Assembly (NCBI GenBank): GCA_051362555.1
Contig: CM120646.1
Span: forward strand, 9,176,001-9,240,000
Direction: 5' to 3'
Source of the DNA: Lingula anatina
Taxonomy: Eukaryota; Animalia; Brachiopoda
DNA length: 64,000 bases
This document shows, piece by piece, positions 1 to 64,000 of this stretch (the first letter of the stretch is position 1; each line of letters opens with the position of its first letter). The notes beneath the pieces are model-generated. The model searched no databases and had not been told where the DNA came from. It saw only the letters and a list, made by a program, of their open reading frames with translations. Both the position numbers and the translations under genes were made by a program.

Positions 1-1949
1 GCACAATTTGAAAGCAAGATAATGCAGCAATACAACGGGGAAATAGCTGCAAGTAACACTTAAGTTTGAGGTCTATCTATCGGTGAAAAGATAGGGTTCG
101 ATCTTAAACCCTATATTGATGGTGGCATGTAGCCGCCTGATGTCCACCAGGTGTGTCAGAGGTCAGTGACAACAGTGACAACTATCAAGACATGCAGAAT
201 AAAGCTAGTGACAGAGGGGACATCTGACGCCTGTTGGTATGGTTCTGGGCTTAATGTGCATGATAGTAAAACAAAGGCGGATTACAGAAAACATTACAAA
301 ATTGACCACTTGACCACCTTGTGGCCATAACTGACCCCTTGTCGAGGATATTTGAAACAAAGGCCACACCACTGGCAGCGGACATTAATTACGGCGATTG
401 TATGATTCTCTTGAGGTGTTGTGTTATCTGACCTTCACTGTCTACCATCCTTTGGGATATTTTCTTTGAAATGATAGTCTGGAAAATGGTCGATGTAATT
501 TGACTGTAAGTGTCGGGATATCTGTGTAGTTATCTGTAAACTCGCAGAGGATGTCAACGGAATAATTCATGGGTCAGTGAGCATATCGACTAAACAAAAT
601 TGAACATTAGTATGTATTAGAAGTATTAAAACATGGAAAGTATAAACAGATAAATGAGCAACTTCCCATAGAATATATGAGAATTGTGATCAGATTTGAT
701 AACTAATCAAAGTATATTGGAATATTTAGCTTGGCCTCAATGCGGTAGACCGTTAGTAGCTGGCGGAAACTGTGTTTTTACTTTAAACATTTGCGTAGAT
801 CAAAATGCCAATATAAAACCAATGATTTTGTCTAAGTGCAATGCCAATTCATAAAATCTAGAGGTTGCACACGATATTGAATAATCTATTCAGAATTTGG
901 CGAAAGCAAAAAATCGATTTACATTGGCAAGTGCAGAATAGTCTAATCTTAACTCCCACTCAAATAATAATATAATTAATTAATTTTATAGTATAACATT
1001 AACACTTGTAATTTATTATTCTACATATGTAAACATATATAAACGTATATCCTTATATATTATGTAAATAATGTAGTCTAGTGAGCCTGCTAATGTATTC
1101 ATATAATTTAGTGCTCAATAAACTTATAATTATTATTAAATATTCTAACCAAATTAATACTTGTGATCGCGGCTGGTGGCGAAAATAGATCAAAACTGTT
1201 CTCGCCTTGACTACTGTAACAGTCTACTTGTTGGCATTCCAGACTACCATAAAAACTAAAGTCCGTTTAAAAAGCATGTGCTAGATTCTTATGCAAGGCA
1301 AATAGGCCGGCGTACATTACACCAATCCTGTACCATCTTCGTTGGCTACCTATTTGACCAAGGGTGACTTCAAGTCTTAGAGTTTAATTATTATCTTTTA
1401 AGATTTTAAAAAAGGAACGCAGAGGTATACATGCATATTGCACTTAACGTCCATTATCTTAACTTTACACAATGTTACAGTTTAAGATAATTTCTTTAAG
1501 TTTTCTTTACCGTTTATTGGACTTTTATAGACATTAAAATTTGTCAACTTGTCTCGTCGTTTGTGAGACGCTTACTTTCACTTAATTCATATTTGTGTAA
1601 TTTGAGCGCATCACTAGAAGTAATACAGACTTGACATTTAATATGGAATATTTTTTCCAAAACATAATTCATCAATTTTTTTCCTATTTTGCTGACTGAT
1701 AAATGAAAATAAGGATTAAAATCGTGTTTTAATAACTTTTGATAATCGCTTCGATGTCATTGTGACCTCAGTTCATTAATTGAATTCGTCAGTAAAGCAA
1801 ACAAAAATACATTGCCTATTTTAAGTCATACGACAACCATTGAGAGCGATATTTTGGATCTCCATATTTTCCTAATTATTGTCTTTAAAAGAGTTACACG
1901 CCCCACACAGGCCCCCCATGTCAGTGTCTAGTCACAGCAACAGTCGCTG

Positions 1950-3045
1950 TTACGCTTGACCTCATCTTGCTGCTACCAGAGCTTTCAAGCCGCAAGGCAT
2001 TTCTTATGATAGGCTTTTTAGAGTTTAATCTGGAATAAAATTCCAGAATACGGTTAAAACTTGTCCAATCTGGCTCAGTTTTGATGTAGGACATGCAGGC
2101 CGTTGATTCGGCGAGTAATGACCTACCCACATATTGTCTATGTGGTTCAAATATGGCGACTTTGATGACCAAGGTAGCTACTCATTCCCTTGGTTCTGTA
2201 AGTTATCTGCTATTAAATGTGCTCTGTGTGAACCGGCAACCTCTCCCTGCAACCTAAAACTGTTCCTAAGGTGCCCCCTATCAAATAATAGTCAAGTGGT
2301 TCCCAGATTATTCCTTTATTTGATCTGGTTCAGGTTTTCATCGATGACTACCATTGGTGTTTTGGCACCAATGTGGTATCCACTCCAAATACTGACACTG
2401 TCAATGACCCTAGTCACTTAAGAAGTGGCACACGTTTCGTCGAAGGCCTCTTCAGAATGTCTGTAAACTCTATTTTGGCCAGTTTAGCGGTACAGGTGAA
2501 ATCTGACCTCAATAAAGAAAGCCACGCTGTTTCAGTGTTTTACCCAGAAACTGTCATGGTCCCCAATTCATTAGAGAAACAGACTAGGCTGCTTTGCTGT
2601 TTACAGTGGCTTCCTCAGAGGTCGCCTGGAATCCTAACCTGCTGAAATCAGTTTGGTGTTCGCGAAGAGCCTTGAAAAACAAGTTTTGGTGACAATTTGT
2701 TCCTCATTCAAAACGGACTGGGTGGTTTTGGTTAAATTGCAGTAGCATATCCTGAAGGACAGTGAGTCCTATACACTGGTGGTAAGACGTCGATGCATTG
2801 GGCTTGGTCTCTGTGTAGTGCCTCAAACTGAGCATAACTCCATAAAACTGTGTAGACCGTTCCGTTTGACAAAATAATCTGTCTGGCAATGTCTGTGTTT
2901 TTCGCGCCATTCTGGCACAGCTTAACAGTTTTGTAAAACGCTGCTTAACTCATTTTACGCACTGCAAAACCGACCGCTGGCATGCAAAATTTCAAATTCT
3001 TCTATGCAGTATTTGCCGACATATGGATACTTTTTTGACAGAACC
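1950..3045 (-). mobile_element. Decayed Tc1/mariner transposon (transposase pseudogene)
   Basis: Minus-strand translation gives VCFSNE (cf. VLFSDE), SVSIWSG (cf. SVMVWG) and LPWSSKSPYLNHIDNMW at ~2178-2128 (cf. WPSxSPDLNPIENxW), with several stops and frameshifts. A TIR-like GTTCTGTCAAAAAAGTATCCATAT at ~3043-3021 is shared with the remnant at ~8450-8472. Boundaries approximate. Confidence 0.75.
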
Positions 3046-4548
3046 ATCCTTCGCCAAAGCCAAGCTTTGACTAGCCCGAAGGAACACTGCCCAATTAAAT
3101 TACTGCATATTACACAAGGCAGCAGTGCAACAGACTTGGTAGTCAGTTAATTGGCAGCGACACACCTGACTTTACACTTTTCCAGTCAGATGTCTTATAT
3201 GAAATCTGAATTTCTTTTTAAAAGAACGCATTTTTACCTAGGTATACCTTCAAAACTGAAATATTCCATATTAAATGTCAAGTCTGTAGATGCTTTATTT
3301 GTGTCATTAGAGGCCCGTACTCGGAGTAGTACATGCCTTATTTTCCCGGGTACAAAGACGTCTTTGTTGACTGAATAAGTGCGCAATGACACACAGTTAA
3401 CACAGAAACGTCTAGAACTTAGCAAATTGAAAAATCTCATATTTTAAAGTAAAAGACAACGTCTCAATGACTGTCTTTATGTTAGCGGTGACTTCATAAC
3501 GAATGGTGACTCACGTACATCTCTAATGGCCTGGGTTATATCCCACTCAGGGCACTTTGAATTATTACCGTATTAAAGCTTATGGGCGAGTCAATCCACA
3601 GTGTTAGGATGTGTATACTTTGGAATATAGAACATATGTATCAATCAAAATCACTGTGATTGCAGAGGTGTTGAATAAGCAACGTACTAATGATGAAAAA
3701 GTCATCGAATTAGATAAAGAGAATTCTAAAAGAATTCTGTATTGATTGATGTCTCTTGCACAGCACAGTAGGCTGTTTTCTTATAGATGTTCAGATCATG
3801 ATAACAAGCCTGACTTATGCATATAGTTTCCACATCACCAGGTAACGGCTTCACTTCGCCTACTGTTTTTTTTCTTTCCCCTTTCTTCTATACTTACCTC
3901 ACACAGCAATAACGTGTACTGGCCTAGAAATAGGCTTACTAGTCATGGCCATTGAGAAGGATAAGATGAAAAAGGCGTTTATTTAAAATTGACAATGTTT
4001 CTTGGAGATCTAGTCCACTGAATGCATATACATACACGTATATTCTCACACTCACAGGTAAAACTACATGTATATACTCATTTGCCAAACTGTTGTAATA
4101 TCTACATAGGCAACAAGGAACACGTTGCCAGGATTTCTGGAAACCAAAGAGAACGAGTTGACTTCGAACGCACATAGACGCAGGTACCTGTATTGGCAAA
4201 GCTAACAGCAGATGGCAATGGTTTCTCAGTTTTATTGAACTCCATGGCATGTCTCAAAACAGCCAATACAATACTTTAAGAGAATTGAAATGACGAATTG
4301 CTTTGAAGACACTAGAATGGAACACCTTGAAAAATCAATACACTAGGAATCGCATGCTTTGTATTTCTGTGCTAAAGAGTTAAGTGCATCAACCGTGCTC
4401 GCGCTGTAAACGGCACAATGCGTCCTGGAGATATTTCAAGTTCATTGAAGAGTTTCGCTTAGATAAATTATGTGCGTTCTACGGGAAATGGGGGTTACCT
4501 AAAAATTAATTACCGTGAATTTTGATAGCCTTTATTTTTCATGTTTTC

Positions 4549-4555
4549 AAAAAAA

Positions 4556-4639
<84 letters not shown>
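4549..4639. repeat. Poly(A) run followed by (TA)n microsatellite
   Basis: About 25 A then about 33 TA units, seen directly. Confidence 0.98.
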
Positions 4640-4643
<4 letters not shown>

Positions 4644-4771
4644 GAGGCGTTTCAATGTTGTTTTATTTTTGTGTAAAAAATTAATGAAGATATATTTTTA
4701 AGACCAGCTCCAAGACCAACGTAACCCATGAAAAATTTGGTCAGTAATAAAAATGGATAATTTAATCTAAA

Positions 4772-4850
4772 CTTTCTGTTTTATTTTTCAGACGACTCCC
4801 GTACCGCTGAACATCATGTGGCCAAAAGAGGTGCATCTGCTGCCACCATG
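4772..4850 (+). promoter_or_regulatory. Splice acceptor and Kozak start context
   Basis: Polypyrimidine tract ctttctgttttatttttcAG ends at 4791; GCCACCATG has its ATG at 4848. Confidence 0.7.
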
Positions 4851-6647
4851 AAACTCAAGCAGTTTATGGCCAATACATTACCACGTGCCAGAGGAAAATC
4901 GAAACGCAAACAGCAGTCTTTATCTTCTGCCCATGAGCTGACACAAGTGCAACACACGGCAGACCAACATAACATACAGCAAAACGGACCACAGGTGGCG
5001 GTATCGGTACACATCAATAAATATGTTGCAGGAAGTGAACTTGATAACAAGGACGTGGTGCGCAATTACAGCGATCCACTTTTTGTAAATTTAAACTTCG
5101 GTGAACGCCAGAGCAAATGCGCATGCTATAAGCATGTGATCATAGACGGGCACAATTTCCCGCCATTGCACGACAAAAACGCAGAAAACTGTCCTGCGGA
5201 CTTTGATCTTACTTCCAGTTGGACAGATAACAATTACAATACACTTCCCAGAGTTAGACCAAGAATTAAAAGACGAACCCTTGGTTACCGTCTCCTAGGT
5301 CATCGCCCAGTACATCACCAGGGTCAACGCGCACGACGTCATCCACTGTCTCATTTCCGGCCGACGGCAGCCAAGCAGCACTGGAAGATTCTGCACTGGA
5401 AGAGCCAAGCTCAACTTCGGGTGAGTGTAACGAGGAATCCAAAGAGCTATCTAAAACGAAGGATTATTTCCCCACAGATCATCTTTGTGGTGAAATGCCG
5501 TCGCTTGACAGCTCAATTGACGTCGATGACCTCTGATAGCGGGCGGTTCTCTATGACTGGAAGTGGTGTGAGTTCTTTGGTCAGTTCCATCATGTCTGAT
5601 GGCTGTGAGCCAGTGACCAGTCAAGCACCAGCATTACCACCTTCAGACGTGAAGCCCCTAGAGGCAATATGTTTGTCAGATGCCGTACAAACACCAGATA
5701 TAATCTGTGATACAAATGAAAGTCGCCTATCAGCTTTATCTCAAGCACCAGACATATACATTCGCACTGAAGCAGGACAGAGCGTACAAGAAGAAGTAGA
5801 AGAAGAACCAGATCTCCTGATTCAGTCTCAAGGTCTCATTCCCAATGATGATGAAGAAGATATAAACTATGAGGAATTGTTTGAAAAGAACATCGAATTG
5901 GTGACCTCGGAGAGCGGCTTTTCTTTCGACCAGTGTCTCATAGATGAAGAGGGCAGTCTAAGTGACGACTTCCTGGAGTCAGGAGTGGACATTTTTGCTG
6001 ATGAGTGTACAGATGAGTTTCTCTTTCAAACGGCAACAGGCCGTGATTTTGAAGATAAAACTGACAGGTTTGAGACCTGTGATAACCAACAAGAGGAACA
6101 TGGTGCTGTAAACGTGCAGGAAGGCCAACTGCTGGGATGCATGGGAGTTACTACGATCAACTTGTTGAGGATATCTGCAAAGACGCCATTGCAGCTGCTA
6201 AAATCGAAATCAAGACTGAAATCGATTATCCATCGAAATTAAATCCTTCAGATGACTGTTGTATTAATGAACCCGCTTCGGGTCGAGATAAATATACTGC
6301 GTCGCTGGTGAATAAGAGTAAAAGTTTTCGTACTGATACAGAGCCTACAAGAAAAAGTGAGGCGTTTGAAGGCCGGTAGACGCATCATTGAAGAGAAAAT
6401 AAGAGAGGCTCAGGAAGAGGAGCAGCTTCGTCTTGGACAGCGCATCCGCTTCCAGAGGCAAATCACACTCCACCGGAAAGAGATGTTGCTTAAAACTCTG
6501 GGATATTTACGGGAAAAGTTGGCAGACCAATGTACACGCCTGCAAGCCAGCTATAATAACGTGCTAGAGATGCAGAGAAATATCTTTCGACAGCATTCTC
6601 GTGGCGACTTAATGCTAAGCGGGTCAACATTTGAGCTCACTGTGTGA
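4848..6647 (+). CDS. Uncharacterised protein (~600 aa) with Ser-rich and acidic middle and C-terminal coiled coil; four apparent frameshifts
   Basis: Kozak ATG. The protein-like path is MKLKQF...RPRI / KTNPWLPSPRSSPS...MPSLDSS (5270-5515, other frame) / LTSMTSDSGRFS...acidic / GSYYDQLVEDICKDAIAAAK (from ~6143) / QSLQEKVRRLKAGRRIIEEKIREAQEEE...FELTV, stop at 6647. The frame path is inferred from composition. Confidence 0.7.
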
Positions 6648-7749
6648 ACTATCCAAGTTCAAAAACCAAATGTACAAAACGAAACGCTTGGGCGCCCAGA
6701 AGGCAAGCTAAAGAGTGCAATGTAATGAAAAGAAATCAAAAAAGGAAATCGTGATGAGAATATTCTAACACAAGTCGTGTTACTTTATACTTGAGCTGAA
6801 TCACGTAACGAGGGTACATAAATTGGTAATATATGTATATTGAACATCACGCTAGTATGTGCTATGTGAATAACAATTTTTTGTCAATTTACATGAGTAT
6901 GTGAAGTAGGTTAATACATTCATATATGTTGGCTTTTCAAAACGTACCAGAATAATACTGTGCAGAACATTGATTACTTGAAAATGTAAACTTGATGCTT
7001 GGCATGTTCATCACGGTCATGTTGATATCAAACAAAACAAGGAATTTGTTTGTCTAAGATCGATGTGCTGATATGTAATATTGAGTATTCACATGTAAAT
7101 TATTGTAGGTGTGAAGATACCGTAGTGCAATTTAATTCATTATAAAGGAGATCGGTAAATCATTATTTTCATCATATGAGTCTAACACAATGTAAAGCAT
7201 TTTTAAAATGCGACTATGTAGTGACTGAATGTGGGATGCTGCCGGTTTATTAATGTTAAGCTTTTAATATTCCATACTGATATCTCTATAGTGCTTCACA
7301 TATGCAAGAACATGTACATGTACAATGCAAATTACGTTACGTGTTACCATATCAGAAGTTCATTGAAAATGACACGGCTTTCACGACAATCTTCAACTTC
7401 AGAGACATCTAGGGGAATAAGTTGAAGACCAAAGAAACTTGATGCCCATTGTTTATGCAGGTTTTAGCCTGCAGCTAATTAGATATTATTTTAATGAGTA
7501 CTGATATCACCGCCTGTTGGCAAAATATTATGTATTCTGAGACTACAGATCTACAAGCCCACATGTGCATGATGTCTTTCAGAAAGTAGGTTGTGGTATT
7601 TGAAGTATTTAATTATTATAGTTATTTTGTTGCTTTTCCCGTCTTTTAATTTTCTGTGATATTTGGATACATTTGTGGTCTGGAACTGTGTTAGAGGTAT
7701 GTCATATACACCATATCCACTTCAAAGCCGTGTGGACTGTATAATGTAT

Positions 7750-8472
7750 CCAAGGTGCCAAACGTAGGAATTCTCCGAGAAAACTAACACTTATGAAGAA
7801 TTTCTCTTTAGACTACCTGGGGTAAACGACATTTGTCTAATCAACATTTGGTCCACCTTTCACGACAGTTGCCATAAATGTGCTACAATCTTGGAAATAA
7901 GCAATTCTTTTATAGCGTGGTCGGGTTTTTCAATGGCCGTCATCACTTTAAGCACTAAGTTACTGGTTGAGCGTGAATCAAAACTGTGTCAAGATGTTAA
8001 ACAGGTGGCAAGGTTTGATATATCAAATAATTTTGGCAACATTTAATGATGGCATTTACCTGTAAAAAAGACCATAAAGCTGTTCTTAGATATTTTTAAC
8101 AAGAAGTGATTTATGTACTTGTAAGTAAAAAAAACGTGTATTAAAATATTGCGCTTTGTCTCTTAAAACGCATTTTTCACATTGCACTTTCGGCCATGCA
8201 GCTCAACTTCTGCTTTTCCTGGTGAAAAGTCTGGGCTGCTTTGGTCGGGGCCTCTGCGTAGGTACACCGGTTTGGGCATACCTGTACTTGTAAGACTGCA
8301 GACTGTTCCTCGTGACACAATAATCCGTCTAGCAATGTCTAGCTGCTTCGTACCAGTCGGATGTGGAGCAACAATGAGGTGACAAACGGTTTAACTAGGT
8401 GCATTTGTTTGCAAATTTTTAAAACTTTCTCTGCAGCGGTTTTCAAAATATGGAGACATTTTTGACAGAACC
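7750..8472 (-). mobile_element. Highly decayed Tc1-like remnant (N-terminal HTH region)
   Basis: Minus translation GTKQLDIARRIIVSRGTV resembles the Tc1 HTH; VLVFSENS near 7790; TIR-like motif at 8450-8472 resembles 3021-3044. Confidence 0.45.
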
Positions 8473-8951
8473 CAACTCTGTTTTATCCATGCTACATGTA
8501 GGACCACCCCAAAGAAAACTACTTCTACTACCCAATGAAATCACCACATATTACGTAACATATTATGTAACACGTCTGATATACTTGACTACAAATTTCT
8601 CTATTCATATATCTTATGTGAGTAACAAGTTTAAAAATACATTTAACCTAGACATAGTCCTTAAACTGATATATACTCCCCTAGCAAAAAGTGTCACCCC
8701 TAACGCTATGCGTAAATTGATATTGAAAATCATGTCATGAACCAATGTTCTATATTCAACTTATAAACGAAAACTTTTACATAAATTTACAGATTGTTCA
8801 ACCAATGAATTAACTAACCATAGTCTAAAAATACAAGCCACATTTTAGTTTTTTGTACAGTATCCTCTGGATTGGAGGACTCACCTGTCGCACCTGTGCG
8901 TGGAGTCAAAAAGTTCTGTAATGTTTGCGGAGTTCTGGCGTACGTTCCTTA

Positions 8952-10105
8952 AACCCCCTTTACACTGGACGGCGTCCTTTTTGCGTCCTTTGTGCGACCA
9001 TGAAACTGGCCAGGACGACGCCGTCGGACGCTCAAAGAACGCACAGTGATCGCCAAGGTCGCACAAAGAACGTTCAAGCATCGCCGAGGACGCCATGGAC
9101 GCCGCGAAGTTTTGAGCATGTTCAAAACAATCGCAGAGAGAACGCGATGGAGGATGGTCGCTCAATGGACGCAGAAAGGACGCACAAGCATCGCCGTGGT
9201 CGCAGAGAGGACGCACAAGCATCGCCCCGGTTGTAGAAAGGAGGCACAAGCATCGCTTTGGTTGCAGAATGAAAACGCAAAGATCGTCCAGTGTTCGGCA
9301 CGTAGAACACTATTTTTTCACTGTCAAACAGGGCCGTGCTGAGGTATTTTTCACCAGACAGGAATTCTAAGGGCAACAGTGGTCTCATATAAGCCTCCGA
9401 TTGTTTTTTCCCCTAAAATACATGAAACGATCCATTTTTGTTTAGGTTATTACAAAACGAATATTTTGCCTTTTTTAACAAGATGCATTAATTGTCAGAA
9501 CTTTTTTGCAGAATGCGTCATTTGAAAACGGATTCGAATATTCTGTGTTGTGTCAGTCACACTTTTTCGTTTTCGGCACCTGTCCATCCTTCTTATAAGA
9601 ATAAAAATGAGCATCTGGCTGATTATCAGTCCATGCAGACCTTACATCATTATAGTTTAAAGCGTTTATTCCCATTTATTTGTTTTGTGTGATGGAAATG
9701 TTCTTTATTGGATGACCTGGTTAGAACCGATGAAAAAATATGAGTTACAATATAGAGAAGGACGCCTAAACAACGCTCATCGGTCAAGCAGAATGCATAA
9801 TGATCGTAGAATAGAGCCACTGATCGCCGATGATAGTGCAGAAAACGCAGCAAGGATGCTCAATGGTTGCTCAAGCATCGCAGTGGACGCCTTGGGTTGC
9901 ACAGGGGACGTACAGTGGAGGCAGGCAGGTGGCTCGCAGTTTTACAGGTAAAATCAAGATTCGGTCGTTCAAAGGACGCACAAGGGACACAGACGCCTTT
10001 ACACTGAGACACGATTTAATTGCTTCGGCGACCGTTGAGCGTCCTGACCACATTTTTGAACGCAGAAGGGACGCAGAAAGGACGCCGTCCAGTGTAAAGG
10101 GGCCC
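8952..10105. mobile_element. PIF/Harbinger-type non-autonomous element (MITE), 1154 bp
   Basis: TIRs of ~37 bp with core CCCCTTTACACTGGACGGCGTCCTTT; 3-bp TTA duplication at 8949-8951 and 10106-10108; internal repeated CAAGCATCGC motifs; no transposase. Confidence 0.88.
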
Positions 10106-10169
10106 TTATACAGTTAAAGATAGTATGAGATAATTTTGCTTGCTCAGTTATCCGTCAGTTATCATTTTC

Positions 10170-10800
10170 CGCGGATATCCTACACATCCTTAATGAAGGC
10201 CTGATCAAGGAATTGTGCTGGACATTGGGGGTGGTGGAGGGTCTGGATTTGGTTCGCATACAACAAGCCTACTGTTACATTGATTGTACGTGGAGCAACA
10301 TTAATATGCTGAAACATGAATGGATGATCATATTCCCCGAAGATATTCTCGACAAAATTATTTAAGTTCCCTTTCCAGCACTTGGATCCCAGGCTCTGTG
10401 TTGAGGTTTCCGTTGACCACTGCCTGCTCGCTAACACAATATATATATAGTAGGCAATCCACCCCATACACGACTTCGACCAGTGACAGAGAATTGAGAT
10501 TATACTTCTTACCTGCTGTTCTCCAAACCCTTACGCGTCCTTAAATTCTGACAACAGAAAACCTGCTTTCCCCTGAGAACAGTGTCAATGTCCAGTTATT
10601 GGCTGGTGTCCATGTCAGAGTTCCAGTATACCACCTGACTCGACGTAGACGATTCCTGGCAGTGATCACTGGTCTTCTAACAGAAACCCTGCCAAGATAA
10701 CGGCAGTTGTGCAGACGCCTTTTGACGGCAAACTCAGAAACATGGTATGCCCTGTTCTAGTAAAGTGTTGAATTCAGGTCCCTAAATGTCATGAAACGTT
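10170..10800 (-). mobile_element. Decayed Tc1 transposase remnant
   Basis: Minus translation gives LFSGESRF, GRVRVWR, RVWGG, FMFQHINVAP (cf. FQxDNAxPH) and CPAQFLDQAFIKDV* (cf. WPAQSPDLNPIENVW), broken by stops and frameshifts. Confidence 0.75.
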
Positions 10801-10854
10801 TAACACTCTCTCCTCTCTAGGTGTTGTTTCCTTTTGTCGCCCTTACCAGACAAG

Positions 10855-12330
10855 ATTGATTATTGATTACAAATAGCATGGACATGTAGAATATTTGATT
10901 ACCATTCGGCTTCATGTCCATGGGAGCTCTGAGTCCCACAATGAATATGCCAAAAAGTTAATGAATATTTCACTCAAATGTATAACTTCCAGAAAAAGAA
11001 GCCAATTAGACTGCTTTTCCAACTCAGGCTGCATTTTAGTACAGCGTTTCTTTTTTTAAGGTTTGACAGTCGTAAGTAACACGATTTTCCCATCATGGTC
11101 ATCATGACAGCAGCACCAAAATTGTGTTTTCTTCTATTTTGAAGCAACATTACATAATGCTTAACAGCATATATGACCATCAATTTTTATTTAATAGAAT
11201 ATTAGTAACATGGACTTTCAGAAAACATGACAAGCAAAGGTCTTCAGGATCATGGAACTTCAAAGTCACACCTTGAAAATGCCAATAAGTGAAAAATTAA
11301 ATTTTCACAAAAAACTGTTTAACTGCCAGAAAAAATACCAAACAGACTGCATTGCCTACTGAAGCTGTATTTTAGACCCATATTTCTTTCCTGTAAGTTT
11401 GATAACAGTAAGTGACATGATTTTCTTTAAATGGTCATCATGGGAGCAGTGCCTAAAATATGGGTTTCTTCGAATCTTGATGCAATATTACATAATGTTT
11501 AACAGCATAATGACCATCAATTTTTAATCATAAAATATTAGTATCATGGATATTCAGAAAATGTGACTAGCAAAGATCTGCAGGCTCATGGAACTTCAAA
11601 GTCATATCTTAAAAATGCCAAACTGTAAAAAAGACAGCACTGTTCTGAAATGAGTTTATTTCCATTTTAACACTTTTTAAACAAAACAAAATAAACAGTA
11701 TACTTCCATTTTTATATGACCAACTAAGAAAATTGAACTCAACCTGCACTTTAGTAAGATTGACCACTCCTGTAAGTATAATGACAATTGGCCTATCTGT
11801 TTTTCTTATATAGTGTTATCAGTGTTGCGTATATGTTGAAAAAAGTGAAAAAATAGCATAACTCCCCTAAAAATGGCTTGATCATGCTGATTTTCGAACT
11901 TGATCTGCGGATTATGAATCTTCATCAGTTTTGTAAGTTTCAAGCCAAAAAGTAAAGCGGTTTTCCAGTTATCGTGTTATCGGTGCTGTATATATGCTGA
12001 AAAAAGAGAAAAAGTAGCCTAAATTCACTAAAAATGACCCAATCATGCCGATTTTCGAACTTGACCTGCGTATTATGAATATTTATCAGTTCTGTAAGTT
12101 TCAAGCCAAAAAGTAAAATGGTTTTCCACTTATCATGTTATCGGTGCTGCATTTATGCTGAAAAAAGAGAAAAAATAGCCTAAATTCACTAAAAATGACC
12201 CAATCACGCTGATTTTCGAACTTGACCTGCGTATTATGAATATTCATCAGTTCTGTAAGTTTCAAGCCAAAAAGTAAAACAGTTTTCCACTTATCGTGTT
12301 ATCGGTGCTTCATTTATGCTGAAAAAAGTG
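10855..12330 (-). mobile_element. Truncated copy of the non-autonomous Helentron (HINE) core
   Basis: Collinear with 13910-16220; contains ~337-bp units and three ~160-bp units (ATCATGCTGATTTTCGAACTTG-like at 11881, 12042, 12202); no termini seen. Confidence 0.75.
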
Positions 12331-12888
12331 AAACAAGGCAGCAAAGCTGTCAAATGTACAGACAAAAAACAGAAAATAAAGATGCAAAAAAGGTCATTTT
12401 GTCAATTTTGATGCAATAATAAATAATGCTTATAATCGCACTGTCAGTCAACACTGAATTTTAATCTTGCACAACAGGTAACATGGTCAATAACAGGAGC
12501 GGACCCAGAGATATTTTCTGACAGTATTACAAAGTATCTATGTTGATCCATCCTCCATTTTGATAGTCTTCCAACAGAAAAAAATAGATACCAGTCAATA
12601 TAAACTTAATAACCTGACTGTCTTCAGGAAGACCCAGAAGATGGTCCACCCCTTCAATAAAATTACAGTTTCAGGACCATGAGAGTTCAAATTCACATTA
12701 TGAAACTCTCAATATTTGAAAAATGATGACAGTGCATAAAATAATATTACATAATGTTTAAAGACATAAAAAACAATACAACTGCTTATGTGGAAATACA
12801 GAAAATGTGCAGAGCCCCAGGCAGATGAGAGTTAAAAGTCACAAATGAAAGTGTTTGAGAAAAAATTATAAAGGAAAACATAACAAAG

Positions 12889-13122
12889 CTAGAAAAGCAC
12901 TTTGAGAGTGCAGACCTCTGCCAAGGCAGCAATTGTTGATGATTATTGATAATTGATTGATTATTGTTCCAGACCACCACCAAAAATTAATCATTGTTCT
13001 CTTTGGCCCACTTCCGACAGTTCCTGAAAATTTCTGCAAAATCAGTCCATAACTTTTTGTGTTATGTGGATGACAGACAAACGGGGGTGAAAATATGACC
13101 TCTTTGGCAGAGCTTGAGGTAA
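12889..13122 (-). mobile_element. Short HINE of a second family, nested in the larger one
   Basis: CTAGAAAAGCACTTTGAGAGTGCAGACCTCTGCCAAGG at one end; GACAGACAAAC microsatellite and ACCTCTTTGGCAGAG...GAGGTAA at the other (inverted CTCTGCCAA/TTGGCAGAG). Confidence 0.7.
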
Positions 13123-13168
13123 ATATAATTCCAATGAAGATGCTATTCAAACTTTTAATCTTCCAGTT

Positions 13169-13170
<2 letters not shown>

Positions 13171-13245
<75 letters not shown>
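13171..13245. repeat. (TA)n microsatellite
   Basis: About 37 AT units, seen directly. Confidence 0.98.
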
Positions 13246-13250
<5 letters not shown>

Positions 13251-13984
13251 TAAAACTTATTTGCAATATTAAACAAATTTACCTGCATAATTATCACTGC
13301 TTCCTTATTATTAATCTAGCAGAGAGCTTTGGGAGTTTACAGGGAAATATCAACAAGTGTGCTTTATGTAATCTCATTTAATGGCCTATTAAGGCAAATG
13401 ACTTTATAACTCTGAAATTAATCTAGTGATACCCAAGGGTAATTTACAGACTGACCCACTCAAAGGTCTTTAGGCCCATAAGTCACACTTTAAGAAAAGC
13501 ACAAAACCATAATGCCCAAAATAGGAGACTACCAATCCTGATGCAATAATACATTATGTTTAACTGCACAGTCAACATCAACTTATGCACAACAGGTAAC
13601 ACAGACGAAATTAAAAGCATAAGGCTTCAGGCCCATCGGAGTTCAAGTTTATACTTAGAAAGTGCCAGAATGAGAAAAATGAAAATTTCACAAAAAATGC
13701 ATAAATTCAATAAAAATGATAATCCAATAGAGCTGGTTTTCTCATATGAGCTGAAGGCCAATCCTAAAAATCGTACTTGTAAGTTAAAAATGATAATAAG
13801 TAGCACAGTTTTCTTTTCATAATGTTTGCAGTAGCAGTGCAAAAATATTGTTGTCAATTTTGATGTAACATTACATAATAAATTAGAGAATAATTATCAC
13901 CAATTTTTGTTTATTGACTATAAATAGGATGGACATGTAGAAAATATGATTACCATTCGGCTTCATGTCCATGGGAGCTCTGAG

Positions 13985-15360
13985 TCCCACAATGAATATG
14001 CCAAAAAGATAATGAATATTACACTAAAATGTATAGCTTCCAGAAAAAGAAGCCAATTAGACTGCTTTTCCAACTCAGGCTGCATATTAGTCCTGTGTTT
14101 CTTTTTTGAAAGTTAGACAGTCATAAGTAACACAGTTTTCCCATAATGGTCATCAAGGCAGCAGCACCCAAAATTGTGTTTTCTTCTATTTTGATGCAAC
14201 ATTACATAATGCTTAACGGCATAATGACCATCGATTTTTAATAATAAAATATAAGTGTCATGAATTTTCAGAAAATGTGACTAGCATGGGTCTTCAAACC
14301 CGTGGAGGTTCTAAGTCACACCTTGGAAATGCCAATATGTGAAAAATTACATTTTCACAAAAAACTGTTTAATTGCCAGAAAAATTTACCAAACAGACTG
14401 CATTGCCTACTGAAGCTGTATTTTAGACCCATGTTTCTTTCCTGTAAGTTTGAGAACAGTAATTGACACGATTTTCCTTAAATGGTCATCATGGGAGCAG
14501 TGCCCAAAACAGGGGTTTCTTCAAATTTTGACGCAACATTACATAATGTTTAACAGCATAATGACCATCAATTTTTAATTATAAAATATTAGTATAACGC
14601 ATATTCAGAAAATGTGACAAGAAAGGTCTTCAGGATCATGGAACTTCAAAGTCATACATTGAAAATGCCAATATGTGAAAAATTAAATTTTCACAAAAAA
14701 ACTGCTTAACTACCTAGTACCAGAAAAATTTACCAAACAGACTGCATTGCCTACTGAAGCTGTATTTTAGTCCCATGTTTCTTTCCTGTAAGTTTGAGAA
14801 CAGTAAGTGACATGACTTTCCTTAAATGGTCATCATGGGAGCAGTGCCCAAAATAGGGGTTTCTTCAAATTTTGATGCAATATTACATAATGTTTTACAG
14901 CATAATGACCATCCATTTTTCATAATAAATTATACCTGTCATGGATTTTAAGAAAATGTGACTAGCATGGGTCTTCAAGCCCGTGGAGGTTCTAAGTCAC
15001 ACCTTGGAAATGCCAATAAGTAAAAAATTAAATTTTCACAAAAAACTGTTTAATTGCCAGAAAAATTTACCAAACAGACTGCATTGTCTACTGAAGCTGT
15101 ATTTTAGACCCATGTTTCTTTCCTGTAAGTTTGAGAACAGTAATTGACATAATTTTCCTTAAATGGTCATCATGGGAGCAGTGCCCAAAATAGGGGTTTC
15201 TTCAAATTTTGATGCAGCATTACAAATGTTTTGCAGCATAATGACAATCAATTTTTAATTATAAAATATTAGTATCATGGTTATTCAGAAAATGTGACTA
15301 GCAAAAGTCTTCAGGCCCATGGAACTTTAAAGTCACATATTGAAAATGCCAAAATGTAAA
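13985..15360. repeat. ~337-bp tandem repeat, ~4 copies, inside the HINE
   Basis: Anchor C(A/G)TGGA..TT...AAGTCA recurs at about 14301, 14638, 14982 and 15318, and also at 11251 and 11588. Confidence 0.85.
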
Positions 15361-17289
15361 CAAGACAGCACTGTTCTGAAATGGGTTTATTTCCATTTTT
15401 AACACTATTTTAACATAAAACAAAATAAACAGTTTACTGCCATTTTTATATGACCAATGAAGAAAATTGATGAGATGGGAAAAGTATCAATAGAACAGTG
15501 TTTAATGTCCAACTTCCTCCATTCTGAGATTCTGAACATAGTGGATGAATGCATCTGACAAACTGCAATGATATGAGTTTATTTCCATTTTTGACACTTT
15601 ATTACACAATACACGATAACAAGTTTACCATCATTTTTACATAATCAGCTAAAAATGTTGTAAAGATGCAGGAAATATCAAACAAACACTTTTACATTTG
15701 TTATTAGTTCAATTATGAGACTGTTAACATGCCTAAGAATTGAATCTGAGGAATTGTGAAAAAACAGCATAACTCCTAAAATAATGGCCCGATTATACTG
15801 ATTTTTGAACTCAACCTGCATTTTAGTAAGATTGACCACTCCTGTGAGTACAATGACAATTGGCCAATCTGTTTTTCTTATATTGTGTTTACGGTGTTGC
15901 ATATATGCTGAAAAAAGTGAAAAAAAAGCATAACTTCCCTAAAAATTACCCGATCATGCTGATTTTCGAACTTGACCTGCGTATTATGAATATTCATCAG
16001 TTCTGTAAGTTTCAAGTCAAAAGGTAAAATGGTTTTCCACTTATCGTGTTATCGGTGCTGCATACATGCTGAAAAAAGTGAAAAAACAGCATAAATTCCC
16101 TAAAAGTGACCCGATCATGCTGATTTTCGAACTTGACCTGCGTATTATGAATATTCATCAGTTCTGTAAGTTTCAAGCCAAAAGAAAAAAACAGTTTTCC
16201 ACTTATCGTGTTATCGGTAAAAGTGCACGGCGACGACGGCAACGACGGCGACGACAGACGCAGATGAAGGCTATATGTACAGACACATCTGTGTCTGTAC
16301 ATAAAAATGGTGTTGGAGTATTTAGATAATTACGCTAGGTAGGTCAGTGTTCTATTGCTCACATTCCCAGTTTACAAGATGATCGGTTGTTTAGTTGTTA
16401 TATATTAAATAGCAAAATAAAAACTGTGCGACCCTTGTTGCAATGTACATGATTGCACTTGGGGTGCTCTTTTTTTTTTTTGCTAGGAAATTATATTTCA
16501 TCTTAAATGTCAAGTCTGTATATTAATATATTATAAATAAATAAGTAAAGCACATTTTGCAAAATGTTGTATCTAGATTTTTACATGTGGAAGAGAAGAA
16601 GAATATAGTAACTAGCATAGGGTTTGGACAATTTAAATAACCGCGAACTATGGGTACGACAAATAACTAAATTTGTACATATATTATTACACACCAAACT
16701 AAACAGAGTAAAGAAAGTAACCGTCAACCCTTGGATTGTAGATGCAAGTAATCAAGTCTAGGAGCAAGTTTAATATTCAAGTGGAGCTGAGGGTATATAA
16801 TATGTGACCTGTAACAAGTCTGGAATTCTTACTATGATCAATGAGTGCCAGACACCATATTTATAGCTGCGCGAGGGCGAGTTGCATAGAATAGAAATAA
16901 AAAAGTGAAGGCAAAACAATTCACCGGTTTGTCAAAAAAGATTGTAAAATTAGTAGAATTGCGTGTACATATCAATTTTCAAAATTGATAATACGATAAA
17001 ATACTGCAACGAACGAAATTTAGTTATAACAGACTTGGGCTGCAATATTTGCTCTTAGGGCTCTTTCACAACATGATTGTGACGGGGTCCACAAATTTCT
17101 TCACATTGTGCTTGTGGAGACAGCAATGATCGATAGAGGGAGCTCACTTGCTTATTATTTCTTATCACTTCTCATAAGTGTCAAAACTTTATCTTAACTC
17201 GACATGTTTGTACTACATACACTTATTTTCAATGAGTCCGAATGAAGAAGTGACTAAATCAGAGAATTAGAAAATATACTCAAATCAAT

Positions 17290-17483
17290 GATGTGATTTT
17301 TTCTTCAGTCAACAGCTAATATTTCGATGTCTATCAGGACATCTTCTTCAGGGAATGAAGAAGATGTCCTGATAGACATCGTAATATTGGAGGTAAAACC
17401 TAACTCAGTATTAGCTGTTGACTGAAGAAAAAATCACATCATTCTTATAACTTAACACAGCTGATGAAATTTCTCTGACTTAC
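17290..17483. mobile_element. Penelope-like inverted terminal remnant with hammerhead-like core
   Basis: Inverted arms of ~64 bp around GGGAA (17351-17355); 14-bp direct repeat ATACTCAAATCAAT at 17276-17289 and 17484-17497; minus strand reads CTGAAGA-A-GATGTC-ctgata-GACATC-GAAA. Confidence 0.65.
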
Positions 17484-18231
17484 ATACTCAAATCAATATT
17501 AGGTCTTGCTCGTGAACTGTCGGTATTTATTCAGTGGGTATCTACTAAATGCGTTCAGAAAAAAATTAGAATCAGTTGATGATAATATTTTTCTTAATAG
17601 AACAAATTGCTATACATTTTCATACGTTATACTTCAGTGGCAGCTATATGCTTGTTCACAACATAGCATTTGTCTTCATCAACTTGTGTGAATTTCATTT
17701 ACAGTGAATATGAAAAGTATCATCATGTACTACTGTAGTACATCTAACTACTACACGTCCCTGCATACGATACATTTCTTTTGGGAATTCACGTCATTGA
17801 AGTAAGTCATCTATTAATTTTCATAACACAAATTTTGTGTATATATCGTTCTGAATATATTTGACCTGAGTTTTTATTCCGTTTTAGTCTTCATGAGCTA
17901 ATTACAAAAATTCAAATTGTCTTAAGTATGTCAGTTGTCCTAATTTTCCTTGTGTTCCGTTCATGAAAGTAGCGTCCGGACTAGTTTTGGTCTTACAAAG
18001 AATATGGATAGTCTACATTAAATTTCTCTATTGTGCAAATTGCATTGAAGACAATTGTATCGTCTAGTACATATATACGCTCAGAGAATTTAATGCTTTC
18101 CCCCTTATTCTTTCGTTATAAAGGCCTCTATTTTGCGAATATCCTCCCCCTGTTCCATTTCTGCGCATAGGGTGGCTAAGAGTTAATCGTTAATTTCGTA
18201 TAGATATTATATAGATTATAGTTATGATGCC

Positions 18232-18399
18232 TTAGCTGTTGTTCACTATCTTCTGAACCAAAGGCCCCAGTGTGGTGGTCACATAGCGCTGGAGTAATGA
18301 GCAATGTTCCCGGGTGTCCGTTACCAGATGGTCGTCCCACAGCACGATCCCATCTGTGCCTAGTGATTTCGACTGAGCAATAGTGGCATTCAATTCTAT
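18232..18399 (-). CDS. Hyaluronidase (GH56) coding exon 5 (last)
   Basis: tttgtttttAG acceptor; IELNATIAQSKSLGTDGIVLWDD...CSLLQRYVTTTLGPLVQKIVNNS*; 168 nt, phase 0. Confidence 0.9.
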   Translation of the reverse strand: MELNATIAQSKSLGTDGIVLWDDHLVTDTREHCSLLQRYVTTTLGPLVQKIVNNS

Positions 18400-18565
18400 C
18401 TAAAAACAAATAGAATCCCGCATGGACATATACTAATTAAATGAACGACACTGTTAAACATATTTTCAAATTATTGTTGAAGAACTTGCTAAAATTTTTG
18501 TCTGAGAATGTTATGTTAAGCGATTTATTTTTTGCAATAAAGATACATTGATTGCAATATCTTAC

Positions 18566-18776
18566 CAAAGAGTACCACGTGAGTGTGTCAGGGTGCCTGA
18601 ATCTACTGTACAGAAATACCGGCATGGCCCTTGGACTTAAGCCGACGTACTGTCGTATGCGTAGTGCCTCTTGTTTCTTGTGGCGTACAAATGCCGTCTT
18701 CCATTTAATATCGTATTTTGAGTCAAGATAAGCTGATGGGAGTAAGACTGTGCTTTCCTTGAAAAGCCATTCAAGC
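18566..18776 (-). CDS. Hyaluronidase coding exon 4
   Basis: ttttaacAG ... GTAAG; LEWLFKESTVLLPSAYL...EALRI...PVFLYSR; 211 nt, phases consistent with neighbours. Confidence 0.92.
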
Positions 18777-19165
18777 CTGTTAAAAATTAACAGTTCGTAA
18801 GTAAATTGTTATACCTGAATGTTCACAAAAATAAGTTTTACTTATAATTTGTTGAAAGCGCATGGATGGTTTTAAAAGTGAATTTCACAATAAGATTAAT
18901 TACATTGAATAATGACAATGTTTATTAAGATACTGTTTACGTACTGCTGGTTTCAGCAATTCTGTTTTCACGCATTAGTATACTGCACTGCATAAATTGT
19001 TTCGACACAATAATGTAGAAATTTTGGTGAGTCTCTCAACACATGTATAAAAGCCTGCTTATTATTTGAAAACGACAAAATTATGCAGAAAGAGGGAGAC
19101 AATGGGAGAAAGAGACAGGATAAATATCTGGAGGTAGCTAAGAAGGCTGTATCTATGGTACGTAC

Positions 19166-19309
19166 TCGTTATTTCTTTCTTTCACAATATCTGTGCAGTC
19201 GTGTATCTGTGGACCATTGTAATTGTAACAGTCTGGGTACAGGTAAAAACCCCAACGCGCCTTGGGTCTCTCGGCAAGAGCCACTTGCAGAGTGCTTAAC
19301 ATTAATCTC
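19166..19309 (-). CDS. Hyaluronidase coding exon 3
   Basis: RLMLSTLQVALAERPKARWGFYLYPDCYNY...C...RNN; donor GTACGT; 144 nt, phase 2/2. Confidence 0.92.
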
Positions 19310-19463
19310 CTTCCAAGTATAAAAACTTTATCGTTCACATTTTATAAAATTGTCAAAAGATTAAATTTGATTCAAATTTGACATTACTGGCTTTGTTTCT
19401 TCAAAGAATAGGAATGTTTATTAAAATTTTTAATATAAAAAGAAAAGAAAAAAGAAAACCCAC

Positions 19464-19708
19464 TTTGCAGCAGATTGCCACTCTCTTTTCGCCTCTGATT
19501 CTACTGTGGTTTCATTCCAGTCGGGATGTCTGCTTCGTACCAGATCTAAAGATGCATTCTTATAGATTAATCTCGTATCCCATAATCTCTCCCAAGTGGG
19601 AACCCACGACTCCCAATCTATGACAGCAAGCCCGCTGAAATCTGGACTTGGGATAGATACTTTAATGTCAGCTATGCACTTTTTTAAGTGTTTCTCGATA
19701 TCAACAAG
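19464..19708 (-). CDS. Hyaluronidase coding exon 2 (catalytic DWE motif)
   Basis: attttcAG ... GTGGGT; LVDIEKHLKKCIADIKVSIPSPDFSGLAVIDWESWVPTWERLW...WQSAA; 245 nt. Missed by the ORF track. Confidence 0.93.
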
Positions 19709-20322
19709 CTGAAAATAGATTTTTTTTATTTCTCATTGGATTTCCTATCCTAAACTCAATGCTATGTAACTAAAACATATGTATTGGTCTCAGTGCATGT
19801 TCTGATGTATGTACCCCCATACTTTCAGACACCTTGTTGTGAGATTTCAACGCTCAGAAGTGATGTGAAAGACATACTTAATACAACTATGTACATGTGT
19901 ACACGACCAGTCATGTAGGAAGGCACCTTTAGAAGACGGAGTAGCCCTAGCGTACCGAAGCTATCTGAAGGTTTTTAGCAAGGTGCGCTGTCAAAACAAA
20001 CGTCGTTAGAGGCCCAGTCTTGGATGGTGTTATTTTGATAAGAAAGATTTTAACCAAGGCATGAGCCGACCACACCCAAACACCAACTACATGTACATGT
20101 AGCTGCTCGAAGTGTGCCATTCAGTTAATCTGACTGCATTCAGCAAGAGTCCCCTAGAACGTAAGCTATGCGTGGAATACTTAAAACATTTTCGTGAGCA
20201 TAGTGAAATGTACTTGACGTTGAGGAAAAAATGTGTCAGTAAAAAAAACGTGCTTCTCGTAATACTCCTTTAGCGCAGTCCTTTTTTGTTAGTATTTTAA
20301 TTATTAAAATAACTTAAGGATA

Positions 20323-20629
20323 CCTGCACGAAAATGCAGTAGTATCAAAGTAGCAAAAAAGCAGTGGTGTGGAGCATATTTGCAGTAGAAATGCAGCATA
20401 GCCTACTGCAATTCTACTCCAAAAAGTACATAGGGTTGTACAAAGAGGAGCATTAATGCAGTAGATTAGCAGCATGATAGAAGCATGTTTCAAATATGCT
20501 AATTAGCTCCCAAATCGAAGCAGATTTGAAGCATGTTTGCAGTATGATTGCAGTAGTCTACTGCGGTTTGCAGTATGAATGCAGTAGTCTACTGCGCTGG
20601 AGTATCTAAGTACTGCGTTTTCTTGCGGG
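20323..20629. mobile_element. MITE with TA target duplication, in hyaluronidase intron 1
   Basis: TIR CCTGCACGAAAATGCAGTA vs CCCGCAAGAAAACGCAGTA (16/19); TA on both sides; internal GCAGTAGTCTACTGC palindromes. Confidence 0.8.
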
Positions 20630-21057
20630 TATTGTCACCCTTCGCCCAAAACTTATTAACTGCCTTACATACATTCGTTTGGATAACAAAGTTATGCCCC
20701 ATATATACCGATTGCTACAGTTGTGTATCTTGCCTCAAAATAGCAAGGTGTCCGATTGTCGATTAAAACTTTGAGTTGCCTATGCTTATACATTGCAACG
20801 AAAAAAGCGCAAAGATAGATGTATTATTGAATAATTAGATGCAGGAAAAAAAACCTCATTTTCGGTATCTGGATGATAATAAAGGGTTGTACAATATCCT
20901 TAAAGTGTAAATTGCGTGTAGAAGAGACATAATTTCAGAGATATCTATCAACTCAGCATTTTTTTCAATGTGAGAGTTCAACCCCGTGAAGAGATGAAAG
21001 AGTTGATATGTTAAATACATTTTTGATATAGGGGGGCAAATTTATATGTAATACTAC

Positions 21058-21577
21058 CTGCGGTAAGCCGCCATGGACCCTTGATCGGTTTTGCAATATA
21101 TTTGGATAATAACCAAGTTCGTCCTCATAGAATATATTTATAATATTTCCATTCCATTCCATATTGCTGTTTGATGTTATATTATAATGTGATAGATTCA
21201 ATTCTATTCCATATTGTACGCACTTTAAAGAAGGGACGTTCCAAATAACAAAAAATGTTTTGTTCCCAATCTTTGGGTTTTTTTTCACTTTCCGTCCAAT
21301 AATCGAGCGTATGGTCTCCATGTAAGTGCCCAGATGTGTTGAAAGGTGAATCGGTACGAATTCTGAGGGTAGCGTGCGATTCCTTGGTCTGGTTGACTGT
21401 CGCAGTACGAATACGTTCTGACTGATCTGGGAATGACATGCGTGAATTGCTGCCGTGGTCCCTGACAACATACGGAATGCTTTGCCAATTTGTAATAAGG
21501 CCCACACGGAGACAGCCCTGGTGAAACCAGAAAATGGAGACCAGGACGAAAAAGAAAAGCGTAGTTTGAGCTTCCAT
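21058..21577 (-). CDS. Hyaluronidase coding exon 1 (hydrophobic leader, linker, start of GH56 domain); one extra base in an A8 run
   Basis: MEAQTTLFFFVLVSIFWF leader in one frame; FFVIWNVPSLKC...IFYEDELGYYPNI...HGGLPQ then GTAGT donor in another. Span is 520 nt (173 codons +1); removing one base from the run at 21278-21285 joins them. Full protein ~428 aa. Confidence 0.88.
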
Positions 21578-21971
21578 TTGTGTGCACACTTAATAGTACA
21601 GGTTATAATACAGAGGCCTATCACATACTTCTCACGAGGCTAAGTTATGAAGTTTTACGATAATAAAGTTGAAGGGGCTGCAGTGTAATTCAGGGCGCTT
21701 TTATTGCTTTATTGCCCTATTTACGAGCGATAAACTTGTATACTATAAAGAAGAGGTTCGTTGATTACCTATGCAGTTGGTGGAATCTGAAGATGGGCTT
21801 ATCAACCACTTCATGATCTACATGTATTATCTGGACACAATTGCGGCAATTAGTCAGTCTCAAATACTGCTTAAGTCGTCAAGTAGTCATACAGTTTATA
21901 ACTAGTTTGTATCACCTACTGAAACAAAATGTGCATAAAATAAAGAATTATGAAAATGAACAACAGTTGTT

Positions 21972-21990
21972 GGGGGGGGGGGGGGGGGGG
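21972..21990. repeat. G19 homopolymer
   Basis: Seen directly, ~400 bp upstream of the hyaluronidase ATG. Confidence 0.97.
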
Positions 21991-22129
21991 TCAAATTTAT
22001 CACAATATCAGACTTACATTTGTAACCCAGTTGAGAAATGTTCTGTTTTTGATCAAGTACATGTGGCTTTTACAGTCCATGAAACTGAATCACATGCTAG
22101 CTTTTCAATGTCCATGTTACCTATAGTAC

Positions 22130-22334
22130 ATGATTTTCGTTATGTGAATTTGAACTCTCATGGTCCTGAAACTGTAATTATATTGACCATGTTACCTGTT
22201 GTGCATGATTAAAATTCAGTGTTGATCGACTGTACTTTTATTCCATAATTATTTATTATTGCATCAAAAAATTGACAAAATGCCTTATTTTCTGCATATT
22301 TATTTTCTGTTTTTCAGCTTTGCTGCCTTGTTTT
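22130..22334 (+). mobile_element. 3' end of the same HINE family, inverted relative to 12331-12700
   Basis: Reverse complement of ~12331-12492 and ~12661-12700; ends CAGCTTTGCTGCCTTGTTTT at 22315-22334; the GTCTGTACATTTGA segment is deleted in this copy. Confidence 0.88.
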
Positions 22335-23610
22335 CTATTCATTTTGATCACTGCGCATATTTATGTTGTCACTGTATATCTTTCTACCCATTTTAATTAT
22401 TGTACATGTTAGTATTTATTATTACACTGTATTTTTATGTTATTACTGTATGTGCCTGCATATATCACTGTTTTTGACTAAGTTTTCACTGTAAATATAT
22501 GCGCAGTTTTGGTTGTCACTGATATTTTTTGTGTTTATATGTATTATGATTGAAGTGTTCAATATGTGTTATTTCTTTGTGTATGTATAATGTTTTCCCA
22601 TCACTGTGTTTGTTCGTGTTGTTGTTTCTATACATTTGTAACTGTACATGTTTGTATTTCTTCTGATCACTGTGTATGTTTCTGACTGATGTGTACATTC
22701 TGTGTTGTCAGTGTACACTGTATGTGTCTAATTAATTTTATAGTCCTACCACCTTTTATGTCTATGTTTGTATTTATTCTGATTACTGTGTATGTTTGCA
22801 TTGTGACTGTATTATTTTTGTATTCATTTGAATACTGTGCATGTTTGTGTTGTCACTGTACATGTTTGTATTTATTTTGATCACTGTGTATGTTCATATT
22901 CTTAATGTGTTTTTTTGTATATATTGTGATCATTGTTTAAGTCTTTGTTGTCACTGTACACATTTTCATACCCCAATATATTCTCATTGCTGCTGTGTAC
23001 AGCATTTGTTGTCACTAGTAAAATTTGGGTTTATATGTACTCTAATTGACGTGTTAAATCTGTGTTATCACTGTGTGTGCCTTTATAATATATTCTGATC
23101 TCTGTGGTGATGTTTATTTTCACTGTATGTGTTCATATGTATTCTGATCACTGTGTATATCTATATTGTCGCTGCATGTGTTCATATATGTGTATGGCTG
23201 TATTTTCACTATTATATATTTTTGCTCATTTTGATTACTGTGCACATCTGAGTTATCACTATACATTTTAATCATTGATCACTGTGTATGTTTGTGTTAT
23301 TACTGTATGTGATCAATATGTATGTCTGTGATGTCATTATATATATTTGCATATATTGTTATCACACAAACTGTATTGTCACAGTAAACATATGTGTCTG
23401 TTCTTGTTTTTTTATGTACATTCTTTGTTGTCACTATTGATTCATATTATATTCTGACCACCTAGACTGTCTATGGTTTCCCCATATGTGTTTGCATATA
23501 TTATCACTGTATGTGTTTCTAATGTATTCTGTTCACTATTTTGTGACTGTATTTGTTTGTATTCTTTTGTACTGTACCTGTTTGTGTTATCAATGTGCAT
23601 ACTTGTATTT
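22335..23610. repeat. Degenerate margin of the 49-bp satellite
   Basis: Recurrent (TG)ATCACTGT/GTCACTGT and TGTACAT words with irregular spacing, converging on the consensus by ~23610. Confidence 0.8.
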
Positions 23611-25078
23611 ATCATGATCACTGCGTATGTTTATGTTGTTACTGTTTGTGTCTGTACATATTATGATCATTGTGTTTGCTTATGTTATTACTGTTTGTGT
23701 CTGTACATATTATGATCACTGTGTTTGATTATGTTGTTAATGTTTGTGTCTGTACATATTGTGATCACTGTATGTGCTTATGTTATAACTGTTTGTGTCA
23801 CTGTTTGTGTTTATGTTATTACCTTTTGTGTCTGTACATATTATAATCACTGTGTTTGTTTATGTTATTACTGTTTGTGTCACTGTTTCTGTTTATGTTA
23901 TTACCTTTTGTGTCTGTACATATTAATTTCACTGTGTTTGTTTATGTTGTTTATGTTTATGTCTGTATATATTGTGATCACTGTATGTGTTTATGTTGTT
24001 ACTGTTTGTGTCTGTATATATTGTGATCACTGCATGTGCTTATGTTGTTATTGTTTGTGTCTGTACATATCATTATCAATGTATGTGTTTATGTTATTAC
24101 TGTTTGTGTCACTGTTTGTGTTTATGTTATTACCTTTTGTGTCTGTAATATTATACTGTGTTTGTTTATGTTGTAACTGTTTGTACATATTATGATCACT
24201 GTGAGTGTGTATGTTGTTACTGTTTGTGTCTGTACATATTATGATCACTGTGTTTGTTTATGTTGTTAATGTTTGTGTCTGTACATATTGTGATCACTGT
24301 ATGTGTTCATGTTGTTACTGTTTGTGTCTGTACATATTATGATCACTGTGTTTGTTTATGTTGTTAATGTTTTGTCTGTACATATTGTGATCACTGTATG
24401 TGTTCATGTTGTTACTGTTTGTGTCTGTACATATTATAATCACTGTGTTTGTTTATGTTGTTAATGTTTGTTTCTGTATATATTGTGATCAATGTATGTG
24501 CTTATGTTGTTAGTGTTTGTGTCTGTACATATTATGATCACTATGTTTGTTTATGTAGTTAATGTTTGTGTTTGTATATATAATGATCACTGTGAGTGTT
24601 TTTGTTGTTACTGTTTGTGTTTGCACATTTTATAATCACTGTGTGTGTTTATGTTGTTACTGTTCGTGTTCGTACATATTGTGATCACTGTATGTGTTTA
24701 TGTTGTTACTGTTGTGTCTGTACATATCATGATCACTGTATGTGTTTATGTTGTTACTGTCTGTGTCTGTGCATATTATGATCACTGTGTATGCTTATGT
24801 TGTTACTGTTTGTATCAGTACATTTTGTGAACACTATGTGTGGTTATGTTGTTAATGTTTGTGTCTGTACATATCATTATCCCTGTATGTGTTTATGTTA
24901 TTACTGTTTGGATCTGTACATATTGTTATCACTATATGTGTTTATGTTATTACTGTTAGTGTCTGTACATATTATGATCACTATCTTTGCTTATGTTGTA
25001 ACTGCTTGTACATATTATGATCACTGTGAGTGGTTATGTTTGTTACTGTTTGTGTCTGTACATTTTATAATCACTATG

Positions 25079-25180
25079 CAGGGCCGTAGCCTGAGCAAAA
25101 TGCCAAGGGGGAGCAGTAAGTGGACACGAGGGGGCGAAGCCCCCGAGGGGGGAGGGGGTCGGAGGGGGTGTCCTCCTCAG
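25079..25180. mobile_element. Single end of a hAT-like MITE stranded in the satellite
   Basis: GC-rich 102-bp island beginning CAGGGCCGTAGC; no matching opposite TIR or TSD. Confidence 0.55.
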
Positions 25181-27095
25181 GTGTATGCTGATGTTGTTAC
25201 TGTTTGTGTCTGCACATATTATGATAACTGTTTTTATTTATGTTATAACTGTTTGTGTCTGTACATATTATGATCACTATGTTTGCTTATGTTGTAACTG
25301 TTTGTACATATTATGATCACTGTGAGTGGTTATGTTGTTTCTGTTTGTGTTTGTACATATTGTGATCACTGTATGTGTTTATGTTGTTACTGTTGTGTCT
25401 GTACATATCATGATCACTGTATGTGTTTATGTTGTTACTGTTTGTGTCTGTACATATTATGATCACTGTGTATGCTTATGTTGTTAATGTTTGTGTCTGT
25501 ACATATCGTTATCACTGTATGTGTTTATGTTATTACTGTTTGTGTCTGTACATATTCTGATCACTGTATGTGTTTATGTTGTTACTGTTTGTGTTGTTAA
25601 TGTTTGTTTCTGTACATATCGTTATCACTGTATGTGTTTATGTTATTACTGTTTGTGTCTGTACATATTCTGATCACTGTATGTGTTTATGTTGTTACTG
25701 TTTGTGTCTGTACATTTTATGATCACTGTGTATGCTTATATGTTGTTACTGTTTGTATCTGTACATTTTGTGATCACTATGTGTGTTTATGTTGTTACTG
25801 TTTGTGTCTGTACATTTTATAATCACTGTATGTGTTTATGTTGTTACTGTTTGTGTCTGTACATATTATGATCACTGTGTATGCTTATATGTTGTTACTG
25901 TTTGTATCTGTATATTTTGTGATCACTATGTGTGTTTATGTTGTTACTGTTTGTGTCTGTACGTTTTATAAACACTATGTGTGTTTATGTTATTACTGTC
26001 CATCTTTGTACATATTGTGATCACTGTATGTGTTTATGTTATTAATGTTTGTGTCTGTACAAATTATGATCACTGTATTTGTTAATGTTGTTACTGTTTC
26101 TGTCTGTAGATATTATGATCACTGTATGTGCTTATGTTGTTAGTGTTTGTGTCTGTACATATTATGATCTCTGTGTTTGTTTATGTTGTTAATGTTTGTG
26201 TTTGTATATATAATAATCACTGTGAGTGTTTATGTTGTCACTGTTTGTGTCTGCGCATTTTATAATCACTGTAAGTGTTTATGTTGTTACTGTTCGTGTT
26301 TGTACATATTGTGATCACTGTAAGTGTTTATGTTGTTACTGTTGTGTCTGTACATATAATGATCACTGTATGTGTTTATGTTTTTACTGTTTGTGTCTGT
26401 ACATATTGTGATCACTGTATGTGTTTATGTTGTTACTGTCTGTCTTTGTACATATTGTGATCACTGTATTTGTTTATGTTGTTACTGTTTGTGTCTGTAC
26501 ATATTGTGATCACTGTATGTGTTTATGTTGTTACTGTTTGTGTCTCTACATATTGTTATCACTGTGTATGCTGATGTTGTTACTGTTTGTGTCTGTACAT
26601 ATTGTGATCAGTGTGTGTGTTTATGTTGTTACTGTTTGTGTCTCTACATATTGTTATCACTGTGTATGCTGATGTTGTTACTGTTTGTGTCTGTACATAT
26701 TGTGATCAGTGTGTGTGTTTATGTTCTAAATGATTGTGTCTGTACATATTGTGATCACTGTATGTGTTTATGTTGTTATTTTTTGTGTTTGTACATATTG
26801 TGTTCCCTGTATGTGTTTATGTTGTTACTGTTTGTGTCTGTAGATATTGTGATCACTGTATGTGTTAATGTTGTAACTATTTGTGTCTGTACATATTGTG
26901 ATCACTGTGTATGCTTATGTTGTTACTGTTTGTGTCTCTACATATTGTGATCACTGTATGTGTTTATGTTGTTACTGTTTGTGTCTGTACATATAGTGAT
27001 CACTTTATGTGTTTATGATAGTTTTGTTTGTGTCTGTACATATTATGATCACTGTGTATGCTTATGTTGTTACTGTTTGTGTTTGTACATATTAT

Positions 27096-27209
27096 TATAG
27101 GATTATTATTTATGTAGACTTATGTAATTTATCTTCTGTTTCAGATAGCGATCATTGTCAAGTTGGACCAATAAACGCTTAACGACAAGTAGTACAGTGT
27201 ACTTATTTA
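27096..27209 (+). repeat. 5' LTR (114 bp)
   Basis: TATAGG...CTTATTTA; AATAAA at 27170-27175; matches 32306-32415 with ~4 substitutions and a 4-bp indel. Confidence 0.93.
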
Positions 27210-27220
27210 TGATCGCTATC
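27210..27220 (+). promoter_or_regulatory. Primer-binding site complementary to its own LTR (putative self-priming)
   Basis: TGATCGCTATC is the exact reverse complement of GATAGCGATCA at 27144-27154; it does not start with TGG as tRNA 3'-end PBSs do. Confidence 0.8.
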
Positions 27221-27234
27221 CCATACCTGACAAC

Positions 27235-28100
27235 ATGCCGGCGGTCCAGTGCCCAATAGAAGGCTGTGACTACACCACAGATGACCTTGATGCCACTATC
27301 GTAGCAGCCCTACTCACCACACACAGCTCTGTTCATACCAATGCCCCCGTTACTGCAGCCAAAGTGGAGAAAGTCAAGCGGCCCACAATATCAGCCTGCG
27401 GTACCAGCGAATAGTGGTCATACTTTCAGTCCAGATGGACAGAATATGCCGATGCAACAAAAATAGCTGGCAAAGACAGGGTTATCCAATTGCTGGAATG
27501 TTGTGATGACCCCTTGCGAAAAGACTTAACTAGGACAGCAGGTGGGAGCCTTGCAAACAAATCCGTTGATGAGGTGATGGCCGCAAAGCATTAGCAGTAC
27601 GCACAGAGAACATGCGCCAAGACAGAGATGAACCTGTCCGCAACTATGGAGCCCATCTAAAAGGCCAGGCAGGAGTATGCAAATTTTCTGTCTCATGCCC
27701 CAGTTGCAACACTGCTGTAAGCTACATGGAGGAGATGACCCGTGATGTTCTAACCCGTGGACCAGCAGACTCTGAGATCCAAATAGACCTTTTAGGGAAT
27801 AAGAACCAGGACATGACATTGGAGGAAGTCCTTCAATTTGTGGAAGCAAAAGAAGCAGGAAAGCGCTCCGCATCACGCTTACAAGAATCCCAAGCAGCTG
27901 AGGCCATCGGTAGCACTTACCGACGCAAGAAATAAGAGACCCCCATCCCTGCCGAAAAACCACCCCAGGACCCCTGTGGCTACTGCGGAAAAACTGGTCA
28001 TTGTAAGGCTGCTCCTCTACGCATAAGAGAGATTGCCCCGCCTTTGGGCACAAATGCCAGACCTGCACACGATACCACCACCTTGAAATAGTGTGCCGTA
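27235..28100 (+). pseudogene. gag: gag (disrupted)
   Basis: MPAVQCPIEGCDY...KVKRPTIS...WSYFQSRW...QLLECCD; in-frame TAG at 27412; lesion near 27590; two Cys/His knuckles (CGYCGKTGH, CQTCTRYHHLEIVC). Confidence 0.85.
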
Positions 28101-31100
28101 GCAAAGATAAACCCAAGCTGAGCCAGAAGACTACTTCCTGTCATGAGGTAGATGACTGTGAAGGCGCAGTCTTTGAATCACTCTGCTCTGTCAACATCAC
28201 AACACAACATACGAAAGGCAGGGCCATTGCTTTAGATCATCATATCTATGATCAATTGAATGACACCTGGGTGCAAAGAGCTTCCAAACCACAACCGTTC
28301 GTCAACCTCAGAATCACGGTCTGTGCAGATGATTACAGAGAGCTAGGCTTCAGTCTTCTATCCTCAGCCACACCAATAGAACATCCCTCAATGGCTGACA
28401 CTGGTTGTCAGAGCTGCCTTGCTGGCATTAGGGTAATCCAACGTCTAGGCCTGAAGCGACTGGACCTGATTCCAGTCACTATGAAGATGCACACTGCTGT
28501 CAACAATGGCATCAACATTCTTGAAGCAACTGTACTTTGCTATGCTGGGAGGGGCCCATCTGGCAAACTGGTGGAAACAAGACAGATGACTTATGTCACC
28601 GACAACTCTGACAAGCTCTTTATCAGCAGGGAGGCATGTATTGCACTTGGCATCATACCAAAGACCTTCCCGACTGTGGGTGCATATCACATGTCGCAGT
28701 GTGCATCCGTGTTCCCTGATATTACCCTTACAGCATGTGGCGCTGATGCCGAACACACATGCACTTGCCCCAAACGTCAACCACCTCCCTCACCTCCAAC
28801 CAAGCTGCCCTTCCCTGTGACGGAACAGAATTGTGGGCGACTGAAGGAATACCTTCTGGACTATTACAGGTCCAGTACGTTTAATACATGTGATCATCAG
28901 CCCTTGCCCCTTATGGACAGCCCGCCAATGAAATTGATGGTAGACCCTTCTGCTGCACCAGTAGCCTATCACACTCCAATACCAGTCCCACTTCACTGGC
29001 AGGAAGAAGTGAAAGCAGGTCTCGACCAAGATGTCAGACTAGGGGTTATCGAACCAGTCCCAGTTGGTGAGCCAGTCACCTGGTGCCACCGCATGGTTGT
29101 ATGTGCAAAGAACAATGGCAGGCTACGCCGCACAGTTGATCTACAGGCCCTGAATGCACATGCTACACGAGAGACCCACTTCTCCTTTTCACCAAGCCAG
29201 GGCTGTGCCCCAAGGCAAGAAAAAGACAGTTCTGGATGCTTGGAATGGATACCACAGTGTACCCATTCGTGAGGAGGATCGCCATCTCACAACGTTTATC
29301 ACACCCTGGGGAAGATACCGATACAAGGTTTCCCCCCAAGGGTACATTGCTTCAGGTGATGGGTACACCAGGAGATATGACAAAATTGTCTCGCACATCA
29401 CCAACAAAACCAAATGTGTCGATGATGTCTTACTTTGGTCCAGCTCAATAGAGGGGAGTTTCTTCAAAGCCGTGGAGTGGTTAGACATCTGTGGTAGACA
29501 TGGCATCACCCTGAACCCAGAGAAATTTGTCTTCGCACAAGATGAGGTGGAATTTGCAGGATTTGACATTACCCTGGACAGTGTCAAGCCCAGTTCCAAG
29601 TACCTTCAGGCCATCTTGGACTTTCCCACCCCTCGAAACATTACTGATGTGCGATCATGGTTTGGTTTGGTCAACCAGGTATCATATGCCTTCAGCATGG
29701 CAGACAAAATGCTTCCCTTTAGATGTCTCCTTCAACCTGGAACCCCCTTCAGATGGGATGAGGATCTCAACAGTCTCTTCGAAGAATCCAAGGCTGTCAT
29801 CTCCAAGGAAATTGAAGAGGGGGTCCAAATATTTGACAAGTCCAGGCCCACATGCCTTGCAACTGACTGGTCCAAAAATGGAATTGGGTTCTGGCTCCTA
29901 CAGAAGCATTGCTCTTGCCTATCCGACCATTCTGCTGCCCATCTGGATGGAAGATTACTCTTGTAGGCAGCCGTTTCACCCACTCTGCTGAATCACGAAA
30001 TGCCCCCATCGAGGGTGAAGCCCTAGCTGTTGCTGATGCTCTGAACAAGACAAGGTACTTTGTCCTTGGATGTCATGACCTCATCATTGCAGTTGACCAC
30101 AAGCCATTACTGAAGGTCTTTAGCGGCAGGTCCCTTGATGATATTAACAACCCCCGCCTAAGAAACTTGAAGGAGAAAACCCTCAGATACCGCTTCCGGA
30201 TGGTACATATATGTGGGGTCAAACACCTTGCTGCAGATTGGGTATCTCATCATCCCACAGGAGATCCAGATAAGCTCCCACTCCCTGACGACGTTGCTAC
30301 TGTCAGCCAACATCACCCTCGGTCTCAAATCCGATCCCCTGCCCCCAATGACATCCCCATGGAGGAAAACATCATCTCTGCACTTACATCCTCTCTGGCA
30401 TCCATCACCTTGAAATAGGTGACCTGGGACAGAGTACGCACAGCAACCACAAGTGGTGCAGATATGGCTATGCTAGTAAACTTAATAACCTCAGGTCTGC
30501 CAGAGAGCCGCCAAGAGTTCCCCATGAAGCTTCGCGAGTATTATCAGTTCAAGGAGGACCTCAGCACAATCGACGGAGTTGTGTTGTATAGAGACAGTGT
30601 AGTCATCCCACCTGCATTAAGACAAGAAGTCCTCTCTACATTGCACAGTGCCCATCAGGGGATCTCCTCTATGATAACCAGAGCCGAGTCCTCAATCTTC
30701 TGGCCTGGCATTACACCTGATATAATATCCACCAGAACAGGTTGCAACCATTGCAACCGCATGACCCCCTCCCAACCGAGTGCCCCTCCGACACCATTGA
30801 TATATCCTGACTACCCATTCCAGTGCGTCTGTGCTGACTACTTCCACTACATGGGTAATAACTACCTTGTCATCGTTGATCGGTATTCCAACCAGCCGAT
30901 TGTGGAGAGAGCATCCGAAGGAGCGGCTGGCCTGATAGCCTCTCTTCGACGGACTTTTGTCACCTTTGGCATAACCGATGAGCTATCCTCAGATGGGGGA
31001 CCGGAGTTCACATCAACTGTCACCAAGAAGTTTCTTTCTGATTGTTGTGCACATCATCGTATGTCATCAGTAGCCTTTCCCCATAGCAACTGCCGTGCTG

Positions 31101-32071
31101 AAGTTGGAGTTAAGACAGTAAAACGCCTCATCACAGACAATACCAGCCCTAATGGTGACCTGGACATGGACAGCTTTCAGCGTGCTATGCTTCAGTACAG
31201 GAACACCCCAGACAGAGACACCAAACTCTCACCAGCAATGTGCGTCTTTGGGCACCCCATCCGTGATTTCATCCCCATTCCACCGAGAAGATATAAACCA
31301 CACACCACTTGGCAAGAGACCCTTAAGGCTAGGGAGGAAGGGCTCAGAAATCACCATATGAAGATGGCAGAACACCTTACGGAACACACCAAGAGACTTG
31401 TACCCCTTGCAGTAGGGGATCGTGTCCGAATCCAGAACCAGACAGGCCCTCACCCCCTGAAATGGGAAAAGACTGGGACCGTGGTTGAAGTACGGCAGTT
31501 CGATCAATATGTTGTGAGAGTAGATGGCTCAGGACGAGTCACATTATGGAACAGGAAATTCCTCCGGCGTTACACTCCTGTCCTGCAACCCACACCAATC
31601 CAGACCATAGACCGTGATCTTCAGCTTCCGCATGCTACCCCGCCACTTGCCAAACTTGCAGCTGATCAAGAGACAAGGAAGGAAATCCCTGGCTCTCCTC
31701 CAACGCCACCTGCCAAGGTTGCCACTGATCAGGAGGAATGCAAGGAAGAAATCCCTGGGCTACCTGCAACACCTAAGGCCAAGGCTACCTCACACTCTCA
31801 TGCCACACAAACGCAGTGTGAAACCCCGCCATCACTGACTGCACCACCCATACCTCAACTGTTCAACACAACTTCACCCGCCACAGATACGCCATCCAGA
31901 GGGACCGTCACCCCAAAGCACCGCCTTTTATCTTTGGGGAATGCATCTCCACCTAGGTCAGTCAGGGTTTGCACCACTCCACACGTGCACCCCAGGACAG
32001 TGGATAGTCAACCTGGAATGTCCCAACCTCTCACCATGGATCAACCTAGACGCTCCACTTGTGCCACTTGA
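28091..32071 (+). pseudogene. pol: pol: protease, reverse transcriptase, RNase H, integrase (frameshifts and one stop)
   Basis: PR ADTGCQSC; RT LDAWNGYH, PQGY, CVDD; RH LATDWSK, IEGEALA, VDHKPL; IN HSAHQG..CNHC, ADYF, SDGGPEF, SNCRAE. Breaks near 29180, 29930 and TAG at 30416. Confidence 0.93.
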
Positions 32072-32305
32072 CCCCCAGCTTGGCAAAAAGACTATGAGCT
32101 GTCATAAACATTTGAACTCCTGTGTAGTTGCACAGTACAGGAACACCCCATGTTTGCTGTTCCTGTTGTCGTTTGCATATTCAGTTTAACTGTTACTTTG
32201 TAGTTTACTTGTTTTCACACACTAGTGACCTTTCATGGATCATTGAAACATTTTAGTCTTTCTACTGACTTTGGTTATCAGTGAACCTAAAGACTTGGGG
32301 AGAGA

Positions 32306-32415
32306 TATAGGATTATTGTTTATGTAGACCTAATTTATCTTCTGTTTCAGATAGCGATCATTGTCAAGTTGGACCAATAAACACTTAACGACAAATAGTA
32401 CAGTGTACTTATTTA
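32306..32415 (+). repeat. 3' LTR (110 bp)
   Basis: Follows the PPT, is a copy of the 5' LTR, and is followed by the TSD. Confidence 0.93.
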
Positions 32416-34139
32416 ATTATGATCACTGTGTATGCTTACGTTGTAACTGTTTGTACATATGATGTTCACTGTGAGTGTGTATGTTGTTACTGTTTGTGTC
32501 TGTACATTTTATAATCACTGTGTGTGTTTATGTTGTTACAGTTTTTGTCTGTACAAATCGTGATCACTGTATGTGGTTATGTTGTTAGTTTTTGTGTCTG
32601 TATATATTGTGATCACTGTATGTGTTTATGTTGTAACTGTTTGTGTCTGTACATATTACGATCACTGTGTATGCTTATGTTGTTAATGTTTGTATCTGTA
32701 CATTTTGTGATCACTATGTGTGTTTATGTTGTTACTGTTTGTGTCTGCACATTTTATAATCACTATGTGTGTTTATGTTGTTAATGTTTGTCTGTACATA
32801 TCGTTATCACTTTATGTGTTTATGTTCTTACTGTTTTTGTCTGTACATATCGTGATTACTGTATGTGTTTATGTTCTTACTGTTTTTGTCTGTACATATT
32901 ATGATCACTGTGTTTGTTTATGTTGTTAATGTTTGTGTCTGTACATATTGTGATCACTGTATGTGTTAATGTTGTTACTTTTTGTGTCTGTACATATTAT
33001 GATCACTGTGTTTCTTTATGTTGTTAATGTTTGTTTCTGTATATATTATGATCAATTTATGTGCTTATGTTGTTAGTGTTTGTGTCTGTACATATTATGA
33101 TCTCTCTGTTTGTTTGTTGTTAATGTTTGTGTTTGTATATATAATGATCACTGTGAGTGTTTATGTTGTTACTGTTAGTGTGTGCACATTTTATAATCAC
33201 TGTGTGTGTTTATGTTGTTACTGTTCGTGTTTGTACATATTGTGATCACTGTAAGTGTTTATGTTGTTACTGTTGTGTCTGTACATATCATGATCACTGT
33301 ATGTGTTTATGTTGTTACTGTTTGTGTCCTTACATATTGTGATCACTGTATGTGTTTATGTTGTTACTGTCTGTCTTTGTACATATTGTGATCACTGTAT
33401 TTGTTTATGATAGTACTGTTTGTGTCTGTACATATTATGATCACTGTGTAATCTTATGTTGTTACTGTTTGTGTCTGTACATATCATGATCACTGTATGT
33501 GTTTATGTTGTTACTGTTTGTGTCTGTACATATTGTGATCACTGTATGTGTTAATGTTGTAACTATTTGTGTCTGTACATATTGTGATTACTGTATTTGT
33601 TTATGATAGTACTGTTTGTGTCTGTACATATTATGATCACTGTGTAATCTTATGTTGTTACTGTTTGTGTCTGTACATATCATGATCACTGTATGTGTTA
33701 ATGTTGTTACTGTTTGTGTCTGTACATATTGTGATCACTGTATGTGTTAATGTTGTAACTATTTGTGTCTGTACATATTGTGATTACTGTATGTGTTAAT
33801 GTTGTTATTTTTTGTGTCTGTACATATTGTGTTCACTGTATGTGTTTATGTTGTTACTGTTTGTGTCTGTACATATCGTAATCACTGTATGTGTTTATGT
33901 TATTACTGTTTGTGTCTATACATATTATGATCACTGTATGTGTTTATGTTATTACTGTTTGGATCTGTACATATCGTTATCACTGTAGGTATTTATGTTA
34001 TAACTGTTTATGTCTGTACATATTATGATCACTATGTTTGCTTATGTTGTAACTGTTTGTACATATTATGATCACTGTGAGTGGTTATGTTGTTACTGTT
34101 TGTGTCTGTACATTTTATAATCACTATGTGTGTTTATGT

Positions 34140-36264
34140 CTCCTTGATCTAAGCTAATTGCATATAACAGCATGCAAAATCATGTAACAAACACAAGTAT
34201 GATGTTCGAAATTTCGCCGATGACGGCCGCATTTATTGAAAGTCCCAGTACTAAAAGAAATGAAGCGGATGGATACTAAACGCTGAATAGTGTTAACAAA
34301 CATAGAACATTTATGTGTGCGCCTGAAATATCTACTTATAAAATAAAATTTCCAAAGAGATAGTGCACACTTTTCAATTTGTGGGGTTGCAAAGAGGCCG
34401 TGTAAGCTGCCAATTTCTGATCTACTACTTCAGGCCTATCTTGGGCAGATTTATGGTTGCGGGCGGAAAGGGAGTACTGTGAGCCATTGTGACCTAACCT
34501 GAAACCAGCTGTAAAACCTGAAAGCAATTGACCTCTCAGAATAGGGGGTAGCCTGACAGATACCTACAGAGCTTGTTGGGGTCTACTGGTGTTTTGAGAA
34601 CTTTGGTTGCTGGGATGGGGACCCCTGGTGCCCCGTGCGGTATGGTTTGGGTTTGTGATGTTGGACGGTCTTCCTTCTTGGCGGTAGCAACGAAAGGCTG
34701 GGTGGGTTCCCCCTGAGCAGTGAAAGCATTTGTGGTCGTACCCGCAATTTCCCCTGCATTTTGCCCCGGAGTGGAACTTGAAGCAGACCCCAGAGGGGAA
34801 GCTCTTACGAAAGGGCTGTCTGGGTCTTGACGATACTGTGGTAATGGCTGGTAGAGTTAGCACGAGAGTTGAGGAGAGCCCTATTCCAGAGATCCCAATT
34901 TATGTCTTGCCATGGGTCGCCTGACCTTTCCTTATTAATTCTGAATTTGCGGTCATAGGCTAACCAGTCCCCCCTCAGGCCCGCTAAAACCTTTATATCT
35001 TTGGCATATTTCAGCAAGTTGGGGGCTTCGTGAGGGTGTTTTAAAGCATAAACCGAAATAAATGTATGGAAGGCAGTTGTCCACTGACCAGGGAGGTGAT
35101 CTGGGGCCTTTTGCTTTGGGGAATTACGAGGGTAAGTTGGCCATTATGATTTTCCATGACCAGTGGGATAGAATCCCCTAACTGGGGCCCTGGTCTTGGA
35201 GAAGTAGGGCCAGGTCTACGAATTCGTCTCCCCATATCCGATCTTTAATTTTGCTATCAACCTGAGCGTGAAGGGGGATTGACTTGGTATTGTACCTTTG
35301 TGAAGTAGAGGGCTGGGGTGATACCATACCTGGTTCAGTTGGAGAGGAAGACGACGTGGAAGGCAAAGTGCTGTTTGCTGGGCTGCTAACTAGTGATGCA
35401 TGAGCCTCAGTGCCGGTGTTAAGATTGGAAGCTTCAGGGTTGTTTTGGCGATGCTGTGCTGCAGCCAGGTTTTTTGCTACGGCGTCCAATGTTGCCACCA
35501 CATTAGTCACTTTCTCCACCATGTTGACAATCATCTGGTTTTCACTAGACATTGGAGCTGGAAGTTCGGGTACTTGTTCGGTAGAAGGCTTGGGCGGAGG
35601 AGCTAAGGTGGAAGCTGAGGGAGATGCCACAGTGACTGTATTCGGGGAATAGGATGAAGCTGAGGTAGAGGCTGCTGCGGCTGTAGTTGAAGTCAGAGGT
35701 AAAGAGGTTCCTAAAGATGATGGTGCGGCCCCAGAAGAAGATGAGGGTGATGATCGGAAAGAAGTCCTCTTAGCCCTGCGGGTTGATGGACGCACATATG
35801 GAGTCGCTTTTCGTGTTCTCTTTGGAGGCACTGAAAAGCATAACGTAGACAGCGGCAGATTGATGTATAAAATGTTAAACTGCCATATATTGCTCTGATG
35901 AGGAGGAGACGGGGAAGGTGGCGGGTTTACAAAATTGTAAACAGTGTAATTTGCTGACGAAGTCGAATTTTCTGACAACAACTGTGTATTGAGCAGAGTG
36001 GGATGGATTAATAGTGCTCGTTTGATTAAATGCTGAGGTACGGACGTAAAAGAACCCCCCATCTGTGATTGGTCAAGATTCCATATGGGGAATGCAGCAT
36101 TGAATCCGAGGCTAGATAATCTAACTTCCCAAATTTTGCAGCATTGAATCCGAGGCTAGATAATCTAACTTCCAAGATTTGCAGGATTGAATCCGAGGCT
36201 ACGAGCTAATTTCTAAGTGTTAGATCGTCGCCATAAATCAACGTTTCACTACGCCAAACTTCCC
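34140..36264 (-). mobile_element. Internally deleted DIRS/Ngaro-type tyrosine-recombinase retrotransposon
   Basis: Disrupted ORF1 with KIKDRIWGDEFVDLALLL, WLAYDRKFR..PW..INWDLW and CFKFH..C..C.Y.HKC..C...HPA..C; RT N-terminus LSGFTAGFRLG..NHKSA..PEVVDQKL, then truncation. TTTATGT on both flanks. RT core and recombinase absent. Confidence 0.82.
36093..36200. repeat. ~44-bp tandem repeat (2.5 copies) in the 5' region of the DIRS/Ngaro element
   Basis: TGCAG(C/G)ATTGAATCCGAGGCTA occurs three times. Confidence 0.9.
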
Positions 36265-39200
36265 TTTATGTTGTTAATGTTTGTGTCTGTACATATCGTT
36301 ATCACTGTATGTGTTTATGTTCTTACTGTTTTTGTCTGTACATATCGTTTTCACTATATGCGTTTATGTTATTACTGTTTGTGTCTGTACATATTGCGAT
36401 CACTGTGTATGTTTATGTTGTAACTGTTCCTGTCTTTACATATTTTGATCACTGTATGTGTTTATGTTGTTACTGTTTGTGTCTGTACATATTTTGATCA
36501 CTGTGTGTGTTTATGTTCTTACTGTTTGTGTTTGTACATATTATGATCACTGTGTATGATAATGTCTGTACATATTATGATCACTGTGTATGCTTATGTT
36601 GTTACTGTTTGTGTCTGTACATATTGTGATCACTGTGTATGCTTATGTTGTTACTGTTTGTGTCTCTACATATTGTGATCACTGTATGTGTTTATGTTGT
36701 TACTGTTTGAGTCTATACATATTATGATCACTGTGTGTGTTTATGTTGCTAATGTTTTTGTCTGTACATATCCTGATCACTATGTGTGTTTATGTTATTA
36801 CTGTTTGTGTCTGTACATATTATGATCACTGTATGTGTTTATGTTGTTACAGTTTGTGTCTGTACATATTATGATCACTGTGTATGCTTATGTTGTTACT
36901 GTTTGTATCTGTACATTTTGTGATCACTATATGTGTTTATGTTGTTAATGTTTGTGTCTGTACATTTTATAATCACTATGTGTGTTTATGTTGTTACTGT
37001 CCATCTTTGTACATATTGTGATAACTGTATGTGTTTATGATATTAATGTTTGTGTCTGTACAAATTATGATCACTGTGTTTGTTTATGTTGTTAATGTTT
37101 GTGTCTGTACATATTGCGATCACTGTATGTGTTTATGTTGTTACTGTTTCTGTCTGTACATATTATGATCACTGGATGTGCTTATGTTGGTATAATTTGT
37201 GTCTGTACATATCGTTATAACTGTCTGTGTTGATGTTATTACTGTTTTTGTCTGTACAAATTATGATCACTGTGTTTGTTTATGTTGTTAATGTTTGTGT
37301 CTCTACATATTGTGAATACTGTATTTGTTTATGATAGTACTGTTTGTGTCTGTACTTATTATGATCACTGTGTAATTTATGTTGTTACTGTTTGTGTCTG
37401 TACATATTATGATCTCTGTGTTTGTTTATGTTGTTAATGTTTGTGTTTGTATATATAATAATCACTGTGAGTGTTTATGTTGTTACTGTTTGTGTCTGTA
37501 CATACCGTTATCACTCTATGTGTTTATGTTCGTACTGTTTTTGTCTGTACATATCGTGATCACTGTATGTGTTTATGTTACTACGGTTTGTGTCTGTACA
37601 TATTGCGATCACTGTGTATGTTTATGTTGTTACTGTTTGTGTCTTTTCATATCGTAATCACTGTATGTGTTTATGTTATTACTGTTTGTGTCTGTACATA
37701 TTATGATCACTGTGTATGTCTATGTTGTTACTGTTTGTACATATTATGATCACTGTGAGTGGTTATGTTGTTACTGTTTGTGTCTGTACATTTTATAATC
37801 ACTATGTGTGTTTATGTTGTTAATTTTTGTGTCTGTACATATTGTTATCACTGTATGTGTTATGTTCTTTCTGTTTTTGTCTCTACATATCGTGATCACT
37901 GTATGTGTTTATGTTGTAACTGTTCCTGTCTTTACATATTCTGATCACTGTAAGTGTTTATGTTGTTACTGTTTGTGTCTGTACATATCGTTATTACTGT
38001 ATGTGTTGATGTTATTACTGTTTGTGTCTGTACATATTATGATTAATGTGTTTGTTTATGTGGTTAAAGTTTGTTTGTGTATATATTGTGATCACTGTGT
38101 ATGTTTATGTTGATACTGTTTGTGTCTGTACATATTATGATCACTGTGTATGCTTATGTTGTTACTGTTTGTGTTTGTACATATTGTGATCACTGTATGT
38201 GTTAATGTTGTTACTGTTTGTGTCTGTACATATTTTGATCACTGTGTATGCTAATGTATGTACATATTATGATCACTGTGTATGCTTATGTTATTACTGT
38301 TTGTGTCTGTACATATTATGAACACTATGTATGCTTATGTTGTTACTGTTTGTGCCTCTACATATTTTGATCACTGTATGTGTTTATCTTGTTACTGTTT
38401 GTGTCTGTACATAATATGATCACTGTGTTTGCTTATGTTGTAACTGTATGTTCATATTATGATCACTATGTATGCTTATGTTGTTACTGTTTGTGACTCT
38501 ACATATTGTGATCACTGTATGTGTTAATGTTGTTACTGTTTGTGTATGTACATATTGTGATCAGTGTGTGTGTTTATGTTGTTACTGTTTGTTTCTGTAC
38601 ATACAGTGATCACTGTATGTGTTAATGTTGTTACTGTTTGTGTTTGTACATATTATGATCACTGTGTCTGTACATATTGTAATTACTTTGTGTTTATGTT
38701 GTTTCTATTTGTGTCTGCACATATTGTGATCACTTTATGTGTTTATGATAGTACTGTTTGTGTCTGTACATATTATGATCACTGTGTATGCTTGTGATGT
38801 TACTGTTTGTGTCTGTACATTTTATAATCACTATGTGTGTTTATGTTGTTAATGTTTGTGTCTGTACATATTATGATCTCTGTGTTTGTTTATGTTGTTA
38901 ATGTTTGTTTCTGTATATATTGTGAGCAATGTATGTGCTTATGTTGTTAGTCTTTCTGTCTGTACAAATTATGATCTCTGTGTTTGTTTATGTTGTTAAT
39001 GTTTGTTTCTGTATATATTGTGAGCAATGTATGTTCTTATGTTGTTAGTGTTTGTGTCTGTACATATTATGATCACTGTGTTTGTTAAGGTGTTAATGTT
39101 TGTTTCTGTATATATTGTGAGCAATGTATGTGCTTATGTTGTTAGTGTTTCTGTCTGTACATATTGTGATCTCTGTGTTTGTTTATGATGTTACTGTTTG

Positions 39201-39666
39201 TGTCTGTACATATTATAATCACTGTATGTGCTCATGTTGCTACTCTTTGTATCTGTACATATCTTTTTTACTGTATGTGTTGATGTTATTACTGTTTGTG
39301 TCTGTACATACTATGATCATTGTATATGTTAATGTTTATTCCTATATATATTATGATCACTGTGTATGTTTACGTTGTAACTGTTTGTGTCTGTACATGT
39401 TGTTTATGTTCTTACTGTTTGTGTTTGTACATATTATGATCACTGTATGTGTTAATGTTGTTACTGTTTGTGTCTGTACATATTGTGATCAGTGTGTGTG
39501 TTTATGTTCTTACTGTTTGTGTCTGTACATATTTTGATCATTGTATATGTTAATGTTTTTACTGTTTGTGTCCGTACATATTATGATCACTGTGAGTGGT
39601 TATGTTGTTACTGTTTGTGTCTGTACATTTTACAATCACTATGTGTGTTTATGTTGTTAATGTTTG

Positions 39667-42600
39667 TGTCTGTACATATCATGATCACTGTATGTGTTTA
39701 TGTTGTAACTGTTCCTGTATTTACATATTGTGATCACTGTGTATGCTTATGTTGTTACTGTTTGTGTCTCTACATATTGTAATCACTGTGTGTGTTTATG
39801 TTGTTTCTGTTTTTGTCTGTACATATTGTGATTACTGTATGTGTTTATGTTATTACTGTTTGTGTCTGTGCATATTATAATCACTGTGTTTGTTTATGTT
39901 GTTAATGTTTGTTTCTGTATATATTGTGAGCAATGTATGTGCTTATGTTGGTAGTGTTTGTGTCTGTACATATTATGATCTCTGTGTTTGTTTATGTTGT
40001 TAATGTTTGTGTTTGTATATATAATATTCACTGTGAGTGTTTATGTTGTTACTGTTCGTGTTTGTACATATTGTGATCACTGTTTGTGTTTATGTTGTTA
40101 CTGTTGTGTCTGTACATATCATAATCACTGTATGTGTTTATGTTGTTACTGTTTGTGCCTGTTCATATTGTGATCACTGTATTTGTTTATGTTGTTACTG
40201 TCCATCTTTGTACATATTGTGATCACTGTATTTGTTTATGTTGTTACTGTTTGTGTCTGTACATATTTTGTGTCTGTACATACAAATATTTATGTCACTA
40301 GATATTGTGATCACTGTATGTGTTTATGTTGTTACTGTTTGTGTCTGTGCATATCGTAATCACTGTATGTGTTTATGTTATTACTTTTTGTGTCTGTACA
40401 TATTATGATCACTGTGTATGTTTATGTTCTTACTGTTTGTGTCTCTACATTTTATAATCACTATATGTGTTTATGTTGTAAATGTTTGTGTCTGTACATA
40501 TCGTTATCACTGTATGTGTTTATGTTCTTACTGTTTTTGTCTGTACATATCGTAGTCACTGTATGTGTTTATGTTATTACTGTTTGTGTCTGTACATAAT
40601 GGGATAACTGTGTTTGTTTATGTTGTAACTGTTTGTACATATTGTGATCACTGTATGTGTTAATGTTGTTACTGTTTGTGTCTGTACATATTTTGATCAC
40701 TATGTGTGTTTATGTTCTTACTGTTTGTGTTTGTACATATTATGATCACTGTGTATGCTAATGTCTATACATATTATGATCACTGTGTTTGTTTATGTTG
40801 TTAATGTTTCTGTCTGTACATATTGTGATCACAGTATATGTTTAACATTGCTACTCTTTGTGTCTGTACATATCGTAATTACTGTATGTGTTTATGTTAT
40901 GACTGTTTGTGTCTGTACTTATCATTATCACTGTATGTATGTTAATGTTGTAACTGTTCCTGTCTTTACATATTCTGATCACTGTATGTGTTTATGTTGT
41001 TACTGTTTTTGTCTGTACATATTATGACCATTGTGTTTGTTTATATTGTTAATGTTTGTTTCTGTATATATTGTGATCACTGTATGTGCTTATGTTGTTA
41101 GCGTTTGTGTCTGTACATATTATGATCACTGTGTTTGCTTATGTTGTAACTGTTTGTACATATTATGATCACTGTATAGGTTAATGTTGTTACTGTTTGT
41201 GTCTGTACATATTGTAATCACTTTAGGTGTTTATGATAGTACTGTTTGTGTCTGTACATATTATGATCACTGTGTATGCTTATGTTGTTACTGTTTGTGT
41301 CTGTACATATAGTGGTCTCTGTATGTGTTAATGTTGTTACTGTTTGTGTCTGTACACATTGTGATCACTGTGAGTGTTTATGTTCTTACTGTTTGTGTTT
41401 GTACATCTCATGATCACTGTGTCTGTACATATTATGGTCACTGTGTATGTTTATGTTGTTACTTTTTGTGTGTGTACATATTGTGATCACTGTGTATGCT
41501 TTTGTTGTTACTGTTTGTGTCTCTACATATTGTGATCACTGTGTGTGTGTTTATGTTTTTACTGTTTGTGTCTGTACATATTGTGATCACTTTATGTGTT
41601 TATGATAGTACTGTTTGTGTCTGTACATATTATGATCACTGTGTATGCTCATGTTGTTATTGTTTGTGTCTGTACATATTGTGATCACTGTATGTGTTAA
41701 TTTTGTTACTGTTGTTGCTGTACATATTATGATCACTGTGTGTGTTTATGTTCTTACTGTTTTTGTTCGTACATATTGTGATCACTCTGTATGCTGATGT
41801 TGTAACTGTTTGTGTATATATAATGATAATTGTATGTGCTTATGTTGCTATTCTTTGTGTCTGTACATATCGTTATCACTGTATCTGTTTATGTTGTTAC
41901 TGTTTGTGTCTGTACATTTTATAATCACAATGTGTGTTTATGTTGTGGATGTTTGTGTCTGTACATATCGTTATCACTGTATGTGTTTATGTTCTTACTG
42001 TTTTTGTCGGTACATATTGCAATCAACGTGTTTGTTTATGTTGTAACAGTTCCTGTCTTTACATATTCTGATCACTGTATGTGTTTATATTGTTACTGTT
42101 TATGTCTGTATGTATCATGATCACTGTATGTGCTTATGTTGCTACTCTTTGTGTCTGTACATATTGTTATTACTGTATGTGTGGATGTTATTACTGTTTG
42201 TGTCTGTACATATTATGATTACTGTGTTTGTTTATGTTGTTAATGTTTGTTTGTGTGTATATTGTGATCAATGTGTATGTTTGTGTTGTAACTGTTTGTG
42301 TCTGTACATATTGTTTATGTTCTTACTGTTTGTGTCTTTACATATTATGATCACTGTATGTGTAAATGTTGTTACTGTTTGTGTCTGCACATATTGTGAT
42401 CAGTGTGTGTGTTTATGTTGTTACTGTTTGTGTCTGTACATATCGTTATCACTGTATGTGTTTATGTTCTTATTGTTTTTGTCTGTACATATTGCAATCA
42501 ACGTGTATGTTTATGTTGTAACAGTCCCTGTCTTTACATATTCTGATCACTGTATGTGTTTATATTGTTACTGTTTGTGTCTGCACATATTTTGATAACT

Positions 42601-45600
42601 GTTTTTGTTTATGTTCTTAGTCTTTGTGTCTGTACATATGTTTATCACTGTAGGTGTTTATGTTATTACTGTTTGTGTCTGTGCATATTATGATTACTGT
42701 GTTTGTTTATGTTGTTAATGTTTGTGTCTGTACATATCGTTATCATTGTATGTGTTTATGTTCTTACTGTTTTTGTCTGTACATATCATGATCACTGTAT
42801 GTGTTTATGTTGTAACTGTTCCTGTATTTACATATTGTGATCACTGTGTATGCTTATGTTGTTACTGTTTGTGTCTCTACATATTGTAATCACTGTGTGT
42901 GTTTATGTTGTTTCTGTTTTTGTCTGTACATATTGTGATTACTGTATGTGTTTATGTTATTACTGTTTGTGTCTGTGCATATTATAATCACTGTGTTTGT
43001 TTATGTTGTTAATGTTTGTTTCTGTATATATTGTGAGCAATGTATGTGCTTATGTTGGTAGTGTTTGTGTCTGTACATATTATGATCTCTGTGTTTGTTT
43101 ATGTTGTTAATGTTTGTGTTTGTATATATAATATTCACTGTGAGTGTTTATGTTGTTACTGTTCGTGTTTGTACATATTGTGATCACTGTTTGTGTTTAT
43201 GTTGTTACTGTTGTGTCTGTACATATCATAATCACTGTATGTGTTTATGTTGTTACTGTTTGTGCCTGTTCATATTGTGATCACTGTATTTGTTTATGTT
43301 GTTACTGTCCATCTTTGTACATATTGTGATCACTGTATTTGTTTATGTTGTTACTGTTTGTGTCTGTACATATTTTGTGTCTGTACATACAAATATTTAT
43401 GTCACTAGATATTGTGATCACTGTATGTGTTTATGTTGTTACTGTTTGTGTCTGTGCATATCGTAATCACTGTATGTGTTTATGTTATTACTTTTTGTGT
43501 CTGTACATATTATGATCACTGTGTATGTTTATGTTCTTACTGTTTGTGTCTCTACATTTTATAATCACTATATGTGTTTATGTTGTAAATGTTTGTGTCT
43601 GTACATATCGTTATCACTGTATGTGTTTATGTTCTTACTGTTTTTGTCTGTACATATCGTAGTCACTGTATGTGTTTATGTTATTACTGTTTGTGTCTGT
43701 ACATAATGGGATAACTGTGTTTGTTTATGTTGTAACTGTTTGTACATATTGTGATCACTGTATGTGTTAATGTTGTTACTGTTTGTGTCTGTACATATTT
43801 TGATCACTATGTGTGTTTATGTTCTTACTGTTTGTGTTTGTACATATTATGATCACTGTGTATGCTAATGTATGTACATATTATGATCACTGTGTTTGTT
43901 TATGTTGTTAATGTTTCTGTCTGTACATATTGTGATCACAGTATATGTTTAACATTGCTACTCTTTGTGTCTGTACATATCGTAATTACTGTATGTGTTT
44001 ATGTTATGACTGTTTGTGTCTGTACTTATCATTATCACTGTATGTATGTTAATGTTGTAACTGTTCCTGTCTTTACATATTCTGATCACTGTATGTGTTT
44101 ATGTTGTTACTGTTTTTGTCTGTACATATTATGACCATTGTGTTTGTTTATATTGTTAATGTTTGTTTCTGTATATATTGTGATCACTGTATGTGCTTAT
44201 GTTGTTAGCGTTTGTGTCTGTACATATTATGATCACTGTGTTTGCTTATGTTGTAACTGTTTGTACATATTATGATCACTGTATAGGTTAATGTTGTTAC
44301 TGTTTGTGTCTGTACATATTGTAATCACTTTAGGTGTTTATGATAGTACTGTTTGTGTCTGTACATATTATGATCACTGTGTATGCTTATGTTGTTACTG
44401 TTTGTGTCTGTACATATAGTGGTCTCTGTATGTGTTAATGTTGTTACTGTTTGTGTCTGTACACATTGTGATCACTGTGAGTTTTTATGTTCTTACTGTT
44501 TGTGTTTGTACATCTCATGATCACTGTGTCTGTACATATTATGGTCACTGTGTATGTTTATGTTGTTACTTTTTGTGTGTGTACATATTGTGATCACTGT
44601 GTATGCTTTTGTTGTTACTGTTTGTGTCTCTACATATTGTGATCACTGTGTGTGTGTTTATGTTTTTACTGTTTGTGTCTGTACATATTGTGATCACTTT
44701 ATGTGTTTATGATAGTACTGTTTGTGTCTGTACATATTATGATCACTGTGTATGCTCATGTTGTTATTGTTTGTGTCTGTACATATTGTGATCACTGTAT
44801 GTGTTAATTTTGTTACTGTTGTTGCTGTACATATTATGATCACTGTGTGTGTTTATGTTCTTACTGTTTTTGTTCGTACATATTGTGATCACTCTGTATG
44901 CTGATGTTGTAACTGTTTGTGTATATATAATGATAATTGTATGTGCTTATGTTGCTATTCTTTGTGTCTGTACATATCGTTATCACTGTATCTGTTTATG
45001 TTGTTACTGTTTGTGTCTGTACATTTTATAATCACAATGTGTGTTTATGTTGTGGATGTTTGTGTCTGTACATATCGTTATCACTGTATGTGTTTATGTT
45101 CTTACTGTTTTTGTCGGTACATATTGCAATCAACGTGTTTGTTTATGTTGTAACAGTTCCTGTCTTTACATATTCTGATCACTGTATGTGTTTATATTGT
45201 TACTGTTTATGTCTGTATGTATCATGATCACTGTATGTGCTTATGTTGCTACTCTTTGTGTCTGTACATATTGTTATTACTGTATGTGTGGATGTTATTA
45301 CTGTTTGTGTCTGTACATATTATGATTACTGTGTTTGTTTATGTTGTTAATGTTTGTTTGTGTGTATATTGTGATCAATGTGTATGTTTGTGTTGTAACT
45401 GTTTGTGTCTGTACATATTGTTTATGTTTCTTACTCTTTGTGTCTTTACATATTATGATCACTGTATGTGTAAATGTTGTTACTGTTTGTGTCTGCACAT
45501 ATTGTGATCAGTGTGTGTGTTTATGTTGTTACTGTTTGTGTCTGTACATATCGTTATCACTGTATGTGTTTATGTTCTTATTGTTTTTGTCTGTACATAT

Positions 45601-45834
45601 TGCAATCAACGTGTATGTTTATGTTGTAACAGTCCCTGTCTTTACATATTCTGATCACTGTATGTGTTTATATTGTTACTGTTTGTGTCTGCACATATTT
45701 TGATAACTGTTTTTGTTTATGTTCTTAGTCTTTGTGTCTGTACATATGTTTATCACTGTAGGTGTTTATGTTATTACTGTTTGTGTCTGTGCATATTATG
45801 ATTACTGTGTTTGTTTATGTTGTTAATGTTTGTT
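39667..45834. repeat. Near-identical 3107-bp tandem duplication of satellite
   Basis: Diagnostic variants and ORF-track pairs recur at offset 3107 (39988/43095, 40369/43476, 41496/44603, 42110/45217). Confidence 0.92.
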
Positions 45835-48800
45835 TGTGTGTATATTGTGATCAATGTGTATGTTTGTGTTGTAACTGTTTGTGTCTGTACATATTGTTTA
45901 TGTTCTTACTGTTTGTGTCTGTACATATTGTGATCACTGTATGTTAATGTTGTTACTGTTTGTGTCTGTACATATTGTGATCACTGTGAGTGTTTATGTT
46001 CTTACTGTTTGTGTTTGTACATCTCATGATCACTGTGTCTGTACATAATATGGTCACTGTGTATGTTTATGTTGTTACTTTTTGTGTGTGTACATATTGT
46101 GATCACTGTGTATGCTTTTGTTGTTACTGTTTGTGTCTCTACATATTGTGATCACTGTGTGTGTTTTTATGTTTTTACTGTTTGTGTCTGTACATATTGT
46201 GATCACTTTATGTGTTTATGATAGTACTGTTTGTGTCTGTACATATTATGATCACTGTGTATGCTCATGTTGTTATTGTTTGTGTCTGTACATATTGTGA
46301 TCACTGTATGTGTTAATGTTGTTACTGTTTGTGTCTGTACATATTGTGATCACTGTATGTATTAATTTTGTTACTGTTGTTGCTTTACATATTATTATCA
46401 CTGTGTGTGTTTATGTTCTTACTGTTTGTATTCGTACATATTGTGATCACTGTGTATGCTGATGTTGTAACTGTTTGTGTATATATAATGATAACTGTAT
46501 GTGCTTATGTTGCTACTCTTTGTGTCTGTACATATCGTTATCACTGTATCTGTTTATGTTGTTACTGTTTGTGTCTGTACATTTTATAATCACAATGTGT
46601 GTTTATGTTGTGGATGTTTGTGTCTGTACATATCGTTATCACTGTATGTGTTTATGTTCTTACTGTTTTTGTCTGTACATATTGCAATCAACGTGTTTGT
46701 TTATGTTGTAACAGTTCATGTCACAACATATTCTGATCACTGTATGTGTTTATATTGTTACTGTTTATGTCTGTACATATTATGATCACTGTATGTGCTT
46801 ATGTTGCTATTCTTTGTGTCTGTACATATTGTTATTACTGTATGTGTGGATGTTATTACTGTTTGTGTCTGTACATATTATGATTACTGTGTTTGTTTAT
46901 GTTGTTAATGTTTGTTTGTGTGTATATTGTGATCAATGTGTATGTTTGTGTTGTAACTGTTTGTGTCTGTACATATTGTTTATGTTCTTACTGTTTGTGT
47001 CTATACATATTATGATCACTGTATGTGTAAATGTTGTTACTGTTTGTGTCTGTACATATTGTGATCAGTGTGTGTGTTTATGTTGTTACTGTTTGTGTCT
47101 GTACATATCGTTATCACTGTATGTGTTTATGTTCTTACTATTTTTGTCTGTACATATTGCAATCAACGTGTATGTTTATGTTGTAACAGTTCCTGTCTTT
47201 ACATATTCTGATCACTGTATGTGTTTATATTGTTACTGTTTGTGTCTGCACATATTTTGATAACTGTTTTTGTTTATGTTCTTAGTCTTTGTGTCTGTAC
47301 ATATCTTTATCACTGTAGGTGTTTATGTTATTACTGTTTGTGTCTGTACATATTATGATTACTGTGTTTGTTTATGTTGTTAATGTTTGTTTGTGTGAAT
47401 ATTGTGATCAATGTGTATGTTTGTGTTGTAACTGTTTGTGTCTGTACATATTGTTTATGTTCTTACTGTTTGTGTCTGTACATATTGTATTCACTGTATG
47501 TGTTTATGATGTTAATGTTTGTGTCTGTACATATTGTGATCACTGTATGTTAATGTTGTTACTGTTTGTGTCTGTACATATTGTGATCACTGTGAGTGTT
47601 TATGTTCTTACTGTTTGTGTTTGTACATCTCATGATCACTGTGTCTGTACATATTATGGTCACTGTGTATGTTTATGTTGTTTCTTTTTGTGTCTCTACA
47701 TATTGTGATCACAGTGTGTGTGTTTATGTTGTTACTGTTTGTGTCTGTACATATTGTGATCACTGTGTGTGTTTATGTTCTAACTGTTTGTGTTTGTACA
47801 TATTATGATCACTGTGTATGCTTATCTTGTTATTGTTTGTGTCTGTACATATTGTGATCACTGTATGTCTTAATGTTGTTACTGTTTGTGTCTATACATA
47901 TTATGATCACTGTGTGTGTTTATGTTCTTACTGTTTGTGTTTGTAAATATTATGATCACTGTGTATGCAGATGTTTGTGTATTTATTATGAATACTGTTT
48001 TTGTTTATGTTCTTAATGTTTGTGTCTGTAGAGTTTGTGTTCACTGTATTTATTTATATTGTTATTTTTTGTTTGTACATATTGTGATCACTGTGTGTGT
48101 TTATGTTGTTACTGTTTGTGTCTGTACATATTGTTTATGTTGTTACTGTTTCTGTCTGTACATATTATGATCACTGTATGTGTTAACGTTGTAACTGTTT
48201 GTGTCTGTACATATTTTGATCACTGTGTATGCTGATGTTGTTACTGTGTGTGTCTGTACATATTGTGATCAGTGTATGTGTTTATGTTCTTACTGTTTGT
48301 GTATGTACGTATTGTGATCACTGTATGCTGATGTTGTTACTGTTTGTGTCTGTACATATTTTGATAACTGTTGGTGTTTATGTTATTACTGTTTGTGTAT
48401 GTACATATTGTATTCACTTTATGTGTTTATGTTGTTAATGTTTGTGTCTGTACATATTGTGATCAGTGTATGTTAATGTTGTTACTGTTCTCTTTGTACA
48501 TATTGTGATAACTGTATTTGTTTATGTTGTTACTGTTTGTGTATGTACATATTGTGATCACTGTGTATGCTTACGTTGTTACTGTTTGTGTCTCTACATA
48601 TTGTGATCACTGTATGTGTTTATGTTGTTAATGTTTGTGTCTGTACATATTATGATCACTGTGTATGCTTATGTTGATACTGTTTGTCTCTGTACATATT
48701 GTAATCACTTTAGGTGTTTATGATAGTACTGTTTGTGTCTGTACATATTATGATCACTGTGTATGCTTATGTTGTTACTGTTTGTGTCTGTACATATAGT

Positions 48801-51800
48801 GGTCTCTGTATGTGTTAATGTTGTTACTGTTTGTGTCTGTACACATTGTGATCACTGTGAGTGTTTATGTTCTTACTGTTTGTGTTTGTACATCTCATGA
48901 TCACTGTGTCTGTACATATTATGGTCACTGTGTATGTTTATGTTGTTACTTTTTGTGTGTGTACATATTGTGATCACTGTGTATGCTTTTGTTGTTACTG
49001 TTTGTGTCTCTACATATTGTGATCACTGTGTGTGTGTTTATGTTTTTACTGTTTGTGTCTGTACATATTGTGATCACTTTATGTGTTTATGATAGTACTG
49101 TTTGTGTCTGTACATATTATGATCACTATGTATGCTCATGTTGTTATTGTTTGTGTCTGTACATATTGTGATCACTGTATGTGTTAATGTTCTTACTGTT
49201 TGTGTCTATACATATTATGATCACTGTATGTGTAAATGTTGTTACTGTTTGTGTCTGTACATATTGTGATCAGTGTGTGTGTTTATGTTGTTACTGTTTG
49301 TGTCTGTACATATCGTTATCACTGTATGTGTTTATGTTCTTACTGTTTTTGTCTGTACATATTGCAATCAACGTGTATGTTTATGTTGTAACAGTTCCTG
49401 TCTTATCATATTCTGATCACTGTATGTGTTTATATTGTTACTGTTTGTGTCTGCACATATTTTGATAACTGTTTTTTTTTATGTTCTTAGTCTTTGTGTC
49501 TGTACATATCTTTATCACTGTAGGTGTTTATGTTATTACTGTTTGTGTCTGTACATATTATGATTACTGTGTTTGTTTATGTTGTTAATGTTTGTTTGTG
49601 TGTATATTGTGATCAATGTGTATGTTTGTGTTGTAACTGTTTGTGTCTGTACATATTGTTTATGTTCTTACTGTTTGTGTCTGTACATATTGTATTCACT
49701 GTATGTGTTTATGATGTTAATGTTTGTGTCTGTACATATTGTGATCACTGTATGTTAATGTTGTTACTGTTTGTGTCTGTACATATTGTGATCACTGTAT
49801 GTGTTTATGTTGTTACTGTTCTCTTTGTACATATTGTGATAACTGTATTTGTTTATGTTGTTACTGTTTGTGTCTGTTCATATTGTGATCACTGTGTATG
49901 CTTATGTTGTTACTGTTTGTGTCTCTACATATTGTGATCACTGTATGTGTTTATGTTGTTAATGTTTGTGTCTGTACATATTGTGATAACTTTATGTGTT
50001 TATGATAGTACTGATTGTGTCTGTACATATTATGATCACTGTGTATGCTTATGTTGTGATCACTGTTTGTGTCTGTACATATTGTGATCACTGTATGTGT
50101 TAATGATGTAATTATTGGTGTCTGTACATATTGTGATCACTGTGTGAGGTTGTTCTTACTGTTTTTGTTTGTACATATTACTGTGTATGCTTATGTTGTT
50201 AATGTTTGTGTCTGTACATACTATTGTCACTGTATGTGTTTATGTTGTTACTGTTTGTATCTGTATATATTGTGATCACTGTTTGTGTTTATGTTGTTAC
50301 TGTTTGTGTGTGTACATATTATGATTACTTTGTATTTTTATGTTGCTACTCTTTGTGTCTATACATATTGTGATCACTGTATGTGTTTATGTTGTTACTG
50401 TTTGTGTCTGTACATATTGTGATCACTGTTTGTGTTTATGTTGTTACTGTTTGTGTGTGTACATATTATGATTACTTTGTATTTTTATGTTGCTACTCTT
50501 TGTGTCTATACATATTGTGATCACTGTATGTGTTTATGTTGTTACTGTTTGTGTCTGTACATATTGTGATCACTGTTTGTGTTATGTTGTTACTGTTTGT
50601 GTGTGTACATATTATGATCACTTTGTATTCTTATGTTGTTACTGTTTATGTCTATATATATCGTGATCACTGTATGTGTTTATGTTGTTACTGTTTGTGT
50701 CTGTACATATTGTGATCACTGTTTGTGTTATGTTGTTACTGTTTGTGTGTGTACATATTATGATCACTTTGTATTCTTATGTTGTTACTGTTTGTGTCTG
50801 TACATATTGTGTTCACTGTATGTGCTTATGTTGTTACTGTTTGTGTCTGTACATATTGTGATCACTGTTTGTGTTATGTTGTTACTGTTTGTGTGTGTAC
50901 ATATTATGATCACTTTGTATTCTTATGTTGTTACTGTTTGTGTCTGTACATATTGTGTTCACTGTATGTGCTTATGTTGTAACTGTTTGTGTCTGTTCAT
51001 ATCGTGATCACTTTACATTGTTATGTTGTTACTGTGTCTGTACATATTGTGATCACTTTGTATTCTTATGATGTTACTGTTTTTATCTGTACATATTGTG
51101 TTCACTGTATGTGTTTATGTTGTTACTGTTTGTGTCTGTACATATTGTGATCACTGTTTGTGTTTATGTTGTTACTATTTGTGTGTGTACATATTATGAT
51201 TACTTTGTATTTTTATTTTGCTACTCTTTGTGTCTATACATATCGTGATCACTGTATGTGTTTATGTTGTTACTGTTTGTGTCTGTACATATTGTGATCA
51301 CTGTTTGTGTTATGTTGTTACTGTTTGTGTGTGTACATATTATGATCACTTTGTATTCTTATGTTGTTACTGTTTGTGTCTGTACATATTGTGTTCACTG
51401 TATGTGCTTATGTTGTAACTGTTTGTGTCTGTTCATATCGTGATCACTTTACATTGTTATGTAGTTACTGTTTGTGTCTTTATATATTTTGATCACTGTA
51501 CATGTTTATGTTGTTACTGTTTGTGTCTGTACATATTGTGATCACTGTATGTGTTTATGTTGTAACTGTTTGTGTCTGTACATATTGTGATCACTGTTTG
51601 TGTTATGTTGTTACTGTTTGTGTGTGTACATATTATGATCACTTTGTATTCTTATGTTGTTACTGTTTATGTCTGTACATATTGTGATCACTTTATGTGT
51701 TAATGTTATTACTGTTTGTGTCTGTACATATTGTGATCACTGTGTATACTTAGGTTGTTACTGTGTCTGTACATATTGTGATCTCTTTGTATTCTTATAT

Positions 51801-52007
51801 TGTTACTGTTTGTGTCTGTACATATTGTGTTCACTGTATGTGCTTATGTTGTAACTGTTTGTGTCTGTTCATATCGTGATCACTTTACATTGTTATGTTG
51901 TTACTGTTTGTGTCTTTATATATTTTGATTACTGTACATGTTTATGTTGTTATTGTTTGTGTCTGTACATATTATGATTACTTTACGTGTTTATGTTGTT
52001 ATTCTTT

Positions 52008-55000
52008 TGTTATGTACCTTTTACATATACATCTGATGAATGTCCTAAACTTACATAATTTTGTACGCTTAACCTCTGGATAAGCTGATTTATCCCCTGG
52101 ATAACGCTAGCCACTGTTGATGAAACGCACTATCCTCTGGATAGCTCTATCCAGAGGATAGCGGCCATATTTATCCATAGGATAGCGCTATCCAGCCTTG
52201 ATGAAACCTGGCCCTGATGAATGTCCTAAACTTACATAATTTTGTACGCTTAATTCAAGCGTGGGCTCGAAATAGGACATTACGTTTTAGACTTACTGAG
52301 TGGATAACGCAATTCACAGATTCCTCAGTTCGTGTCAGATTTACGTAAGTTCGCGCAAAGAAAACCCAAGTCCACATAATGACCAGTTTAATGGTTTATT
52401 AGTTGACTCTGTCTAACTACATCATCTACGTGAAATTTCCAAGTTCAAGGCCGTCTCCCATAGCTCCGTCGAGCGGTCCGCTTCGAGTCTTCTTCAGTCT
52501 GCCCCCCCCAATATTATTTCTAGACGTCTTTTATACGTATTTCTTATCTATAGGTGGATTCTGTGCTGCAGTATCTGGCGGTACATACTAATTTTAATTA
52601 TTCAAATTGCACACGTCCACTTAAGTTACATGACTACAGGTAAGGCCATAAAACGAGTCGAGTGCACAAGCAATGGACTCTAATCAAATTAATTTACATG
52701 TCTGGGAATTATATTTGTGAACACTACACGCCTTCCCTTTTTACCAGAAAAAAATACATTTTTTTTCATTTATCACGTTGGAGACATTCACTCTACATTA
52801 TATTTACAACATATGTACAAAGCTAAGAACGTTAATAAAAGAACACGTTACAGACAGGCCCGGAGGAAAACCAGAGATAAAACCCTTTAATTCATATCTT
52901 TCTTTATCAATTTAGGGAAAAATAGCTCTGGAAACCGGGCAAATGAGCGCCTTATATTTTAAAGTCTTTAAAATTCATTTGAGTCTTTTAGTGTTTAGTC
53001 TTTCAATGGAATCATCGGCAAAACGGCGGGGTCCACCACTCTCGGCTGTATAGTTACTTGGGTTCCAGGACGCAGGACTGATAGGTCTAATGGATCGAAG
53101 CGCTGGAAACCCTCAGCCTTGGATACGCGGCAGGCGGCGGGTCGGAGGCGATGACACAGGCACGGCGATGCAGGGACCATTCACTATCACCTGAAACGAG
53201 ACACAGGGGAAAATAAACTTTCTTCGTTATAAAAAGTTTCATCGTCTTTTTTTCATACTTAAACCTTTCTTCAGTTGTATCTACGTTCAACATACATCTG
53301 TCATTACTCCTTTTTTTAATATGCATATACCGTATAAGCATTAATTTTAGGGAAAAAATTCTAACCCATTTATTCCAGGGAAACAATTCCAATCACAAGC
53401 TCGCCACAATAATAATATTGATAATAAACAAAGTCAATCAGGGCTAATATGAAGAGGAAAAACACCACCTATCATCCCAGACAACAGGAAAACCCACAGT
53501 TAGACCTAATCAAGCTACCAGCACCGTCACGACCGTATCAAGCTACCAGCGCCGTCTCGGCCTGCCTCATCAGCAACACTTGGCCATATGCTGCAGATAA
53601 AACTATGTGAGCTACCAGTGCCGTCATGGTCTGTGTCTGCCAGCAATATCCAGCCCATATTTCCAGCAAAACTCTGTATGTTTCCGAAGTCACAGGACAC
53701 CCGTCGTATCGATCATCATGGCTGGTTACTCAAACAACAACAAGATATTAGCAAGACAAAATCTCTACCCAGTTCCCACAGAACACGGTTCTGCTACCTA
53801 TCCCTTCGTGGGCAGGCATCAACATAAAAAAAAATACCTGGTCTAAATTACCAGTCCCGACACTCCAACGTGGAGCATGGTACCCTTAAAGAAATTATCT
53901 GGTCTAACTTGTATTTATCCATCGGTGGACCTAAATTAACAAGCAGCCCTACGTCGCTAGGAATGTACCAGATCTTCTGCTCCTATTACTTAACAGCAGG
54001 ATAACCTTAAAAAATAAATACTGGGTCTCTAACCTCACTTCGAGATAAACTAACCTGTTTTCACCAGGCCATATGAGCCTCCTTCCTTCATTACCCGTCA
54101 CGACGTTTAATTGTCCTCTTGCATAATATAAAAGTCCAAAAGTACACGTGTTTGTCTGTCTGTGTGTCCGTTTATAATTACTGTCTGCCTACGCACGTGC
54201 CTTGCCTAAACCAGTTCGGTCCGGTTTATTTCGACACCCGTTTTAATATTCCCATTATAGACCAAAGCTTTGATATTGCCTCTATATTCAAATTTGCCTA
54301 AGAACGCTTCCCTTATCACCACGAATGCCGCTTCTTATCTACGTTACCAAATTCTGATAATCTCCAACTATTACATGTAATTCGATCGGCGCAATTAGCA
54401 AACACTTGAAGTTCCTTATCTTACCGCTTGTCTCTGTCGGCCCTTGCACGACAGTTATAATAAATAGCACAATAGCCTGTATACCTCTGAACGTTACAAA
54501 TTTTAAAATCCGATCAAGACCATATCAACGTAAAACCCTTATTTTACTACGAAGAAATTTCGTCAATCACCGAATCAACGCAACAATAACCCGAAAACAT
54601 GTCAAAATACAACAACGACACCACAATACGATATATACTACACTGTACCAACAACGCAAAACTTCTCTTAATTTTTTCACTATGCAATCCTGAATATATC
54701 AAGAAATACAGGTAGAAACCATCTACGACTGCCACGTAACACCAGTGCATTTTTCATGCACTAACGATCTCTTGTGTCTTACAAAAAAAAGTAATCTGCC
54801 TAAACATTTCATGTACCGTAATTACGTGACCCTTAACCAACAATTTTGCGACTTACATATAAAATCGACTTAAACTGGAGGAGCCGTTTATTCCTCTCTT
54901 ACTATCATAAAATTTTACTTGAAATCGGCCAAGTCTCTCCTACTTTGCACTGAATTTGGAAAGCTTTTAATAAATCTTAACATGAATACCACGGCACGAA

Positions 55001-55279
55001 AAGCCGTTAATACTAACGAAATTTACGCAAAATCCAAAATTAAAATACCAGTTACTACAAGTTACAAACAATAAGTCATACTTACTGGCCGGTAGGTGAT
55101 ACTGCCTGGCCGACCGATCTTCGCTGCACGAAGACATACCCTTTCTATACTTACCTTCCCTTCTGGCCATTTTGTGTCTAGTCAGATCTTCCTTGTGCGC
55201 ATTGGAACGTAAACTGGCGAAGCTCAGCCAAATATGTTATGTACCTTTACATATACATATGAGATGAATGTCCTAAACT
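52008..55279 (-). mobile_element. Non-autonomous non-coding LTR retrotransposon, copy 1
   Basis: 3' LTR 52728-52008 (TGTAG...TAACA, ~540 bp net) is preceded by PPT AAAAAGGGAAGGCG and contains TATAAAA and AATAAA. 5' LTR is reduced to 45 bp (55235-55279) and followed by TATTTGGCTGAGC. The 2.5-kb interior has no retroelement ORF. Confidence 0.8.
52069..52213. mobile_element. Right-end fragment of the Harbinger MITE seen whole at 60565-61522
   Basis: Matches 61378-61522 and is flanked by a 40-bp direct duplication. Confidence 0.9.
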
Positions 55280-58200
55280 GTGTCTGTGCATATCATGATC
55301 ACTGTATGTGTTTGTTGTTATTTTTTGTGTCTGTACATATTATGATCACTGTATGTGCTTATGTTGCTACTCTTAGTTTTTATACATATCGTGATCACTG
55401 TATGTGTTTATGCCGTTAATGTTTGAGTCTTTATATATTTTGATCACTGTATGTGTTTATGCCATTACTGTTTGTGTCTTTATATATTTTGATCACTGTA
55501 CATGTTTATGTTGTTACTGTTTGTGTCTGTACATATTATGATCACTGTACGTGTTTATGTTGTTACTGTTTGTGTCTTTATATATTTTGCTCACTGTACA
55601 TGTTTATGTTGTTACTGTTTGTGTCTGTACATAATATGATCACTGTACGTGTTTATGTTGTTACTGTTTGTGTCTGTGCATATCATGATCACTGTATGTT
55701 TTTGTTGTTAGTTTTTGTGTCTGTACATATTGTAATCACTGTATTTGTTTATGTTGTTACTGTTTGTGTCTGTACATATTGCGATAATTGTGTATGTTTA
55801 TGTTGTAACTGTTTGTGTCTTTACATATCATTATATCACTGTTTGTGTTTATGTTGTTACTGTATGTGTCTGTACATATTATGATCAATGTGTTTGCTTA
55901 TGTTGTTACTGTTTGTACATATTATGATCAATGTGAATATTTATGTTGTTACTGTTTGTGTCTGTAAATATTATGATCACTGTATATGTTAATGTTGTTA
56001 CTGTTTGTGTCTGTACATATTGTAATCACTTTATGTGTTTATGATAGTACTGTTTGTGTCTGTACATATTATGATCACTGTGTATGCTTATGTTGTTCCT
56101 GTTTGTGTCTGTACACATTGTGATCACTGTGTGTGTTTATGTTCTTACTGTTTGTGTTTGTACATATTATGATCACTGTGTCTGTACATATTATGATTAC
56201 TGTGTATGCTTATGTTGTTACTTTCTGTGTCTTTACATATTGTGATCACTGTGTATGCTTATGTTGTTACTGTTTGTGTCTCTACATATTGTGATCACTG
56301 TGTGTGTGTTTATGTTGTTACTGTTTGTGTCTGTACGTATTGTGATCACTGTGTGTGTTTATGTTCTAACTGTTTGTGTTTGTACATATTATGATCACTG
56401 TGTATGCTTATCTTGTTATTGTTTGTGTCTGTACACATTGTGATCACTGTGTGTGTTTATGTTCTTACTGTTTGTGTTTGTACATATTATGATCACTGTG
56501 TCTGTACATATAATGATCAATGTGTATACTTATGTTGTTACTTTCTGTGTCTCAACATATTGTGATCACTGTGTATGCTTATGTTGTTACTGTTTGTGTC
56601 TCTACATATTGTGATCACTGTGTGTGTGTTTATGTTGTTACTGTTTGTGTCTGTACATATTGTGATCACTGTCTGTGTTTATGTTCTAACTGTTTGTGTT
56701 TGTACATATTATGATCACTGTGTATGCTTATCTTGTTACTGTTTGTGTCTGTACATATTATGATCACTGTGTGTGTTTATGTTCTTACTGTTTGTGTTTG
56801 TAAATATTATGATCACTGTGTATGCTGATGTTTGTGTATATATTATGAATACTGTTTTTGTTTATGTTCTTAATGTTTGTGTCTGTAGATATTGTGTTCA
56901 CTGTATGTGTTAATGATGTAATTATTGGTGTCTGTACATATTGTGATCACTGTGTGTGTTTATGTTGTTACTGTTTGTGTCTGTACATATTGTTCATGTT
57001 GTTACTGTTTCTGTCTGTACATATTATGATCACTGTATGTGTTAACGTTGTAACTGTTTGTGTCTGTACATATTTTGATCACTGTGTATGCTGATGTTGT
57101 TACTGTGTGTGTCTGTACATATTGTGATCAGTGTATGTGTTTATGTTCTTACTGTTTGTGTATGTACATATTGTGATCACTGTATGCTGATGTTGTTACT
57201 GTTTGTGTCTGTACATATTTTGATAACTGTAGGTGTTTATGTTATTACTGTTTGTGTATGTACATATTGTATTCACTGTATGTGTTTATGTTGTTAATGT
57301 TTGTATCTGTACATATTGTGATCAGTGTATGTTAATGTTGTTACTGTTCTCTTTGTACATATTGTGATAACTGTATTTGTTTATGTTGTTACTGTTTGTG
57401 TATGTACATATTGTGATCACTGTGTATGCTTATGTTGTTACTGTTTGTGTCTCTACATATTGTGATCACTGTATGTGTTTATGTTGTTAATGTTTGTGTC
57501 TGTACATATTGTGATCACTTTATGTGTTTATGATAGTACTGTTTGTGTCTGTACATATTATGATCACTGTGTATGCTTATGTTGTTACTGTTTGTCTCTG
57601 TACATATTGTGATCACTGTATGTGTTTATATTCTTACTGTTTTTGTATGTACATATCGTGATTACTGTAAATGTTTATGTTATGACTGTTTGTGTCTGTA
57701 CAATTGCGATCACTGTGTATGTTAATGTTGTAACTGTTCCTGTCTTTACATATTTTGATCACTGTATGTGTTTATGTTGTTACTGTTTTTGTCTGTACAT
57801 ATTATGACCATTGTGTTTGTTTATATTGTTAATGTTTGTTTCTGTATATATTGTGATCACTGTATGTGCTTATGTTGTTAGTGTTTGTGTCTGTACATAT
57901 TATGATCACTGTGTTTGCTTATGTTGTAACTGTTTGTACATATTATGATCAATTTGAATATTTATGTTGTTACTGTTTGTGTCTGTACATATTATGATCA
58001 CTGTATAGGTTAATGTTGTTACTGTTTGTGTCTGTACATATTGTAATCACTTTAGGTGTTTATGATAGTACTGTTTGTGTCTGTACATATTATGATCACT
58101 GTGTATGCTTATGTTGTTACTGTTTGTGTCTGTACATATAGTGGTCTCTGTATGTGTTAATGTTGTTACTGTTTGTGTCTGTACACATTGTGATCACTGT

Positions 58201-60536
58201 GAGTGTTTATGTTCTTACTGTTTGTGTTTGTACATCTCATGATCACTGTGTCTGTACATATTATGGTCACTGTGTATGTTTATGTTGTTACTTTTTGTGT
58301 GTGTACATATTGTTATCATTGTGTATGCTTTTGTTGTTACTGTTTGTGTCTCTACATATTGTGATCACTGTGTGTGTGTTTATGTTTTTACTGTTTGTGT
58401 CTGTACATATTGTGATCACTTTATGTGTTTATGATAGTACTGTTTGTGTCTGTACATATTATGATCACTATGTATGCTCATGTTGTTATTGTTTGTGTCT
58501 CTACATATTGTGATCACTGTATGTGTTAATGTTCTTACTGTTTGTGTCTATACATATTATGATCACTGTATGTGTAAATGTTGTTACTGTTTGTGTCTGT
58601 ACATATTGTGATCAGTGTGTGTGTTTATGTTGTTACTGTTTGTGTCTGTACATATCGTTATCACTGTATGTGTTTATGTTCTTACTGTTTTTGTCTGTAC
58701 ATATTGCAATCAACGTGTATGTTTTTGTTGTAACAGTTACTGTCTTATCATATTCTGATCACTGTATGTGTTTATATTGTTACTGTTTGTGTCTGCACAT
58801 ATTTTGATAACTGTTTTTGTTTATGTTCTTAGTCTTTGTGTCTGTACATATCTTTATCACTGTAGGTGTTTATGTTATTACTGTTTGTGTCTGTACATAT
58901 TATGATTACTGTGTTTGTTTATGTTGTTAATGTTTGTTTGTGTGTATATTGTGATCAATGTGTATGTTTGTGTTGTTACTGTTTGTGTCTGTTCATATTG
59001 TGATCACTGTGTATGCTTATGTTGTTACTGTTTGTGTCTCTACATATTGTGATCACTGTATGTGTTTATGTTGTTAATGTTTGTGTCTGTACATATTCTG
59101 ATAACTTTATGTGTTTATGATAGTACTGATTGTGGCTGTACATATTATGATCACTGTGTATGCTTATGTTGTGATCAATGTTTGTGTCTGTACATATTGT
59201 GATCACTGTATGTGTTAATGATGTAATTATTGGTGTCTGTACATATTGTGATCACTGTGTGTGGTTGTTCTTACTGTTTTTGTTTGTACATATTACTGTG
59301 TATGCTTATGTTGTTAATGTTTGTGTCTGTACATACTATTGTCACTGTATGTGTTTATGTTGTTACTGTTTGTATCTGTATATATTGTGATCACTGTTTG
59401 TGTTTATGTTGTTACTGTTTGTGTGTGTACATATTATGATTACTTTGTATTTTTATGTTGCTTCTCTTTGTGTCTGTACATATTGTGATCACTGTTTGTG
59501 TTATTTTGTTACTGTTTGTGTGTGTACATATTATGATCACTTTGTATTCTTATGTTGTTACTGTTTATGTCTGTACATATTGTGATCACTGCGTATGCTT
59601 AGGTTGTTACTGTGTCTGTACATATTGTGATCACTTTGTATTCTTATGATGTTACTGTTTGTGTCTGTACATATTGTGTTCACTGTATGTGTTTATGTTG
59701 TTACTGTTTGTGTGTGTACATATTATGATTAATTTGTATTTTTATTTTGCTACTCTTTGTGTCTATACATATCGTGATCACTGTATGTGTTTATGTTGTC
59801 ACTGTTTGTGTCTGTACATATTGTGATCACTGTTTGTGTTATGTTGTTACTGTTTGTGTGTGTACATATTATGATCACTTTGTATTCTTATGTTGTTACT
59901 GCTTGTGTCTGTACATATTGTGTTCACTGTATGTGCTCATGTTGTAACTGTTTGTGTCTGTTCATATCGTGATCACTTTACATTGTTATGTTGTTACTGT
60001 TTGTGTCTTTATATATTTTGATCACTGTACATGTTTATGTTGTTACTGTTTGTGTCTGTACATATTGTGATCACTGTATGTGTTTATGTTGTTACTGTTT
60101 GTGTCTGTACTTATTGTGATCACTGTTTGTGTTATGTTGTTACTGTTTGTGTGTGTACATATTATGATCACTTTGTATTCTTATGTTGTTACTGTTTATG
60201 TCTGTACATATTGTGATCACTGTATGTGTTAATGTTATTACTGTTTGTGTCTGTACATATTGTGATCACTGTGTATACTTAGGTTGTTACTGTGTCTGTA
60301 CATATTGTGATCACTTTGTATTCTTATATTGTTACTGTTTGTGTCTGTACATATTGTGTTTACTGTATGTGCTTATGTTGTAACTGTTTGTGTCTGTTCA
60401 TATCGTGATCACTTTACATTGTTATGTTGTTACTGTTTGTGTCTTTATATATTTTGATCACTGTACATGTTTATGTTGTTATTGTTTGTGTCTGTACATA
60501 TTATGATTACTTTACGTGTTTATGTTGTTATTCTTT

Positions 60537-63500
60537 TGTTATGTACCTTTTACATATACATCTGGGCCCGGTTTCATCAAGGCTGGATAGGCTATCCTAT
60601 GGATAACACTATCCAAGGTATAAATTTCTTATCCTCTGTATAGTTATCCTCTGCATTAATTTGTGTTTCACAAAGGCTGGATAAACAGCATGATAGTAAT
60701 CCAGTGGATAAAAATTTATCCAATACCATATTTAGAAAAAGACATTCCCATAATGCAGTTGGTTGCTATAAACATTATAAAAGCCATGATAGTTGCTAAC
60801 AAAAAAGTGATCTATACCATATTTGGAAAATAAATTACCCAAAATAAACAATATTCTAAGTATATTTCAAGATGGTAGTCTACATTCATTTAAATAATGG
60901 GAATAATATCTACAGGATATTTTAGTGTCAGTGTCAGTAACATACCACATTGCATTTAATAGTTGTGCCTCAGGCAATGTTTACAATTTGCAGTTGAAGG
61001 GCAAGGTCGTGACATACTTTCCAACAAAATGGCTGACTTGGCAAGTTTGGCAGATTATGTAATAGCAGTGTAGAGTTTTTTCATCGATTTAAAAGGTATG
61101 TTTTAGTAAAATAAAAGATAATTTATCTCACGTAGATTGCATGGGTTCTGTTCGTAGCAGGCGCGATGTCAACTTTGATCAAGTCTGTTATGTAATCTAT
61201 TGATTCAGTATCACTCAAAGCATCAAAAGCAAACACACATCTTTTAAAAGTCTCTTTCTAATTAATCTCTGCCTGTGAAATATCAAAGGATTTACTGTCA
61301 AACCAAGCAGGTTAGCCATTTTTGATGATTTAACAGCATGATAGCATGTTTATCCCACCTATTTCGAGCGGACAACTTTAACCTCTGGATAAGCTGATTT
61401 ATCCCCTGGATAACGCTAGCCACTGTTGATGAAACGCACTATCCTCTGGATAGCTCTATCCAGAGGATAGCGGCCATATTTATCCATAGGATAGCGCTAT
61501 CCAGCCTTGATGAAACCTGGCCCTGATGAATGTCCTAAACTTACATAATTTTGTACGCTTAATTCAAGCGTGGGCTCGAAATAGGACATTACGTTTTAGA
61601 CTTACTGAGTGGATAACGCAATTCAAAGATTCCTCAGTTCGTGTCAGATTTACGTAAGGTCGCGCAAAGAAAACCCAAGTCCACATAATGACCAGTTTAA
61701 TGGTTTATTAGTTGACTCTGTCTAACTACATCATCTACGTGAAATTTCCAAGTTCAAGGCCGTCTCCCATAGCTCCGTCGAGCGGTCCGCTTCGAGTCTT
61801 CTTCAGTCTGCCCCCCCCCAATATTATTTCTAGACGTCTTTTATACGTATTTCTTATCTATAGGTGGATTCTGTGCTGCAGTATTTGGCGGTACATACTA
61901 ATTTTAATTATTCAAATTGCACACGTCCACTTAAGTTACATGACTACAGGTAAGGCCATAAATCGAGTCGAGTGCACAAGCAATCGACTCTAATCAAATT
62001 AATTTACATGTCTGGGAATTATATTTGTGAACACTACACGCCTTCCCTTTTTACCAGAAAAAAAAATACATTTTTTTTTCTTTTATCACGTTGGAGACAT
62101 TCACTCTACATTATATTTACAACATATGTACAAAGCTAAGAACGTTAATAAAAGAACACGTTACAGACAGGCCCGGAGGAAAACCAGAGATAAAACCCTT
62201 TAATTCATATCTTTCTTTATCAATTTAGGGAAAAATAGCTCTGGAAACCGGGCAAATGAGCGCCTTATATTTTAAAGTCTTTAAAATTCATTTGAGTCTT
62301 TTAGTGTTTAGTCTTTCAATGGAATCATCGGCAAAACGGCGGGGTCCACCACTCTCGGCTGTATAGTTACTTGGGTTCCAGGACGCAGGACTGATAGGTC
62401 TAATGGATCGAAGCGCTGGAAACCCTCAGCCTTGGATACGCGGCAGGCGGCGGGTCGGAGGCGATGACACAGGCACGGCGATGCAGGGACCATTCACTAT
62501 CACCTGAAACGAGACACAGGGGAAAATAAACTTTCTTCGTTATAAAAAGTTTCATCGTCTTTTTTTTTCATACTTAAACCTTTCTTCAGTTGTATCTACG
62601 TTCAACATACATCTGTCATTACTCCTTTTTTTAATATGCATATACCGTATAAGCATTAATTTTAGGGAAAAAATTCTAACCCATTTATTCCAGGGAAACA
62701 ATTCCAATCACAAGCTCGCCACAATAATAATATTGATAATAAACAAAGTCAATCAGGGCTAATATGAAGAGGAAAAACACCACCTATCATCCCAGACAAC
62801 AGGAAAACCCACAGTTAGACCTAATCAAGCTACCAGCACCGCCAAGACCGTATCAAGCTACCAGCGCCGTCTCGGCCTGCCTCATCAGCAACACTTGGCC
62901 ATATGCTGCAGATAAAACTATGTGAGCTACCAGTGCCGTCATGGTCTGTGTCTGCCAGCAATATCCGGCCCATATTTCCAGCAAAACTCTGTATGTTTCC
63001 GAAGTCACAGGACACCCGTCGTATCGATCATCATGGCTGGTTACTCAAACAACAACAAGATATTAGCAAGACAAAATCTCTACCCAGTTCCCACAGAACA
63101 CGGTTCTGCTACCTATCCCTTCGTGGGCAGGCATCAACATAAAAAAAATACCTGGTCTAAATTACCAGTCCCGACACTCCAACGTGGAGCATGGTACCCT
63201 TAAAGAAATTATCTGGTCTTACTTGTATTTATCCATCGGTGGACCTAAATTAACAAGCAGCCCTACGTCGCTAGGAACATACCAGAATTTTTCACTCCCA
63301 TACGGAAGCAGGGAACCATTTTAAATAAATAATAAAACATCTGGTCTTACTTGCATTTATCCATCGGTGGACCCAAATTAACAAGCAGCCCTACGTCGCT
63401 AGGAATGTACCAGATCTTCTGCTCCTATTACTTAACAGCAGGATAACCTTAAAAAATAAATACTGGGTCTCTAACCTCACTTCGAGATAAACTAACCTGT

Positions 63501-64000
63501 TTTCACCAGGCCATATGAGCCTCCTTCCTTCATTACCCGTCACGACGTTTAATTGTCCTCTCGCATAATATAAAAGTCCAAAAGTACACGTGTTTGTCTG
63601 TCCGTGTGTCCGTTTATAATTACTGTCTGCCTACGCACGTGCCTTGCCTAAACCAGTTCGGTCCGGTTTATTTCGACACCCGTTTTAATATTCCCATTAT
63701 AGACCAAAGCTTTGATATTGCCTCTATATTCAAATTTGCCTAAGAACGCTTCCCTTATCACCACGAATGCCGCTTCTTATCTACGTTACCAAATTCTGAT
63801 AATCTCCAACTATTACATGTAATTCGATCGGCGCAATTAGCAAACACTTGAAGTTCCTTATCTTACCGCTTGTCTCTGTCGGCCCTCGCACGACAGTTAT
63901 AATAAATAGCACAATAGCCTGTATACCTCTGAACGTTACAAATTTTAAAATCCGATCAAGACCATATCAACGTAAAACCCTTATTTTACTACGAAGAAAT
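60537..64000 (-). mobile_element. Non-autonomous LTR element, copy 2 (runs off the window)
   Basis: Near-identical to copy 1 with the same satellite junction; LTR 62038-60537 includes a 958-bp MITE. Confidence 0.85.
60565..61522. mobile_element. PIF/Harbinger-type MITE, 958 bp
   Basis: TIR GGCC(C/A)GGTTTCATCAAGGCTGGATAG; 3-bp CTG duplication (60562-60564, 61523-61525); many subterminal GGATA/TATCC words. Confidence 0.92.

Follow-up and report, generated by a model that had tools for sequence, protein, structure and literature searches.

A Gypsy clade of marine invertebrates that probably primes reverse transcription with its own RNA

The window, meaning the whole 64,000 nt stretch of Lingula anatina DNA analysed here, contains an array of a 49 bp satellite (23614–60530) that is interrupted at 27096–32415, 34140–36264 and 52002–55278. 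The first of these interruptions is a broken Gypsy element of 5.3 kb, which is laid out as follows.

27091–27095, no strand: left target-site duplication ATTAT, inside a 49 bp satellite unit
27096–27209, plus strand: 5' LTR, 114 bp, with TA...TA ends
27141–27144, plus strand: TCAG, initiator-like and also resembling a splice acceptor, recognised from the sequence and the pattern in the clade
27144–27155, plus strand: predicted self-primer (11 nt) and the T that pairs with the final LTR base
27170–27175, plus strand: AATAAA, candidate poly(A) signal by its sequence, outside the primer
27191–27203, plus strand: small U5 hairpin, 6 nt upstream of the LTR end
27210–27220, plus strand: primer binding site (PBS) abutting the LTR, complement of the element's own LTR, no TGG
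27221–27233, plus strand: short leader, near-complement of 27155–27166, unsupported as a conserved helix
27235–32071, plus strand: broken gag-pol encoding Gag with two zinc knuckles, protease, reverse transcriptase (RT) with CVDD, RNase H and integrase
32297–32305, plus strand: polypurine tract (PPT) abutting the 3' LTR, a layout repeated in relatives
32306–32415, plus strand: 3' LTR, 110 bp, with a second primer copy at 32350–32360
32416–32420, no strand: right target-site duplication ATTAT

The limits of the LTRs are fixed by the 5 bp target duplication and the purine tract. The two LTRs are 93% identical, differing by 4 substitutions and one 4 nt gap. Their termini are TA...TA rather than TG...CA, a point on which the earlier note on this DNA was silent, and U3 is only 47 nt long. 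The gag-pol region includes in-frame stops and several frameshifts, and neither env nor a chromodomain was found in it. The LTRs, target duplication, PPT and gene order PR-RT-RH-IN are those of Ty3/gypsy elements, and the RT matches that of Ty3 (E 2e-22). The element is a decayed copy of a Gypsy clade found in marine invertebrates. Elsewhere in the window, the insertion at 34140–36264 lies in the satellite on the minus strand, and its longest frame has no Pfam match; its frames resemble what we take to be a DIRS-type gag fragment. An open frame of 464 codons at 4848–6242, also without a Pfam match, is probably an exon of a host gene.

The earlier note had pointed out that the 11 nt following the 5' LTR are complementary to a segment within it. 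The match is exact, with 27210–27220 the reverse complement of 27144–27154, and T27155 pairs in addition with A27209, the final LTR base, giving a duplex of 12 bp in total. The 11-mer occurs three times in the 64 kb (in both LTRs and the PBS), against 0.01 occurrences expected. Folding of 27144–27240 gave −23.1 kcal/mol (z = −3.5), which was equalled by 1 of 200 shuffles, and the predicted pair probabilities are 0.74–1.0. The gag ATG is present at 27235, 2 nt past the structure, as the same note had stated. The satellite immediately past the 3' LTR (32420–32427) agrees with the PBS (27210–27217) at 7 of 8 positions, and Tf1 is able to insert at PBS-like sites without integrase (PMC11042837). 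Despite this PBS-like flank, the clean 5 bp duplication indicates an insertion made by integrase. Targeting of the satellite by the element was rejected, as other copies have different, unrelated flanks.

Relatives were fetched from 80 of 297 matching metagenome loci and from 20 genome-collection loci. Of these 100 loci, the 69 in which the start of gag could be called, and which also had DNA upstream of it and an RT match, were kept; with the window they make 70 loci, which were grouped at 90% RT identity into 40 families. Automatic detection found an exact inverted repeat of at least 11 bp before gag in 54/70 loci and 34/40 families, and in 2/69 coding controls and 5/160 shuffles. L008, in which the gag start had been miscalled, was found by hand to carry the pair too, bringing the count to 35/40 families, though family counts are not phylogenetically independent and each family is represented by the member with the longest repeat. 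The remaining five families lack the region, four because their contigs are cut short, while L035 shows no LTR. Where present, the repeat is exact and 11–18 bp long. When viral contigs were searched, no relatives were found, and two candidate loci there proved not to be RTs. Five bacterial MAGs (G001–G005) hold many intact animal-type LTR retrotransposons, with 13–150 RT matches each, and these are likely to be host DNA within those assemblies.

Complementarity is kept in the relatives while its sequence changes, as the family collection and a covariation check established: the 35 families have 35 different primers of 10–17 nt each, and all four Watson-Crick pair types are seen at 9 of 12 duplex positions. 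Between a PBS and the LTR of its own family the match is 10–17 nt long, whereas none of 1190 pairings with the LTR of another family gave a match of 10 nt or more. The second arm of the repeat starts at the final LTR base, an A, in 35/35 families. When LTR ends were set independently, via target duplications, the match ran from PBS position 1 in 15 of 18 loci (8/9 families); the three misses were due to a mismatch in the PBS, a deletion at the junction and a wrongly placed boundary, one case each. Relatives with target duplications have LTRs that start with TA and end with TA or GA. The control was a set of 37 further Gypsy elements, each with a pair of LTRs, taken from host contigs of five assemblies. 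None had a self-match of 10 nt, and 31 had TGG sites. Three further clade members in the control set (L185, L186 and L189) all had the pair. Self-complementarity is therefore conserved across the clade and absent from other Gypsy elements on the same host contigs, which bears out the proposal in the earlier note that the PBS is independent of tRNA.

Half-tRNA priming exists in Copia lineages (PMC6317226), and a PBS could in principle bind a tRNA half or fragment, the LTR match then being secondary or due to chance. We consider this scarcely credible here, as the 35 different PBS sequences track their own LTR and no other, the PBS starts with TGG in 0/35 families, and Rfam and ARAGORN scans of the region in the window found no Rfam match and no tRNA match.

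The duplex might instead form a hairpin that serves packaging, masking of the poly(A) signal in the 5' LTR or translation control, with priming via an unknown host RNA or another route. The duplex in the window does enclose AATAAA and sits 14 nt before the ATG, and priming itself is a prediction from sequence. Across the clade, however, the loop between the arms (44–83 nt) includes AATAAA or ATTAAA in only 13/35 families, and the ATG lies anywhere between about 15 and more than 200 nt away. The duplex is perfectly Watson-Crick and in every one of the 35 families stops precisely at the end of the LTR, the point from which DNA synthesis has to start, and there is no tRNA site elsewhere at the junction. 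A role of this kind in place of self-priming is very unlikely. Nor does priming by the poly(A)-signal segment apply to this element, in which AATAAA lies outside the primer.

Two further structures had been described in the earlier note, and they fared differently. The AGTAC/GTACT stem near the U5 end is present at 27191–27203 and is modestly supported in the clade. It ranks at 0.05 among shuffles in the window, and a U5 hairpin beats the shuffle median in 28/35 families, with stems of only 3–8 bp and changing sequence. At the best of four cuts, the families' own hairpins scored above chimeras (19/35 vs 321/1190). An anchored long-range test of the U5 stem was negative, and folding of the whole segment was weak, with 4/35 families at z below −1.5. 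The hairpin is likely to be the counterpart of the U5-IR stem of Tf1. The leader block at 27221–27233 is indeed a near-complement of 27155–27166, but as a conserved helix it did no better than chance. In the window, 24% and 26% of cross-family pairings were equally stable and the rank in the anchored test was 0.66–0.75, while across the clade the median cross-family rank was 0.47–0.53. Two tests, using cross-family pairings and shuffled controls, thus led us to reject conservation of a leader duplex 3' of the PBS. An alternative helix, in which the PBS tail and leader pair with the LTR, exceeded controls weakly at best (rank ≤0.1 in 8/35 families).

Closely related copies differ in ways that are expected if the primer is copied into the PBS. 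L018 and L019 differ from L020, L021 and L058, to which they are 99.1% identical in RT, at one primer base and at the matching PBS base. Shifts of the 3' edge of the PBS lengthen or shorten the match between L051 and L086, L087 and L094, and L014 and L015 (copies 97.7–99.6% identical). Tf1 cDNA has been reported with a copy of the PBS at its 3' end (PMC11042837).

The position at which pairing starts resembles a transcription start site. A pyrimidine-purine (YR) step is found there in 21/35 families (9.6 expected), and the commonest start is the A of a TCAGTT-like sequence, which we take to be an initiator. Pairing in the window element begins at G27144, which is preceded by A and so is not a YR step. 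The base following the PBS is C in 23/35 families (12.1 expected), and is so with 22/27 primers that start with a purine vs 1/8 that start with a pyrimidine. MMLV-type RTs favour the addition of C at the end of a template (PMC3877366), and we infer that the C is a copy of the RNA cap. Contigs of the window's species are the same over the LTR and PBS up to 27220 precisely and differ from there on; beyond that point, at least two other sequences of the same species (in runs X2, X4, X10 and X20) run into unrelated DNA. The first base after 27220 in these divergent sequences is T, the complement of A27143, and they are probably non-autonomous derivatives with a 12 nt PBS. Transcription in the window element is predicted to start at A27143 or G27144. 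Within the 45 nt upstream of the primer, in the U3 of relatives such as L018, L060, L088 and L094, a CCTTACC-like motif is found in 10/35 families and a GCGCATG-like motif, presumably of NRF1 type, in 9/35; the window leader contains CCATACC, which is similar to the former.

In another form of self-priming, the primer would not be the capped 5' end: the RNA would start farther upstream or be joined by splicing to the acceptor-like TTTCAG, and its 3' cut alone would be important. A pyrimidine tract and CAG do immediately precede the primer in the window element, and a YAG is found within −5 to +2 of the primer start in 27/35 families. The other eight have no YAG, one having CAC there, and pairing starts at the A of the YAG in 14 families but directly after the AG in only one. 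RNA reads cross from the short U3 into R, as expected of an upstream start, yet a U3 of this size is too small for a normal intron. In four RNA-seq runs, of which 6–25% each was examined, the 8–102 reads per run are a low depth at which there was no pile-up of starts or ends, no joint at the acceptor-like site and no loose end at 27143–27145. If a long 5' tail without a pairing partner were copied into plus-strand DNA, it would also be expected to impede the second strand transfer. We therefore regard this alternative as unlikely.

Together, the pairing data make self-priming of some form highly probable, and we think it probable that the element primes reverse transcription with the first 11–12 bases of its own RNA and not with a tRNA. 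Transcription would start at 27143/27144 and the RNA 5' end would fold back onto the PBS, probably assisted by the small U5 hairpin. By analogy with Tf1, the element's RNase H would cut the RNA at the end of the duplex, leaving a 3'-OH from which minus-strand synthesis would copy U5 and the remainder of R. The primer would remain attached and be the last stretch copied into plus-strand strong-stop DNA, and the PBS would in this way be rewritten from the primer in every cycle. Such rewriting would give rise both to the paired changes between near-identical copies and to the C that follows the PBS.

A homologue search with the coding region returned 2616 matches. Among the best 120 of these, each intact homologue consists of one frame, about 1600 aa long, that includes RT, RNase H and integrase, their RTs are 71–88% identical to that of the window, and those with names are from Mytilus, Mizuhopecten, Elysia and Diadema. 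Twin zinc knuckles were seen in 37/52 full-length homologues. No chromodomain was found in the precomputed domains of the best 120 of the 2616 homologues, nor in scans of four full-length homologues, the window integrase and three C-termini from the clade.

Two RT trees were built, a quick one of 93 rows and a careful one of 50 rows (LG+G4) from a subset picked to span the groups; they contain no Tf1/sushi element or other chromovirus and no named Mag reference. The self-complementary clade has 100/100 support and a long stem (0.85 changes per column), and it lies inside a 98/96 group together with TGG-primed elements. The nearest sampled group, for which support as sister is only 83/83, has TG...CA ends and a TGG site in L174, its sole member with an intact LTR pair. 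A tree uniting the clade with the other Gypsy elements was rejected (p-AU 5e-46), this group having been defined after the tree was seen. Long-branch Gypsy-like RTs (L175–L179, L182 and L183) lie beside the clade, with no LTR pair in the stretches fetched. No name for the sister group was obtained from homologue names, the ESM Atlas returned generic RT clusters only, and peptides of the clade were not found in the searched supplements of surveys of mollusc and annelid Gypsy clades. The RT-tree check proposed in the earlier note, run here without Tf1/sushi, thus places the clade among tRNA-primed, non-chromoviral elements. Its description of the element as Mag-like stands insofar as the neighbours are tRNA-primed Mag-like elements, with RT motifs that we take to be Mag B- and C-clade-like, while the name itself is based on tree position among unnamed elements and on these motifs. 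As the clade is nested among tRNA-primed elements and lacks a chromodomain, self-priming is likely to have arisen separately from that of Tf1/sushi, out of a tRNA-primed Mag-like ancestor.

To our knowledge, self-priming has been demonstrated for Tf1 only, and it is regarded as a hallmark of the Tf1/sushi chromoviruses. Tf1 primes with the first 11 bases of its RNA after cleavage by RNase H (PMC7175516), and a three-duplex RNA structure is common to Tf1/sushi chromoviruses (bioRxiv 2022.12.06.519325; see also PMC4600332 and PMC5341516 on self-priming in this group). Self-priming has been tied to Tf1 or chromoviruses in PMC3601003, PMC5445492 and PMC2864245, and predicted from LTR-PBS complementarity for the Tcn1 clade and the Copia TAR lineage (PMC6317226). 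The Tcn1 clade differs from ours as a chromovirus. The TAR lineage (Houba, Osr-1) lies outside the chromoviruses, but these are Ty1/copia elements, another superfamily, in plant hosts.

Like the window element, Tf1 and Tf2 of S. pombe, Tj1, Tosmo, Tcry1 and the Tf1/sushi group have a PBS by the 5' LTR that is complementary to an LTR segment, which is taken to be the RNA 5' end, as is proposed here. The window element also resembles Tf1 in its 11 nt primer, the lack of a tRNA site and probably the U5 stem beside the PBS, and Tf1/Tf2 in its single gag-pol frame. Unlike Tf1/sushi, the clade lacks a chromodomain, and its LTRs are very short and end in TA...TA in place of ...CA; the loop is 44–83 nt, the primer 10–17 nt and the hosts are marine invertebrates. 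The clade groups with tRNA-primed Mag-like elements, and the leader duplex of the Tf1 'pretzel' is unsupported. Judged by sequence features, the central duplex would work like that of Tf1, but the element is not of the Tf1/sushi type by chromodomain, LTR ends or leader helix. With the Mag lineage (A, B and C clades; MolGy3, MolGy11, PolGy1 and LGF7–9) it shares a single frame in the order PR-RT-RH-IN, twin zinc knuckles, the lack of a chromodomain, short LTRs, and molluscan and echinoderm hosts. The LTR end motifs of Mag A and C are TG...CA (PMC3601003), and our nearest sampled Mag-like relatives have these ends and TGG tRNA sites, in contrast to the TA...TA/GA ends and the absence of TGG in 35/35 families of the clade. 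Surveys of mollusc and annelid Gypsy elements name the Mag-related MolGy3, MolGy11, PolGy1 and LGF7–9 (PMC6238403, PMC8556966, PMC8220671); the main text of two of them is without 'PBS' or 'primer', and the third mentions the PBS generically and lists a TATA terminal motif. In the openly readable literature that we searched, self-priming is not reported for this clade; an earlier mention, for example in Repbase, GyDB or a subscription journal, is possible. What is likely to be new is a variant of Tf1-type self-priming in a non-chromoviral Gypsy clade of marine animals.

Taken further, these elements may form a large, active and phylum-spanning clade derived from Mag, with TA...TA ends, in which self-priming arose independently of Tf1/sushi and requires no structure beyond the primer duplex and a very small U5 hairpin, and in which a PBS rewritten each cycle from the capped RNA 5' end leaves a heritable record of the start site, including a C derived from the cap. 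We give this fuller picture an even chance. If a separate origin in animal Mag-like elements is true, the replacement of a tRNA primer by the element's own RNA is a step that LTR elements can take repeatedly, and with less RNA structure than the pretzel of Tf1. Neither the supply of tRNA nor 3' tRNA fragments would hold such elements in check. With their TA ends and no tRNA site, members of the clade can also be overlooked by annotation tools that filter for TG...CA and a PBS. The 35 natural primer/PBS pairs form a comparative set for studying the requirements of an RT-RNase H that makes its own primer, and they would predict transcription start sites to the base.
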